Source: Nanobdellota archaeon (GTDB taxonomy: Archaea > Nanobdellota > Nanobdellia > Pacearchaeales > GW2011-AR1). Taken from it: a DNA stretch of 43,038 bases. The notes beneath the pieces were generated by a model. The model was not told where the DNA came from. It worked only from the letters and a program-made list of their open reading frames with translations, and made no database searches. Shown here piece after piece: positions 1 to 43,038 of the stretch (position 1 is the stretch's first letter; each line of letters starts with the position of its first letter). The stretch spans positions 1 to 43,038 of the forward strand of contig JBBTAK010000011.1 of the NCBI GenBank assembly GCA_038044245.1, given 5' to 3'. The position numbers and the translations under genes are program-made.

Positions 1-1908
1 ATTTCACAGAAAAACTTTTTGGATTTCTTAAAAAAAGGCGAGATCTACAGGAAAGACTTTCCAACACTCTGGTGTCCTGAATGCCAGACAGCGATAGCCC
101 AGGCAGAATTGGAAGACAGGGAGATTCCAAGCACTTTTTCTTTCATTAAGTTTCATGCAGGAGGACACGAACTTCTGATAGCAACCACAAGGCCTGAGTT
201 GATAGAAGCATGCGTTGCAATATTTGTTAATCCAAAAGACAGCAGGTACAAAGGCCTGAAAGGAAAAAACGCAAAGGTTCCTCTATTTAATTTTGAAGTT
301 CCAATAATTGCAGACCCCAGTGCAGATCCTGAAAAAGGGACAGGGGCTATGATGATTTGTTCTTATGGGGATAAGTATGATATTGATGCAGTTGTAAGGC
401 ACAAACTTAAGCCAAGAATAGTTCTTGACAAACAAGGAAGAATGACTAATGGGAGATATAAGGGACTAAAAGTAAAAGAGGCAAGAAAAAAAATTCTTGA
501 AGACCTTAAAAATTCCGGCTTGGTCATTAAACAAGAGCATATAACTCATGCAGTTAATGTACATGACAAATGCGGGACAGAGATAGAATTTCTTCCTACA
601 GAGCAATGGTTCATAAAAATTCTTGACAAAAAAAAGATATGGCTTTCTCAGGGAAAGAAGATAAAATGGCACCCGGAACATATGAGAAAGAGGTATGAAA
701 ATTGGGTTAATGGGCTTAATTGGGACTGGAATATCTCAAGAGACAGGCATTTTGGAGTTCCGATTCCTGTTTGGGAATGCAAAAAATGTAAAGATATTAT
801 TCCGGCAGAAGAAAAAGAGTTGCCTGTTGATCCAATGCAAACAGCAAAAAAATGCAAAAAATGCGGTGCAGAAGCTGTTGGTGAATCCAAAGTCCTTGAT
901 ACCTGGGCAACATCTTCTCTGACTCCCCAGATAATATCTTCTCTTGTTGGAAACAAAGTCAAGATTCCCCTTTCTTTAAGGCCGCAGGCACACGATATAA
1001 TAAGAACATGGGCATTTTACACAATAGTCAAGTCTTATCTCATTGAAAAGAAATTTCCATGGGAAAATATAATGATTTCCGGGTTTGTCACCCTCGAAGG
1101 CGAGAAAATGTCAAAATCAAAAGGAAATGTTGTTGATCCAAAAGAGATAATAAATAATTATGGTGCAGATGCCTTGAGATTCTGGGCAGCTGGTTCAAAG
1201 CTTGGTGAAGACATGGAATACCAGGAAAAAGATGTTCAGGCAGGAAAAAGATTCGTAACAAAACTATGGAATGCTTCTAACTTCGTTTTTATGAATCTTA
1301 AGGATTACAAGCCGAAGAAACCCAAAAAACTTGAAAAGCTGGATGAATTATTTTTGAATGAATTGAACAGGGTTATTTACACGACAACAGGCAGATTTGT
1401 AGAATATAATTATTCAAAAGCCAGATCAGACACAGAAGAATTTTTTTGGAAAGATTTCTGCGATAACTATCTTGAAATTGTAAAATGGAGAGTTTACAAT
1501 GGAAACAAGCAGGAAAAAGAATCTGCATTTTACACATTATACACATCGCTTTTGACAATATTGAAGCTTATAGCTCCAATAACACCTTTCATAACAGAGC
1601 ATATTTATCAGGAACACTTTAAGAAAAATGAAAAAGAAAAAAGTATTCATATTTCTGAATGGCCAAAAGTAGAGAAACAAATATCTAAAGAATCTAGGCA
1701 TAAAATTGGATGGAATAAACTAAAAGATTTAATCTCAAAAATAAGAAAAGTAAAATCAGATAATAAAAAACCTATGAATTCTGAGATCATTCTTGGAGTT
1801 GATAAAAAGGCTTATTCTTATCTAAAAGAAGTTTTACAAGACCTTAAACATGTTACCAATGCTAAAGAAATTAAATCAGGAAAAGAGTTCAAGGTAGAAT
1901 TCATATAA
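1..1908 (+). CDS. valS: Valyl-tRNA synthetase, C-terminal ~630 aa (5' end lies outside the window)
   Basis: Frame 1 is open from nt 1; the listed start at 19 is an internal TTG. Class I aaRS KMSKSKGN motif. Editing-domain block ATTRPEL...GTGAMMICSYGDKYD is typical of archaeal ValRS. Also WCPECQTAIAQAELE and DWNISRDRHFGVPIPVW. Confidence 0.9.
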   Translation: MSQKNFLDFLKKGEIYRKDFPTLWCPECQTAIAQAELEDREIPSTFSFIKFHAGGHELLIATTRPELIEACVAIFVNPKDSRYKGLKGKNAKVPLFNFEVPIIADPSADPEKGTGAMMICSYGDKYDIDAVVRHKLKPRIVLDKQGRMTNGRYKGLKVKEARKKILEDLKNSGLVIKQEHITHAVNVHDKCGTEIEFLPTEQWFIKILDKKKIWLSQGKKIKWHPEHMRKRYENWVNGLNWDWNISRDRHFGVPIPVWECKKCKDIIPAEEKELPVDPMQTAKKCKKCGAEAVGESKVLDTWATSSLTPQIISSLVGNKVKIPLSLRPQAHDIIRTWAFYTIVKSYLIEKKFPWENIMISGFVTLEGEKMSKSKGNVVDPKEIINNYGADALRFWAAGSKLGEDMEYQEKDVQAGKRFVTKLWNASNFVFMNLKDYKPKKPKKLEKLDELFLNELNRVIYTTTGRFVEYNYSKARSDTEEFFWKDFCDNYLEIVKWRVYNGNKQEKESAFYTLYTSLLTILKLIAPITPFITEHIYQEHFKKNEKEKSIHISEWPKVEKQISKESRHKIGWNKLKDLISKIRKVKSDNKKPMNSEIILGVDKKAYSYLKEVLQDLKHVTNAKEIKSGKEFKVEFI

Positions 1909-1909
1909 A

Positions 1910-2998
1910 ATGTCAATGACAAAGCAGGAACTGGCAGAATTGGTAGAACAGCTTGAGCAGTATAAAGCCAGAGCAACAGAGCTAATAACAGTGTATATTC
2001 CTATTGGCCAAAATATTTACACTGTGGCCGACCAGCTGGAAGCTGAAAAATCAACTGCAAAGAACATAAAATCCGCAGGAACAAGAAAAAATGTTGGAAA
2101 TGCCCTTGACAAGATAACTAGGCAGCTGAAAGAATACAAGAAAACTCCTGAAAAAGGCCTTGCCCTTTTTGCCGGAAATGTTTCAAAGATTGAAGGACAA
2201 GATGACTTAAAAATTTGGGCTGTGGAACCAATGATGCCACTGAAAACAAGAATGTACCGGTGTGACAAGGAATTTATTCTTGATCCTTTAAAAGAAATGC
2301 TCGAAGTGACAGAAGTTTTTGGCCTTCTCGTTATGGACAGGAAAGAGGCAACCATGGGATTGCTGGAAGGAAAGAGAATAGATGTTCTTAATAAAATGAC
2401 TTCGGGAATTCCTTCAAAGGTAAGGGCGGGAGGACAAAGCTCACAAAGGTTCCATAGGATTACAGAAGGCTTGACAAAGGAATTCTACAACAGGGTTGCA
2501 GAGGACATGAAGAAGATTTTTCTTGGAATGCCAAAACTCAAGGGAATATTAATTGGGGGGCCCATACCAACTAAAGATGAATTTCTGGAAGGTGAATATC
2601 TGACAGACCAGCTTCAGAGAAAGGTTTTGGGAAAGATAGACATGGGCGATTCCTCCGAATCAGGCCTGAAAGAACTAGTGGAAAGGTCTCATGGGCTTCT
2701 CGTAGACCACGAGAGGCTTAGGGAAAAGAAAGAGGTTGAAACATTTTTCAGAGTTTTGGGAGAAGATCCTGAAAAATCGACTCTTGGAGAAAAAGACACC
2801 AGAAGAGCTTTGGAAATGGGTGCTGTTGCTACTTTGTATCTAAGCTCAAAACTTGAAAAATCCAAGGTAAAAGAGCTTTCAAAAATGGCTGAAGATATGG
2901 GATCAGAAATAAAAATAATCTCTGCAGAAACTCCCGAAGGAGAGCAATTCTGGAATATGAAAGGCATAGGGGCAATATTAAGATTCAAGATTGGATGA
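1910..2998 (+). CDS. prf1: Peptide chain release factor aRF1
   Basis: NIKS motif (TAKNIKSAG) and GGQ motif (RAGGQSSQRF). Typical aRF1 N-terminus (TELITVYIPIGQNI). Starts 1 nt after the valS stop. Confidence 0.93.
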   Translation: MSMTKQELAELVEQLEQYKARATELITVYIPIGQNIYTVADQLEAEKSTAKNIKSAGTRKNVGNALDKITRQLKEYKKTPEKGLALFAGNVSKIEGQDDLKIWAVEPMMPLKTRMYRCDKEFILDPLKEMLEVTEVFGLLVMDRKEATMGLLEGKRIDVLNKMTSGIPSKVRAGGQSSQRFHRITEGLTKEFYNRVAEDMKKIFLGMPKLKGILIGGPIPTKDEFLEGEYLTDQLQRKVLGKIDMGDSSESGLKELVERSHGLLVDHERLREKKEVETFFRVLGEDPEKSTLGEKDTRRALEMGAVATLYLSSKLEKSKVKELSKMAEDMGSEIKIISAETPEGEQFWNMKGIGAILRFKIG

Positions 2999-3646
2999 GT
3001 GGCTGAAAGATTTAAAACTATGGTGAAAAATAAAGACTTGCTATTCTGGCTTTTTGGAGCTTTTTTAATCCTTATTGGAGTTCTTGCATTTTTTAACGCC
3101 TTTACACATCTGGATTCTGCAATTCCCCTATGGTTTTCCTACATTGCAGTATTTCTTATTGGAATTGGAATCATAACAAAGAATTCTGACTTAATTGCAA
3201 TACAGGCAAACATACTTTTAATACCATATATCTTTTGGAACATTGATTTCTTTTACCAGCTAATAACCAACAGTTCCCTATGGGGCATTACAGATTATTT
3301 TTTTATTGTTGGATTCATGAACTCCCTGGGAAACTTCATAACTTTGGAGCATATCTATATCATTCCTGTTGCCCTTGGTTTCATATTTCTCCTTGGCTTG
3401 AACAGGAAAGACCTGTGGAAAATCAGCTTTCTTGAGATAGCAATAATATTCTTCATCACATTTTTCTTTTCTTCAAGAGATATGAATGCAAACTGCGTTT
3501 TTGAATCGTGTGCAAGTTTTATTTCTATCGGAAGCCCGGGCTATCAGTTTTTCTGGTTTTTTGCCATGTTCCTGATGGTATTTTTGACAAACACTCTGCT
3601 TGTTTTTCTGATGAAAAAGGCAGGCAGGCTAAAAAAATCAAAATAA
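2999..3646 (+). CDS. Hypothetical polytopic membrane protein
   Basis: 215-aa ORF with several hydrophobic helices. GTG start abuts the prf1 stop; an alternative ATG lies at 3020. No recognisable family. Confidence 0.55.
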   Translation: MAERFKTMVKNKDLLFWLFGAFLILIGVLAFFNAFTHLDSAIPLWFSYIAVFLIGIGIITKNSDLIAIQANILLIPYIFWNIDFFYQLITNSSLWGITDYFFIVGFMNSLGNFITLEHIYIIPVALGFIFLLGLNRKDLWKISFLEIAIIFFITFFFSSRDMNANCVFESCASFISIGSPGYQFFWFFAMFLMVFLTNTLLVFLMKKAGRLKKSK

Positions 3647-3702
3647 AGGTAAAAAAGGAAAGAAAAGAATAGGTTTAAAACTTCTTTGGGTTTTCAATAA
3701 CC

Positions 3703-4260
3703 ATGCAACCTGATGAAGAGAACAAAGTACAGGAAGAAATTGATGAGGCAAAAGAGAAGGAAGCAAAGAGTGTTATAGAATCCATACTCTTCGTATCCGG
3801 AAAGTTCCTGGACATGAAGGCACTCATTACTCTTTCTGATATGAATCCCATAATCATAAGGGAAATTCTTGAAGACCTGAAGAAATCCTATGATGAGAGA
3901 GAATCTGCCATCAGGATAATTGAAAAAAATGGGATGTGGAAAATGGATGTTAAACAGGAATTTGCAAACATAACCACGCGACTTGCTGGAGGCAGCAGTG
4001 AATTTACCAAGGCAGAACAGGAAACCCTTGCAATAATAGCGTTCAAACAGCCAATAAAACAGTCTGTCATTGTGAAGATAAGGGGAAACAAGGCCTATGA
4101 CCACATAAAAAAATTCTCGGAATTGGATTTAGTAAACAAAAAAAGGCAGGGGCATACCCACGAGCTTACACTGTCCCAGGAATTTTATGATTATTTTGGA
4201 GTTTCAGAGCCAAAAACTCCAGAAAAAACAGCAGCGACAGAAATGGCAGAAACAGATTAA
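3703..4260 (+). CDS. scpB: Segregation and condensation protein B (ScpB-like)
   Basis: IESILFVSGKFLDMKAL and LAIIAFKQPIKQSVIVKIRGNKAYDHIKKF resemble the two winged-helix repeats of ScpB. Acidic N-terminus. Confidence 0.7.
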   Translation: MQPDEENKVQEEIDEAKEKEAKSVIESILFVSGKFLDMKALITLSDMNPIIIREILEDLKKSYDERESAIRIIEKNGMWKMDVKQEFANITTRLAGGSSEFTKAEQETLAIIAFKQPIKQSVIVKIRGNKAYDHIKKFSELDLVNKKRQGHTHELTLSQEFYDYFGVSEPKTPEKTAATEMAETD

Positions 4261-4283
4261 ACAAAACACAGATCAATTAAAAT

Positions 4284-5525
4284 ATGGAAATCATAACTGT
4301 TATCATTTACCTGTCCATATATCTGGGACTTTTTGCCACTACTTTTTATATTCTCAGCTTTGTCCATTATTCAAGAAAGAAAAGGGAGTTTTATACAGAC
4401 AAGGAACTTCCGGCTGTTTCTGTCATAATTCCGGCATATAACGAAGAAGAGACAATAGAAAAAACACTGAAGTCTGTCTTAAAATCAGATTATCCTGATT
4501 TTGATGTCATAGTTATAGATGATGGAAGCACAGACAACACTTTAAAGATTGCCAGAAAATTTGAAAATGAGAAAGTAAGAGTTTTTCACAAGGAAAACGG
4601 GGGAAAAGGAACCGCATTAAACCTCGGAATAAAAAGGGCAAAAGGAAAAATTATATTCACCATGGACGCCGACACAACAGTTGATACAAAAAGCATGAAA
4701 AACATGGTAAGATTTTTCAAAGATGAAGAAATAATGTGTGTGAGTCCTGCTATTGTCATAGACAAACCAAAAAATATTCTCCAAAGAGTCCAGTATATGG
4801 AATACCTTCTCGGACTTTTCCTGAGAAAAGCCTTCGCCTCTTTAAAGTCAATATACATCACTCCTGGAGCTTTTTCTGCTTACAGAAAAACATTTTTTGA
4901 CAAATACGGATTGTATGATGTTGGAAATCCGACAGAAGACCTGGAAATGGCGTTAAGAATCCAATATAAAGGATTCTACACTGAAAATTGTCCAGAGGCT
5001 CCCGTATACACAATTGCTCCCTCAAAATTCAAGGAGCTGATGATACAGAGAAGGAGATGGTACTTTGGATTGCTGAAAAACCTGTGGACTTACAGAAAAA
5101 TCATAGGAAAAAAATACGGCGACCTTGGAAGCTTTGTCATACCAACAGCATTGGTGAGCATAATTCTTTCAGTTATTGTCGTCGTGTACATGTTCTTCAA
5201 GACTGTTTTTGAAGTTAAAGACACTCTGGTTTTTTATCAGAGCATTAATTTTGATTTTTCAAGCGTATTTAACATAAATCTTTATTTCATAGAAAGGGTT
5301 CTGTTCATTTTCTTCAGCAAGCCTGTCGTGCTTTTTATTCTTCTGTTCATGGCTGTCCTTGGCTTTTACATGCATTATGCCTCAAAAAAAATAGGGAGGC
5401 TTTCAGGTTTATTCGTCAATCTCGTGCTTTTTTACCTGTTTTTTGCAATTCTTTTCGGGTTATGGTGGGTGATTACTCTGTTCTACACGGCATTTTCAAA
5501 AACTGTAAAATGGAGGGAGCTATAA
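4284..5525 (+). CDS. Family 2 glycosyltransferase, processive type, membrane-embedded
   Basis: VSVIIPAYNEEETI, VIVIDDGSTDNT, DAD (TMDADTTV) and QRRRW motifs. N- and C-terminal TM helices. Confidence 0.85.
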   Translation: MEIITVIIYLSIYLGLFATTFYILSFVHYSRKKREFYTDKELPAVSVIIPAYNEEETIEKTLKSVLKSDYPDFDVIVIDDGSTDNTLKIARKFENEKVRVFHKENGGKGTALNLGIKRAKGKIIFTMDADTTVDTKSMKNMVRFFKDEEIMCVSPAIVIDKPKNILQRVQYMEYLLGLFLRKAFASLKSIYITPGAFSAYRKTFFDKYGLYDVGNPTEDLEMALRIQYKGFYTENCPEAPVYTIAPSKFKELMIQRRRWYFGLLKNLWTYRKIIGKKYGDLGSFVIPTALVSIILSVIVVVYMFFKTVFEVKDTLVFYQSINFDFSSVFNINLYFIERVLFIFFSKPVVLFILLFMAVLGFYMHYASKKIGRLSGLFVNLVLFYLFFAILFGLWWVITLFYTAFSKTVKWREL

Positions 5526-5574
5526 AAGAGAGAAACTTATATAAGTTTTAATCGTTTTTCATCAGAACCAAAAC

Positions 5575-6237
5575 ATGGAAAAAAGAAAGTATGAAAGCAA
5601 GAACAGGTATCTCGTATCTCTGTTAATAGCAACACTCGTTTTCCTGCTCATCTTTGCAATAAGCTATTCAATATCTTACCTTGAGCTTCAGAGGGTTTCC
5701 AATCTTCAGGTTGGCGTTGGCTATGACATCTTCCAGGACAAGCTGGATTATTCCCTGTTCAATGCATCGATATGTAATGACAATTCTCTGAACAAGGTAT
5801 CCAAAGACCTTGGCTTTCAGGGAAGAATAATAGACGACCTTGAAAGAAGGCTTGGAAAACAGAATGAGAATGTCCTTCTTAGGAAGCAGTTTTATTCACT
5901 CATAGAGCTTGAGCATTTCGAGTTTGTCAGGGATTTCAACAAGAACTGCGTAAAACCATGGGAAACAGAAGAGAGAATAAACACCATATTCTTCTTTTAT
6001 TCCAACAATGAATCTTATCTCAAAGACAGCGAGGAAGCAGGAAGAATCCTTGAAAGCGTTGTCAACAGGAACGAGAATCTCCTTGTTTATTCTTTTGATG
6101 TAGACCTTAGCAGCAATCTTGTGGATAAACTGGAAAGAAAATATGGCGTAACAGAATCTCCGACAGTAGTAATAAATGAAAAGACCAAGTTAAAACTTCC
6201 GGCAAATATACTTGAAATAGAAAAATACCTTTTCTAG
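5575..6237 (+). CDS. Hypothetical N-terminally membrane-anchored protein
   Basis: One N-terminal TM helix (LVSLLIATLVFLLIFAISYSI). The C-terminal ...ESPTVVINEKTKL is loosely thioredoxin-fold-like but has no CxxC. Confidence 0.5.
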   Translation: MEKRKYESKNRYLVSLLIATLVFLLIFAISYSISYLELQRVSNLQVGVGYDIFQDKLDYSLFNASICNDNSLNKVSKDLGFQGRIIDDLERRLGKQNENVLLRKQFYSLIELEHFEFVRDFNKNCVKPWETEERINTIFFFYSNNESYLKDSEEAGRILESVVNRNENLLVYSFDVDLSSNLVDKLERKYGVTESPTVVINEKTKLKLPANILEIEKYLF

Positions 6238-6306
6238 CTATGTTGCCTATGCAATTATATACAATTTTATAGAAATATTAAAAAACACCCCTAGCTCCTG
6301 CCTGCT

Positions 6307-7125
6307 ATGGAAGAAACGTGTTCTATATGCGGAATATCTGGAAAGATGAGGAATGTGTTTGAGGTTATCTCTCCAAAAGGAGTAGTTCTCGCATGTGAAA
6401 AATGCATTTCTGAAGAAGGATTCCCAATATTAAAAAGGCCTGACAAAAGAGTCTTTGACGAATCTGACAGGAAAAGCAGAGTTTCTGACGTAATGGAGAG
6501 GCTTACAGGAGTAAAACCAAAAGAGCGGGAAAGGCGCGAGTTTGGGGGAAAGGAAAAAACGCTCAGGGAAATAGTTGATAAAAGACATGAAGAAAAGACC
6601 AAGGTGCAGGGCCTTAACTTAAAACCAAGACCAGACCTTGTGGATAATTTTCATTGGATAATAATGCGGGTAAGGAGATTAAGAGGGATTACACAAGGAC
6701 AGCTCGCAGAAGCAATAGGAGAGGCAGAATCAGCGGTAAAAATGGCAGAGCAGGGCGTTGTCCCCCCAGGTTATGGTCTCGTGGACAAGCTTGAACGTTT
6801 TCTCAGAGTAAAGCTGATAAGGGAAAGGAATTTTCATGACCCTTTGTTTGCCATGACACAATTTCTGGAAAAAAGCAAATCCCAGGAAAAAAATCCAAGA
6901 ATATTTTCTCAATCACAGCCAAAAATATTCTCGCAGCCGCAGCAAAAGAAAGCCATCAGCTTTGACAGGCAAATTCTTGATTCATTGACTATTTCTGACT
7001 TGAAAAGAATTAAAATGGAAAAAGAGAGGGAAAACATCAAATTGATGGAAGACGAGTATGCCAAGGAAAAGGCGTTTGGAAAACCGGAAACAAGAGAAGC
7101 AGAACTGGACGAGGAAGAACCATAA
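6307..7125 (+). CDS. MBF1-like transcription cofactor (Zn ribbon + XRE-type HTH) with a long charged C-terminal tail
   Basis: N-terminal CSICG...CEKC zinc ribbon. HTH segment MRVRRLRGITQGQLAEAIGEAESAVKMAEQG. The architecture matches archaeal MBF1; the extra ~100-aa tail is atypical. Confidence 0.6.
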   Translation: MEETCSICGISGKMRNVFEVISPKGVVLACEKCISEEGFPILKRPDKRVFDESDRKSRVSDVMERLTGVKPKERERREFGGKEKTLREIVDKRHEEKTKVQGLNLKPRPDLVDNFHWIIMRVRRLRGITQGQLAEAIGEAESAVKMAEQGVVPPGYGLVDKLERFLRVKLIRERNFHDPLFAMTQFLEKSKSQEKNPRIFSQSQPKIFSQPQQKKAISFDRQILDSLTISDLKRIKMEKERENIKLMEDEYAKEKAFGKPETREAELDEEEP

Positions 7126-7162
7126 ACCATAGATTTTTAAAGGAAAATTCTGATTTCTTATC

Positions 7163-7435
7163 ATGGAAGACACTAAACTGGAGATTCTAAAAATTTCAAA
7201 GGATGAAATTGAGGCAAGGATAGGAAGCATGACTCTTGTTGAAATTCTGCGCGTGTACTTAAACAAAGATTCCTCTGTAAGCTTTGCTGCCTGGAAAAGG
7301 GAGCATCCCTCTGAGAAGCCGATACTGAAAGTCACAACGAAAGGAAAAACCGCAAAAAAAGCCATAAGCGACGCAGTTGCTTCAATAATAAAAGACCTGG
7401 ACAAGACAGAAGAAGCCTTCAAGAAGATGAAGTAA
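7163..7435 (+). CDS. rpoL: DNA-directed RNA polymerase subunit L (Rpo11)
   Basis: 90 aa. ...TLVEILRVYLNKDSSVSFAAWKREHPSEKPILKVTTKGKTAKKAISDAV... matches the RpoL/Rpo11 pattern (HTLGNLLR..V.FA.Y...HPL...P.L.I.T.G). Confidence 0.75.
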   Translation: MEDTKLEILKISKDEIEARIGSMTLVEILRVYLNKDSSVSFAAWKREHPSEKPILKVTTKGKTAKKAISDAVASIIKDLDKTEEAFKKMK

Positions 7436-7468
7436 ATCCTTAAAAAGCACCGATTTTATTCTTTTTCT

Positions 7469-7882
7469 GTGGCAAATAAATTAGAATCAAGAGTCAAAGG
7501 TCTTGGGAGAAAAAATATTCCTGGAAGATACAACGGATTTAAAACTCCCTTAGATTTTTTCAGAGCCAATAAGAGATACCACAATTTAACAAGACATGAA
7601 TTATCTGAAAATGACCCTGGTTTGTACAGAACATTATTAAGACATGGACAATTGGAAGAAGCTATTCCAGATGTAATGTTTGAGAGTAGAAGTGGAAGAC
7701 CCCCATTATCCAAAGAAGAAATTGAGAAAATTGCCCAGATTTACTCTCAAACTAGAAGTATCACTAAAACAGCATGCCTTACATGGCACAGTTGGGATAC
7801 CATTTCAAAATATTTAATACATCTCGGAATAAAAATAAAATCAAAATCTAGGCCAGAACCCCTGCCAGAATATCTTCTTTGA
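7469..7882 (+). CDS. Small DNA-binding protein with Hin/resolvase-type HTH
   Basis: GTG start. C-terminal half SGRPPLSKEEIEKIAQIYSQTRSITKTACLTWHSWDTISKYL fits the GRP..L....I......G.S......G.S..T..RYL HTH pattern of resolvases and transposase N-termini. No catalytic domain. Confidence 0.5.
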   Translation: MANKLESRVKGLGRKNIPGRYNGFKTPLDFFRANKRYHNLTRHELSENDPGLYRTLLRHGQLEEAIPDVMFESRSGRPPLSKEEIEKIAQIYSQTRSITKTACLTWHSWDTISKYLIHLGIKIKSKSRPEPLPEYLL

Positions 7883-7927
7883 TACCACAACAATTCTTAT
7901 TAATCTTATCCCCTGTTTCTGAATGAG

Positions 7928-8674
7928 ATGGAACCTGAAGCAACAGAGAAAGTTTCTGCAGGAAGCTTTGACCTCAACAAATGGCTTTACGGAGGCTATG
8001 AAGCAGGCATTATAACTATGATTGCAGGTCCTCCTGCAAGCGGGAAGACTAATTTTGTTATTCTTGCTGCATGCAGCCAGGCAAAGAAAGGCAACAAAGT
8101 CGTTTTTATTGATACAGAAGGCGGTTTTTCTACAGAAAGGGTAAAGCAGATTGTTGGTGAGAATTACAAGGAAATTTTGAAAAACATCCTGTTTCTGCAG
8201 CCTATGGATTTTTTTGAGCAGAGGAAAATATTCAACAAGCTGGCAGAGCAGGTCAAAAAAGAAAATATCGGCCTCTTAATTGTTGATGGCATGGCTATGC
8301 ATTACCGCCTTGAGCTTGGAAATGTTAAGAACAAGGAGGCAGCATCTGCAGAAGACATAAAAAAAGTTAATCGGGCTTTGGCATGGCAGATGAAGACTCT
8401 TGCAGAAATCTCCAGAAAGCAGAGAATTCCTGTGATAATAACAAATCAGGTTTATTCTGAATTCCTGTCTGAAGATGACAGGAAAAAGGGCATAAAACCG
8501 GGAGTAAACCTCGTTGGAGGAGACCTGATGAAGTACTGGAGCAAAACCATCATTGAGCTGAAGAACGAGGATGGAAAAAGGAAAGCTGTATTGCTTAAAC
8601 ACAGAAGCCTTCCGAACAAGGATATGAATTTTGAGATAAAGGAAAAGGGTATATTTCGCAGAGGATGGTTGTAA
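7928..8674 (+). CDS. radB: DNA repair and recombination protein RadB
   Basis: RecA-fold with Walker A GPPASGKT. VVFIDTEGGFSTERVKQI, LLIVDGMAMHYR, ITNQV. The ~250-aa size without an N-terminal HhH domain indicates RadB rather than RadA. Confidence 0.85.
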   Translation: MEPEATEKVSAGSFDLNKWLYGGYEAGIITMIAGPPASGKTNFVILAACSQAKKGNKVVFIDTEGGFSTERVKQIVGENYKEILKNILFLQPMDFFEQRKIFNKLAEQVKKENIGLLIVDGMAMHYRLELGNVKNKEAASAEDIKKVNRALAWQMKTLAEISRKQRIPVIITNQVYSEFLSEDDRKKGIKPGVNLVGGDLMKYWSKTIIELKNEDGKRKAVLLKHRSLPNKDMNFEIKEKGIFRRGWL

Positions 8675-8932
8675 CATTCCAAATTCGCCCAAAGACTTCC
8701 GCGAGAAGAACTCGCATCGTAAGCGTGGTCAAATTAAAGGGTGCTATAAGCGGCTGCAATAATATTTCAAACTCCCAGGTAGTTCTCAAAGATTTTAAAG
8801 AGGTTTTGGTTGTATTTCTAATAGGAGGAAGTATTATAATTTAAATATTATAAAATAAGTTCATAACAGGTTAAACTATTATATTAATTAACATCTAAAG
8901 GTTTTTCTCAGTTAAAATATCAAATATAAAAA

Positions 8933-10144
8933 ATGACAGAGGACATTCGTTTTGAGGTAATAAAGAAGATAGCTGATACGAGATTCAGATACAGAGACAT
9001 AGGGAAAATCTCCCAGATTGAGGCGAGCAGCCCTCCAAGCGTTTTCATTGGATCAAAGCTAAAATATCCTCTTGTAAATGTTGGAATCCTTAGCCCGCTG
9101 GAAAAAGATGAAGATGCATGGATTTATGACAAACCAGAGTTTTGGGCTAAAAACAATTTTGGGATAAGGGATGTTGTCAGTCTAAGAGAAAGCCTTCTTA
9201 ATTCAAGATTTCAGTCAAATGTCACTTCACCGAGAAGCGGCGAGAAGAAATTCGTTGAAATGGCCCAGGAACTTGCGCTTGCTTCAAAGCCTGTTGATGT
9301 TGAAATAGAATTCATGGGAAGAGTTGGTCCTGGATTCAGGAGAGACAGGATAGTTCTTCCCCAGGGAATGAATGCTCCATTGAAAAAAGCAAAAATTACA
9401 GGAAACGTGAAGATTGATTCAAAGCTGGATAAGGTAATGAACGATGAGATAAAAGCCACAGACGCCATAGAGTTTCTTTACAAGAATAGCTTCTCAGAAT
9501 ACACATTGAGCAAAGTTCTTTCTGTTGGAGTTCTTGGCATGAAAAAAGACAGGAGGCTTGTTCCAACACGCTGGTCAATCACAGCGACAGACGACATGCT
9601 CGGAAAAAATCTCCTTAAAAAAATCAGGACTTACAAATGGATTGAGAATCACGAATTATTCTTTGGGGAATTCATGGGAAACTGTTATTTAATAATGCTT
9701 TTCCCGAATGTTTTTTCTTACGAGCTTTTTGAATTGTATCTTCCTGGAAGCTCGTGGAATCCCGGAAAAGAGATAAAGGCTTCCACAGACATGGAGGATT
9801 TTTATGGAAGAAGCAGCTATGCCTCAAGTACTGCTGGAGGTTATTATGCATCAAGGCTTCCTGTACTAGAATATCTGGAAAAAGAACAGAGACAGGCGAG
9901 CGTTTTAGTAATTAGAATAGAATTACCTACCTATTGGGCAGCTTTAGGAGTATGGGTATGCAGAGAAGCTACAAAGAAAGCTATGTCAACCAAATCACTC
10001 CAATTCCAAGACAAAAAGGAATTAATAGAGAGTTCTAAGAAAGTCAGCATGATAAAATTCGGTTTTGATCCCGCTAAAATTTTTAAGAAAAGTAAGTTAA
10101 TCGCTTCTTTAGACCAAAAAAGTCTTACCGAATTCTTTTCGTAA
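8933..10144 (+). CDS. nreA: Nre-family DNA repair protein (DUF650/DUF651 type) ending in a PIP box
   Basis: N-terminal SSPPSVFIGSKLKYPLVNVGILSP and ~400-aa length are typical of archaeal Nre proteins. C-terminus QKSLTEFFS is a canonical QxxLxxFF PCNA-interaction motif (nt 10115-10138). Confidence 0.72.
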   Translation: MTEDIRFEVIKKIADTRFRYRDIGKISQIEASSPPSVFIGSKLKYPLVNVGILSPLEKDEDAWIYDKPEFWAKNNFGIRDVVSLRESLLNSRFQSNVTSPRSGEKKFVEMAQELALASKPVDVEIEFMGRVGPGFRRDRIVLPQGMNAPLKKAKITGNVKIDSKLDKVMNDEIKATDAIEFLYKNSFSEYTLSKVLSVGVLGMKKDRRLVPTRWSITATDDMLGKNLLKKIRTYKWIENHELFFGEFMGNCYLIMLFPNVFSYELFELYLPGSSWNPGKEIKASTDMEDFYGRSSYASSTAGGYYASRLPVLEYLEKEQRQASVLVIRIELPTYWAALGVWVCREATKKAMSTKSLQFQDKKELIESSKKVSMIKFGFDPAKIFKKSKLIASLDQKSLTEFFS

Positions 10145-11117
10145 GCCTTTCTGTTTTGTGGGCTAAATTACAGGTTGGAAATTGGTTAGATAATCTTTTC
10201 ATATCTCTATAGAATTTATTATAGCTTTTTGATGAAATACTAAACCTATAAACATCAAATTTATCATAAGCATATTTTTTCCTTATTTGATGGCATATAT
10301 ATCCACATTTAATACCAATATCCCTTATGTCTTTCATCAATCTTTCATTCTTTCCGTAAATAGTTATAACTTCTCCCACATGACCCTCATCAATAATAAA
10401 AGAAATTAATCCAGCAACTAAAAAACTCCTCTTTAGCCCCTTTATATTTTTGGGAAGATATGATTCAAAAGTATTTGTACTCGGAAGTTTAAAATAATAA
10501 ATATAGAATTCTGTTATTATTTTTGGAACATTTAATCTACCATTATGAAACTCCTTTTTAGGATAATCAAAATCTCCAAACACTATCTGTAATTTTCTTA
10601 AAAAATTGGTTAATCCTTCTTTGTTCATTTGTCTATAAGAAGAAACCTCCCCCTTCTTTCCTATGTGCCCATCTCCTAAAAAATGAAAAATAACAGAGGT
10701 CATTTCCGGAGTTAGATATAAAGGCAACTTTTGGTTAAATATTGGGTGTGATTTTCCAGTTCCAGTATAATATTCTATATTTTTTTCTATTTCTATCATT
10801 GTTTTATTATTTTTTTTGCTGCTTTCAGAGAGAATTTTTGATATTTCTATCAAAATCCATAGTGGAATATTAATATTCTTTATTCTACCTCTATCTTTTT
10901 TTGAACCTATTTTCCAATAACTTAAATGTCCATTATTATATTTTCTTTTTAACCCATATCTTTTTCCAGACTTATTTAATTCTTTAAGTAAATCCTTAAT
11001 AGATTTATATCTATTTTTCAATTCCTTAAAAATATTCTCTTTAAACTTTTGATTTAGCCCCAAAAAAGTAAGTGTTGGTGGAAACTCCCAGATATGAATC
11101 TTTTTATAATTTCTCAT
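10125..11117 (-). CDS. Free-standing double-motif LAGLIDADG homing endonuclease
   Basis: Two LAGLIDADG motifs: VIFHFLGDGHIGKKG and LVAGLISFIIDEGHVGE. The stop codon (10125-10127) lies inside the PIP-box codons of nre on the other strand (20-nt convergent overlap). Confidence 0.85.
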   Translation of the reverse strand: MRNYKKIHIWEFPPTLTFLGLNQKFKENIFKELKNRYKSIKDLLKELNKSGKRYGLKRKYNNGHLSYWKIGSKKDRGRIKNINIPLWILIEISKILSESSKKNNKTMIEIEKNIEYYTGTGKSHPIFNQKLPLYLTPEMTSVIFHFLGDGHIGKKGEVSSYRQMNKEGLTNFLRKLQIVFGDFDYPKKEFHNGRLNVPKIITEFYIYYFKLPSTNTFESYLPKNIKGLKRSFLVAGLISFIIDEGHVGEVITIYGKNERLMKDIRDIGIKCGYICHQIRKKYAYDKFDVYRFSISSKSYNKFYRDMKRLSNQFPTCNLAHKTERLTKRIR

Positions 11118-11138
11118 GGAGTAATTAAGATATTTTTC

Positions 11139-11148
11139 TTTATATATT
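11139..11148 (-). promoter_or_regulatory. TATA-like box for the LAGLIDADG gene
   Basis: Minus strand reads AATATATAAA, 22-31 nt upstream of the ATG at 11117. This fits a leaderless start. Confidence 0.35.
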
Positions 11149-11171
11149 TTGTGTGTTGTGTCGTTTGTGAG

Positions 11172-11267
11172 ATGATAAAATTCGGTTACGATCCCTCAAA
11201 AATACTGAAGAAGAGCAAGGTCCTTGAGAACATAAAAACCCAGACGAATCTGGGGAAGTGGGTTTAA
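11172..11267 (+). pseudogene. Displaced orphan copy of the nre 3' end (31 codons + stop)
   Basis: Translates to MIKFGYDPSKILKKSKVLENIKTQTNLGKWV*, against MIKFGFDPAKIFKKSKLIASLDQKSLTEFFS* at 10049-10144. 22 of the first 24 nt are identical. No upstream ORF in frame. Ends in a PIP-like QTNLGKWV. Confidence 0.75.
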
Positions 11268-11309
11268 TTAACATTTATATATGAAAGAGATTATATTTTA
11301 ATAAGTTAA

Positions 11310-11666
11310 ATGTCTTTAAGAAATTATTTTAATAATAATGCAGGATTATTTGCAGGAGTAGCTCTATTTTCTTTTTTAATGGTAGAAACCTTAAAAAGTC
11401 ATATAATTTTATCTTTTGTTTCTTATTATTTTGTTGTTTTATTATTAATTTATATTACTTGGAATGCTAAATTAGACGTTAAAGAACCCATTTGGAAATT
11501 CTTTTTATTTTTAGGATATGTTCTTTTTTTCCTTTCTCTTTTAGAATTCGGATATGAATACAACTCTATATTGCTTAAACTACCAGAAATTATCCTTTAT
11601 TTTCCTACTATGATTTTTATGTTTGCATTGTTAAGAAGAATATATAAAACAATCAAGGGGAATTAA
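11310..11666 (+). CDS. Hypothetical small membrane protein
   Basis: 118 aa with 3-4 hydrophobic helices. Very AT-rich. Lies within the AT-rich islet. Confidence 0.45.
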   Translation: MSLRNYFNNNAGLFAGVALFSFLMVETLKSHIILSFVSYYFVVLLLIYITWNAKLDVKEPIWKFFLFLGYVLFFLSLLEFGYEYNSILLKLPEIILYFPTMIFMFALLRRIYKTIKGN

Positions 11667-12398
11667 TTAAGAATTATTTTTTTGTGATTCTCTTTTTCCC
11701 TGATCAAAATATTTTTCTGAGAAATCTCTTACAAATTTATCAACCTCTAAAAATGTTTTTAGTGCATACCCCTCTTCTTCAATTTGGCTTTTAGCTAATT
11801 GGGCAATTGGTCTAAACTCCTTAGAGCTCTTTAATACAGGGCTTATTCCTTCAATGAGTTTTTGTCTAGCTTGTGCTTCGGTTAATTTTCCTTGCTTGAC
11901 TAACCCATGCAATTCCTTCAGCTTTTCTACGATGTTTACATTTTTAATTTCGAATGTTGGATAATAAATTCCTTTAGATAATTTCATCATGTTATAGTGA
12001 GTGTAAGGATTCCTTAAGTCATTTTTTTTACTTTCTAAAAAAGAAATCTCATCCGAGTTAAGTATATTTTTAGATTTTATTATTGATTCTCTAAAATCCA
12101 TTTTCTCTATATTTTCGTCTGATACACCCTCTATATGAAGCTTTTCTTTTGTAAGACTCTCTAATAAAATACCACATAATACTAAAGAAGCATTGTAGAA
12201 TCCTAAAGCAAGTAAATAATAAGTTTGAAAATACAATGCTCTTAAATGACTTTCCATAAGAGGAATTTCTTCATTTGGGAGATTTTGTAAATTTATAGCT
12301 ATAGTTTTTTTTAGATTGCTGAACATATCCTCTATAAATTTTTTTCTATTTTCAAAAATTTTCATTTTCCTCTTTCTTCTTTCTTCTGTATTCTTCAA
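11667..12398 (-). CDS. HEPN-domain protein (DUF4145-like)
   Basis: Rx4H motif RNPYTH (nt 11997-12014). It is preceded by the helical block ASLVLCGILLESLTKEKL, the layout seen in DUF4145/Abi-type HEPN domains. Alternative start at 12365. Overlaps the topA stop. Confidence 0.6.
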   Translation of the reverse strand: MKNTEERRKRKMKIFENRKKFIEDMFSNLKKTIAINLQNLPNEEIPLMESHLRALYFQTYYLLALGFYNASLVLCGILLESLTKEKLHIEGVSDENIEKMDFRESIIKSKNILNSDEISFLESKKNDLRNPYTHYNMMKLSKGIYYPTFEIKNVNIVEKLKELHGLVKQGKLTEAQARQKLIEGISPVLKSSKEFRPIAQLAKSQIEEEGYALKTFLEVDKFVRDFSEKYFDQGKRESQKNNS

Positions 12399-14784
12399 TC
12401 CTCTCCCGGTTTGTTTCGCATTGAGGATTGAAGCAGAACATCCAGGGTTTTTTTCCCTTTCTGATTGATAACAACATTGGGAAACCGCACTTTTCGCAGT
12501 TCTTTCTTGGCGTTAAAGGTTTTATCAGGCTGTCTGGCGGGAGGCTGTATGTGTTTCTGCATTCAGGATATTTGCTGCACCCGATAAAACTTCTCCTCGT
12601 CTTTTTAGAGTACATTATCTGTAAAGATCCAAGGTTGCAGACAGGGCAGATGTTCAGCTTGTTTTCCTCTCTCTGTTGTTGCCATAGTTTTTCATTTGCA
12701 CCAGCAAGTTCCTTCCCTATTTCTTTTTCCTGTGACTTGAATTGTTCTGAGATCTTACTTATGGTTTCCTTTGCCTCTTCTATCACTTTCTTTTCTTTCT
12801 CCAGGTAGTTCTTCTTTGACCTTTGTATTTCATCCATCTCACGTTCAAAGTTTCTTGTCAGGGCTTCGTCTATTATTATTGGCGAGTGCTTTTCCAGAGT
12901 TTCTATAAGGGAAATTCCCAAAGGAGTCGCCTTTATGCTCTGGTCCTGCACATAACCCCTATCATATAGTGTTTCCAGAATTGCAGCCCTTGTTGCCTTT
13001 GTTCCAAGATTTCTTTTTTCCAGCTCTGAGACAAGGCTCGCAGGGGAGAATCTGTGCGGAGGCTGCGTTTCTTTTTCTTTGAAATTAACTTCTGAGATTT
13101 TTACCTTTCCATTTATATCTGGAATATTTGTTTCAGATATTTTGAAAGGATATATCTCTAACCAGCCTTTCTTTTTAATTGTTGAACCTCTTGCCTGGAA
13201 AAATAATTTATTTGTCTTACTCTTTTCACTATCATCAACAACCTTAATTTTATCACCTCTTTTTTCATTATTAACATTTTTTTCATCAGCATCTATTTTG
13301 GCAGTTATTACTTTGTTTTCAACAACAGCATCTTCGCAGAACAGGGAGAGAAATCTTCTCACAATTAAGTCGTATACTTTTTTTTCATCCCCCCCTATTT
13401 CTTCAAAGTTTCCTGTAGGATATATGGAAGGATGGGCAGAATCTGTCTTTTTTCCTTCTACAGGAACTTTTCCCGTCAAAAGTTTTTCAGCCCTATACCT
13501 TGCCGCAAGCCTCTTGAGAATTTCCCTGTAATTTATTGAAGGGGGGAGCTTTTGGCTGGATGTTCTTGGGTAAGATATTAAGCCAGAAAGGTAAAGGCTC
13601 TGCGCTGCCTGCAGTGTTTTTCCCGGGTTCAAGTTAAATAACCTGTATGCCTCTGTTTGCAAATTTGTCAAATTAAAAGGCGGATTTGGCTGAATCTCTT
13701 GGGTTTTTTTCTCTGTGCTTGTGTCTGCAGTCTTTCCGGGAAGTTTTTTGAAAATTTCCAACTCTTCTTTTTTGAAGATATCCCTGTTGAATATCAAATC
13801 TATCTTTGGCTTTTCTAATGTAATAACCACCTGCCAGTAAGGCTTTGTCTTGAAAGAAGAAATCTGTTTTTCTTTCTGGACTATGAGATTTAGGGCAGGC
13901 CCCTGGACTCTTCCAATAGACATTATCTTAAATTTTCCTATTGCTCTTATGGCATTCATCAATGCTCTTGAAAGATTTATTCCGTAAAACCAGTCAAGGT
14001 AATGCCTTGTCTCTCCTGCAATTGCCTGACCCCAGTCAAGAGTTGGGGATTTTTTTTCATATGATTCATTAAGCTCTTTTTCCGTGAGTGTGGAAAATTT
14101 CATCCTTGAAGCATCTTTCTGCCCTGCGATAAATCTCACGGCATTCAATCCTATGACTTCTCCTTCTATGTCATAATCTGTAGCAACAGTTATGGAACCA
14201 GCGTTTTTTACCAGAGAAATAAGAGCATCGTAATATTTTTTGCTGAAATCGCCTTTCCTTGCAATATAGTTTGGAACCCATCCAATATTAAAAACAGGCA
14301 TGCCGCCTGCGCTGGAAGATTTAGAAGTTTGAATTAAAGTGAACAAATGGCCGACAGCGCATGCAACAATAATTTTTTTCCCGTTTCTGCTGACTTCGTG
14401 GTAAGGAACAGAGCCCATATTTCTTTGGACAGATTTTCCTAGGGCAGAAGCGATTTTTAGTGCTGCCTGCGGTTTTTCCGTGATTACCAGTTCATAACCA
14501 TCTTCTTTCAAAGAAACCTTTTTGGGAATAAACTCTGCCTTTTCTCTCTTTCCTTTTTTAACTTCACCTTTAACCCTGCTTTTTACCGCTCTTTTTTGTT
14601 TTTTGACTTTCACAATTTTCTTAATCTCTCCCTGTTTTTCTACAGTTATCAAAGAGCTCGGCTCAATTGTCTTATAGGGTTTTTCGACAGAATGCTTTAT
14701 ATCTTCAGGCTCTATGGGAAAAAATTGCTCTGCAGATGTTTCCGCTATTGTCTTTTTCTGTTTTCTTGGCATGTTAAATCTCAA
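12352..14784 (-). CDS. topA: DNA topoisomerase, type IA (TopA) with C-terminal zinc ribbons
   Basis: TOPRIM start YELVITEKPQAALKIA. DYDIEGE. Active-site GLISYPRTSSQKL. Two C4 zinc ribbons (CPVCN...CSKYPEC; CEKCG...CFNPQC). A ~95-aa Lys-rich N-terminal extension precedes TOPRIM. Confidence 0.9.
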   Translation of the reverse strand: MRFNMPRKQKKTIAETSAEQFFPIEPEDIKHSVEKPYKTIEPSSLITVEKQGEIKKIVKVKKQKRAVKSRVKGEVKKGKREKAEFIPKKVSLKEDGYELVITEKPQAALKIASALGKSVQRNMGSVPYHEVSRNGKKIIVACAVGHLFTLIQTSKSSSAGGMPVFNIGWVPNYIARKGDFSKKYYDALISLVKNAGSITVATDYDIEGEVIGLNAVRFIAGQKDASRMKFSTLTEKELNESYEKKSPTLDWGQAIAGETRHYLDWFYGINLSRALMNAIRAIGKFKIMSIGRVQGPALNLIVQKEKQISSFKTKPYWQVVITLEKPKIDLIFNRDIFKKEELEIFKKLPGKTADTSTEKKTQEIQPNPPFNLTNLQTEAYRLFNLNPGKTLQAAQSLYLSGLISYPRTSSQKLPPSINYREILKRLAARYRAEKLLTGKVPVEGKKTDSAHPSIYPTGNFEEIGGDEKKVYDLIVRRFLSLFCEDAVVENKVITAKIDADEKNVNNEKRGDKIKVVDDSEKSKTNKLFFQARGSTIKKKGWLEIYPFKISETNIPDINGKVKISEVNFKEKETQPPHRFSPASLVSELEKRNLGTKATRAAILETLYDRGYVQDQSIKATPLGISLIETLEKHSPIIIDEALTRNFEREMDEIQRSKKNYLEKEKKVIEEAKETISKISEQFKSQEKEIGKELAGANEKLWQQQREENKLNICPVCNLGSLQIMYSKKTRRSFIGCSKYPECRNTYSLPPDSLIKPLTPRKNCEKCGFPMLLSIRKGKKPWMFCFNPQCETNRERIEEYRRKKKEENENF

Positions 14785-15418
14785 ATATCTTCTCTCTCCT
14801 GCTTACGTTTATGACTCTTGTAGAACCAATTTTTTCTTCCATGCCTCCTGCCTCGTGGATGTGAGCATTTATAAGAATTTCAGGTTTAAAATCATCGATG
14901 GCTTTTCTTACTGCCGAGGAGCCAGAAAAACCAAATATTTCTGCCCTGCTTCCTATGGGATGTATATGGGTAACCATGACTTTCTTTTTTGAACCCTTTA
15001 CATCTTCATGAGCTTTTTTTAGAAGCTCTGAAATTCCGGAATCGCCTATAGAATGAATTCCCATGTTTGCTGTCCCTGCCCCGAAGATTCCAACATCCCC
15101 GATTTTTAACCCGTATCCATGAATGTTCTTTGCTCCGTACATTTTTGAAAGAAAATCTATCGTTGCAGCAGATTCATGGTTTCCTGGAATCAAAAGAACT
15201 TGTTTTTTTGCTTTAACGAAAGGGCCAACTATGTTTTCTATCGACTTTTCTGCTGTTGTTATGTCTCCTGCAAGTATGACAATGTCCACGGACTCATTTT
15301 TTGCCTTTTCCACAAGCCTTTTCACAAAACCAGTGTCCCCATGGATGTCTCCCACTGCAAGAATCCTTGTTTTGCCTTTATTCTTCTCTGTTTTTTCCAT
15401 TCTTCCGGTTTTTTCCAT
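14774..15418 (-). CDS. Calcineurin-like metallophosphoesterase
   Basis: Motifs AVGDIHGD, LAGDIT, PGNHES, THIHP, NAHIHE. Confidence 0.8.
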   Translation of the reverse strand: MEKTGRMEKTEKNKGKTRILAVGDIHGDTGFVKRLVEKAKNESVDIVILAGDITTAEKSIENIVGPFVKAKKQVLLIPGNHESAATIDFLSKMYGAKNIHGYGLKIGDVGIFGAGTANMGIHSIGDSGISELLKKAHEDVKGSKKKVMVTHIHPIGSRAEIFGFSGSSAVRKAIDDFKPEILINAHIHEAGGMEEKIGSTRVINVSRREKIFEI

Positions 15419-15536
15419 GTTTTTGGATTGGCTGTTTTCGTTAATAAACGTTACGAAATATGTTTTCCATGTTTTCCAAAAGATTTAAAAGCACATCACT
15501 TATGGGATATATACTTTAAAATACACACGTCCAAAG

Positions 15537-15803
15537 ATGAAAGACAATTTTGACATCTTTTTCAGGAGAAAGCCGGCTTTGATGCTGGTATCTTTGAAAA
15601 AGAACACAAGGATGAGGTACGGCAGTATTTTGGCTAAGGAAGTGGATTGCACTTACAGCCATGCAGTGAAAATCCTGCAGACGCTGGAGGCTTTGAGCTT
15701 GGTTGATTTCGAAAAAAAGGGGCGAATAAAAATTATAAGACTGACCAAGAAAGGCAGAGAAGTTGCAGACGCAATAGAAAACATTCAGAACCTGATCAGA
15801 TAA
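15537..15803 (+). CDS. Small winged-helix transcriptional regulator
   Basis: 88 aa. YGSILAKEVDCTYSHAVKILQTLEALSLVDFEKKGRIKIIRLTKKG is a typical wHTH (helix-turn-helix plus beta wing). Confidence 0.65.
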   Translation: MKDNFDIFFRRKPALMLVSLKKNTRMRYGSILAKEVDCTYSHAVKILQTLEALSLVDFEKKGRIKIIRLTKKGREVADAIENIQNLIR

Positions 15804-15860
15804 AAGAAGAATTCTGATAACTACCGCCCCGAATTTGCTTTATTTACTTATTTGTTAATA

Positions 15861-15882
15861 TTTTTCTCGTTTTTTCTTTTTT
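15861..15882 (+). terminator. Oligo-T tract downstream of the wHTH gene
   Basis: tttttctcgttttttctttttt. Archaeal terminators are usually oligo-T runs. Confidence 0.3.
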
Positions 15883-15947
15883 ATTAATTTTTATGCCGGA
15901 AAACCCCTACATATATTTTATTAACTATACACTATTAATAAACATTC

Positions 15948-16145
15948 ATGGTTTTACAATACAAACATAAGAAAGAATCTCACTGGAAAAAATATCCGGG
16001 CAAGAACAAGGTAAAAGGCGCAGTTGGCATGTATGACTTCCGGCTTCTGAATGAATCAAAAACGAAAGTTCTTGTTCCAAAAGGCTCTTACAAGAAAGTC
16101 TTTAAGAGATTTCGGGCTATTGAGTTCTTCAAGCACAGAAGATAG
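15948..16145 (+). CDS. Hypothetical small basic protein
   Basis: 65 aa, Lys/Arg-rich. ATATATTTTA lies at 15911-15920 upstream. No family recognised. Confidence 0.35.
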   Translation: MVLQYKHKKESHWKKYPGKNKVKGAVGMYDFRLLNESKTKVLVPKGSYKKVFKRFRAIEFFKHRR

Positions 16146-16152
16146 TTATTCT

Positions 16153-16422
16153 TCACCTTTTTGTTTTTTCATACCTTATCCAAACGGCTGCAGTTGGCTT
16201 TGACTTTCTCTTCAATCTTCCTAAAACCGCTTTTCTAAGGGTATGGGATCTTACCACTTTATTTTTATATAATCTTATTATCGGCTCAGCAACTTCCTTC
16301 AATAGAGTCTTTATCTTTTTCTCCGAGAGATGTGCTCCCTTTGCTGATTTTTTTACAGACCTTTTTATTTTGTTTGCATTGAAGGCCTATTTTTTCCCAC
16401 TCTTTTTTATTACATAACCCAT
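16153..16422 (-). pseudogene. Small basic ORF interrupted by an in-frame TAG after codon 11
   Basis: Minus strand reads ATG-GYVIKKSGKK-TAG(16387-16389)-AFNANKIKRSVKKSAKGAHLSEKKIKTLLKEVAEPIIRLYKNKVVRSHTLRKAVLGRLKRKSKPTAAVWIRYEKTKR-TGA, all in one frame. A strong TATA box lies upstream. Confidence 0.4.
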
Positions 16423-16443
16423 ATTTTTAAAGAAAGCTCTTTT

Positions 16444-16455
16444 AGTATATAAATT
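16444..16455 (-). promoter_or_regulatory. TATA box upstream of the interrupted ORF
   Basis: Minus strand reads AAATTTATATAC, 22-33 nt upstream of the ATG at 16422. Confidence 0.35.
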
Positions 16456-16481
16456 TGCTTGTTAAAATAAATGAACTAAAA

Positions 16482-16493
16482 ATGGCCCCGATG
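16482..16493. repeat. 12-bp direct repeat of the tRNA-Lys 3' end (att-like)
   Basis: atggccccgatg is identical to 17165-17176, which is the last 11 nt of tRNA-Lys plus 1 flanking nt. Same orientation. Confidence 0.6.
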
Positions 16494-16536
16494 ACCTTTA
16501 AACAGAAGTGTTAAGGTTTCTTATAATTATGGCTTT

Positions 16537-16557
16537 AAACTCAAGGATTTTGAGTTT
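16537..16557 (-). terminator. Hairpin downstream of mazF
   Basis: aaactcaa-ggatt-ttgagttt forms an 8-bp perfect stem. It lies 32 nt beyond the mazF stop. Confidence 0.25.
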
Positions 16558-16588
16558 TAGACTCTAATCAAAAATAGGCAAAGCTTAG

Positions 16589-16921
16589 TTAATCTCTCAA
16601 AAAAGAGATTATTCTGTCTATAATCTCTTTAAATTTTTCAGGTTTTAAGGAGCCAGCTTTATATTTTATAATAGACCTTTCAATAGAAAAAAATTTATCT
16701 AATCTAAGGTAACTATCTATTTTTAATCCGCCCTCCTTGAAATCCTTTTTATTAATTTGAACTTCAAGAGAAGACTCTTGTGATTTTCCTGTTATTTGGC
16801 TAACTATTGCGTCTCCGCCCTTTGGAATCTTAACAATCAGAGCCGGTCTTCTTTTAACCTGTAGTAAGTTAGAGAAAGGAAAATCAAGAACCACAACATC
16901 TCCCCTCACAAATCTTTCCAT
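16589..16921 (-). CDS. mazF: MazF/PemK-family toxin (endoribonuclease)
   Basis: RGDVVVLDFPFSNLLQVKRRPALIV... is the classic PemK N-terminal signature. 110 aa. Overlaps the antitoxin gene by 16 nt. Confidence 0.85.
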   Translation of the reverse strand: MERFVRGDVVVLDFPFSNLLQVKRRPALIVKIPKGGDAIVSQITGKSQESSLEVQINKKDFKEGGLKIDSYLRLDKFFSIERSIIKYKAGSLKPEKFKEIIDRIISFLRD

Positions 16922-17124
16922 GCTTCATCTTCCTCTTTATTCAGCCATGTTTTTGCCAAAGATTTCTCAGACCAAAGAGCTGTTTCTGGGATAGATTTTT
17001 TTAGAATTATTTCATCATCTTTTCTGATTATAATAAGCTTATCTCCCTCATTGATTCCTTTGCGCATATCTAATGGTATTACTACCTGCCCTCTTGAACT
17101 CATTTTAGTTGTATCAATTATCAT
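16906..17124 (-). CDS. mazE: AbrB/MazE/SpoVT-family antitoxin
   Basis: SSRGQVVIPLDMRKGINEGDKLIII is a swapped-hairpin AbrB-like domain. 72 aa. Lies upstream of, and overlaps, mazF. Confidence 0.8.
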   Translation of the reverse strand: MIIDTTKMSSRGQVVIPLDMRKGINEGDKLIIIRKDDEIILKKSIPETALWSEKSLAKTWLNKEEDEAWKDL

Positions 17125-17165
17125 AAATAAGATTAATCTTACTTCTATTTAAATGTTTCGCTGGA

Positions 17166-17353
17166 TGGCCCCGATGGGATTTGAACCCACGACACCTGGA
17201 TCTCTCTGTTTTCCTCCTTTCTAAAAGGAGAGGTAGTGTGAGCGATTTTGTTTGACAAAATCCCACTAATCCGCGAACAAAGTCGCGAATTAAGGAGAAC
17301 CTTGGTTCTCCCACATAAGAGTCCAGTGCTCTACCAGGCTGAGCTACGGAGCC
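17166..17353 (-). tRNA. tRNA-Lys (CUU) with a 114-nt intron at 37/38
   Basis: 5' exon 17353-17316: GGCUCCGUAGCUCAGCCUGGUAGAGCACUGGACUCUUA. 3' exon 17201-17166: AUCCAGGUGUCGUGGGUUCAAAUCCCAUCGGGGCCA. Full cloverleaf with a 7-bp acceptor stem and GUUCAAAUC T-loop. Intron 17202-17315. No encoded CCA. Confidence 0.9.
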
Positions 17354-17411
17354 TTTTGGCGTAGCGAATAACCACTTTAAACAGGGGTTATTGTAAGGGG
17401 TTTACCCCTCA

Positions 17412-17425
17412 TGAGCTACGGAGCC
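17412..17425. repeat. 14-bp direct repeat of tRNA-Lys positions 1-14
   Basis: tgagctacggagcc is identical to 17340-17353. It lies 58 nt upstream of the tRNA in the same orientation. Confidence 0.6.
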
Positions 17426-17494
17426 AATAACCAAACAATCTACAAGAAGTTTAAAAATATTCGGTTTTTGTTCTCTTTTAAGGGAATTTTTAAA

Positions 17495-18061
17495 TTACAC
17501 GGAAACAAATTTTATTGTTGCGCCTGCCATCTTCCTGTGGAAATCGAGATCAGGGCCAACATTCTTTGTTTTAAAAATTACCAAATCCAAGCCTTCCCAG
17601 AAAAGGAACCAGCCTGCAGGCTCAAGAAGGATGGTAAAAAAACTTGTTATAAGACTTTCATTTTTGAACTTGAAGAAGATATAAGTGGCTACAAACATTA
17701 AGACAATTCCCAGAGCAGTGAAAGAAAGCCCTGTTTTTATTGTCTTCTTTTTATCCTTCTCCAGAATAGCAAGGTGCTTTCTGAAGTATTTCTTTAATCT
17801 GTCCTCTATCCTTGCCTCTTCCTTTATGTTTCTCTTTTCTTTTGGAATCATAAAGATAAAGTCTATTTTTTCTTCCTTGACAGCACATGCTCTTTTTGCC
17901 TCAGAAAGGAAGTCATCAGAAAATCCTTTCAAGGGCACAGGTCTTGGGTCAAAATCAGAGAAAATGTCTTCATATCTATTTATTGCAAATCTTACCTCAG
18001 AATTTTCCCAAGAGGCCATGTCTTCTTTCTCTTTTTTCATTAAACATCCAAGCCAAGACAA
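17495..18061 (-). CDS. Hypothetical protein, soluble N-domain + two C-terminal TM helices
   Basis: 188 aa. TM helices GLSFTALGIVLMFVATYIFF and FFTILLEPAGWFLFWEGLDLVIF. No family recognised. Confidence 0.55.
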   Translation of the reverse strand: MSWLGCLMKKEKEDMASWENSEVRFAINRYEDIFSDFDPRPVPLKGFSDDFLSEAKRACAVKEEKIDFIFMIPKEKRNIKEEARIEDRLKKYFRKHLAILEKDKKKTIKTGLSFTALGIVLMFVATYIFFKFKNESLITSFFTILLEPAGWFLFWEGLDLVIFKTKNVGPDLDFHRKMAGATIKFVSV

Positions 18062-18088
18062 TTTAAAATCCTATCTGTAGCCTGCTTT

Positions 18089-19006
18089 TTATTTAGAATT
18101 AATAAAATGTTTCATTGCAGGAAGAACTCTGCTAAACAGGTATTCGACACCTTGTCTAGGCGTCATTTCTGTAATATTATCACTAGGCTTTACTTCTCCA
18201 AAACCACTTAAAGTTTGCAAAATTGGGTGATATCCAGAGTGCGTTGTTTCGAAAACCTTAAACAACTCTCCAATAGCCTTATCTTTTTTCTCTTCTTGCC
18301 CAAAAGCATTAAGACCTTGAGAGAAAGGAATTGTGCTTTTTCTCTTGGAAAGTTCAACCATTTTTGGATAATACTCGCCCTTTGTTAATCTCTGCCAGGG
18401 GGTTCTTGTTTCTTGATTCATACATCCGTCTGTGTATGGATTATCAAATTGCCAAATTCCTTTTTTATTTTTTAGCCACCTAAGAGGGAAGCTAATTTCT
18501 TCAGATAAACACTCCTTTTCTGTAACCTCTTGAACAGCAGGAACAGGAAGAAAATCTCTGAAAGCATATGAGCCTATATGCAATCTTCCAAAATTTGAAA
18601 ATTTCCAACCTCTTCTGTCAACTTTTGATGCAGGACCAAAAGATATTCTTGCAACAAGCCCCCTGTCTTTTCCATGCAAATATCTTTTAGAACAATATCC
18701 TAAGTCATCACTATGCACGTCTCTTACATATAAAACTGCCCCAATATCATCATGTCCAGCCTTAGAAGTCCACATGAATGCAGGAATTTTAGTATCAAGA
18801 ACTCGAACCCCTCTTTTAATGGCTTGCTCAACAAGAGAAGGTAAACCGGAAACATTTATTCTTGCAAATTGCCAAAAACCTAATAGACTATCGGGAGCAA
18901 GCTGTGCAAATCTCTCAGAAGATGGCTCATGTGCAAAGCCCATCTCGTTATGCATATCCTCTTTTAATACTGCATGACTATCTATTGGCGCAACTGCAAT
19001 TTCCAT
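18089..19006 (-). CDS. Hypothetical soluble protein, Trp/His-rich, unknown family
   Basis: 305-aa ORF with no TM segment. Composition is like the core genes. It lies 27 nt upstream of the 188-aa membrane protein gene. I recognise no motif. Confidence 0.6.
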   Translation of the reverse strand: MEIAVAPIDSHAVLKEDMHNEMGFAHEPSSERFAQLAPDSLLGFWQFARINVSGLPSLVEQAIKRGVRVLDTKIPAFMWTSKAGHDDIGAVLYVRDVHSDDLGYCSKRYLHGKDRGLVARISFGPASKVDRRGWKFSNFGRLHIGSYAFRDFLPVPAVQEVTEKECLSEEISFPLRWLKNKKGIWQFDNPYTDGCMNQETRTPWQRLTKGEYYPKMVELSKRKSTIPFSQGLNAFGQEEKKDKAIGELFKVFETTHSGYHPILQTLSGFGEVKPSDNITEMTPRQGVEYLFSRVLPAMKHFINSK

Positions 19007-19087
19007 TATCTTTTACTAACTTGTTTACTTTTTAAATAAACTTATATTTTGATATAACTATTGAGTTGTCTGAGAAGAAATATTTTT

Positions 19088-19402
19088 TTACCTGTACTCT
19101 CTCCAGGTAAACTCGCATTTCGTGCATTTGAAGAACTTGGTCTCTGCTTCGTCTGTTGCTCTTGTCTGCAGGGTCCAGAAGTATGCCTTCTTGTTCCCGC
19201 ACTTTTCGCACGGCTTGTCCAGATCAACTATTGGATAAACCTCAACATCTTTTTCCTTGATTATTGCAACCTCTTTCTTGCTGCCAATTTTTTCAGAAGT
19301 CTTGATCTTCATCTTTGATTTTGAAGAATAGCCGCATCTTTGGCAACCCATGTTTTTGGTCTTCATTACCAGAACTGAACCGCATCTCGGACAAAATTCC
19401 AT
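19088..19402 (-). CDS. tfs: Transcription factor S (TFS) / RpoM-like
   Basis: N-terminal CPRCG...CQRCG ribbon. C-terminal CEKCG...QTRATDEAET..FKCTKC ribbon carries the acidic loop. Confidence 0.85.
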   Translation of the reverse strand: MEFCPRCGSVLVMKTKNMGCQRCGYSSKSKMKIKTSEKIGSKKEVAIIKEKDVEVYPIVDLDKPCEKCGNKKAYFWTLQTRATDEAETKFFKCTKCEFTWREYR

Positions 19403-19538
19403 TTTTATCTTGTTTTTATTTATGTTTTATTAGTTTAATTTATCTTCATTTACCTGTTTCAGTGTAAAATCCAACATTCAGTTTTAACACTTAATTATTA
19501 ATTAACCTATTAAATAAGTTCCTTTAATAATATTTCTA

Positions 19539-20168
19539 CTATCTCTCGCTGCACATGCCTCTTTCCTCAATTGGTTTTTGCCAATCATAAAATACCAGCT
19601 TTACCCATCCCAGATAAGGAACAACCTTTACTATAGCTTTTCCGACAAGCATGTCTTCTGTTATTCCTTTTTCAAATTCAAGCTGCCCGTTGTTGTTGTC
19701 TCCTATAGTTGAAAAGACCCTTTCCCCATTCATGTTTCTTATCCTAACTATCCTGTGTATCACTGGATTTCTCTGATTTGCATTGAAAATTATCACATCC
19801 CCTTCCTCTAGTTTTTCAGGGTTTGCTCTTATAACAAACAAAATATCCCCCTTGTTAAACCCGTTCTTTAGGGGAAAACTCTGAAAATCTGTTTCGTTTA
19901 CGGCAAGTTTTGAATATTTGTCCTCATGATTCTGCCACCACTCATCAAAATTGGAAAACAATCCCCCTTGATGGTACATGCTGCAGGATTCCACTATTGC
20001 CAAAGGAAGGGAAGTTCCTGTTATAAGGCCCAGAACAGGAAAGAAAATGAACTTTATGAAGACGAAGAGAAAGACCAGAGAAAAGATCCATCCTTTAAAG
20101 CTGTCATCTCTCCAGAGAAGATTCCAGAATTTTCCGAAGAATTTTTTTGTCCCCTCTTTTAAATTCAT
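19539..20168 (-). CDS. Signal peptidase I (S26, archaeal/Sec11 type)
   Basis: N-terminal TM helix. Nucleophile box ESCSMYH (SxSM). GDVIIFNA, PVIHRIVRI, TIGDNNNG. Confidence 0.8.
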   Translation of the reverse strand: MNLKEGTKKFFGKFWNLLWRDDSFKGWIFSLVFLFVFIKFIFFPVLGLITGTSLPLAIVESCSMYHQGGLFSNFDEWWQNHEDKYSKLAVNETDFQSFPLKNGFNKGDILFVIRANPEKLEEGDVIIFNANQRNPVIHRIVRIRNMNGERVFSTIGDNNNGQLEFEKGITEDMLVGKAIVKVVPYLGWVKLVFYDWQKPIEERGMCSER

Positions 20169-20217
20169 TAGATGCTTAATCAGCGCAGGTTTTTAAAATA
20201 TTTCAAAATCACCGAAA

Positions 20218-20262
20218 TATTTAAATAGTATACTCTGTCTGTGTATACACTGAAGTGTATAC
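20218..20262 (+). promoter_or_regulatory. TATA box followed by three GTATAC palindromic cores (operator-like)
   Basis: TATTTAAATA at 20218-20227. GTATAC at 20228-20233, 20243-20248 (within the 10-bp palindrome GTGTATACAC) and 20257-20262. Spacing is 15 and 14 bp. Confidence 0.4.
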
Positions 20263-20821
20263 CACCTCTTTTCAACCCAACTGCTGTGTCTTCGGTGAAT
20301 GCCAAAAGGCACGGTGGTTTAAACTCAAACAAAAAACAAAAAAGGCACAAAAACAAGAAACAGAAATGGCAGACATCTTTGACAATCCAATACTCTGCAA
20401 GAACTGCAATTCCAGAATGAAGAAGGCAAGCGTTGAGAAAAACGGATTTCTATTAAGGGCTGTTGCATGTGAAAAATGCAATAACAAGATTATCCATCCT
20501 AATGATGAGGCAGAATATCATAAATTTGCTATCTTAAAAAATAAAGAATTTATGGTAAAGATGAGGCTTGTCGGCAACAGCTATGCTGTTTCAATCCCTA
20601 AAGAGATAGTGTCTTTCATAAGAGCGCAGGAAAAAATCATGAATGACATGGTGAAACTCTGCTTTGAAGATTTTGGAAGATTAAGCTTAAGTTTTAGCGA
20701 GCAAATTAAACAGCAGGGAAAACAGAAAGAGGCAGTTCATTCAACTCATTCAACTCGTTTAAACATTCCAAATATTGTTGAATTTGAAAAAATAAAAAAA
20801 CAAAATAAGGAGGAAAAATGA
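20255..20821 (+). CDS. Zn-ribbon + AbrB/SpoVT-like domain protein
   Basis: CKNCN...CEKCN ribbon followed by MRLVGNSYAVSIPKEIVSFI (AbrB-like). The listed start is a GTG at 20255. ATG at 20366 (MADIFDN...) is an equally plausible start. Confidence 0.55.
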   Translation: MYTTSFQPNCCVFGECQKARWFKLKQKTKKAQKQETEMADIFDNPILCKNCNSRMKKASVEKNGFLLRAVACEKCNNKIIHPNDEAEYHKFAILKNKEFMVKMRLVGNSYAVSIPKEIVSFIRAQEKIMNDMVKLCFEDFGRLSLSFSEQIKQQGKQKEAVHSTHSTRLNIPNIVEFEKIKKQNKEEK

Positions 20822-20955
20822 GATTTGTCTTAGAAATAAGCGAAAAGGAAAGGGATGCTGTAAGAAAAGCAGGAAAAGAGATAAAGAACGTATTCAGGAA
20901 AATTTCTGGCAGCTTTAAGATAAAAGTAGTCAAAAACAAAAAAGAGCAAAAATAA
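20818..20955 (+). CDS. Hypothetical 45-aa protein (not in the ORF track)
   Basis: MRFVLEISEKERDAVRKAGKEIKNVFRKISGSFKIKVVKNKKEQK. ATG overlaps the upstream stop (ATGA). AAGGAGG lies 4-10 nt upstream. The stop is 1 nt before the cdc48 ATG. Confidence 0.4.
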   Translation: MRFVLEISEKERDAVRKAGKEIKNVFRKISGSFKIKVVKNKKEQK

Positions 20956-20956
20956 A

Positions 20957-23278
20957 ATGGACAAAAAGGAAGTTCAGCTGAAGGTTGTTGAAGCGCAGCA
21001 GGATGATGCATACAAGGGCATTGCAAGGATAGACGGGGAAATAATGAGAGAGCTTGGAATAAAAAGGGGCGATGTGATTGTCATCAAAGGAAACAGGGAA
21101 ACAGTCGCAATTGCCGATAGGGCATACCCTGCAGACGTTGGTGAAGGAATAATAAGAATAGATGGAATATTAAGAAGAAATGCAAAGACAGGAATAGGAG
21201 AAGCTGTAAAGGTTTCAAAAGCAGATGTCAAAGAAGCAAAAAAAATGACGATAGCTCCTGCACAAAAGAATATAATGGTGCAGGCAGAGCCAGAAAATTT
21301 GAGAAGAGGCCTTCTTGGAAGAGCTGTTGTCAAAGGAGATTTAGTTGTTCTCGGAGGAGTCCAGAGAAGAAGGGACCTTCTCTCTGACGAGTTTGGGGGA
21401 GAATTTGGCGACATGCTTGGAGATATGTTTGGAAACATGGGTTTCGGGCAGATTGGAGGAATAACACAAATCAAATTCATCGTGGTAAACGCCAATCCCT
21501 CTCAGCCGGTGATAATAACAGAGAATACTCAAGTTACTCTCAGCCCAAAGGCAGTTGAAATAACAGAAGAGAACATACCTGAAATAACTTATGAAGATAT
21601 CGGTGGATTGTCTGACGAAATAAAAAAGATAAGGGAAATGGTGGAAATTCCGCTGAAACACCCGGAGATTTTTGAAAGGCTTGCTATTGAACCTCCAAAA
21701 GGAGTTCTTCTTCATGGTCCACCAGGAACAGGAAAAACCCTGCTTGCAAAAGCTGTTGCAACAGAGACTGAAGCAAATTTTATTTTGCTTAACGGGCCTG
21801 AAATAATGAGCAAATTCTATGGTGAAAGTGAAAAGAAAATCCGTGATATTTTTGATGAGGCTGAAAAAACAGCTCCTGCAATAATATTCATAGATGAAAT
21901 AGATGCAATTGCCCCAAAGAGAGAAGAAGTCATGGGAGAAGTTGAGAGACGCGTTGTTTCCCAGTTATTGACCATGATGGATGGACTGAAATCGAGAGGT
22001 AAAGTCATAGTAATAGGAGCATCAAACAGGCCAAATTCATTAGACCCTGCCTTGAGAAGGCCTGGAAGATTTGACAGAGAGATAGAACTAAATGTTCCTG
22101 GAAAAGAAGGAAGGCTTTCAATACTTAAGATTCATACAAGGGGAATGCCTCTTCAGAAAGATGTGAATCTTAAAGAAATAGCTTCTGTAACCCATGGATT
22201 TGTCGGAGCTGATTTGGAATCTTTGTGTAAGGAAGCAGCCATGATAGTCCTTAGAAAAGTACTGCCAAAGATGAAAATGGAAGGAGATGAAGAAATCTCC
22301 GCAGATATTCTTGAAAAACTTATAATCAAACATGAAGATTTTACAGAAGCGCTTAAAGTTGTTCGCCCTTCTGCTATGCGTGAAGTGCTGGTTGAAACTC
22401 CCAATATAGGATGGGTAGATATAGGGGGACTTGAAAGCATAAAGCAAGAATTAAAGGAAGCTGTTGAATGGCCTATTAAATATCCAGAAACTTTTGTAAG
22501 AATGGGAATAAGGCCCTCACGTGGAATTCTCCTTTATGGTCCTCCAGGAACAGGAAAAACTCTGCTTGCAAAAGCTGTTGCCAAAGAAGCTGAGGCAAAT
22601 TTCATACAGGTGAAAGGGCCAAGCCTTCTTTCTATGTGGGTCGGAAAAAGCGAGGAAGGAATGAGAAAAATATTTGAAAGAGCAAGGCAAGTTGCCCCCT
22701 GTATAGTATTTTTTGACGAAGTAGATGCGCTTGCAAGCAAGAGGGGAATAGATGCCGGAACCCGTGTGACAGAACGTGTTTTAAACCAGATGCTTGCAGA
22801 AATGGATGGTCTTGAGGACTTGAATGATATTCTTGTCATAGGAGCAACGAACAGGCCAGATATGTTGGACCCTGGATTGTTAAGGCCAGGAAGATTTGAC
22901 AAGATTTTCCTTATAGGATCTCCTGATGAAAAAGGAAGATTGCAGATTCTTGAAATTCACACAAAAAAGATGCCTATAGGCGACGGAAAAAAACTCCTAG
23001 CTCCTGAAAAAAGAGACCTTATCTTGAAAGACCTTGCCAAGAAAACAGAAGGATATACCGGCGCTGACCTTGAGGCTGTTGCGAGAGAAGCAGCCATGCT
23101 TTCCCTTAGAGAATCAATAGAATCAAAGTTTGTTACAGAAGATCATTTTCTTGAATCATTGAAAAAGGTAAAGCCGAGCGTAAGCAAGCCAATCCTTGAG
23201 GTTTACAAGAAAATAGAGGACAATTTCCTCAAGACCGCAAAGACAGCAATATCTTCTGAAGGAAGCTATTTGGGATAG
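20957..23278 (+). CDS. cdc48: CDC48/VCP-type AAA+ ATPase (N domain + D1 + D2)
   Basis: Double-psi-barrel N domain (RGDVIVIKG...). Two AAA modules, each with [15 protein letters not shown] and a Walker B (IIFIDEIDA / IVFFDEVDA). Confidence 0.93.
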
Positions 23279-23308
23279 TTTTATAAATCATCGTTGAAAG
23301 AAAATTCT

Positions 23309-23722
23309 ATGGGAAATAAAGAAATAATTTTATATGCAGATGATGAGCCTAACATGAGAAATTTAGTGAAAGATATCCTTGAACTTGATTTTCCTGCTTA
23401 TAATATAGAAGTTTTTGGAGATGGCTCTTCTCTTGAAGAAAGATTGATGAAAGGAACTGAAAATGTTGGGTTAGTTGTTACAGATAATGAGATGCCTGGA
23501 ATTATTGGAAGTGAGATAATAAAAAAATATTCTAAAAGACCTGGTTTTGAAAATATTCCATTTGTTTTATGCTATGCTGGAAATGTATCTTTGGGAGCAT
23601 ATTTAGTAAAAGAAGGCTATGCCTTTTCATATTTAGAAAAACCTTTTGGAATTAAAGACCTTAGAAGAACATTGAAAAATGCTCTTGCTTCTGTAAAAGA
23701 CCCTACAGCGTCGTCACAGTGA
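23309..23722 (+). CDS. Stand-alone response-regulator receiver (CheY-like) domain protein
   Basis: ILYADDEPNMRNLV, phospho-acceptor region LVVTDNEMPG, and a conserved Lys region (EKPF). TTTTATAAAT at 23279-23288 favours the ATG at 23309 over the TTG at 23294. Confidence 0.7.
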   Translation: MGNKEIILYADDEPNMRNLVKDILELDFPAYNIEVFGDGSSLEERLMKGTENVGLVVTDNEMPGIIGSEIIKKYSKRPGFENIPFVLCYAGNVSLGAYLVKEGYAFSYLEKPFGIKDLRRTLKNALASVKDPTASSQ

Positions 23723-24587
23723 CCCTGTCTTTTTCTACTAAAATAGTTTCCTCTGCCTGGCTGACTTTTGAACCAGAAATCTCAACGAGCTGGGAAAACT
23801 GATGAAGATTCCCGTTTCTTTCCAATTCCTTCAAAGTAAACAATCCTCTGGACCCGAATTTTTTAAAAATCCACCTGGAACAAAATGGCAATGTGCTGTG
23901 CTCTTTGATTATGTATTTCAAAACCTCTCTTGCCACAGGGCTTCTAGGGTTTTTCTCAGATTTTAATTCGTAAATCCCAGAGGGTTTTCCATCACGAATC
24001 TTTCCAGAGCCAGGAGTTGCGAAAGGTTCTATGGCATAAATGCCCTCTTTTAATTTGATATCACGGCCATCATTAATATTTGGTATGCTGATTCCTGCAT
24101 GCAGGCTGTAATGCTCCATGCTGTGCCCGGAAAGGTTTATTATCGGGGAAAAGCCGTGAGATTCCATAACTTTTGAGATAACAGAACCAATTTGGTCTGT
24201 TGAGACATTTAGTTTTATTGCATCCAGAGCTTTTTTTAAAGCTTCTTCTGCTGCGTTTATTAATTTCCTGTTTTCTTCTGAACCATCCAAATTAACAGAA
24301 AAAGAATTGTCTGCTGTCCAGCCATCAATATGAACTCCAAAATCAACCTTTAATAATCCGCTTGCCAGTGTTTTATCATCATGGACAGGAGTGTAGTGTG
24401 CCGCTATTTCATTCATGCTTAGATTAACTGGAAATGCCGGTTTTCCTCCAAGCTCTAAAATTTTAGATTCAATCTTTTCTGCTATTTCAATCAGAGGAAC
24501 ACCTTTCTTTACAATGGTTCTTGCATAGACTTTTGTCTGTGAAGTTATTTTTCCTGCTTTCATAATCTTTTCTTTGTCTATTTCCAT
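23703..24587 (-). CDS. map: Methionine aminopeptidase, type 2 (archaeal)
   Basis: AFPVNLSMNEIAAHYTP, DFGVHIDGW, NLSGHSMEHY, AIEPFAT. ~295 aa. Confidence 0.88.
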   Translation of the reverse strand: MEIDKEKIMKAGKITSQTKVYARTIVKKGVPLIEIAEKIESKILELGGKPAFPVNLSMNEIAAHYTPVHDDKTLASGLLKVDFGVHIDGWTADNSFSVNLDGSEENRKLINAAEEALKKALDAIKLNVSTDQIGSVISKVMESHGFSPIINLSGHSMEHYSLHAGISIPNINDGRDIKLKEGIYAIEPFATPGSGKIRDGKPSGIYELKSEKNPRSPVAREVLKYIIKEHSTLPFCSRWIFKKFGSRGLFTLKELERNGNLHQFSQLVEISGSKVSQAEETILVEKDRVTVTTL

Positions 24588-24643
24588 ATTTTTATTGAAG
24601 AAAGAAATAGTTTTTAAGCTTATGGAATTAAAGAAATTAAAAA

Positions 24644-25375
24644 TTACCTTATCTTGAAAACAGCTGTCACGCTTGCAGAAATTTCCTGCTCGCTTGGTAC
24701 TATATCTGTTGCAGCTTGCTTTGCCTCTGCTGCACTAGTCCCAGAGAAATCGCGTGCAAGCCATGGAATATAACCATAATCATTTATTGAAACAGAAACA
24801 AGGCTTCCGAGTTTCTTGCCAAGCCCCTCTGCAACACCCTCTGCCTTTGAACTTGCATCCTGTGCAGCCAGTTTCATTGCTTCTGCCTTGTAATTATTCT
24901 GGCTTTCCTGGCTAAGTTCAAAATTCACATAGCTTATTCCTGCTCCTGCGTCAATGCCGGAATCTATGACATCCCCTATTTTTTCTGATTCACTTGCAGG
25001 AATTTCAACTTTCAAAGAATGTGTTGCTCTGTAACCTGTTATCTTTCCAGTGCCTGTCCTGTAATCATATTCAGGATAAACGCTGTAACTTGTTGTTTGT
25101 ATGTTTTCCTTGTCAAATCCTTTTGCTATTAAAGAATCCCTCATTGCATCTGTTATATTTGAGTTTTTGTCTGCAGCTTCATTGCTCGTTGCGCCCTGAG
25201 TATCAACTGAGAAATAAACTCCTATAATATCGGGCATTGCCTTTATTGTTGCTGTTCCAGCAACGCTTATGGTATTTTCATAAGAAGGTTTTATGGAGTT
25301 GATAAGGATCAATGCCAGTATAATTACCCCTGCAACTATTATAAGAGTTGTCTGAACTGATTTTTCAAGTTTCAT
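24644..25375 (-). CDS. SIMPL/DUF541-domain secreted protein
   Basis: N-terminal TM/signal sequence. ISVAGTATIKAMPDIIGVYFSVDTQG...YSVYPEYDY...GYRATHSLKVE is typical of the SIMPL family. Confidence 0.7.
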   Translation of the reverse strand: MKLEKSVQTTLIIVAGVIILALILINSIKPSYENTISVAGTATIKAMPDIIGVYFSVDTQGATSNEAADKNSNITDAMRDSLIAKGFDKENIQTTSYSVYPEYDYRTGTGKITGYRATHSLKVEIPASESEKIGDVIDSGIDAGAGISYVNFELSQESQNNYKAEAMKLAAQDASSKAEGVAEGLGKKLGSLVSVSINDYGYIPWLARDFSGTSAAEAKQAATDIVPSEQEISASVTAVFKIR

Positions 25376-25433
25376 TACACTTAAAGAAAAATAGTATTTA
25401 TAAATTTTGAGTGGAACCGGAATGGAACTAATT

Positions 25434-25907
25434 TTACCTTTGTTTTTCCCTTAATCTCCTGTTTTTTGGAATGAAGTTTCCTATTTTTTGCTCTGAAGCC
25501 TTGCCTGTTCCAAGAAAATCAAGACCATATTTCATTATCAGAAATCCGTGGCTCCCTGTTTTTATTGGAAGCTCGTGGCCTTTCATCCATTCTTCTGCCT
25601 GTTTTTCATCAAGCTCAAAAATGTTTTTCTTTATCTGCGAAGAAAGGATTTGCGAGCCCTCTATGCTCAGTCTTATTCCATTTTCTCCAGGAACAATCTT
25701 TGCGAAATAGGCACCAACTCTTTCTATTGGAGCCAGTTTTTCAAGGATATTCATCTCTTTCTCAGAAAGATTTCCCGAAAATAGAAAAAGCCTTTCTTCC
25801 CCCCTCTGCAGAATTATTCCCGGGATTTTTTCAATACCAAATTGTTCTCCAAGCTTTTCCTCAATCTTGGCTTTTTCTTTATTGTTCAGGATTTTTAGGT
25901 AGTTCAT
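25434..25907 (-). CDS. Nip7/UPF0113-like PUA-domain RNA-binding protein
   Basis: 157 aa. The C-terminal half (GFLIMKYGLDFLGTGKA...IGNFIPKNRR) is PUA-like. Start overlaps the stop of the upstream m5C methyltransferase gene. Confidence 0.5.
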   Translation of the reverse strand: MNYLKILNNKEKAKIEEKLGEQFGIEKIPGIILQRGEERLFLFSGNLSEKEMNILEKLAPIERVGAYFAKIVPGENGIRLSIEGSQILSSQIKKNIFELDEKQAEEWMKGHELPIKTGSHGFLIMKYGLDFLGTGKASEQKIGNFIPKNRRLREKQR

Positions 25908-26866
25908 TTTATTTTTTTGAATTTAGCAATGAAAAACCCCTCTGTGTTGTTGTCTTGGGGATAGATACGACAGGATTTTTCAACATTTTTATTGTAGTTA
26001 TTATCTGACCAGTTAGTTATTCCTGGTCTGCACTTAACTGGAAGGTTTATCTTTTCTATACTAACATCTTTTCCAAATTTCTTCAAAACAAAGTCAACAA
26101 CCTCTTCGTTTTCTTCGGGAGCATGGGTGCATGTTGAATACACAGCCTCTCCGCCTGGTTTTAAGATTTCAATGGCAGAGGCGAGAAGCCCTTTCTGAAG
26201 CCTTGAAAGGATTCTTATTGTTTGGGGATTCCACATGAGGTAAGTTACAGGGCTTGACCTTAAAGTTCCCTCTCCTGAACAAGGCGCATCCACAAGAATT
26301 TTATCGAAGAGAAAACCAGCGTCTTTCAGCTTTTTGCAGAAGAAAATCCCATCTTTTCTTGTTATTATGTTGTTAGTCACTCCGCAACGCTCCATGTTTG
26401 AGGCAAGGATTTTCAGCCTTTTTAGATTTACATCATTGGCTATGATTGTTCCCTGGTTTTTCATTGCTGCCGCAATCTGGGTTGTCTTGCTTCCTGGAGC
26501 AGCTGCAATGTCAAGGACGAGTTCTCCCGGCTTTGGTTTAAGAGCAAGAACAGGAAGCATGCTGGCAATTTCCTGAACATAATAATATCCGAGAAGATGC
26601 TCCATTGAACGGCCAAGCTCTCCAGGAGCAAGCTCATTTTTAATTATCATTATTTCTGGATGGTCTTTAAATGGCTGAAGTATTGTCCATCCCTTGACCT
26701 CTAATCTTTTTTTCAATTCATCTGGCTGAATCTTAAGAGTATTGCATCTGATAGAATTTTGTAATGGCTGCTTTAAGATTTCATTATAAGATTCAAAATC
26801 TTTTCCAAGAAGCGCAGACATTCGTTCAAGAAAAAGTGGCTTTGGCTCGTAATTTCTGTTTTTCAT
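25904..26866 (-). CDS. NOL1/NOP2/Sun-family RNA cytosine-C5 methyltransferase
   Basis: SAM site VLDIAAAPGSKTTQIA. Catalytic motifs VDAPCSGEG and VYSTCT. Confidence 0.88.
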   Translation of the reverse strand: MKNRNYEPKPLFLERMSALLGKDFESYNEILKQPLQNSIRCNTLKIQPDELKKRLEVKGWTILQPFKDHPEIMIIKNELAPGELGRSMEHLLGYYYVQEIASMLPVLALKPKPGELVLDIAAAPGSKTTQIAAAMKNQGTIIANDVNLKRLKILASNMERCGVTNNIITRKDGIFFCKKLKDAGFLFDKILVDAPCSGEGTLRSSPVTYLMWNPQTIRILSRLQKGLLASAIEILKPGGEAVYSTCTHAPEENEEVVDFVLKKFGKDVSIEKINLPVKCRPGITNWSDNNYNKNVEKSCRIYPQDNNTEGFFIAKFKKIK

Positions 26867-26868
26867 GA

Positions 26869-29343
26869 TCAGAAATCCCCCAACTTCGTCTGCTTTTTTC
26901 CATCAAGAATTTCCTTGACATTAATGTTGAAAACCTGGAAGATATTTTCAACTGCAGGTAGGATCTGCCTGTTAAGGTAGTATTCAATATTGTATTCACC
27001 TTTTTCTTCCATTAGCTTTACACACTCTCTCACCAGCTTTTTCTTTTCCCTTGTTTCTGCTATGAAATATTCTATAAGGTTAGCCCCGCTTATTGGAATT
27101 CCGCGCTCTTTCATCTTTTGCGCAGCAATGACATGAGGGGAAATTGCCTTGTATTCCTCGATAGGTTTCTGCAACATTGTTCTTATTGTTATATCTTCTT
27201 TTGGAACTTCACGCTGCTTTACCTTTTTGACAATTTCTTTGAGGTGTTCAAGGGCCCTTTTTTCATTTCCATCTTCGAGGACAAGGCGGATTATCCTGTT
27301 TTGCAATTCTCTTGCGAGGCGACACCAGTCTCTCCTCACTGTTTCAAATCCCCTTATTTTCAGCTTGCCGTCTTTTCCTATCAGGGCATATTTCTTTTTT
27401 GCCCCTATAGTTCCTGTCCTTTTTGTAACCCACAAACCACGATTGAAAAATCCTTCAAGCTCAAGCTCCATAATTCCCGGAAGATTTTCATTAAGTTCTT
27501 TCAATAAATCAAGAGATTGTTTTTCACCATGGCCATTTAATTTAAAGCAAATCGAGTCTGTGTCGCTGTATATTACAGTATAGCCTTTGCTGTTTATCCT
27601 GTCAATAGTTTTTTTTATGAAATCCCTGCTTATTGCAGTTGCTGCTGCAGAAGCTTCAGGGCAGTAATATCTTGCTCCGAAAAATCCCTGATAACCATAA
27701 GAAGCATTGGCAAGAAGCTTGAATGCGTTGCTTCTTGCTGTTTTTATTGCATCTGGCTTTTCTTTCAGCTCATGCTTGTACTGCTTTCTTTTTTCTATTA
27801 TCTCCTTGAGCATTTCAGGAAAAAATTGTGGCTTTTTTGAAAAATAAAACTTCTTGCCTTTCACTTCCACTTCCAAGAAATCCTTTGTCCTTTTTTCTGA
27901 GAATGAGGACCTTGAAAGGTTAAAGGTGACTATTATGCTAGGCCAGAAGCTTGTGAAATCAAAGATGCAGACATCCCCGTAAAGCCCGGGAGTTGGTTCA
28001 AATACAAAGGCACCTTCATACTTTTCTCTCCTCATCCTGGAACTGATTTCATCATGGACAGGCTTTTTTTCAGGTATTTCATTGAACTTGTGCAGGTTAT
28101 GCATGATGTAATCTTCGACATTGTTTGACATCCCGTTTCTTGTTACAGAAAAAACAGGCTCCTGCATTATCCTTGTGAACTCAAAAATGTCCGGCCAGAA
28201 TTTCTGGAAAAGCCCATAGGTTAATACAGAATCATGAAGGTTGTATTCGAAATAGCTTTCCCATTCCTCTTTTTTTATTTTTGAAGAGTGCTTGAATTTG
28301 AAATTCTTTTTTGTGTCTCCGAGAAATTCACGGGAAACTTCATTCAGAGAAAGAGTTTCTGACTGCATATACTGGGAGTAAGCCGATTGGACAAATTTCA
28401 TCAGGTCAATATGGACAATTCCTGATATCTTTCCTGTCGTTAAGGCACCACGAAAAAACCTCGGCTGGCTGTTATCAAGCCCGAGAGTTAGAGGAACTTT
28501 TAATTTAACCGCCCTTTCTTTCAGGTAAGGAAGGTCAAATCCGTCTGAAAAATACCCGACAAGAAAATCAGGGGAAATCTTTTTTACATATGAGATGAAT
28601 TTTTCCAGAAGCTCTTTCTCACCCTTCACAAATTCAACATACTCTTCCTTTGATTTTTCATCTTTTTTTCCTTCAAAACTTCCTTTCCAAGTTATAACTT
28701 TCTTGAAGCCTTCTGAAACAAGAGAGACCATGACAATTTCTCCCTCACCTATCTTAAACTCATCTGCTTCTATATCATACGCGAGGATTTTTGGAGAAAA
28801 AAAATTAATATCTGCTTTTTTATGGCTTTGAAGTTTCATGCACACATCAACCTGCATGTCCTGATCAATCCCTCCAAATTCCCCTGAATTGTCTATAACC
28901 TGTCCTTCTATCTCATACCATTGCAAAGGTGAAATACCCTTTTCAATTATATAATGAGTTATAAAACCAAGGTCATAGCCTCTCCTGTTTGTTATCTCTT
29001 TCAGGCCAAGCCTGTCTGCTATATCATGAAGGTCTTTGTAGTTTGTTGCAAAAATCTTAAGGGCATTCACTTCTTTTCCAAGGAAGTTTTTCCTGTGAAG
29101 TTCTACGGATTCAACTCTTGTTTTACGGCCCTTTATGTCCAGTTCTATTTTTTTTATCTTTTCTATGAGGCTCTGTATTTTTTTCTGGTTTAAACCAGGT
29201 TTTAAAACAGCCCAGAAATAGACAGGACAGGAGTCTATAATGCATAATCTCTTTCCATGGGAATCTCGGCCCACTATTCTTATGTAGTTTCTTCCCTCAA
29301 AATCAAAATAGTCATAATCAACAGGAATAAACGAAGTCTTCAT
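26869..29343 (-). CDS. polB: Family B DNA polymerase
   Basis: Exo I LAYDIEA. Pol motif A FDFTSFWPSII, motif B KLLANASYGY, motif C VIYSDTDS. C-terminal QTKLGDF is PIP-like. No intein-sized insertions. Confidence 0.93.
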   Translation of the reverse strand: MKTSFIPVDYDYFDFEGRNYIRIVGRDSHGKRLCIIDSCPVYFWAVLKPGLNQKKIQSLIEKIKKIELDIKGRKTRVESVELHRKNFLGKEVNALKIFATNYKDLHDIADRLGLKEITNRRGYDLGFITHYIIEKGISPLQWYEIEGQVIDNSGEFGGIDQDMQVDVCMKLQSHKKADINFFSPKILAYDIEADEFKIGEGEIVMVSLVSEGFKKVITWKGSFEGKKDEKSKEEYVEFVKGEKELLEKFISYVKKISPDFLVGYFSDGFDLPYLKERAVKLKVPLTLGLDNSQPRFFRGALTTGKISGIVHIDLMKFVQSAYSQYMQSETLSLNEVSREFLGDTKKNFKFKHSSKIKKEEWESYFEYNLHDSVLTYGLFQKFWPDIFEFTRIMQEPVFSVTRNGMSNNVEDYIMHNLHKFNEIPEKKPVHDEISSRMRREKYEGAFVFEPTPGLYGDVCIFDFTSFWPSIIVTFNLSRSSFSEKRTKDFLEVEVKGKKFYFSKKPQFFPEMLKEIIEKRKQYKHELKEKPDAIKTARSNAFKLLANASYGYQGFFGARYYCPEASAAATAISRDFIKKTIDRINSKGYTVIYSDTDSICFKLNGHGEKQSLDLLKELNENLPGIMELELEGFFNRGLWVTKRTGTIGAKKKYALIGKDGKLKIRGFETVRRDWCRLARELQNRIIRLVLEDGNEKRALEHLKEIVKKVKQREVPKEDITIRTMLQKPIEEYKAISPHVIAAQKMKERGIPISGANLIEYFIAETREKKKLVRECVKLMEEKGEYNIEYYLNRQILPAVENIFQVFNINVKEILDGKKQTKLGDF

Positions 29344-29363
29344 CTTTCTGAGAAGGGATAGAG

Positions 29364-29377
29364 TTATTTAAATTTTA
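29364..29377. promoter_or_regulatory. Shared bidirectional TATA region between polB and the 29395 ORF
   Basis: TTATTTAAATTTTA lies 21-34 nt from the polB ATG (29343, minus) and 18-31 nt from the ATG at 29395 (plus). Confidence 0.35.
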
Positions 29378-29394
29378 AGAAGAGATGCTGGGAC

Positions 29395-29865
29395 ATGAAT
29401 CATAAGATTTATATACTCTTATCAAGTAGTTACACTATGACATCAAACCTGCATGGATTGGTAAATGCTGTAGAAGATTACGACCCTGAAAAAGACATTG
29501 AAGAAACAGGAGGCAGTTTGGGAATCCACTTAGCAGAGAGAATATTGAGGGCTACCCACGGAAACCCAAGATTTTTTGGATTAGACTGGAAGAACATAGC
29601 AGAAATAGCCCTTCCAAGATTTCCCGAATTACAGCGAGGAGAACGTATTTGCCGTGAAGAACTACGAAAAAGGTTAAGTGCTCTGAGAGAAGCAGGGTTT
29701 CCTGTTAAAAGAGACCATCAGAAGATGTCTCAACAGGGAATGTACAATTATTTAATGGATGAAATCAGGCCCTCTGTTGTCAGGATGGCCAGACAATATT
29801 GCCCAGAGGTTGTGAGAGAAATTCAGCATAGAAATTACAGAGCTAGAGAAACATCTCGCCTATAA
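29395..29865 (+). CDS. Hypothetical protein between polB and fen1
   Basis: 156-aa ORF. Its stop is 2 nt before the fen1 ATG. Arg/Glu-rich and helical-looking. Alternative start at 29437. No family recognised. Confidence 0.5.
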   Translation: MNHKIYILLSSSYTMTSNLHGLVNAVEDYDPEKDIEETGGSLGIHLAERILRATHGNPRFFGLDWKNIAEIALPRFPELQRGERICREELRKRLSALREAGFPVKRDHQKMSQQGMYNYLMDEIRPSVVRMARQYCPEVVREIQHRNYRARETSRL

Positions 29866-29867
29866 TC

Positions 29868-30905
29868 ATGGGTTTAAATATAAGAGAGATAATTCCAAGA
29901 AAAGAAATTGAGATATCTGACTTAAGGGACAAGATTGTTTTTGTAGATGCCTATAACATGCTCTATCAGTTTCTTTCAACCATAAGACAGCCAGACGGAA
30001 CTCCGCTGATGGACAATAAGAAGAGAGTAACCTCTCATCTTTCAGGAATCTTCTACAGAAATGTTAATCTTCTTTCAGAAGGAATAAAGCTGATATATGT
30101 TTTTGATGGGGAGCCGCCAAAATTAAAGGCAGGAACCCATAAGATAAGGTCTGAAGTCAGAGAGGTTTCAAGAGAAAGATATGAAGAATCAAAAAGGGAA
30201 GAAGACATAGAAGGAATGAAACGTTACAGTTCTTTATTGATAAAACTTGATTCAGAGATGATTAGAGAAAGCAAGGAACTCTTGGAAGCAATGGGAGTCG
30301 CTGTTGTCCAGGCTCCAGGAGAAGGAGAAGCAGAGGCGGCCTACCTAAGCAGAATAAAAAACAGCTTCGGGGTTGTGAGCCAGGATTATGACAGCCTTCT
30401 TTTCGGAGCAACAAGGCTTATAAGAAATTTAGGACTCGCAAGAAAAAGGAAAACCGTTTCTGGATGGCAGGAAGTCAGGCCAGAGCTCATAGACCTTCAT
30501 AATGTTCTTAATTCTCTCGAGATAAACCTAGACCAGATGATATGCCTTGGAATTCTGGTTGGAACAGATTACAATCCGAGAGGAATTCCCGGCATAGGGC
30601 AGAAAAGAGCCCTTGAAATTGTGAAAAGATACAAGCAGCCTGTTTTGATTTTCAAAAGCGTGGAAGAGCAGATGATGAGCCTTCCTGAAAAAGACAGGTT
30701 TGACTGGCAGGAAATCTTTGAGCTTTTTCACAAACCCAAAGCAGTAAATGCAGATTTCAAATTTGAAAAGGCGAATGAAAAAAAAATAAAACAAATTCTT
30801 GTTGAAAGGCACGATTTCTCAGAGGAAAGGGTTGAAAAACAGCTGGAGAAACTTCGTGAGGTTAAGGAAAAGAAGAAGCAGAAAAACCTTGGCGGTTGGA
30901 TATGA
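29868..30905 (+). CDS. fen: Flap endonuclease 1
   Basis: MGLNIREIIP..., VDAYNMLYQFLSTIRQPDGTPLMD, VFDGEPP, APGEGEAEAAYL, LVGTDYN. C-terminal PIP box QKNLGGWI. Confidence 0.93.
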   Translation: MGLNIREIIPRKEIEISDLRDKIVFVDAYNMLYQFLSTIRQPDGTPLMDNKKRVTSHLSGIFYRNVNLLSEGIKLIYVFDGEPPKLKAGTHKIRSEVREVSRERYEESKREEDIEGMKRYSSLLIKLDSEMIRESKELLEAMGVAVVQAPGEGEAEAAYLSRIKNSFGVVSQDYDSLLFGATRLIRNLGLARKRKTVSGWQEVRPELIDLHNVLNSLEINLDQMICLGILVGTDYNPRGIPGIGQKRALEIVKRYKQPVLIFKSVEEQMMSLPEKDRFDWQEIFELFHKPKAVNADFKFEKANEKKIKQILVERHDFSEERVEKQLEKLREVKEKKKQKNLGGWI

Positions 30906-30971
30906 AGGTTTTGCATAGTTTTATTTTATGAAAACTTCGGAAGCATTGGGCGAGTGGGTTTGAAACCAGGT

Positions 30972-31577
30972 TTAATCAGATCTGATATCTTTCTTCCAAA
31001 ACTTTCTTCCACTTCTTGTCAAAGAGATTCCTATAACAAAGAGAACTGCCCCGATAAAAATTGATGTTGTCTTTTCATATATTATATCTGTAAAACCTGC
31101 TATGAACATGGCAAACAAACCAAGAACTATGAAAAGCCCTGCAAATCCATACTGTTTTATTATAACAAAAGCCACAATCACAAATATAACTGCAAGGAGA
31201 AAGGAGAACATGTCTGTAGAAAGACCAATTCCGTAGATTAGTGATTCCAAATTATAGTCTTGCCTGTACATGTAATAAACAATCAAAGCAGAGATTGCAA
31301 AGGCAACAACTCCTGCAGCTGTTGTGTTTGGTTCTTCTCCGCCCCAAGAAGTTCTTCTTCCCCTGAAAAGATTTACCTTTGTAAGTATCAGGAAGATGAC
31401 TGTGAAAAATATGAAGAACAGCAAGCCGTAAACAACTGTCGTTGGATCCAAGCTGTCAAAGAAATCACCAAGGGAAATGCTTCCGCTCCAGCCATAGCCA
31501 TCAAAAAACTGGGCGCTGGCGAAATTCATCAGAAATAAGGATGCTAATAAGGCTAATATCCAAACACCTTTTTTCAT
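30972..31577 (-). CDS. Hypothetical membrane protein with signal peptide
   Basis: Signal-like N-terminus MKKGVWILALLASLFLMNFASA and about 5 TM helices. Confidence 0.55.
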   Translation of the reverse strand: MKKGVWILALLASLFLMNFASAQFFDGYGWSGSISLGDFFDSLDPTTVVYGLLFFIFFTVIFLILTKVNLFRGRRTSWGGEEPNTTAAGVVAFAISALIVYYMYRQDYNLESLIYGIGLSTDMFSFLLAVIFVIVAFVIIKQYGFAGLFIVLGLFAMFIAGFTDIIYEKTTSIFIGAVLFVIGISLTRSGRKFWKKDIRSD

Positions 31578-31661
31578 AGCGGGATAAGGTTACTTATTCT
31601 TATAAACTTTCTTGTGGCTATCTGTAATAATATTTATAAAGTTACATTCCCTATTTTTAAA

Positions 31662-32051
31662 ATGGGTGTGATGAAGTATATTTATGGAATTTCAGCTATT
31701 CTTCTTGCATTAGATGCTATGTTTCTTGAAATTCTCCCAAGCCTGCTTTTACAAGTATTAGTTGTAGTTCTTGGGGTACTTATATTACTTACACCAATGG
31801 GGGGACAGAGAGTAAGACCAACAACTTCCCAGCAAGTAAGAAGATTTGTTTTCGGAGCATTCATAGCCTTAATTGGTGCAGTTCCCCTTATTCAAAACTA
31901 TACTGGCTCTTTCATAATTGGTGGTTGGATAGAAGTACTTCATTGGGCTTCAATAGAAGTTTGGTCTGGTCAATTAATTCTTATCTTAATTGGAGTAATA
32001 TATTTCTTTGCTGGAACAAAGACGGGTAATCAAACTATTTATTCCCAATAA
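31662..32051 (+). CDS. Hypothetical membrane protein
   Basis: 4 TM helices. TATTTATAAA at 31631-31640 favours the ATG at 31662 over the GTG at 31614 listed in the track. Confidence 0.5.
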   Translation: MGVMKYIYGISAILLALDAMFLEILPSLLLQVLVVVLGVLILLTPMGGQRVRPTTSQQVRRFVFGAFIALIGAVPLIQNYTGSFIIGGWIEVLHWASIEVWSGQLILILIGVIYFFAGTKTGNQTIYSQ

Positions 32052-32092
32052 TCTTCACAAACCTTTAAATCTATTATTGAATTAACTGCTGA

Positions 32093-32905
32093 ATGAAATT
32101 CCCTTATGATATTCTTGGAAACATAGCTTTGGTCAAGTTTAAAGAAAAGACGAGCGTTAAAGAGAAAGAGAGGTTTGCCAACAGCCTTCTTCATAACAAT
32201 AAATCCATTAAAACTGTACTGGAAAAATCCGGAAGGTTTAAAGGTAGGCTCAGAAAACAGCAGACAAGATGGATTGCAGGAGAGAAAACAAAAGAGGTTT
32301 TGTATAAGGAAAATGGCTGTGTTTTCAGGTTTAATATCGACAAGACGTACTTTTCCCCAAGGCTTAGCAATGAACGGAAAGAAATTGCACAGAAAGTGAA
32401 AGCTGGTGATTCAGTCCTTGTCATGTTTGCAGGAGTTGGTCCATACGGAATAGTTATAGCTAAAAATTCCAGAGCAGGGAGAGTTTATTTCAATGAAATA
32501 AATAAAGAGGCGAACAAGTATGCTGAGATGAATATTTCATTGAATAATGTTAAGGGAAAAGTTATCTTGCTAAAAGGTGATATAAAGAACATCGCTAAAA
32601 AGATTAGCAAAGTATGGGTTAGTGTAAGGGGAACTTTAGTGCCACACAAGTTTGATGTAATTGTCATGCCTCGTCCGCAGTTGAAGGATTCTTTTTTAAG
32701 AGAAGCCTTTACTCTTTCAAAAAAAGGCACGAGGGTTTTTTATTATGATTTTTGCAAGGAAGAAGAGATAGAAGATATTGTTAAAAGAATAAAAAAGGAT
32801 GCTACTAAATATAAAAAAGAGATTAAAGTATTAAATATAAAAAAAGCAGGGGAAATAGCCCCTTATAAGTATAGGATAAGAGTGGATTTTATCGTTCTTA
32901 ATTAA
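32093..32905 (+). CDS. trm5: tRNA (guanine37-N1)-methyltransferase Trm5 (Met-10+ family)
   Basis: YDILGNIALVKF, YFSPRLSNER, SAM site VLVMFAGVGPYGI, NEINKEA. Confidence 0.82.
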   Translation: MKFPYDILGNIALVKFKEKTSVKEKERFANSLLHNNKSIKTVLEKSGRFKGRLRKQQTRWIAGEKTKEVLYKENGCVFRFNIDKTYFSPRLSNERKEIAQKVKAGDSVLVMFAGVGPYGIVIAKNSRAGRVYFNEINKEANKYAEMNISLNNVKGKVILLKGDIKNIAKKISKVWVSVRGTLVPHKFDVIVMPRPQLKDSFLREAFTLSKKGTRVFYYDFCKEEEIEDIVKRIKKDATKYKKEIKVLNIKKAGEIAPYKYRIRVDFIVLN

Positions 32906-33716
32906 ATGAATTGCTTCTAGGTATTTTTTTATCTTTCATTAAAAATTCGTAATAACTTACTAAAGCAGGAGTCGCAATAATAATCCAAATAACTAATTCT
33001 TCAACAGGGGCAGGATTTCCGAAAAAATTGATAACTTTGATAAAGTTCCCATTAGTGGGGAAAACCCATTGCCCAGCGCTTAAGGCTGCTGCCTCAAACA
33101 AAAACATCAGAAAAGTGAAATATACCCCAATGATTAAAAACTTGCGCCAAAATGAAGGAAAATTATACAGAAATAGAACTAAAGGAACAACTGCAAATAA
33201 TCCCCCTGAAATTAGGTAAAAATATGGAATATAAATATAGGTTTTATCTGTATAAAAAAATATCAATATTACCAATATTAAGATGATGGCAGAATACAAA
33301 AAATAATAAATGCGATGAGAGATTATATTATTTTTTTTGGTTGATTCAAAGAAAAACTTATAGAAAAGCGTGGCATAAAAAGCCCACAATAATGCAAAAA
33401 AATAGCTATCAATCGTTACCAATCCTAGAAACTTAAATGGGAATACTGTTTCTGTGATTATCCATGAATTATTGAGATATGCAACAGGCTCAATTATCCA
33501 ATAAAATGCTGTTCCAAAAATAAGCGCAAAAATAGCACTTTTATTGACAATTTTTGAATTACGCATGGCAAGATACAAAGATGGTGTACCAAAAAATAAT
33601 AAAATAGAAATCAAATAATTTGTTTTTAGAAAAAATGTGATGATTGCTGCAATAACTGGAAGAATTACTACAACAGCAATGTCAATGTTTTTCTGACGTT
33701 TATTATCATAATTCAT
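32898..33716 (-). CDS. Hypothetical polytopic membrane protein
   Basis: About 8 hydrophobic helices. Very AT-rich. The C-terminal NPAPVEELVIW is loosely reminiscent of the PxEE motif of lycopene-cyclase-domain proteins. Lies 9 nt downstream of the ATPase gene. Confidence 0.5.
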   Translation of the reverse strand: MNYDNKRQKNIDIAVVVILPVIAAIITFFLKTNYLISILLFFGTPSLYLAMRNSKIVNKSAIFALIFGTAFYWIIEPVAYLNNSWIITETVFPFKFLGLVTIDSYFFALLWAFYATLFYKFFFESTKKNNIISHRIYYFLYSAIILILVILIFFYTDKTYIYIPYFYLISGGLFAVVPLVLFLYNFPSFWRKFLIIGVYFTFLMFLFEAAALSAGQWVFPTNGNFIKVINFFGNPAPVEELVIWIIIATPALVSYYEFLMKDKKIPRSNSFN

Positions 33717-33725
33717 TTTTTATTA

Positions 33726-35051
33726 TCACAGCTTCTTCTCAGCCCTTACAGAAGTCGGCGCTTCGCCGCCGTGCCATGTAAATCTTGGCCTTACCCTCAT
33801 AGGGTATATTCTTTCAGAATTATCATCGAGAAGAATTGCGCTTCCCTTCAAGCTTGGAAGATCATCCATCTGTCTCTTTATGCTTTCAAGTACGTAAGAC
33901 TGCATAATATAATTCAGCGCTTCCACATCTGGCTTTGAGGTAACCCTATGGGCAATGACTATGTCTGACTGGGTCATGACATCTCTATGGATTTCTCCTG
34001 GCTGCTGTGTTGCAAGAACAAGGGAAATTCCAGGCTGCCTTCCCTCTCTGAGAAGTTGGATTAACGCATCTGTTGCAACTGTTTTTCCAGAGAGAGGAAG
34101 AAACTCGTGCGCTTCATCTATGAAAATCCAGACCAGGGGGTCATCTCTTTTCAGCTCTCCGGAAAAGTATTCCAAACCACGCGAAACAGAATCAACTTCC
34201 TCTTTTTTTCTTGAGGACATTCTTTGATTGAAAATCTTCCTGCAAATAAGGCTTATTGCCAATGCCCTTATGTTGAACGCCCCCACCGCATTGTAAATGC
34301 TCAGATCAAGGACAGTTGTTGTTCCTGCTGAGACTAAAGCCTCTACTTTTGTGGCTTCTGAATCTTTTTCAGAAAATATTCCCCATGTTTTTGCAGCCTC
34401 AAACAAGCCAATCGCAGCATTCTTTGTCTCTTGCAGAGTTTTCTCGTCTTTTTCCAGCATGTCAACAATTCCTTCAAGGTCAAAATTCCCCATTTCTCTC
34501 AGCTTTTTAATAGTCCTTTCTATGAGGACAGAGACGGGGTTAATGATATCTAATCCAAAAGTAAGAACCCAGTCCTCAGCTGTCAATTCCATCACATCCA
34601 AGGCAAAACTTTCGTCCGCAGGAATTCCTTTTTCCAGATATGAATCGTAGTGCCCGAATGGAACAAAAATCTTTACCGGAAGGTTCTTTTGCTTAAGGTC
34701 CCATTCCTGCAAGAGCTCCTTGTCTTTCTCGTTCTTGAATTTCATGGTCCAGTAAATTCCCATTGTGTCAAAGATGAGAGAGCCTATGTTTTCCCTTGCC
34801 TCTTTTGGAAGAGAGGAAAACTCTTCTGCTATGACTCCAAGAGTATATGATTTTCCGCTTCCGCGTTTTCCTGCAACGAGGACAACATGGCTTCTTGCCA
34901 CGTCCATGAAAATCTTGTTGCTCAGGGAAGTATATTGGCCCATATGAACATATCCTTTTCCAAGATAAATGAGACCACGGTCACCAAAAGCTTTTTTGTC
35001 TGCAGCATCTCTTCCAACAAGGATGTCATAAGCCATGGTAACCAGAACCAA
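33726..35051 (-). CDS. HerA/FtsK-superfamily ATPase (DUF87-like)
   Basis: Walker A VAGKRGSGKSYT, Walker B VWIFIDEAHEFLP, LVLATQQPGEI. Confidence 0.75.
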   Translation of the reverse strand: MVLVTMAYDILVGRDAADKKAFGDRGLIYLGKGYVHMGQYTSLSNKIFMDVARSHVVLVAGKRGSGKSYTLGVIAEEFSSLPKEARENIGSLIFDTMGIYWTMKFKNEKDKELLQEWDLKQKNLPVKIFVPFGHYDSYLEKGIPADESFALDVMELTAEDWVLTFGLDIINPVSVLIERTIKKLREMGNFDLEGIVDMLEKDEKTLQETKNAAIGLFEAAKTWGIFSEKDSEATKVEALVSAGTTTVLDLSIYNAVGAFNIRALAISLICRKIFNQRMSSRKKEEVDSVSRGLEYFSGELKRDDPLVWIFIDEAHEFLPLSGKTVATDALIQLLREGRQPGISLVLATQQPGEIHRDVMTQSDIVIAHRVTSKPDVEALNYIMQSYVLESIKRQMDDLPSLKGSAILLDDNSERIYPMRVRPRFTWHGGEAPTSVRAEKKL

Positions 35052-35215
35052 AGGTTCCGCACCCCCAATAATTATTAACAGTTAACTTAACTTTTAATTG
35101 CATAATAAGGTAATGTAAAACAGCTTTTTATATTTTTTAGAATAAATTCTTGATAGCTCTAAATTTCAGCAATAATCGTCTTTTGTGCTGATAACCACAT
35201 ATGATTTTTATAAAA

Positions 35216-36406
35216 TTACTTCTGCAGGTATTCAACTTCTTCTTCAGAAAGCCTGAGCTCTTTCTGTATTTCCGGATTCAAAAGGAAAGGCTTTATCATC
35301 GGAAATTCCCTCATGGCCCTTTTCTCACCTATATGAACATGCTGTGAATATTTGCTTGCTATAGATTTCTTTTGTTCTGTTCGCTGATTATTCAGCCATA
35401 TTTTAAGAATTCTCGTTGGTTTTTTGTAATTTGTAAACCCTGTCTTTTGGGAGGCATTTTTTTTTGCGCTGGAAATTCCATAGCTCAACAAGGCGTTTTC
35501 ATAGATGAGAAATCGCCAGTATTGCTGCCTATAAATTCTTTTTTTGAAGATATCGACCCTGCTAAGAGCATTTATTGCTCTTGCCAATTCCTCTCCAGAA
35601 TATTCTGCAGGAATATTTTCCTCTATCCACAGCATTATTTCGTCTATTGGCATGTTCACAGAATCAAAGAGCTGCAGCATGCTTTCTGTAGGCTTTCCTT
35701 TGAAAATCATCCTTAAGGCAGAGAAAATATCCAGCTCCTTGTTTCTTTCATCAAAGATTATTTCCTCTGGTTTCTGCATGCCAGAGGCTGTCTGCAGATC
35801 GTTTATGGCAGCTCTCAAATCTCCCCTGGCTTTCACAGATATGTTTGTGAGGATATCCATGTCCAGGAATTTTTTTTCCTTCCTCAGGATAGAAATCATT
35901 ATGTTCTTTATTGTTTTGTAGTCTATCTCTTTCAGCTGTATCATGTCTGATTTTTTTCTCAATGCCGTGAATTTCCTGTCCCAGATATCATTCGCAGTTA
36001 TCACAAGAGGATATGCAGATGACTCTGCCAACGCCAGCAACTCAAGCAAACCGCCTTTGTCTGTTTCTGAAATTCCATCCACTTCATCAACAAGGATTAT
36101 CTTGTTCTTTTTTGTAAGGGATTTTTGCTCTGTTGCAGGCCGCAGAATCTCGCGAAGCTTTTCCCTGTCCCTCAAGTCAGAAGCATTCAGCTCAAAGAGC
36201 TCTGCCTTATTTTCATTCGCAGCCGCAAAGGCAAGAGAGGTTTTTCCTGTTCCCGGAGGGCCATGAATTATAACTGCCTTATTCCCTCCGCTAAAAAACT
36301 TTTTCAGAAAATCTTTCAGGAGAAAAACAGCCTGCTCCTGGCCCTCAACCTCTGAAAAATTCCCCGGCCTGTATTTTTCTGTCCAGTTTATTGCTTTTTC
36401 AGACAT
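35216..36406 (-). CDS. rfcL: Replication factor C, large subunit
   Basis: [40 protein letters not shown]. Confidence 0.88.
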   Translation of the reverse strand: MSEKAINWTEKYRPGNFSEVEGQEQAVFLLKDFLKKFFSGGNKAVIIHGPPGTGKTSLAFAAANENKAELFELNASDLRDREKLREILRPATEQKSLTKKNKIILVDEVDGISETDKGGLLELLALAESSAYPLVITANDIWDRKFTALRKKSDMIQLKEIDYKTIKNIMISILRKEKKFLDMDILTNISVKARGDLRAAINDLQTASGMQKPEEIIFDERNKELDIFSALRMIFKGKPTESMLQLFDSVNMPIDEIMLWIEENIPAEYSGEELARAINALSRVDIFKKRIYRQQYWRFLIYENALLSYGISSAKKNASQKTGFTNYKKPTRILKIWLNNQRTEQKKSIASKYSQHVHIGEKRAMREFPMIKPFLLNPEIQKELRLSEEEVEYLQK

Positions 36407-36419
36407 CTTAGTCCTCTTT

Positions 36420-37379
36420 TTATTTCCCCAAACCAGCTAGAACAAAGCTCGCCAGCAGGGATTGCAGCTGAATGAAAGGGTCGCTGCCCTCAACAATCCT
36501 GAATTCGGCTTCTCCTGTTTTTTCCGTAAGCTTTACCTTTATCTCGGGTTCAACAGGAAGATTCCATATTTCTTTCTGTATTGATTTTATCACATCCTGG
36601 CCTGAAATGCTTTCCTTAAGCATAACGTCAAGGAGTTTTTCCTTAGCTTTCTGGAAATCTCCTGAAATTGCATAATCCAAGACAACATGAATGTCTTTAG
36701 GTTTTGCATTGGAAATTATTGTTGATACGAGTTCGTAATTTATGGAAGGAGAAATAGAAGCAGTTGATTGAAGAATGTTAATGCATCTTCTGCAGTCGCC
36801 CTCACTTCCCTCGTAAATGAGTTCCAAAGCATCCGGACTTATTGTTAATTTCTCCCCCCCCTCTATTTTTCTTATAATTTTTTCTATATCCTTTTTTTCC
36901 AAGAGCTTGAACCTGAAAATAGCACATCTGGATTGTATAGGATCTATGATCTTGCTTGAATAGTTGCAGGAAAGGACAAACCTGCATGTTGCAGAATAAT
37001 TTTCCATAGTTCTCCTCAATGCCTGCTGTGCTTCAGGAGTCAAGGCATCAGCTTCATCAAGAAAAATTATCTTAAAAGGCACGTTTCCTATTGATTTTGT
37101 CCTTGCAAAGTTTTTGACCTTCTCCCTTACGACGTTGATGCCCCTTTCATCAGAGGCGTTCAATTCCAGGTAATTCTCGTGCCAGTTTTTTCCGAAAAGT
37201 TCCTTGACTGTTATAAGGGCTAGCGTTGACTTTCCTGTTCCTGCAGGACCTGCAAAAAGAAGATGGGGTATGTTCAAGGAGTTAGTCAGGGACTGGACCT
37301 TCTTTACAGTATTATCCTGTCCAACAACTTCTTCAAATTTAGAAGGTCTATATTTCTCTGTCCAGATTTCAGAAGCCAT
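36420..37379 (-). CDS. rfcS: Replication factor C, small subunit
   Basis: WTEKYRPSKFEEVVGQ, AGPAGTGKST, IIFLDEADALT, SRC motif (IQSRCAIFRF). No intein. Confidence 0.92.
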   Translation of the reverse strand: MASEIWTEKYRPSKFEEVVGQDNTVKKVQSLTNSLNIPHLLFAGPAGTGKSTLALITVKELFGKNWHENYLELNASDERGINVVREKVKNFARTKSIGNVPFKIIFLDEADALTPEAQQALRRTMENYSATCRFVLSCNYSSKIIDPIQSRCAIFRFKLLEKKDIEKIIRKIEGGEKLTISPDALELIYEGSEGDCRRCINILQSTASISPSINYELVSTIISNAKPKDIHVVLDYAISGDFQKAKEKLLDVMLKESISGQDVIKSIQKEIWNLPVEPEIKVKLTEKTGEAEFRIVEGSDPFIQLQSLLASFVLAGLGK

Positions 37380-37507
37380 TTTTTAAGTTATTTGTCAAAT
37401 TTTTATGTTATTTGACGCATCAATTTGACCTTTGATGCAAGGTATTATCTCTTAGGAAAAATCAACTTATAAATATTGCTGTGCTATTTTCAAAATATCA
37501 GAATAAA

Positions 37508-37624
37508 TTAGATTGACCTTTCACGTCTTAATTTTCTCTTGCGTTTCTCTTTTCTAAGGCGCTTTCTCTGCCATTTCCAGCGCATCTGCCCTTTCTTTTT
37601 CCATCTTCGGCTTGAACGTTTCAT
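37508..37624 (-). CDS. rpl41e: Ribosomal protein L41e (38 aa; below the ORF-track cutoff)
   Basis: Minus strand translates to MKRSSRRWKKKGQMRWKWQRKRLRKEKRKRKLRRERSI. This matches the KRSSRRWKKKG.MRWKW core of archaeal L41e. Confidence 0.8.
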   Translation of the reverse strand: MKRSSRRWKKKGQMRWKWQRKRLRKEKRKRKLRRERSI

Positions 37625-37663
37625 AATGGAGTTTGGAGAAAACTCTTTATAAAGATTTCCAAC

Positions 37664-38092
37664 TCAGTTTACTAAATGTAAAAAAAGTAGATTATCAAGA
37701 ATCATTTCTTCTTTGAATATCTGCTCCTTGACCTTTGAGATAAACATCCTTCCGTCATTATCAAGGGCGATTTTGATATGGTCTTTGTCTTTTGATCTGA
37801 TTGCACCGATGATGACTCTTATATGGCCACTGATTCTTCTAGGATCAATCAATATCATATCTTTAGAAATATTTGCTTCGTTGTTACCTTTATTTATCTC
37901 GTTTAGTAGGGATTCTTCGTGTTTTTTATGCTGCGATAACAAGTCCAGGATTTTGTAAAAAATATCAACCAAATTATTATAATCAAGATCGTTCTTATCT
38001 ATAACTTTTTCAAGTTCTAAAATCTCATAGAAAATCTTTGCGTGATCTTTTTTTTCTTTTTCAAGATACTGTATGCTATTCATACAATACAA
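37664..38092 (-). CDS. Hypothetical protein, possibly hemerythrin-like
   Basis: Helical 142-aa protein with DHAKIF and SQHKKHEE (H..HE pattern). AT-rich. Weak call. Confidence 0.35.
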   Translation of the reverse strand: MYCMNSIQYLEKEKKDHAKIFYEILELEKVIDKNDLDYNNLVDIFYKILDLLSQHKKHEESLLNEINKGNNEANISKDMILIDPRRISGHIRVIIGAIRSKDKDHIKIALDNDGRMFISKVKEQIFKEEMILDNLLFLHLVN

Positions 38093-38170
38093 AAGAGAAA
38101 CTTTTTTATAAGATTTTACAATCCTTGATTAGTGATAAAAATCAAAATCGGAATTTTTATGCTCTTTTAA

Positions 38171-38830
38171 TCATCTGCTCCTTGTAACTCCTATTCTCGG
38201 GCAGTATTTTCTCACAGGGCATTGGGAGCATTTTGGTGAAATTGGCTGGCATATTGTCTGGCCAAAAAGAACAAACAAGGCATTAAATTCAGGCCAGTAT
38301 CTTATCGGAAGAATGGATTCCAAGGCTTTTTCTGTCTGCTCTGGTGTTTTTGTCGAAATCCAACCGAGTCTGTTGGGAATCCTATGGCAATGGGTGTCTA
38401 TTGGAAGCACGGATTTTCCATAGGCGAAAGCAAGAACAATGTTCGCTGTTTTAGGACCTATTCCCTTAATAGATAAAAGCTCCTCTTTTGTGTCCGGGAC
38501 TTTTGAATTGAATCTTGTTATCAATTCTCTGGAAACGTGCTGCAAGGTTCTGGATTTTTTTTTGTAATGGCCTGAGGAAAATATGATTTTTTCAAGTTTT
38601 TTAATAGGAAGCCTTATTATTCTTTCAGGAGTGTCTGCGACTTTGAAAAGAGCAGAGCTTGCCTTCTCTGTATTTTTGTCCTGCGTCCGCAGAGAAAGAA
38701 GGCAGGCAATAAGAACTTTGAAAGGGTCTGGCTTTTGGCGCATCCTGTTTAATGTTGTTCTTTCCTTGTAATCAAAATGCTGTGCGAGAAGGTCCATAAC
38801 TTTTGAGATGTTTTGCTGATAGAGGTTCAT
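38171..38830 (-). CDS. nth: Endonuclease III (HhH-GPD DNA glycosylase/lyase)
   Basis: LLSLRTQD, HhH LLSIKGIGPKTANIVL, catalytic-region PIDTHCHR, Fe-S loop CQPISPKCSQCPVRKYC. Confidence 0.9.
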   Translation of the reverse strand: MNLYQQNISKVMDLLAQHFDYKERTTLNRMRQKPDPFKVLIACLLSLRTQDKNTEKASSALFKVADTPERIIRLPIKKLEKIIFSSGHYKKKSRTLQHVSRELITRFNSKVPDTKEELLSIKGIGPKTANIVLAFAYGKSVLPIDTHCHRIPNRLGWISTKTPEQTEKALESILPIRYWPEFNALFVLFGQTICQPISPKCSQCPVRKYCPRIGVTRSR

Positions 38831-38870
38831 CTGCAGTTAAGAAATCCCCCACTTATAAATTTTTAAGACA

Positions 38871-39041
38871 CGCCCCGACCGAGATTCGAACTCGGGTCAC
38901 GGCCGTTCCCTAAGGACAAAGACTGCATTGAGATGCTAGACCTATTCTCTCAACGAGATTGGGTCGTCTTTGTGTAAAACGCCGGCTCGAAAGCCGTCAT
39001 TTTTGAGAGGGCCGCATTCTTGGCCTCTGAACTATCGGGGC
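38871..39041 (-). tRNA. tRNA-Glu (CUC) with a 98-nt intron at 37/38
   Basis: 5' exon 39041-39004: GCCCCGAUAGUUCAGAGGCCAAGAAUGCGGCCCUCUCA. 3' exon 38905-38871: CGGCCGUGACCCGAGUUCGAAUCUCGGUCGGGGCG. 7-bp acceptor stem, all stems pair, GUUCGAAUC T-loop. Intron 38906-39003. Confidence 0.88.
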
Positions 39042-39115
39042 AGACATTCTTCAAACTTCTTTAATAGAGCGAGAAAAAGGTATTAAAAACTTGTTATTTG
39101 ATTGGGCTTTGAAAA

Positions 39116-39529
39116 TCAATTATTTTTAATCAGCTTTCTCGCACTCTCAATTCCAAGCCAGAAAACAAGAGAATGATAGACCCACCAGAAAAATGGACTT
39201 AAAAAAACTCCAAACAACACAAAAGGCGGCGGACTTGATAATGCATAAATTCCAAAAAATTGTATCAACCCGGAGTAAGAAGAAATTAAGTATGTGAATG
39301 AAATCCATGTTCCTGCAACAAAAGCATAGATAATTCTCTTGTAAATTTTGCCGCTGTCAATAACTGCAAACCAGATGAATGAAAGCAGGAACGAATTTAC
39401 AAGTTTCAGGACATAGTAATAATTGCTTTCTCCAACTCCTGTAAAATGAAGCACAAAATCTGCAAGCCAGAAGATAATAACAGCAATGATAATTTTATAC
39501 CATATATTTTTTGTGACTTTTATGCTCAT
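39116..39529 (-). CDS. Hypothetical membrane protein
   Basis: 4 TM helices. Lies 8 nt downstream of the cupredoxin gene. Confidence 0.5.
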   Translation of the reverse strand: MSIKVTKNIWYKIIIAVIIFWLADFVLHFTGVGESNYYYVLKLVNSFLLSFIWFAVIDSGKIYKRIIYAFVAGTWISFTYLISSYSGLIQFFGIYALSSPPPFVLFGVFLSPFFWWVYHSLVFWLGIESARKLIKNN

Positions 39530-39537
39530 TTTTCCTT

Positions 39538-39978
39538 TTATTCAACTACAATTTTCGCTTTCATCCCGGGATGAGGTTTGCAGTGATAGGAAAATGTTCC
39601 TACTTGTGCAAATGTGTGCGAATAAGACTGGCTTACAGATAAAAAAGAAGAATCAAGCTCATTTCCAGAATCAGAGGTGACTGTGTGCTGTGTGCTATCC
39701 ATGTTTGTCCAGGTTACAGTATCCCCTTTCTTTATTGTTAATGTTGATGGTGAAAAGGCAAAACCTTTTATTTCTACAGAATATTCTTGTGGCTGTGTTG
39801 TAGTTTCGTTTTGTATTTCTGTATCTCCTGCTCCAGATTGCGTTCCTGTCTGGCTGTTGTCTGCCGGAACCTGATTATTATAGGAACCTCCCTGCTGGTT
39901 GTTTCCAGAGAAGATAAAAAATCCAGCGACGACTACTGCTGCAAGAATAATTAATAAGACAATCATACCCCCTTTCAT
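39538..39978 (-). CDS. Cupredoxin (amicyanin/plastocyanin-like blue copper protein), membrane-anchored
   Basis: N-terminal TM helix and Gln/Asn/Thr-rich linker. Type-1 Cu ligands: H in STQHTVT, and YHCKPHPGM (C-x2-H-x2-M). Confidence 0.8.
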   Translation of the reverse strand: MKGGMIVLLIILAAVVVAGFFIFSGNNQQGGSYNNQVPADNSQTGTQSGAGDTEIQNETTTQPQEYSVEIKGFAFSPSTLTIKKGDTVTWTNMDSTQHTVTSDSGNELDSSFLSVSQSYSHTFAQVGTFSYHCKPHPGMKAKIVVE

Positions 39979-40000
39979 TTTAAAATTTATTTAATTAGAT

Positions 40001-40255
40001 CTATTTAACGAGGAAGACGGCATCGTTTGGCCTTACTTTTTCCGGGACCTTTATCCCTATGTGGTCGCCCTTTTTTGCAACCTTTACAGAATTCCTCTCT
40101 ATCTGCATGCTTCCAACCTTTACCTCAAAGTCACTGGTGTGGCCCTTTATGCGAATCTTGTCTCCCACCTTAAGGCCAGAGGAAAGCTTTATTGCGGCAA
40201 CTCCAACATGGCTAAAAAATCCCGATACCCTTCCTATTTCCTTTTCATCCGCCAT
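40001..40255 (-). CDS. Small beta-barrel protein, EF-Tu domain-2-like
   Basis: 84 aa. GRVSGFFSHVGVAAIKLSSGLKVGDKIRIKG...ERNSVKVAKKGDHIGIKV resembles the translation-factor domain II barrel. Confidence 0.45.
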   Translation of the reverse strand: MADEKEIGRVSGFFSHVGVAAIKLSSGLKVGDKIRIKGHTSDFEVKVGSMQIERNSVKVAKKGDHIGIKVPEKVRPNDAVFLVK

Positions 40256-40351
40256 GATTTATACAAGGGGCAGGGATATTTAAATTTACTGCTGGTTAAT
40301 CATGTCTTAAATCTTAATAATGCTTAAATACGCACAACTCCTGTAAAATGC

Positions 40352-40513
40352 ATGACGAGTAGTAATCCAAACTGTCCAAAATGCAAAGGAGCAGGAAGAG
40401 TCAGGGAGAAAGACGGAACTGTTCATGTTTGCTACGATTGCTTAAGAAAGGGAGAGCTGGACCAGCATGCCAAAGATCCTAAGACTGCTGAAGATTTCAG
40501 GATAAAGTTATAA
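40352..40513 (+). CDS. Hypothetical 53-aa zinc-finger protein (not in the ORF track)
   Basis: MTSSNPNCPKCKGAGRVREKDGTVHVCYDCLRKGELDQHAKDPKTAEDFRIKL. DnaJ-type CxxCxGxG plus a second CxxC. Confidence 0.4.
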   Translation: MTSSNPNCPKCKGAGRVREKDGTVHVCYDCLRKGELDQHAKDPKTAEDFRIKL

Positions 40514-40543
40514 TTCTCAGAAGAATTCTTACAATTGAAGAAA

Positions 40544-40616
40544 TAGCCTCGCCAGGATTCGAACCTGGGTTACAGCCTCCAGAGGGCTGTGTCCGTGACC
40601 GCTAGACGACGAGGCT
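40544..40616 (-). tRNA. tRNA-Gln (CUG), intron-less
   Basis: AGCCUCGUCGUCUAGCGGUCACGGACACAGCCCUCUGGAGGCUGUAACCCAGGUUCGAAUCCUGGCGAGGCUA. Perfect 7-bp acceptor stem with the A1-U72 pair typical of archaeal tRNA-Gln. Anticodon loop CUCUGGA. Confidence 0.88.
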
Positions 40617-41519
40617 TTTTAACCTTTCTTTGTGCTTATTGTTTGAAAAACCAATCTCTTTTAAATATTTCTTTATCTCCTCTTGTCTTGATATATAAAA
40701 TTGTCTATTATTGATCAATTTTGATGGGTGATATCCCAAATCTAGAAATGCCTTTCTTACGTCATTTAATAAAGTAATATTATGGTTTGTAAAATTTATT
40801 CTAATAAGTCTATAATCTCGTTTTGACATTCGAAAAATAGAGCCATCTGTATCAATTAGGCCTCTTAAGCAAACTCTTAAAAATTGCTTATCTTCAAAAA
40901 TCCATCTGGGAATTGTTGATTGATTTTTTATTTTATTTCCTGGTTTTATTCCCATGGATATAAACAAATTAATAATTTCTTTACTATAGATGTCTAAAAA
41001 CCTTTCATTATATTTTGGTCTTTTTTGTTCAACTGGTTTAAGATTAAATACCTCTTCTACTAATTTTTTTAAGTAATTTATATGATAGTCTTTATCTTTT
41101 TCTAAATCCCCTGCTATTTTTATACAATAAACTCCACCCTTTTTTCCTCTTTTATAAGAACACACATGTCCATCTCCCAAAACTGCTCCTATGAACTCTG
41201 CCAATCTTTCATCAAATTCTATTTTAGGTAATCTTTTAGTAGAACCCTCTGAATTAAGTCCCCCTTTTGATCTGCCCCAGTTATTATCTAATCTTTCTGA
41301 TATAAATTTATCAAAATTCTCATTTGCAAAAAGACAAAGTTTTTTGTAGAGTTCCCCGTCCAAGAGTCTCATTTCATTTTTTAACTCATAATAAAGATAT
41401 TTTTCATTGATACCTAATTTATTAGCTAATTTTTCCCAAGTAGAATTGCCTTTTGCTTTAAGGATTAGTTCTTTTTGCTTACCTTCTTTTAATTTAATTC
41501 TCATCACCTTCAAAATCAA
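40602..41519 (-). CDS. Free-standing double-motif LAGLIDADG homing endonuclease (probable ATG at 41504)
   Basis: LAGLIDADG motifs FIGAVLGDGHV and CLRGLIDTDGSI. The listed start is a TTG at 41519. The last five codons plus the TAG (40602-40616) are the first 15 nt of tRNA-Gln. AT-rich. Confidence 0.85.
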   Translation of the reverse strand: MILKVMRIKLKEGKQKELILKAKGNSTWEKLANKLGINEKYLYYELKNEMRLLDGELYKKLCLFANENFDKFISERLDNNWGRSKGGLNSEGSTKRLPKIEFDERLAEFIGAVLGDGHVCSYKRGKKGGVYCIKIAGDLEKDKDYHINYLKKLVEEVFNLKPVEQKRPKYNERFLDIYSKEIINLFISMGIKPGNKIKNQSTIPRWIFEDKQFLRVCLRGLIDTDGSIFRMSKRDYRLIRINFTNHNITLLNDVRKAFLDLGYHPSKLINNRQFYISRQEEIKKYLKEIGFSNNKHKERLKSLVV

Positions 41520-41523
41520 ATTT

Positions 41524-41533
41524 AATTTATATT
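41524..41533 (-). promoter_or_regulatory. TATA-like box for the second LAGLIDADG gene
   Basis: Minus strand reads AATATAAATT, 20-29 nt upstream of the ATG at 41504. Confidence 0.35.
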
Positions 41534-41562
41534 ACTTTTTGACCACTGCGCCGTGATTAAGG

Positions 41563-41570
41563 TTTATATC
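41563..41570 (+). promoter_or_regulatory. TATA box for the 41592 hydrolase gene
   Basis: TTTATATC lies 22-29 nt upstream of the ATG at 41592. Confidence 0.35.
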
Positions 41571-41591
41571 TCTAATTTTCCATAAGTTAAT

Positions 41592-42047
41592 ATGTTATGG
41601 AGAACCCATCTCGCGATAGCCCTTGCAGTCGCGCTTTATTTCTCAAATCATGTTGACAAGCCGCTGATTTTCATTCCTGTCGTGTTAATTTCCAGTTTTT
41701 TTCCGGATATAGACTCAAGATTTTCCCACATAGGCAAAAAGGCTATATTCAGGCCAGTGCAATGGACAGCTTCCCACAGGGGAATTATTCATAGCTACAC
41801 ACTCTGCATTCTTCTTTCATTTCTTATTGCCCTTGTTTATCCTGTTCTCGCCCTTCCTTTTTTCCTGGGATATGTCTCCCATCTTTTTGCAGACAGCTTT
41901 ACTTCTCAGGGAATAAGACCATTCTGGCCCCTCAAGGCTGTTTCCAGAGGAGCAGTAACCACGGGAGGAAAAACAGATATGGTTATTTTTTACACTTTTG
42001 TTATTATAGATTTAGTATTATTAGGAACAATACTTTATTCATGGTAG
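41592..42047 (+). CDS. Membrane-bound metal-dependent hydrolase (YdjM/DUF457-like)
   Basis: MLWRTHLAIALAV..., FFPDIDSRFSHIG, HRGIIHS, SHLFADSFT. His/Asp-rich motifs alternate with TM helices. Confidence 0.7.
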   Translation: MLWRTHLAIALAVALYFSNHVDKPLIFIPVVLISSFFPDIDSRFSHIGKKAIFRPVQWTASHRGIIHSYTLCILLSFLIALVYPVLALPFFLGYVSHLFADSFTSQGIRPFWPLKAVSRGAVTTGGKTDMVIFYTFVIIDLVLLGTILYSW

Positions 42048-42102
42048 TTTTACTAAATTTCATATTAGAAAAATTTTTATACACGGCTTCCTTCTTGCTT
42101 AA

Positions 42103-42387
42103 ATGAATATACTGATTGTTCTTGTGATAGCTGTCCTGATAATCGCGTTTCTTGCATACAAATGGAACAATGCAAGAACAAAAATCGCCTTCTTTTTCAT
42201 AATCTTTGGATTTTTATTCCTGCTTCTCCTGTACTTTATGCTTAGCGGGCGCCTTGATTTCTCAGACTTGGGTCAGGCATCCTCTTCTGTGAAGGGTTAT
42301 TTCCTTTCTGCTAAGGGATTTGCGGTCAAGGTATTTGAAACAACAGGGAGAGTAATAGGCCGCTTTGGCAGCAATTCAACGGGTTAA
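42103..42387 (+). CDS. Hypothetical small membrane protein
   Basis: 94 aa with two N-terminal TM helices. Confidence 0.45.
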   Translation: MNILIVLVIAVLIIAFLAYKWNNARTKIAFFFIIFGFLFLLLLYFMLSGRLDFSDLGQASSSVKGYFLSAKGFAVKVFETTGRVIGRFGSNSTG

Positions 42388-42388
42388 A

Positions 42389-42586
42389 ATGAAAATCTCC
42401 ATGATTTTGGTCAAGGTTTTGATTTTAGGGGCATTGTTAATAATAAGCAACCAGAACCTGCACATCCTTGTTCCGCAGGAAAGAGGGATTTTTTTGAATT
42501 CTTACTCAGATTGGATAACCAGCATAGCTGGAAAAATTGTTGATATTACAGGGAATGTCGTGAAACTGGAATGGATTCCCAGATAG
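42389..42586 (+). CDS. Hypothetical small membrane/secreted protein
   Basis: The ATG at 42389 lies 1 nt after the previous stop; the track start at 42365 is a TTG. MKISMILVKVLILGALLIISN is signal/TM-like. Confidence 0.4.
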   Translation: MKISMILVKVLILGALLIISNQNLHILVPQERGIFLNSYSDWITSIAGKIVDITGNVVKLEWIPR

Positions 42587-42637
42587 CCCTATTTTATTTC
42601 AGGCAATATTTATAAACTAAAAGAACCATAATAGAAT

Positions 42638-42886
42638 ATGCCCAGAAAATCGGCTGCGAGAGTTGCCCAGAAAGCTTCTATTTTGGAAAGGAAAATAGCT
42701 CTTTCCATAAGAAGTTTCTTCGTTTTTTTGGTATTGTTTGCTGTTTCTTTCATACTTTATCTGCTTTCTTCAAGCGAGCTTTTTGTGAATCTTTTTCAGC
42801 TTCTCTCCATAATTTTTGGATTTTTATCACTTGCACTTCTCATAATTCTGATAATACTTCTAATCCTTAAGTCAGGAAAGAAATAA
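42638..42886 (+). CDS. Hypothetical small membrane protein
   Basis: 82 aa with two TM helices. Confidence 0.45.
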   Translation: MPRKSAARVAQKASILERKIALSIRSFFVFLVLFAVSFILYLLSSSELFVNLFQLLSIIFGFLSLALLIILIILLILKSGKK

Positions 42887-42966
42887 TCATATAAACCTGC
42901 AAACTCAGGAAATTTTTTATAGTCTGATTCTCCACTTATCTTGTTATTAATCATAAAATAACAATC

Positions 42967-43038
42967 GCCTGTGTAGCTCAGCCGGTTAGAGCGCAACATT
43001 GGTAATGTTGAGGTCCTGAGTTCAATTCTCAGCACAGG
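42967..43038 (+). tRNA. tRNA-Thr (GGU), truncated by the window end (last ~2 nt missing)
   Basis: GCCUGUGUAGCUCAGCCGGUUAGAGCGCAACAUUGGUAAUGUUGAGGUCCUGAGUUCAAUUCUCAGCACAGG. All stems pair. Anticodon loop UUGGUAA. Confidence 0.88.

What the first reader, a model, noticed from the sequence alone, without database searches (positions are those of the whole stretch)
10049..11267. LAGLIDADG endonuclease cassette has replaced the PCNA-binding tail of the Nre repair gene; the displaced native tail survives 1.1 kb downstream
Seen: nt 10049-10144 (MIKFGFDPAKIFKKSKLIASLDQKSLTEFFS*) and nt 11172-11267 (MIKFGYDPSKILKKSKVLENIKTQTNLGKWV*) are two diverged copies of the same 31-codon gene end. 22 of the first 24 nt are identical, and the sequences drift apart after that. 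Only the first copy is in frame with the 372 upstream Nre codons; the second is an orphan. Between them lies a minus-strand double-motif LAGLIDADG ORF with its own TATA box, in visibly more AT-rich DNA. Its stop codon sits inside the PIP codons of the fused tail. Both tails end in PCNA-interaction motifs of different flavour. The fused tail has the canonical QKSLTEFF. The orphan tail has QTNLGKWV, which closely resembles this genome's own FEN1 tail QKNLGGWI. Inference: the orphan is the native end, and the fused end arrived with the endonuclease gene. On this reading the element repairs the gene it interrupts by supplying a foreign C-terminal PIP module. This 'bring your own gene end' design is known for mobile endonuclease ORFs in organelle genes. 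I am not aware of it for an archaeal chromosomal repair gene, and here the swapped part is the protein's PCNA docking peptide.
Basis: partly seen in the sequence, partly recalled or inferred. Interest (0 to 1): 0.8.

Follow-up and report, generated by a model that had tools for sequence, protein, structure and literature searches.

The report
Mobile endonuclease cassette replacing nre's tail
A selfish endonuclease gene has inserted into the end of the archaeal DNA-repair gene nre and keeps that gene working by supplying its own replacement PCNA-docking tail, a design known from fungal mitochondria that here proves widespread and recently mobile in DPANN archaeal chromosomes.

Summary
It is also one instance of a widespread element.

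- **Genes:** nre (8933-10144, Pfam Nre_N+Nre_C) ends in a tail with the low GC of the insert. The orphan copy (11172-11267) has the GC of nre and is 88/96 nt identical to the working tail of an ORF-less relative; the in-frame tail scores 51/96.
- **ORF:** the minus-strand 330-aa ORF hits no profile library. A confident AlphaFold model matches only LAGLIDADG endonucleases. Both motif acids are conserved, and distant family members reach Pfam LAGLIDADG_3.
- **Distribution:** 161 metagenome stretches encode a relative (80 fetched). Down to about 39% identity the ORF nearly always lies convergent to nre. 35 of 49 testable loci keep an orphan native nre end.
- **Empty sites:** close relatives without the ORF have the native tail and then topA.
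- **Mobility:** the cassette-type tail is polyphyletic on the nre tree. Two locus pairs share a near-identical 1.5-1.8 kb tract over the cassette between diverged flanks.
- **Decay:** ORF remnants and a mosaic ORF-less allele also occur.
- **Correction:** the foreign tract starts near codon 340-350, upstream of the 31-codon repeat.
- **Untested:** cleavage, the target site and PCNA binding.

It is a new variant of the fungal mitochondrial 'mORF gene hybrid'.

The parts
8933..10144 (+). nre (NreA-type repair gene), 403 aa. It is a hybrid: a native body plus a foreign 3' end.
   Evidence: ORF list. Pfam Nre_N 1.8e-77 and Nre_C 8.8e-27. Block identity to ORF-less L120 is about 80% for codons 1-310, then 70, 61 and 60%.
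9950..10048 (+). Approximate co-converted (cassette-type) part of nre upstream of the repeat, codons ~340-372 (...SLQFQDKKELIESSKKVS). The left boundary is uncertain by about +/-40 nt.
   Evidence: Identity to type-A relatives falls to 61-70% here, while the B-type alleles L069, L118 and L119 share QDKKELIES.
10049..10144 (+). In-frame replacement tail ('tail B'), 31 codons plus stop. The canonical PIP box QKSLTEFF lies at 10115-10138.
   Evidence: GC 0.29, like the insert. 90% aa identity to the tail of ORF-bearing L002. 51/96 nt identity to the native tail of L120.
10125..11117 (-). Free-standing double-motif LAGLIDADG endonuclease gene, 330 aa. Motifs are FHFLGDGHIG (D149) and SFIIDEGHVG (E244). 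An extra N-terminal domain of about 130 aa looks like an HTH.
   Evidence: AF2 pLDDT 94.7, pTM 0.91. The top 35 PDB fold hits are all LAGLIDADG proteins, and viral hits are DOD/intein endonucleases. D149 and E244 are >=90% conserved. pN/pS is 0.15-0.32. Distant relatives hit Pfam LAGLIDADG_3.
10125..10144 (.). 20-nt convergent overlap. The last ORF codons (TKRIR*) are antisense to the nre codons LTEFFS*.
   Evidence: Read directly from the sequence. The same abutting or overlapping arrangement recurs in related loci.
11118..11171 (-). 5' region of the endonuclease gene, with a TATA-like box TATATAAA at 11139-11146 about 26 nt before the ATG. This would fit a leaderless archaeal transcript.
   Evidence: Sequence. 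The promoter function is inferred, not tested.
11172..11267 (+). Orphan native nre end: 31 codons plus the native stop, with the PIP-like box QTNLGKWV at 11241-11264.
   Evidence: 30/30 aa identity to P0097. 88/96 nt identity to the L120 tail, with 25/31 third positions identical. GC 0.40 and GC3 0.61. pN/pS against native tails is 0.05-0.15.
10049..10064 (+). Left copy of the 16-nt exact direct repeat ATGATAAAATTCGGTT. The right copy is at 11172-11187. Recombination between the two copies would delete the cassette and give a 403-aa Nre with the native tail.
   Evidence: Only two occurrences in the window, and 0 of 100 shuffles gave 2 or more. The in-silico excision product is an intact 403-aa Nre.

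Best explanation
The 330-aa ORF is a free-standing two-motif LAGLIDADG homing endonuclease. It drives a mobile cassette of about 1.2 kb that targets the 3' end of nre in DPANN archaea (Nanoarchaeota, Pacearchaeota, Woesearchaeota).

The cassette has two parts:
- A replacement nre 3' end. In this window it spans roughly codons 340-403 and ends in a canonical PIP box, QKSLTEFF.
- The endonuclease gene, oriented convergently, with its own promoter. Its last codons are antisense to the PIP codons.

Proposed mechanism: the enzyme cuts an nre allele that lacks the cassette. Recombinational repair then uses a cassette-bearing allele as template and copies the endonuclease gene together with its linked gene end. 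The left-hand conversion tract varies in length. NreA therefore stays full length and keeps a PCNA-docking motif, so the insertion costs the host little.

The recipient's own gene end has two fates. It can be left downstream as a non-functional orphan (11172-11267 here). Or it can be replaced outright when the right-hand crossover falls in topA. Later the endonuclease gene decays. Alternatively, recombination between the two repeated gene ends excises it and restores a native-type nre.

Shown: architecture, fold, purifying selection, empty sites, polyphyly, recent transfer tracts and decay stages. Inferred: DNA cleavage, the target site, the homing mechanism, expression, and PCNA binding of either tail.
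For: **Fold and family**
- AF2 pLDDT 94.7. All 35 top PDB fold hits are LAGLIDADG proteins, including I-DmoI and I-Tsp061I at target-normalised TM 0.55-0.61.
- D149 and E244 are >=90% conserved. pN/pS is 0.15-0.32.
- Distant members reach Pfam LAGLIDADG_3 at 43.7 and 26.8 bits.

**Foreign versus native ends**
- GC is 0.29 for the in-frame tail and 0.40 for the orphan.
- The orphan is 88/96 nt identical to the L120 tail; the in-frame tail is 51/96.
- The block profile against L120 ends 82 / 70 / 61 / 60%, or 91% when the orphan is substituted for the tail.

**Specific association with nre**
- The ORF is convergent to or abutting nre in nearly all loci with ORF identity >=39%.
- 35 of 49 loci carry an orphan. 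Of 29 unique orphans, 1 has an internal stop and 3 have a damaged PIP motif.

**Empty sites**
- In L007, L009, L012 and L017, topA lies 6-18 nt after a native-tailed nre.
- In L002 versus L007, 1,220 nt replace 46 nt.
- In the close clade, 5 of 5 against 8 of 8, p=7.8e-4.

**Horizontal movement**
- B-tailed Nre bodies are each closest (93-95%) to W-tailed Nre of their own sub-clade, while B tails are shared across sub-clades.
- L062/L063: nre body pS 0.48, ORF pS 0.01, tail pS 0.00. There are 3 mismatches in about 1.48 kb over the cassette, against about 13% divergence in the left flank.
- L073/L077: a clean tract of about 1.8 kb between flanks diverged by about 5%.
- L045-47: ORF pS 0.39-0.42 but orphan pS 0.76-0.93 with pN/pS 0.12-0.16.

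**Life-cycle stages**
- L119 and L020/21 keep the B-type tail plus only a 50-aa or 37-aa C-terminal ORF remnant.
- ORF-less L035 is L004-like except for a B-type patch of about 90 nt at the junction.

**Other**
- No intron or ribozyme is present.
- Loss of the PIP motif phenocopies nreA deletion in Haloferax volcanii, which explains why a tail must be supplied (PMC4929162).
Against: - No biochemical evidence shows that the protein cuts DNA, and no target site can be named.
- The smallest replaced segment is the last ~13 nre codons. Yet cassette-bearing genomes keep intact orphans of 18-63 codons that should contain any target lying there. Self-immunity is therefore unexplained.
- ORF and Nre divergence are strongly correlated (r=0.87). 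Synonymous sites between the window and every sampled relative are saturated. Much of the history could therefore be vertical, and no recent transfer is shown for the window itself.
- In a few loci (L038, L054, L062/63) the in-frame tail and the orphan resemble each other more than anything else sampled. This suggests local duplication or gene conversion in those lineages.
- The mosaics come from metagenome assemblies, which can be chimeric.
- Many relatives carry extra ArsR/MarR-type wHTH domains, as regulators do.
Confidence: 0.78

Rival explanations
1. Domesticated partner. The LAGLIDADG-fold protein no longer acts as a homing enzyme. It is a DNA-binding protein, for example a regulator like WhiA or a repair cofactor, that is stably co-inherited with nre. 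The duplicated gene ends are relics of one or a few ancient insertions.
For: - The ORF is strongly conserved and under purifying selection.
- ORF and Nre divergence correlate at r=0.87, and the ORF is more conserved than the Nre body in 90% of pairs.
- HTH or wHTH domains occur throughout the family.
- WhiA and the bI3 maturase appear among the fold hits.
Against: - Presence is patchy among Nre genes whose bodies are 93-95% identical.
- ORF remnants and precise absences exist.
- Both catalytic-position acids are retained, unlike WhiA (my own knowledge).
- Near-identical cassette tracts lie between diverged flanks.
- Orphans resemble native tails of their own clade rather than each other. Relics of one ancient event would have decayed.
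Confidence: 0.09
2. Passive hitch-hiker. The cassette moves between strains only by ordinary homologous recombination in a recombination-prone region. The endonuclease is inactive or irrelevant, and the tail swap is a by-product.
For: nre itself looks mosaic outside the junction. For example, L035 against L004 drops to 60% in columns 181-210. Cleavage is untested.
Against: - The low-divergence tracts are centred on the cassette in two independent pairs.
- Purifying selection on a 330-aa ORF with intact active-site residues across hundreds of loci needs a function.
- The same architecture is driven by an active endonuclease in the Allomyces atp6 case, as reported in PMC3630166.
Confidence: 0.08
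3. Local origin. The two tails arose by tandem duplication of this genome's own nre end. One copy then diverged, and an unrelated ORF inserted between them, so no foreign gene end is involved.
For: - The first 16 nt of the two copies are identical, whereas relatives vary at synonymous positions there.
- L038 and L054 have in-frame and orphan tails that are 71-88% alike.
Against: - In the window the in-frame tail groups with tails of other ORF-bearing loci (90% with L002), not with the orphan (45% aa).
- Its GC matches the insert.
- The foreign tract extends upstream of the repeat.
- B tails are polyphyletic on the nre tree.
Confidence: 0.04
4. Assembly artefact. The arrangement is a chimeric join in a metagenome-assembled genome.
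For: The window evidently comes from a MAG. An identical Nre protein is named 'MAG... Nanoarchaeota archaeon'.
Against: The same architecture recurs in dozens of independent assemblies from different projects, and in contigs up to 350-730 kb.
Confidence: 0.01

Closest known systems
Fungal mitochondrial mobile-ORF 'gene hybrids': Allomyces macrogynus atp6; Glomus sp. atp6, atp9, cox2 and nad3; Rhizopus atp9; Mortierella cox2; cob and atp6 C-terminal duplications in Endoconidiophora (PMC3630166, PMC6279837)
   Same: - An endonuclease ORF (LAGLIDADG or GIY-YIG) sits at the 3' part of a host gene.
- An inserted foreign C-terminus is in frame with the host gene.
- The displaced native C*-terminus lies about 1 kb downstream. 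It is nearly identical to relatives' native ends, with mostly synonymous differences, while the two copies in one genome are only about 60% identical.
- Empty sites exist in close relatives.
- The inserted end is inferred to come by horizontal transfer.
   Different: - The host here is an archaeal chromosome, not an organelle.
- The target is a DNA-repair gene, and the swapped part is its PCNA-docking peptide.
- The ORF is on the opposite strand with its own promoter and overlaps the gene end antisense. In most mitochondrial cases the mORF is co-oriented and often in phase.
- The endonuclease belongs to a sequence family not captured by Pfam and has an extra N-terminal HTH-like domain.
- The association persists across a very deep radiation (Nre identity down to about 32%).
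Free-standing homing endonucleases of T4-like phages and cyanophages that act by intronless homing with co-conversion or marker exclusion (Seg and Mob enzymes, F-CphI; PMC2988022, PMC2790892, PMC6083498)
   Same: - The endonuclease gene is free-standing, between or next to conserved genes.
- Spread is inferred to occur by a double-strand break in the endonuclease-lacking allele, with co-conversion of flanking markers over variable tracts.
- L002 against L007 looks exactly like this: the native end is replaced and no orphan remains.
   Different: - Those enzymes are GIY-YIG, HNH or Endo VII-like, not LAGLIDADG, and they live in phage genomes.
- They do not usually leave a duplicated gene end.
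- No relatives of this family were found in viral contigs.
Archaeal LAGLIDADG homing endonucleases: I-DmoI and I-Tsp061I in rRNA introns, and intein-borne PI-type enzymes
   Same: - Monomeric two-motif LAGLIDADG fold with an acidic residue at the end of each motif.
- These are the best structural matches.
   Different: - Those are embedded in self-splicing introns or inteins, which makes insertion phenotypically silent.
- Here there is no intron (no Rfam hit) and no intein, because the ORF is on the opposite strand.
- Silence is achieved by supplying a substitute gene end.

Membership tests
LAGLIDADG endonuclease superfamily | Two LAGLIDADG-type motifs, each ending in an acidic residue followed by Gly, about 95-100 residues apart | tested here: met
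   FHFLGDGHIG (D149-G150) and SFIIDEGHVG (E244-G245). G148, D149, E244 and G245 are >=90% conserved, and G150 and D243 are invariant, in 56 homologues.
LAGLIDADG endonuclease superfamily | Tandem alpha-beta-beta-alpha-beta-beta-alpha fold | tested here: met
   AF2 pLDDT 94.7, pTM 0.91, with matching secondary-structure order. Foldseek against PDB: the top 35 hits are all LAGLIDADG proteins, with probability 1.0 for the top 27. The viral library returns DOD/intein endonuclease domains.
LAGLIDADG endonuclease superfamily | Match to a curated LAGLIDADG sequence profile (Pfam LAGLIDADG_1, _2 or _3, or Hom_end) | tested here: inconclusive
   The window ORF gives no hit in Pfam (E<=10), NCBIfam, PHROGs or PDB sequence and profile searches. 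Distant members of the same HMMER family (E<=1e-28 to the family profile) do pass the LAGLIDADG_3 cut-off: P0343 at 43.7 bits and P0339 at 26.8 bits, against a cut-off of 22.5. The link is transitive only.
LAGLIDADG endonuclease superfamily | Site-specific cleavage of a long (about 14-40 bp) DNA target | not testable with these tools
   Needs purified protein and substrates.
Mobile-ORF gene hybrid (Allomyces atp6 type) | Endonuclease ORF inserted at the 3' part of a host gene, with an inserted C-terminus in frame that restores a full-length product | tested here: met
   nre is an uninterrupted 403-aa ORF with a full Nre_C match to residue 401. The ORF abuts it.
Mobile-ORF gene hybrid (Allomyces atp6 type) | Displaced native C-terminus downstream, closer to relatives' native ends than to the inserted end | tested here: met
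   The orphan is 88/96 nt identical to the L120 tail, against 53/96 to the in-frame tail. pN/pS is 0.05-0.15. 35 of 49 related loci show the same feature.
Mobile-ORF gene hybrid (Allomyces atp6 type) | Empty sites in close relatives and patchy, polyphyletic distribution | tested here: met
Mobile-ORF gene hybrid (Allomyces atp6 type) | Evidence of horizontal transfer of the ORF together with the inserted end | tested here: met
   L062/L063 and L073/L077 share near-identical cassette tracts between diverged flanks. This was not shown for the window itself, where synonymous sites are saturated against all relatives.
Mobile-ORF gene hybrid (Allomyces atp6 type) | The encoded endonuclease cleaves the empty site | not testable with these tools
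   Not done, and the target site is unknown.
NreA (archaeal PCNA-dependent repair factor) | Nre_N and Nre_C domains plus a C-terminal PIP motif QxxhxxAA | tested here: met
   Pfam. QKSLTEFF lies at the C-terminus. The motif definition and its requirement for function come from PMC4929162. PCNA binding of this protein was not tested.
Group I/II intron-borne or intein-borne homing endonuclease | ORF embedded in a self-splicing RNA or protein element | tested here: not met
   No Rfam family matches at E<=1 in 9500-12500. The ORF is on the strand opposite to nre, which excludes an intein.

The most novel reading that the evidence does not exclude
The tail swap may not be neutral. Across the whole nre-associated clade, cassette-borne tails use a canonical Q..L.[ED]FF PIP box. 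This holds even in deep branches where the ORF and nre do not overlap. Native tails and orphans mostly use Q..LG.WF. W at the aromatic position occurs in 1 of 42 cassette tails, 22 of 31 native tails and 14 of 29 orphans. The element may therefore re-tune how NreA competes for PCNA, for example by biasing double-strand-break repair towards the recombination that copies the cassette. Alternatively, the mostly intact orphans (about 24 of 29), some starting at an ATG as in this window, might be expressed as free PIP peptides that modulate PCNA.
Probability: 0.1. Interest if true: 0.85.

Novelty: new variant of a known kind. Interest (0 to 1): 0.62.

Why it matters
- **Reach of the strategy.** The 'bring your own gene end' strategy of mobile endonuclease ORFs was documented in fungal mitochondria. 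Here it operates in archaeal chromosomes, and does so repeatedly across the DPANN radiation.
- **New enzyme family.** The work defines a large, previously unannotated family of free-standing LAGLIDADG enzymes (84 clusters at 90% identity; 791 representatives in the wider family). These are potential new long-target nucleases.
- **Annotation and phylogeny.** It explains why Nre C-termini fall into two classes. The 3' end of nre is a horizontally exchanged module, so phylogenies and PIP-motif surveys that include it will be misled.
- **A natural experiment.** The two PIP flavours on one repair protein allow a direct test of how PIP sequence sets PCNA partner choice in archaea.

Tried and rejected
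- **Direct profile recognition of the ORF failed.** I tried Pfam at E<=10, NCBIfam, PHROGs, and PDB by phmmer and by a 56-sequence profile.
- **No intron or ribozyme.** Rfam finds nothing at E<=1.
- **No viral vector found.** The viral-contig scan gave no relative.
11268-12400 has no nucleotide or protein counterpart in any of about 120 loci. Empty sites are instead nre followed by topA.
- **Dating the window's insertion failed.** Synonymous sites are saturated (pS 0.6-0.9) against every relative.
- **dN/dS on orphans cannot prove neutrality.** Pairs are mostly too diverged. Where they are informative (L045-47), orphans look constrained. This more likely reflects independent capture of diverged host tails than selection on orphans.
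- **The target site could not be deduced from orphan boundaries.** At least four boundary classes exist (W341, about L364, M373, about K386). They only partly track ORF relatedness: within-class identity is 76% and between-class identity 73%.
- **Distant ORF homologues were checked for the same gene-end trick at other genes.** Members at 30-35% identity sit beside RT, Elp3, Mrr-helicase, DUF7121 or Kae1 genes. I did not search them for duplications.
- **One script timed out and was rerun**.


Full report
**1. The observation**

nre occupies 8933..10144 (+) and encodes 403 aa. It matches Pfam Nre_N (1.8e-77) and Nre_C (8.8e-27, aligned to residue 401).

They share 53/96 nt, 14/31 aa and 22 of the first 24 nt. 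This is the best non-self ungapped match in the window on either strand; background is mean 26.6, sd 4.5, and the next best is 46. The 16-mer ATGATAAAATTCGGTT occurs only at these two places.

Between the two copies lies a 330-aa minus-strand ORF, 10125..11117. Its stop codon falls in the L/T codons of QKSLTEFF, giving a 20-nt overlap with nre. Its last codons, TKRIR*, are antisense to LTEFFS*. A TATATAAA sits about 26 nt before its ATG.

GC content is 0.40 for nre codons 1-339, 0.29 for the in-frame tail, 0.27 for the ORF and 0.40 for the orphan (GC3 0.61). The low-GC zone continues to about 12400, through a 118-aa membrane ORF and a 243-aa ORF, before topA.

**2. What the ORF is**

No profile library recognises the ORF. 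Pfam at E<=10, NCBIfam, PHROGs, and PDB by sequence or by a 56-member profile all fail.

An AlphaFold2 model built on 56 homologues is very confident, with pLDDT 94.7 and pTM 0.91. Its 35 best PDB matches are all LAGLIDADG proteins. They include the TliVMA intein endonuclease domain (3.8e-7), I-DmoI and I-Tsp061I (target-normalised TM 0.55-0.61), PI-SceI, I-SceI, the bI3 maturase and WhiA. The viral library returns DOD/intein endonuclease domains.

The two motifs, FHFLGDGHIG and SFIIDEGHVG, end in D149-G150 and E244-G245. These residues are >=90% conserved or invariant in the family. The ORF is under purifying selection, with pN/pS 0.15-0.32.

An exhaustive profile search finds 791 representatives at 50% clustering. 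Distant members that match the family profile at E<=1e-28 pass the Pfam LAGLIDADG_3 cut-off (P0343 at 43.7 bits, P0339 at 26.8 bits). They also carry Cro-like N-terminal and ArsR/MarR-like C-terminal HTH domains.

Residues 1-130 of the window protein have a helix-helix-helix-hairpin pattern suggestive of a winged helix. I did not verify this by fold search.

**3. Context in relatives**

The organism is a DPANN archaeon; homologues carry Nanoarchaeota, Pacearchaeota and Woesearchaeota labels. Synteny of radB, then nre, then a convergent topA, is conserved.

Among 37 species-representative loci fetched through Nre, most have no ORF and end ...ENIKTQTTLGKWF/V. In L007, L009, L012 and L017, topA follows nre within 6-18 nt. 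These are genuine empty sites.

161 metagenome stretches encode a relative of the ORF, and the best 80 were fetched. The ORF lies convergent to and abutting or near nre in nearly all loci with >=39% ORF identity. This holds even where Nre is only 32-45% identical to the window's. More distant ORF relatives (30-35%) sit in other contexts.

**4. Which end is native**

The window's orphan is 30/30 aa identical to Nre P0097. It is 88/96 nt identical to that gene's tail in L120, whereas the in-frame tail scores 51/96.

In 31-codon blocks, window against L120 reads 68 87 81 80 81 72 83 78 83 82 | 70 61 | 60. The last block rises to 91 if the orphan is substituted for the tail. The foreign tract therefore starts near codon 340-350, upstream of the repeat.

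The in-frame tail groups with tails of other ORF-bearing loci: 90% with L002, 83% with L119 and 73% with L118/L069.

In the close clade, 5 of 5 ORF-bearing or remnant loci have this tail and 8 of 8 ORF-less loci have the native one (p=7.8e-4).

More generally, W at the PIP aromatic position occurs in 1 of 42 in-frame tails of ORF-bearing loci. It occurs in 22 of 31 ORF-less tails and 14 of 29 orphans. Fisher tests give 1.5e-10 for in-frame against ORF-less tails and 3.6e-6 for in-frame tails against orphans, while orphans do not differ from native tails (p=0.11). These counts are not phylogenetically independent.

**5. The duplication is a family trait**

35 of 49 ORF-bearing loci with sequence beyond the ORF start carry an orphan nre end. 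It is 18-63 codons long, begins 20-65 nt from the ORF's ATG in most loci, and runs to the native stop. Of 29 unique orphans, only 1 has an internal stop and 3 have a damaged PIP motif.

Each orphan resembles native tails of its own host clade. For example, the L045-47 orphans are 80% identical to the L027 tail.

**6. Evidence for mobility**

(a) Polyphyly. Each B-tailed Nre body is closest (93-95%) to a W-tailed Nre of its own sub-clade. Near-identical B tails are shared between sub-clades whose bodies are only 75-83% identical.

(b) Recent transfer tracts. L062 and L063 differ at about 13% of positions up to the last ~43 nre codons. They then show 3 mismatches in about 1.48 kb covering the nre end, the ORF, the orphan and about 250 nt more. 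For this pair, nre body pS is 0.48, ORF pS 0.01 and tail pS 0.00. L073 and L077 have flanks diverged by about 5% and a clean tract of about 1.8 kb over the nre 3' end and the ORF.

(c) In L045-47 the ORFs are much closer to one another (pS 0.39-0.42) than their orphans are (pS 0.76-0.93, pN/pS 0.12-0.16).

(d) An occupied/empty pair. In L002, 1,220 nt replace 46 nt of L007. The left junction is at nre codon ~389 and the right junction at the topA 3' end, and no orphan remains.

(e) Decay and loss. L119 (the closest Nre, 83%) and L020/21 retain the B-type tail and only a 50-aa or 37-aa C-terminal ORF remnant. ORF-less L035 is 90-100% identical to L004 except for a patch of about 90 nt at codons ~341-371. 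That patch is 80-87% identical to the B-type allele L069. P0146 has the same B-then-A pattern at protein level. Recombination between the window's two 16-nt repeats would yield an intact 403-aa native-tailed Nre.

**7. Limits**

ORF and Nre divergence correlate at r=0.87. All relatives of the window are saturated at synonymous sites. The window's own insertion therefore cannot be dated or shown to be recent.

The low pN/pS of its orphan against native tails (0.05-0.15) shows only that it spent nearly all that divergence as a working gene end.

The target site and the basis of self-immunity remain unknown (note 6). The mosaics derive from metagenome assemblies. Cleavage, transcription and PCNA binding are all inferred.

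**8. Comparison with what is known**

The architecture matches the fungal mitochondrial mobile-ORF 'gene hybrids'. Examples are Allomyces atp6 and Glomus atp6, atp9, cox2 and nad3. Those have an inserted C-terminus, a LAGLIDADG or GIY-YIG mORF, and a native C*-terminus about 1 kb downstream. The native end is nearly identical to relatives' ends, with synonymous differences, while the two copies in one genome are about 63% identical (PMC3630166). Related cob and atp6 C-terminal duplications are also described (PMC6279837). L002-type loci resemble phage intronless homing with co-conversion (PMC2988022 and PMC2790892, listed).

Several things differ here:
- The host is an archaeal chromosome.
- The ORF is oriented antisense and has its own promoter.
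- The endonuclease sub-family is unannotated and has an extra HTH-like domain.
- The element shows deep, specific fidelity to one target gene.
- The swapped module is the PIP peptide. Its loss abolishes NreA function in Haloferax volcanii (PMC4929162).

Searches of the held literature found no description of this element.

**9. Verdict**

This is a new variant of a known kind of mobile element. It is of solid specialist interest, 0.62.

Noticed in passing
window 11310-11666 (+) and 11667-12398 (-): Two low-GC (0.23-0.28) ORFs lie between the orphan and topA. One is a 118-aa predicted membrane protein and the other is 243 aa. Neither has a significant family hit; the best are chance-level (TerS 0.027, SLATT 0.16). 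Neither has a counterpart in any of about 120 related loci. The nre-topA spacer ranges from 3 nt to about 3 kb among relatives, so it looks like a general insertion hot spot.
   Followed up: partly
window 33096-33419 (-): A weak paralogue of the 118-aa membrane ORF (23% identity over 110 aa, tblastn E=3e-4).
   Followed up: no
L112:1679-2851 (-) and L115:5928-7115 (-): Distant members of the ORF family (30-35% identity, with extra HTH domains) lie convergent to reverse-transcriptase genes of about 390 aa (RVT_1, about 1e-22). This may be another kind of composite mobile element.
   Followed up: no
L073 about 8008-8592 (locus coordinates, minus strand): A second, divergent copy of the LAGLIDADG ORF (27% identity over residues 7-212) lies about 2 kb from the nre-associated copy in the same contig.
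   Followed up: no
L064 (nre about 1620-2174, minus strand in locus coordinates): In this ORF-bearing locus the nre reading frame is disrupted in its last third (...ISRRLGCGFAARVRELRS...). This is either a frameshift or sequencing error, or a case where the insertion did inactivate nre.
   Followed up: no
L099:3606-4910 (+) and 4989-6179 (+): In one deep-branching lineage, a 396-aa family member (30% identity) lies in tandem downstream of nre on the same strand, rather than convergent to it.
   Followed up: no
window 7928-8674, 8933-10144, 12352-14784: The gene order radB, nre, then convergent topA (Topoisom_bac, Toprim and zinc ribbon) is conserved across the sampled Nanoarchaeota, Pacearchaeota and Woesearchaeota genomes.
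   Followed up: partly
window 11172-11267 versus L120:2387-2482: The orphan is more similar to L120's tail at third codon positions (25/31) than the nre bodies are to each other (54%; binomial P=0.002). This hints at separate recombination histories for the body and the tail even before the insertion.
   Followed up: partly

What the first reader, a model, noticed from the sequence alone, without database searches (positions are those of the whole stretch)
16482..17176. mazEF toxin-antitoxin pair bracketed by a 12-bp direct repeat of the tRNA-Lys 3' end
atggccccgatg occurs at 17165-17176 (the last 11 nt of tRNA-Lys plus one flanking nt) and again at 16482-16493 in the same orientation. The 671 bp between the copies contain only the AbrB/MazE antitoxin, the MazF toxin and a terminator-like hairpin. 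A given 12-mer is expected far less than once by chance here: about 8.6e4 positions on both strands against 4^12 = 1.7e7 possibilities, and this one is GC-rich in AT-rich DNA. The layout is intact tRNA, then cargo, then a partial tRNA 3' copy. That is the classical footprint of site-specific integration into a tRNA gene, but no integrase is present. It is therefore either a minimal TA-only insertion or the stump of a larger element stabilised by its addiction module.
Basis: partly seen in the sequence, partly recalled or inferred. Interest (0 to 1): 0.6.

Follow-up and report, generated by a model that had tools for sequence, protein, structure and literature searches.

The report
Integrase-less toxin-antitoxin cassette behind tRNA-Lys
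A 0.68-kb piece of DNA carrying only a mazEF toxin-antitoxin pair is inserted exactly at the end of a lysine tRNA gene of a tiny DPANN archaeon; it belongs to a genus-wide set of small cassettes without a recombinase gene that stack up behind tRNA genes, next to integrase-bearing elements that use the same sites.

Summary
ATGGCCCCGATG occurs at 16482 and 17165. The 17165 copy is the 3' end of an intron-bearing tRNA-Lys(CTT). The 671 bp between the copies hold only AbrB-type mazE, mazF and hairpins.

It is a real insertion. A same-genus genome (G007) has the same synteny with the tRNA 42 nt from the ATP-cone gene, so its site is empty. In the window, the distal copy plus its T-run sits where the tRNA end sits in G007.

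The pattern recurs:
- The second tRNA-Lys (TTT) of this genome carries an RHH-mazF cassette between 12-nt repeats, and relatives have that site empty.
- Orthologous mazEF cassettes in relatives sit behind tRNA-Glu or tRNA-Asp, each bracketed by that tRNA's own end.
- Some relatives carry cassette arrays that include ~400-aa tyrosine-integrase elements flanked by 11-12-nt cores of the same kind.
- Lys-type distal copies share a conserved arm (CACTTCTG-N9-core) although their cargos differ.

Best reading: a cis-mobilizable-element-like (CIME-like) cassette made by site-specific recombination, with the integrase supplied in trans. None was found in this 83%-complete genome. It is undecided whether the minimal cassette moves as a unit or is a deletion stump.

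The interrupted ORF is an ATP-cone gene, not a recombinase. Other agents of this scan noted the same phenomenon in other archaea.

The parts
17166..17353 (-). tRNA-Lys(CTT) gene with a 114-nt intron at the canonical position (about 17202-17315). Its 3' end is the target site (attL side).
   Evidence: ARAGORN with the intron option; sequence read directly. Default ARAGORN and Rfam miss it.
17165..17176 (-). Proximal core copy, CATCGGGGCCAT on the tRNA strand: tRNA positions 63-73 plus 1 nt. It is followed by cassette DNA (TCCAGCG...) instead of the usual T-run.
   Evidence: In most relatives the flank after tRNA-Lys is TTTT.
17125..17164 (-). Proximal end of the cassette with the mazEF promoter. 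The TATA box TTTAAATA lies at 17146-17153, about 25 nt before the ATG. The block TTTAAATAGAAGTAAGATTAATCTTATTT is conserved in seven orthologous cassettes.
16906..17124 (-). mazE antitoxin, 72 aa, with an AbrB/SpoVT-type N-terminal domain. Its C-terminal tail (..WLNKEEDEAWKDL) is homologous to the tail of the RHH antitoxin on contig C35.
   Evidence: Pfam PF04014, E 1e-8.
16589..16921 (-). mazF/PemK-type endoribonuclease toxin, 110 aa. It overlaps mazE by 16 nt.
   Evidence: Pfam PF02452, E 1e-11. A profile of 11 orthologues matches solved MazF/EndoA structures at E 1e-10. R25-P26 and I43-T44 are invariant. Orthologues at 57-73% identity have open frames.
16522..16588 (-). Non-coding tail with a hairpin at about 16535-16559, a possible terminator.
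   Evidence: fold; z = -1.66, so the statistical support is weak.
16494..16521 (-). Distal arm AGAAACCTTAACACTTCTGTTTAAAGGT. It is shared with other Lys-type cassettes that carry different cargo (motif CACTTCTG-N9-core). It is a degenerate copy of the tRNA T-loop region and can form a small hairpin.
16482..16493 (-). Distal core copy CATCGGGGCCAT (attR side). It is followed by TTTT (16478-16481), the displaced original flank of the tRNA.
   Evidence: It aligns in position with the tRNA end plus TTTT of the empty site in G007.
16153..16456 (-). Native downstream neighbour, outside the cassette: a small ATP-cone gene with its own promoter, interrupted by an in-frame TAG at codon 12.
   Evidence: Pfam PF03477, E 1.1e-10. 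An intact 89-aa orthologue lies 42 nt after tRNA-Lys(CTT) in G007.

Best explanation
The 683-bp unit (one core copy plus the 671-bp cargo) is a small integrated cassette with no integrase gene. It entered the 3' end of tRNA-Lys(CTT) by site-specific recombination between an att site on the cassette and the tRNA end. The cassette's att site consists of the arm ...CACTTCTG-N9- plus the core CATCGGGGCCA.

Recombination rebuilt an intact tRNA on the proximal side. It pushed the original tRNA end, with its oligo-T terminator, to the distal side.

The enzyme is inferred to be a tyrosine integrase of about 400 aa, of the family that in related genomes lies next to tRNA 3' ends. It would be supplied in trans by a co-resident or transient element, because none is present in the cassette or in the assembled genome.

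The cargo is an apparently functional mazEF addiction or defence module with its own promoter. Such a module would favour retention of the cassette.

Shown here:
- the repeat;
- the empty site;
- recurrence at other tRNAs;
- arrays that include integrase-bearing elements;
- the shared arm.

Inferred:
- the recombinase;
- trans-mobilisation;
- present-day mobility;
- toxin activity.
For: 1. Exact 12-nt direct repeat at the tRNA 3' end; chance expectation 0.06.

2. Empty site. G007 has SigPep-TFS-tRNA-Lys(CTT)-42 nt-ATP-cone-...-wHTH-phosphoesterase, the same synteny as the window but without the cassette. The distal core plus TTTT of the window occupies the position of the tRNA end plus TTTT of G007.

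3. Second case in the same genome. On contig C35, tRNA-Lys(TTT) is followed by RHH-mazF between 12-nt repeats. Relatives G019 and G048 have that site empty, with rpoH starting about 150-190 nt after the tRNA.

4. G006:C2 has tRNA-Lys(TTT) | relBE-like TA | core | RHH-mazF | core. The left junction of the RHH-mazF cassette is the same as in G000, so a TA-only cassette was gained or lost precisely at the core boundaries.

5. Orthologous AbrB-mazEF cassettes lie behind other tRNAs: tRNA-Glu(TTC) 15 nt, tRNA-Glu(CTC) 12 nt, tRNA-Asp 13 nt. Each is bracketed by that tRNA's own end.

6. Integrase elements use cores of the same kind:
- G006:C18 has a 10.9-kb integrase plus type I restriction-modification (R-M) element between 11-nt cores, with 19-nt perfect inverted repeats. 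It lies in the same array as an orthologous mazEF cassette.
- G006:C24 has tRNA-Ser(GGA) | 6-kb primase-integrase element | 12-nt core | ParE-like cassette | core.
- Seventeen homologues of the integrase, in as many genomes, sit 50-110 nt after the 3' end of a called tRNA gene; Glu, Thr, Asp, Ser, Gly and Leu tRNAs are among them.

7. Five of seven non-tRNA Lys-type core copies share the arm CACTT..N..core although their cargos differ. Nineteen nt are identical between G000:C11 and an unrelated cassette in G002:C2.

8. tRNA-end copies occur only downstream and in the same orientation: 5 versus 0 upstream and 0 inverted.
Against: - No integrase was found in the cassette, in the window or in the assembled genome. 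However, the assembly is only 83% complete.
- No integrase-bearing element was found at a tRNA-Lys gene in the genomes examined.
- Orthologous cassettes are only 57-78% identical in protein, so nothing shows recent movement.
- The same mazEF cassette carries a tRNA-Glu core in some genomes and a tRNA-Lys core here. A single integrase specificity does not explain this; it needs either att switching or several integrases.
- The distal 40 nt may be partly the tail of an older RHH-mazF cassette. That would point to decay and fusion inside an array rather than to a clean unit.
- In G006:C18 the integrase lies at the opposite end, and in the opposite orientation, relative to the core compared with its homologues.
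Confidence: 0.72

Rival explanations
1. Stump of a larger integrated element. A full-size integrase-bearing plasmid or virus integrated at tRNA-Lys, and an internal deletion removed everything except the addictive mazEF pair and both att ends. The cassette itself never moved as a unit.
For: - Arrays in relatives mix large integrase elements with small cassettes.
- The left junction of the orthologous mazEF cassettes is constant, while the right junctions differ: 16, 42, 52 and 95 nt after the stop codon. This is what independent deletions would give in elements that carried mazEF next to one att end.
- The distal 40 nt resemble the end of another cassette type.
- Cis-mobilizable elements (CIMEs) are defined as arising in this way (PMC5704250).
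Against: - Many independent units are minimal. They hold a promoter plus two genes plus 20-90 nt, at several tRNAs and with four or more cargo types, and both cores are preserved each time.
- In 17 of the loci carrying a homologue of this integrase, the int gene lies directly after a called tRNA gene. A toxin-antitoxin pair next to the tRNA would therefore need a deletion ending just at its promoter in every case.
- A TA-only cassette is precisely present or absent at the core boundaries when G000 and G006 are compared.
Confidence: 0.3
2. Target-site duplication by a transposase-like or casposase-like enzyme. The element inserted at a staggered cut in the tRNA end, and the 12-nt repeat is the duplicated target.
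For: - The repeat always matches the host tRNA's own end, whichever tRNA is used.
- Casposons are known to target tRNA 3' ends and to make 14-15-bp duplications (background knowledge; also mentioned in PMC6563490).
- A 12-of-13-nt inverted repeat (TTTAAATAGAAGT / ACTTCTGTTTAAA) lies just inside the two cores.
Against: - Repeat lengths vary from 9 to 24 nt, and the repeats extend with mismatches into the T-loop. This is unlike a fixed-length duplication.
- The left arm of the putative inverted repeat is the conserved TATA/BRE promoter of mazEF, and it is also present in orthologues without repeats.
- No transposase or Cas1 gene is in the unit.
- Bona fide tyrosine-integrase elements with repeats of the same kind exist in the same arrays.
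Confidence: 0.05
3. No mobile element. The distal copy is a chance match, or a functional RNA-processing or terminator element that merely resembles the tRNA end, and mazEF is an ordinary chromosomal neighbour.
For: - The repeat is short (12 nt).
- The distal arm can fold into a small hairpin followed by a T-run.
Against: - Chance expectation is 0.06.
- Copies are strictly downstream and in the same orientation.
- An empty site exists in G007.
- The pattern recurs at six or more tRNAs and in many genomes.
- The fold z-score is only -1.66.
Confidence: 0.03

Closest known systems
CIMEs (cis-mobilizable elements) and tandem accretion at tRNA att sites of ICEs/IMEs in Firmicutes (Pavlovic et al. 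2004; Bellanger et al. 2011; reviewed in PMC5704250)
   Same: - Flanked by attL and attR copies of a tRNA 3' end.
- No integrase or transfer genes.
- Sits in tandem arrays with integrase-bearing elements that use the same site (G006:C18, G006:C24).
   Different: - The host is archaeal (DPANN, Woesearchaeales/Pacearchaeota).
- The units are far smaller (0.65-0.7 kb, one TA operon).
- The cores are only 11-15 nt.
- Many different tRNAs are used.
- Derivation from a decayed larger element is not shown.
- No conjugative partner is known.
Archaeal integrated plasmids, viruses and cryptic integrated elements with tyrosine integrases (pNOB8/SNJ2-type, SSV-type; Thaumarchaeota survey PMC6563490)
   Same: - Integration into tRNA gene 3' ends.
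- Direct repeats of the tRNA end.
- Reuse of the site, giving arrays.
   Different: - Those elements carry their integrase. The smallest reported cryptic element is 2.6 kb and has an integrase (PMC6563490).
- This unit has none and is four times smaller.
Toxin-antitoxin cassettes of chromosomal integrons (for example Vibrio superintegrons; integrons reported in Archaea, bioRxiv 10.1101/2022.02.06.479319)
   Same: - Promoter-bearing TA pairs as single-operon cassettes.
- Stacked in arrays and separated by a repeated recombination site.
- The recombinase is encoded outside the cassette.
   Different: - The repeated site is a copy of a tRNA 3' end with a short arm, not an attC imperfect palindrome.
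- There is no IntI/attI/Pc platform.
- The array is anchored on a tRNA gene.
IMEX elements (integrative mobile elements exploiting host Xer recombinases, for example CTX phage)
   Same: Integrating elements that carry no recombinase of their own and rely on an enzyme encoded elsewhere.
   Different: - IMEX elements use the chromosomal dif site and XerCD.
- Here the site is a tRNA end, and a role for the XerA-like gene of the genus was not tested.

Membership tests
MazF/PemK type II toxin | Sequence membership in PF02452 and similarity to solved MazF structures | tested here: met
   Pfam E 1e-11, 45 bits against a cut-off of 23. A profile of 11 orthologues hits S. aureus MazF and B. subtilis EndoA structures at E 1e-10. 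The single sequence alone gave no PDB hit.
MazF/PemK type II toxin | Conserved catalytic Arg and Ser/Thr | tested here: met
   R25-P26 and I43-T44 are invariant in 11 sequences. They align with the RP and IT(G) motifs of S. aureus MazF. Assigning these residues as catalytic rests on published MazF work, not on a test here.
MazF/PemK type II toxin | Upstream, overlapping antitoxin gene | tested here: met
   mazE (PF04014, E 1e-8) overlaps mazF by 16 nt.
MazF/PemK type II toxin | Sequence-specific RNase activity neutralised by the antitoxin | not testable with these tools
   Needs expression and cleavage assays.
Tyrosine-integrase integrative element at a tRNA gene | Direct repeats of the tRNA 3' end bracketing the insert, with an intact tRNA on one side | tested here: met
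Tyrosine-integrase integrative element at a tRNA gene | Empty site in relatives at the same syntenic position | tested here: met
   G007:C8. For the sister cassette on C35, G019 and G048 are empty.
Tyrosine-integrase integrative element at a tRNA gene | Integrase gene inside the element | tested here: not met
   Only mazE and mazF lie between the repeats. There is no PF00589 match in the genome and no homologue of the genus integrase.
Tyrosine-integrase integrative element at a tRNA gene | Excision to a circular form and a restored empty site | not testable with these tools
CIME (cis-mobilizable element) | attL and attR retained, integration and transfer genes absent | tested here: met
CIME (cis-mobilizable element) | Accretion with an integrase-bearing element at the same att site | tested here: inconclusive
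   Accretion is seen for orthologous and analogous cassettes in G006:C18 and G006:C24. It is not seen in this genome.
CIME (cis-mobilizable element) | Origin by decay of a larger ICE/IME | tested here: inconclusive
   Constant left junctions and variable right junctions fit a decay origin. The pervasive minimal units and the shared arm fit a unit origin.
Integron gene cassette | attC imperfect palindrome at the cassette end, and an IntI/attI platform | tested here: not met
   The repeated site is a copy of the tRNA end. The distal fold is weak (z = -1.66). No integrase was found next to the tRNA in this genome or in 30 related tRNA-Lys loci.
Transposon/casposon | Fixed-length target-site duplication plus terminal inverted repeats and a transposase or Cas1 | tested here: not met
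   Repeat lengths are 9-24 nt. The only inverted repeat overlaps the conserved promoter. There is no such gene in the unit.

The most novel reading that the evidence does not exclude
DPANN archaea (and, according to other notes of this scan, other archaea too) may have a tRNA-anchored system that works like an integron. In it, single-operon cassettes, mostly toxin-antitoxin pairs, each carry a short att site made of a conserved arm plus a tRNA-end core. Tyrosine integrases encoded on other, larger elements would capture, stack and exchange these cassettes behind tRNA genes in trans. Bare TA modules would then be mobile units in their own right. This would explain how they spread in genomes of 0.5 Mb that have almost no other mobile DNA.
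Probability: 0.4. Interest if true: 0.75.

Novelty: new variant of a known kind. Interest (0 to 1): 0.55.

Why it matters
How type II toxin-antitoxin modules spread as bare two-gene units is poorly explained. Here there is a precise occupied-versus-empty site, a recurring bracket made from the tRNA's own end, and a short arm shared by cassettes with unrelated cargo. In relatives, integrase-bearing elements sit in the same arrays.

Together these make trans-mobilisation a directly testable hypothesis: a defined 30-40-nt site, plus candidate integrases from the same genus.

The finding also shows that tRNA 3' flanks are the main places of gene flux in these extremely reduced DPANN genomes.

It also has a practical consequence for annotation. 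Intron-bearing tRNAs are missed by default tools, so the att context is invisible in standard annotation.

Tried and rejected
Default ARAGORN and Rfam did not find the tRNA; the intron option was needed.

**ORF 16153-16422 as a recombinase.** Rejected. It is an ATP-cone gene.

**A repeat of tRNA-Thr near 43139 on the contig.** Rejected as a scaffold artefact across an N-run.

**The 305-aa ORF upstream of the tRNA as a synteny anchor.** It has no homologue in 41 genus genomes, so other anchors were used.

**The 13-nt inverted repeat around the core as transposon ends.** Rejected. Its left arm is the conserved mazEF TATA/BRE promoter, which is also present in orthologues without repeats.

**Search for an integrase at a tRNA-Lys end.**
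- None in 30 genus tRNA-Lys loci.
- None among the roughly 20 loci carrying a homologue of the integrase.
- A pattern search for the integrase promoter directly after the Lys core, in 401 family genomes, gave nothing above the control.

**MazF against solved structures.** The single sequence found nothing. The profile was needed.

**Viral contigs.** They gave only two distant mazF relatives and no informative context.

**A functional link between MazF and tRNA-Lys** (as for the published M. tuberculosis MazF-mt9, which cleaves tRNA-Lys; recalled from memory). Considered but not supported, because the same cassette sits behind Glu and Asp tRNAs.
Full report
**1. Observation**

The 12-mer ATGGCCCCGATG occurs at 16482-16493 and 17165-17176, both on the + strand. 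With up to one mismatch allowed, dinucleotide-preserving shuffles expect 0.06 matches, and none of 100 shuffles gave two.

The copy at 17165 is the reverse complement of CATCGGGGCCA+T. That is positions 63-73 of a tRNA-Lys(CTT) gene on the minus strand (17353->17166), plus one flanking base.

Default ARAGORN and Rfam do not see this tRNA, because it has a 114-nt intron at the canonical position. ARAGORN with the intron option calls it, together with 29 other tRNAs in the genome, many of them with introns.

The similarity between the two copies extends with mismatches to 18 of 22 nt, into the T-loop.

The 671 bp between the copies contain an AbrB-type mazE (PF04014, E 1e-8) and a mazF/PemK gene (PF02452, E 1e-11). 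The two genes overlap by 16 nt. They are followed by about 95 nt of non-coding DNA that can form two hairpins; its fold z-score is only -1.66.

**2. Organism**

The window is contig C11 of a 536-kb, 40-contig assembly that is 83% complete. It carries archaeal genes (TFS, Cdc48, topoisomerase). Records with the closest relatives of the mazF gene are titled Nanoarchaeota, Woesearchaeota or Pacearchaeota MAGs. This is a DPANN archaeon.

**3. It is an insertion**

A same-genus genome, G007, has the same gene order: signal peptidase, TFS, tRNA-Lys(CTT), ATP-cone gene..., wHTH gene, phosphoesterase. There the ATP-cone gene starts 42 nt after the tRNA.

In the window, the mazEF unit lies exactly between the tRNA 3' end and the promoter of that ATP-cone gene.

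The distal core is followed by TTTT, as the tRNA end is in G007 and in most relatives. The proximal copy, which forms the tRNA's actual 3' end, is followed by TCCAGCG.... So the distal copy carries the original flank and the proximal flank is foreign, as expected for attR and attL.

The "interrupted ORF" 16153-16422 is this ATP-cone gene (PF03477, E 1.1e-10) with an in-frame TAG. It is not a recombinase.

**4. The pattern recurs in this genome**

I scanned all 30 tRNAs for nearby copies of their ends.

- The third genomic copy of the 12-mer is the end of tRNA-Lys(TTT) on contig C35. That tRNA is followed by an RHH antitoxin plus a second MazF (PF01402 and PF02452), bracketed by the 12-nt repeat TCGGGGCCATTT, 648 bp apart.
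- tRNA-Ser(GGA) on C39 has a 13-14-nt repeat around a HEPN-domain ORF.
- tRNA-Asp on C39 has a 10-11-nt repeat around two genes.

With 11-mers and up to 1 mismatch within 3 kb, there are 5 hits downstream on the same strand. There are 0 upstream and 0 in inverted orientation.

For the C35 cassette, relatives G019 and G048 have the site empty, with rpoH starting about 150-190 nt after the tRNA. Other relatives carry other small cargos there.

**5. The pattern recurs in relatives**

MazF orthologues at 57-78% identity occur in same-genus and other Nanoarchaeota genomes. All share a conserved promoter and 5' region, TTTAAATAGAAGTAAGATTAATCTTATTT-ATG. Where repeats are present, the proximal repeat ends 11-20 nt upstream of that TATA box.

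The repeat is each time the end of the tRNA that is actually adjacent:

| Locus / genome | tRNA end | Repeat |
|---|---|---|
| G002 | tRNA-Glu(TTC) | 15 nt |
| L117 | tRNA-Glu(CTC) | 12 nt |
| L128 | tRNA-Asp(GTC) | 13 nt |
| G001, G006, G008 | Glu-type cores | inside arrays |

Two orthologues (G010, G020) have no repeat.

In G006:C2 the layout is tRNA-Lys(TTT) | relBE-like pair | core | RHH-mazF | core. The RHH-mazF cassette has the same left junction as in G000. So a TA-only cassette differs in presence exactly at the core boundaries.

relBE-like cassettes that are about 80% identical at the DNA level, from promoter to stop codon only, lie behind tRNA-Lys(CTT) in G002 and behind tRNA-Lys(TTT) in G003 and G006.

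**6. Recombinase**

G000 has no PF00589 match and no homologue of the genus integrase. Relatives do have integrases.

- **G006:C18.** It carries five same-orientation Glu-type cores. Between them lie a 284-aa ORF, the orthologous mazEF plus one ORF, two small ORFs, and a 10.9-kb element. That element holds a 397-aa tyrosine integrase (PF00589, E 6e-20) and a type I restriction-modification system. It is flanked by 11-nt cores, with perfect 19-nt inverted repeats just inside them.
- **G006:C24.** The layout is tRNA-Ser(GGA) | 6-kb primase-integrase element | 12-nt core | 0.69-kb ParE-like cassette | core. The core is the same as around the HEPN cassette in G000.
- **Homologues.** Seventeen homologues of the G006 integrase (roughly 40-59% identical), in as many family genomes, sit 50-110 nt after the 3' end of a called tRNA gene. 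These include Glu, Thr, Asp, Ser, Gly and Leu tRNAs, and the integrase reads in the same direction as the tRNA.

So a tRNA-3'-end-specific integrase family with many specificities circulates in this lineage, and its bona fide elements have cores of the same length as the repeat in the window. None was found at a tRNA-Lys gene.

**7. A shared arm**

The distal 40 nt of the window's cassette read AGAAACCTTAACACTTCTGTTTAAAGGT-CATCGGGGCC. They are homologous to the distal ends of the RHH-mazF cassettes of G000:C35 and G006:C2. In G006:C2 the T-loop part is still TTCAAATCCCA.

Among all seven non-tRNA copies of TCGGGGCCA in the fetched loci, five have CACTT(C/T).. at a fixed 9-10 nt before the core. 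Their cargos nevertheless differ: AbrB-mazEF, RHH-mazF, relBE-like, and a wHTH gene plus an 87-aa ORF. The last of these, in G002:C2, is identical to the window's arm over 19 nt.

A conserved short site abutting unrelated cargos is what a recombination site carried by each cassette would look like. It can also be read as the retained P arm of decayed elements. In C35 part of it is coding (..QKP*), so a fusion with the tail of an older cassette cannot be excluded.

**8. Cargo**

The MazF profile matches solved MazF, EndoA and PemK structures at E 1e-10. R25-P26 and I43-T44 are invariant across 11 sequences, and the frames are open in all orthologues.

The AbrB and RHH antitoxins share a homologous C-terminal tail, the usual modular design. 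The pair therefore looks functional. Activity was not tested.

**9. Interpretation**

Site-specific integration at the tRNA end is well supported, by the repeat, the empty site, the displaced flank, the recurrence, the integrase elements in the same arrays and the shared arm.

Target-site duplication is disfavoured. Repeat lengths range from 9 to 24 nt, and the one inverted repeat overlaps the conserved promoter. Chance is excluded.

What remains open is whether the 0.68-kb unit is itself the mobile entity, moved in trans, or a deletion stump.

- For a mobile unit: the many minimal cassettes with intact cores, four or more cargo types with one arm, and precise presence or absence of a TA-only cassette.
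- For a stump: the constant left and variable right junctions of the mazEF orthologues, and the composite distal end.

The closest described concept is the CIME with tandem accretion (PMC5704250). Archaeal surveys describe arrays of integrase-bearing elements at tRNA genes, and the smallest they list is a 2.6-kb element that has an integrase (PMC6563490). Two full-text searches found no description of integrase-less TA cassettes arrayed behind archaeal tRNA genes.

Other agents of this scan have reported the same building plan in other archaea. Those are unchecked AI notes. I reached the reading from this genome's own data and list them only as agreeing.

**10. Limits**

- All relatives are MAGs or single-cell genomes that are 66-100% complete, so absences are "not found".
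- tRNA calls depend on ARAGORN's intron mode.
- Kin genomes are not independent samples.

Noticed in passing
window 17340-17353 and 17412-17425: The first 14 nt of tRNA-Lys(CTT) are repeated 72 nt upstream. The same arrangement, with a homologous spacer, is present in G002. Other genus members (G020, G044, G003, G057) have an upstream copy of the tRNA-Lys 5' end 61-118 nt before the gene; in G020 it runs on to about 25 nt. tRNA-Glu(TTC) on contig C24 likewise has a 14-nt copy of its 5' end 53 nt upstream. I have no explanation for this. Loci with such a copy lack the usual TATA box directly before the tRNA.
   Followed up: partly
window 16153-16422 (-): A small ATP-cone gene has an in-frame TAG at codon 12. 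An intact 89-aa orthologue (52% identity) exists in G007 at the same position. The gene is rare in the genus, found in 2 of 41 other genomes. It is probably a recent pseudogene.
   Followed up: partly
window 17426-19087: Compared with G007, where TFS ends 46 nt before the tRNA, G000 has about 1.7 kb extra between TFS and tRNA-Lys. The extra DNA holds a 305-aa ORF with no homologue in 41 genus genomes, and a 188-aa two-TM ORF. Homologues of the 188-aa ORF lie downstream of tRNA-Lys(CTT), on the opposite strand, in G002, G006 and G023. Both flanks of this tRNA are therefore variable.
   Followed up: partly
G000 contig C39: 3020-3880 and 9072-10600 (outside the window): tRNA-Ser(GGA) has a 13-14-nt 3'-end repeat around a 223-aa HEPN-domain ORF. 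tRNA-Asp has a 10-11-nt repeat around a 141-aa ORF and a 311-aa wHTH ORF. tRNA-Ala(TGC) on C17 has a near-copy of its end 1 kb downstream.
   Followed up: partly
window 38870-39042 (-): tRNA-Glu(CTC) with a 98-nt intron is missed by default ARAGORN and by Rfam at the gathering threshold. Several tRNAs of this genome have introns of 36-114 nt.
   Followed up: no
contig C11 just beyond the window end (43039 onward): An N-run is followed by a second copy of 55 nt of tRNA-Thr(GGT). This is a scaffolding artefact, not a biological repeat.
   Followed up: yes
L026/L064 (G006:C18 37404-48317): A 10.9-kb integrated element carries a 397-aa tyrosine integrase and a type I restriction-modification system. 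It is flanked by 11-nt cores and has perfect 19-nt inverted repeats just inside them. Its integrase lies at the opposite end, and in the opposite orientation, relative to the core compared with its homologues.
   Followed up: partly
L131, L166, L171, L177 (other phyla): Distant mazEF relatives in other archaea and in bacteria are bracketed by long direct repeats (98, 34, 91 and 21 nt) that do not coincide with the 3' end of any tRNA gene ARAGORN called in the locus. They may be integron or other cassette systems. I did not examine them.
   Followed up: no

Follow-up and report, generated by a model that had tools for sequence, protein, structure and literature searches.

The window analysed in this study, a 43,038-nt stretch from the genome of a DPANN-type archaeon, contains a complete tRNA-Gln(CUG) gene on the minus strand (40544..40616). 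The gene was recognized by ARAGORN and by Rfam RF00005 (56.8 bits over model positions 1-71, the full model), with an acceptor stem (AGCCUCG/CGAGGCU) paired at 7/7 positions, a discriminator A73 and no encoded CCA, and it is the sole CUG isoacceptor gene in the assembly (536 kb, 83% complete, 37% GC). An open reading frame (ORF) on the same strand (40602..41504) runs directly into this tRNA. It begins with the ATG at 41504-41502, which opens the conserved start MRIKLK, and encodes 300 aa followed by TAG; read from a TTG start, it spans 40602..41519 and 305 aa. The final five codons of the ORF, AGC CTC GTC GTC TAG (...K S L V V and the stop), are nt 1-15 of the tRNA, giving a 15-nt overlap on the minus strand (40602..40616) in which the stop codon (40604-40602) is tRNA nt 13-15. 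The ORF has a GC content of 28%, compared with about 40% in its flanks and 37% in the genome, and the values in 200-nt windows range from 0.23 to 0.355 within the ORF and from 0.38 to 0.47 outside it. Upstream lies a divergent YdjM-family gene (41592-42047, plus strand), whose TATA box at 41562..41570 was assigned with the help of empty and occupied sites in congeners. The locus, consisting of the YdjM-family gene, tRNA-Gln(CUG), a gene resembling EF-Tu domain 2 and tRNA-Glu(CUC), is syntenic in a comparison of 40 congeneric genomes.

The ORF matches the Pfam family LAGLIDADG_3 (PF14528) with an E value of 2e-9 (38 bits, cut-off 22.5) and has 404 homologues, which carry the labels Pacearchaeota, Woesearchaeota or Nanoarchaeota. 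In an AlphaFold model built on 33 homologues (mean pLDDT 90.3), residues 1-72 form an N-terminal helical domain of the helix–turn–helix type, followed by a flexible linker, and residues 99-299 form a two-lobed, two-motif core similar to I-DmoI, with the pseudo-symmetric alpha-beta-beta-alpha-beta-beta-alpha double-lobe fold. Both LAGLIDADG helices are closed by recognizable motifs, ...AVLGDGH (D111) and ...LIDTDGS (D220). The codons of the two catalytic Asp residues, placed by alignment of the homologues, lie on the minus strand at 41174-41172 and 40847-40845, and the surrounding G110-D111-G112 and D218-T219-D220-G221 are invariant among the 33 homologues. Foldseek returned I-Tsp061I (E 2e-8, TM 0.74) and I-DmoI (TM 0.70) as best matches, along with intein endonuclease domains. 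A sequence search of the PDB gave no LAGLIDADG match, and only a weak TetR-like helix–turn–helix match at residues 21-56. Judged from its sequence and predicted structure, the protein is a single-chain, two-motif LAGLIDADG homing endonuclease of the I-DmoI type with putative cleavage activity. Another ORF in the window (18089-19006), likewise of 305 aa, was considered as a possible relative and proved to be unrelated to it.

The overlap between ORF and tRNA is a shared feature of the family. Relatives were collected from two public genomes (L008, 65% identical; L009, 55%) and by searching 301 genomes from the same order, and in all 29 with an intact ORF (38-65% identity) the ORF enters the 5' end of a co-oriented tRNA, which argues that the arrangement did not arise by chance. 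The tRNAs concerned are Gln(CUG), Gln(UUG), Glu(CUC) and Glu(UUC). Most relatives have an overlap of 2-3, 10-11 or 15-16 nt, and tRNA nt -1..2, 8-10 or 13-15 almost always provide the stop codon, a TAG; in three relatives, the ORF continues deeper into the tRNA or across it. Counting the window, a spacer between ORF and tRNA is absent in 30/30 loci. The first-pass annotation of this DNA had called an AT-rich LAGLIDADG gene that shares its last 15 nt with the tRNA and leaves no room for a tRNA promoter between them. Each of these observations holds in our analysis, and the overlap, which that annotation expected relatives with the same endonuclease gene to share, is indeed found in all of them.

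Comparison with the relatives shows what lies on the other side of the ORF. In L008 and L009, the ORF ends inside a full tRNA-Gln(CUG), and a second copy of the tRNA 5' part, comprising its first ~22 nt (AGCCCC.TAGT.TAG.GGTCAA), is present just upstream of the ORF promoter. Almost every locus has the same upstream parts, namely the old tRNA promoter, a remnant ending in GGTCAA, a BRE/TATA, a further spacer and the ATG, with 33-39 nt separating the end of the remnant from the ATG in 23 of the 27 loci compared. The window has the corresponding order on the minus strand. A remnant of the original tRNA 5' part, AATCACGGCGCAGTGGTCAA, ending in ...CAGTGGTCAA, occupies 41558-41539; it is followed by the BRE/TATA of the cassette, AAAGTAATATAAATT, at 41538-41524 and by the ATG at 41504. 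The conserved BRE/TATA lies about 20 nt upstream of the ATG, a distance that fits a leaderless mRNA, and its core had already been noted in the first-pass annotation as a TATA box at 41524-41533, which is real and conserved in position among relatives. The remnant in the window adjoins the TATA box of the YdjM-family gene, which implies that a deletion has removed the old tRNA promoter.

The two copies of the tRNA 5' part have met different fates. The downstream copy (tRNA nt 1-22, 40595..40616 on the minus strand), delimited by comparing the two copies with empty sites across the 27 loci and the congeners, ends at GGTCA(C), which marks the insertion point in the D-loop. Among the 27 loci, which were selected for at least 6/7 acceptor pairs in this copy, it pairs at 7/7 positions with the 3' strand of the tRNA in every case, and it co-varies with its D-stem. 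The upstream copy pairs at 7/7 positions in nine loci, 6/7 in one and no more than 5/7 in 17, including the window (5/7); intact counterparts of the remnant are found in six relatives, L008 and L046 among them. Since the upstream copy is decayed and the downstream copy is always fully paired, the former is best read as a pseudo-fragment. No 3' tRNA remnant follows the tRNA in any of the 27 loci, so the inserted unit appears to consist of the promoter, the ORF and tRNA nt 1-21, and a whole-tRNA cassette flanked by two remnants can be set aside. We also rejected integration by an integrase of the SSV or pNOB8 type, as no integrase is present and the 0.94-kb insert encodes the LAGLIDADG protein only, and an att duplication, as the repeat is the 5' part of the tRNA and its two copies are non-identical. 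Taken together, the sequence comparisons make it very likely that a free-standing cassette was inserted in the tRNA-Gln(CUG) gene and rebuilds the tRNA by means of its own copy of nt 1-21. The first-pass annotation proposed that the endonuclease gene adjoins the tRNA 5' end as its homing site; that the tRNA 5' end belongs to the homing site is supported, but the gene does not merely abut the tRNA, since it sits inside the tRNA gene at the D-loop, with the remnant at 41539-41558.

The distribution of the cassette is that of a mobile element. Clean empty sites are present in five congeners, in which the ATG of the YdjM-family gene is 87-121 nt from tRNA +1 and the tRNA has a normal TATA ending around -25. 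These supply the unoccupied loci with an ordinary tRNA promoter that the first-pass annotation had suggested looking for in related genomes. One further congener (G303, locus L046) is occupied by an endonuclease gene 49% identical to that of the window and retains the old promoter and an intact remnant, AGCCCCATAGTACAGTGGTCAAG. In another (G109, locus L063), a 348-nt gap contains a disrupted endonuclease gene whose pieces share 65-71% identity with that of the window; the tRNA remnant adjoins the YdjM TATA box as in the window, from which we infer that the old tRNA promoter was deleted there also. Gaps of 136-207 nt at three congeneric loci are possible scars. An orthologue of the window's endonuclease was absent from all 22 congeners searched. 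In a maximum-likelihood tree, the endonucleases group by tRNA target and not by host, with a single change each for Glu(CUC), Glu(UUC) and Gln(UUG) and two for Gln(CUG). Four genera each hold several endonuclease clades, some of them three or four, and the two endonucleases within the window's own genus fall in different clades. The acceptor stem of the window's tRNA (AGCCTCG/CGAGGCT) is not shared by any congeneric tRNA-Gln(CUG); the identical stem occurs at L015, an occupied locus of a different family, as would be expected had the entire tRNA been co-converted. The coexistence of empty, occupied and decayed sites, together with clades that track the target, gives the picture expected of invasion, decay and loss of a homing gene, in which empty sites would presumably be cleaved.

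How the tRNA is expressed is less obvious, as nothing resembling a promoter lies at the ordinary distance from tRNA-Gln(CUG), that space being coding sequence. We scanned the 944 nt upstream of the tRNA with a matrix derived from 22 tRNA promoters of the same genome (consensus AAACTTTTAAA). In roughly half of these promoters, the 14-nt matrix site stops 21-23 nt short of +1. The two best matches were the two nearest to the tRNA, both on the minus strand. The best, ACAATTTTATATAT (40691..40704), scores 10.9, a value reached about once per 8.6 kb genome-wide, and is located 74 nt from tRNA +1; conservation of this element in relatives was not found. The second, AATATTTAAAAGAG (40656..40669), scores 7.4, and its TATA-like core, TATTTAAAA (40667-40659), coincides with the codons for Y-L-K and ends 42 nt from +1. 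Among 16 orthologues with L-K at this position, 13 use TTA-AAA where 6.0 would be expected from the codon usage of each ORF, although the orthologues are related to one another; in one of the 13, TTA accounts for just 14% of the leucines. TTTAAA also readily occurs in AT-rich coding DNA, and the candidate TATA lies at a variable 42-57 nt from +1 across the family, whereas ordinary sites are mostly at about 21-23 nt. The excess of TTA-AAA over codon bias is thus only a hint at an internal promoter.

A further line of evidence comes from loci that have lost the endonuclease. A scan for tRNA-Gln(UUG) genes with an insert in the D-loop identified three genomes from a single genus (L088-L090) that have lost the endonuclease gene and keep the last ~72 nt of the ORF. 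This tail is about 90% conserved, whether the three loci are compared with one another or with occupied relatives. The conserved stretch extends from AAGTTTTTTAAAT as far as the tRNA, the sequence further upstream being unrelated; in L090, only 14 nt separate this element from the stop codon of the upstream gene. That the stretch from the element to the tRNA outlives the protein is as expected for a promoter and its leader. These loci belong to the Gln(UUG) clade, whose enzymes are about 40-45% identical to that of the window. We therefore have matrix matches, codon choice and the retained tails that together point to a tRNA-Gln(CUG) promoter buried in the 3' end of the ORF, which from these sequence data we regard as somewhat more probable than not having one there.

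The main alternative is that tRNA-Gln(CUG) has no promoter of its own and is produced only by RNase P and RNase Z processing of a ~1-kb transcript from the promoter at 41524-41538. The missing spacer in 30/30 loci and the deletion of the old tRNA promoter in the window are what this alternative would lead one to expect, and it also accounts for the strong conservation of the cassette promoter and for the TATA-like element within the ORF lying further from +1 than normal tRNA promoters do. However, the TATA-like element and the sequence between it and the tRNA persist in L088-L090, where the cassette promoter is gone, and TTA-AAA is conserved beyond codon usage. The sense strand of the ORF also contains six T5 runs. 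Such runs are archaeal termination signals, and they should limit read-through from the endonuclease promoter. Moreover, the only tRNA-Gln(CUG) gene would hang on the transcription of a selfish gene, and the mRNA would lose its stop codon once cut by RNase P. On balance, we find exclusive maturation from the mRNA rather unlikely, though the buried promoter and maturation from the mRNA may both operate. Of the two routes put forward in the first-pass annotation, the buried promoter is accordingly the one favored by the matrix, the codons and L088-L090, and obligatory maturation from the 3' end of the mRNA the less likely one.

Two other readings concern the nature of the insert itself. The ORF could reside in a giant (~940-nt) bulge–helix–bulge intron, with 41539-41558 as exon 1 spliced to nt 22-73 and the downstream nt 1-21 being intronic; small introns at exactly the same D-loop position in 11 relatives, and the related endonucleases carried by archaeal rRNA introns, lend this some appeal. 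It fails on the state of the two copies, as the supposed exon is paired at only 5/7 positions in the window and decayed in 17 of 27 loci, whereas the supposedly intronic copy is always paired at 7/7, co-varies with the D-stem and completes the downstream tRNA by itself. We consider this reading extremely improbable, and the earlier statement that the gene is not in an intron or intein is borne out. Alternatively, the protein could be a domesticated, non-mobile DNA-binding factor that combines a helix–turn–helix with LAGLIDADG, as in WhiA, and regulates the adjacent tRNA gene. Its N-terminal domain would suit such a role, WhiA is found among the structural matches (at rank 22), and the D-loop half of the remnant, TAGTGGTCAA, is conserved beside the promoter. 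Yet both catalytic Asp residues are invariant, the gene occurs patchily (some congeners have empty or decayed sites), the clades follow target instead of host, and the GC content of 28% departs from the 37% of the genome, all of which leave domestication very unlikely. The explanation that best accounts for the locus overall is a mobile cassette with the tRNA promoter mainly inside the ORF, and we hold it to be fairly probable.

Under the mobile-cassette explanation, the enzyme would cut the D-arm DNA of unoccupied tRNA-Gln and tRNA-Glu genes, and repair from an occupied allele would copy the cassette into the break. The insertion point lies after GGTCA (nt ~21), where the D-loop meets the 3' strand of the D-stem. 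The cassette brings its own BRE/TATA, a leaderless-type ORF and, fused to the last codons of the ORF, a replacement for tRNA nt 1-21, which joins the resident or co-converted nt 22-73 to form a complete tRNA. The displaced original 5' piece stays upstream and decays, its promoter having been lost in the genome of the window. Transcription of the tRNA may then start mainly from the Y-L-K TATA element 42 nt upstream of +1, possibly also from the element at -74, with the short leader removed by RNase P, and read-through from the endonuclease promoter may contribute. RNase P cutting such read-through RNA at tRNA +1 would strip the stop codon from the ORF, so that maturation of the tRNA and a full-length endonuclease mRNA would be mutually exclusive.

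As the rebuilt tRNA gene regains an intact D-arm, the host's own allele should be a target of the enzyme. Many endonuclease-linked tRNAs, not all, have C9 or altered D-stem pairs, which also occur in some empty alleles. Eleven endonuclease-linked tRNAs have a short intron with a GGTC/GAC(U/C) helix exactly after GGTCAA, which is where the cassette inserts. In the 301 genomes, ten tRNA-Gln(UUG) genes have a D-loop intron, and an endonuclease gene or its tail lies upstream of seven and of none of the other three, the ten being phylogenetically clumped. This is compatible with the D-loop intron acting as immunity of the target site. The design recurs at tRNA-Thr genes in a paralogous clade, with a remnant ending in ...GTAGCTCAG, then ACACAAAATATATAAAT, then an ORF that runs into tRNA-Thr. 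The source genome itself has a paralogue on another contig (C17), which is a rearranged form. A search for a 5' half matching the tRNA 3' piece that follows this paralogue found none, and with relatives showing the remnant and replacement design, the idea of a split tRNA or giant intron was rejected.

If our reading is correct, it describes a third way, besides introns and inteins, for a homing endonuclease gene to sit harmlessly in an essential RNA gene, in which the displaced short gene segment is duplicated and the copy is fused to the cassette's own reading frame. It would also provide a concrete and testable source for two aspects of archaeal tRNA genes that have long been debated, orphan tRNA fragments and oddly placed introns. 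Could cassettes of this kind drive the disruption of archaeal tRNA genes more generally, with the short non-canonical D-loop introns at the insertion point as immunity devices or by-products that split the target, orphan tRNA 5' fragments in DPANN genomes as scars, and the 3' end of an ORF exapted as a tRNA promoter that outlives the endonuclease? We offer this as a tentative proposal, and at present a doubtful one. The locus would further be a case of protein-coding codons doubling as the presumed promoter of the next gene and being kept after the protein is lost. For annotation, tRNA-like fragments upstream of tRNAs in DPANN genomes, and tRNAs that seem to have no promoter, are worth reading as possible traces of such cassettes. 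The enzymes, if they cleave as predicted, would form a pool of natural meganucleases with tRNA-gene targets.

Our literature search found no published description of a tRNA-rebuilding endonuclease cassette, but several known systems share parts of the design. In Caldiarchaeum subterraneum, the tRNA-Thr(GGU) locus comprises a 5' fragment, a 1.8-kb insertion and a complete, intron-gaining tRNA (Sugahara et al. 2012, PMC3293823), and as at our locus, the inserted ORF shares its strand with the complete tRNA and directly precedes it. The authors interpreted the insertion as a pNOB8-type or transposable element with a putative recombinase, and the paper makes no mention of LAGLIDADG or homing endonucleases, of an overlap between ORF and tRNA, or of promoter analysis. 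SegB of phage T4, a free-standing GIY-YIG homing endonuclease in a tRNA gene cluster, targets conserved tRNA-gene DNA (PMC2330249). It resembles the cassette in homing on tRNA-gene DNA without an intron, and it co-converts neighboring tRNA genes; however, it belongs to another nuclease family, uses a T-arm motif and lies between tRNA genes, and no tRNA segment is duplicated or rebuilt. The closest folds, I-Tsp061I (PDB 2dch) and I-DmoI (2vs7), are likewise single-chain, two-motif archaeal enzymes with targets in stable-RNA genes. They reside in rRNA bulge–helix–bulge introns that are spliced out, whereas the enzyme of the window is encoded outside any intron, carries an additional N-terminal helix–turn–helix domain and relies on duplication of a segment. 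A further parallel in design comes from fungal mitochondria, where mobile endonuclease ORFs (in atp6 of Allomyces macrogynus, and the “mORFs” of Glomus/Rhizophagus) bring a replacement gene end (PMC3630166). In both cases, a free-standing endonuclease gene enters a host gene and supplies a substitute, and the displaced part persists nearby as a pseudo-fragment; at our loci, the substitute is the downstream copy, paired at 7/7 in 27/27 loci, and the remnant remains upstream. The fungal elements replace the 3' ends of organellar protein genes, which encode C termini, whereas here the replaced segment comprises the first 21 nt of a tRNA gene on an archaeal chromosome, and the ORF, unlike the mORFs, overlaps the RNA gene and apparently supplies its promoter.

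The distance between the YdjM-family gene and tRNA-Gln is 136-207 nt at loci L058, L060 and L061 of the congeners G304, G267 and G091, longer than at the clean empty sites, and these gaps hold motifs resembling either the remnant, the displaced original tRNA 5' part (..ACAGTCAAGAAACC..), or the Y-L-K element, the candidate internal tRNA promoter in the 3' end of the endonuclease ORF (AAATATTTAAAAGAG). The three gaps may be scars of lost cassettes. In the window itself, the stretch separating the candidate internal TATA from tRNA-Gln(CUG) contains a T5 run (40646-40650, minus strand), which could stop read-through from the endonuclease promoter just ahead of the tRNA.

The cassette insertion point is also an intron position. 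Short, non-canonical introns of 26-37 nt occur directly after GGTCAA in the D-loop of tRNA-Gln and tRNA-Glu genes (L016, L022, L027-L034 and L037; also L080, L082 and L086). Across the 301 genomes searched, an endonuclease gene or its tail lies upstream in 7 of the 10 tRNA-Gln(UUG) genes with such an intron. A sister clade of the window's endonuclease targets tRNA-Glu(CUC) genes with introns of about 100 nt in relatives (L019, L020, L024 and L025); the window carries a tRNA-Glu(CUC) with an intron of about 98 nt at the canonical position (38870-39042, minus strand).

A cassette that is 55% identical, with a near-intact remnant, is found on a 10-kb contig (L009, CAYHWM010000031.1) assigned to a genome bin labelled Methanosarcinales, a placement reflecting either mis-binning or transfer beyond DPANN.

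The window's own genome encodes further LAGLIDADG paralogues. The third, on contig C10 (4200-5050; L003), is shorter, at about 220 aa, and lacks the N-terminal domain; directly upstream, on the opposite strand, is a T-arm-like piece (GTCGGGGGTTCAAT) adjoining a TATA-rich stretch. Another, of 325 aa and 32% identity, on contig C17 (14220-15375; L002/L065), has a complete tRNA-Thr(CGU) on one side and, on the other, a stray 3' fragment of a tRNA (GGTCGGGGGTTCAAATCCCTCTGCAGGCT) whose acceptor strand agrees with the tRNA-Thr(CGU) found in a congener (L067). Among remoter members of this paralogue's clade, the arrangement of remnant, ORF and full tRNA recurs in tRNA-Thr(GGU).
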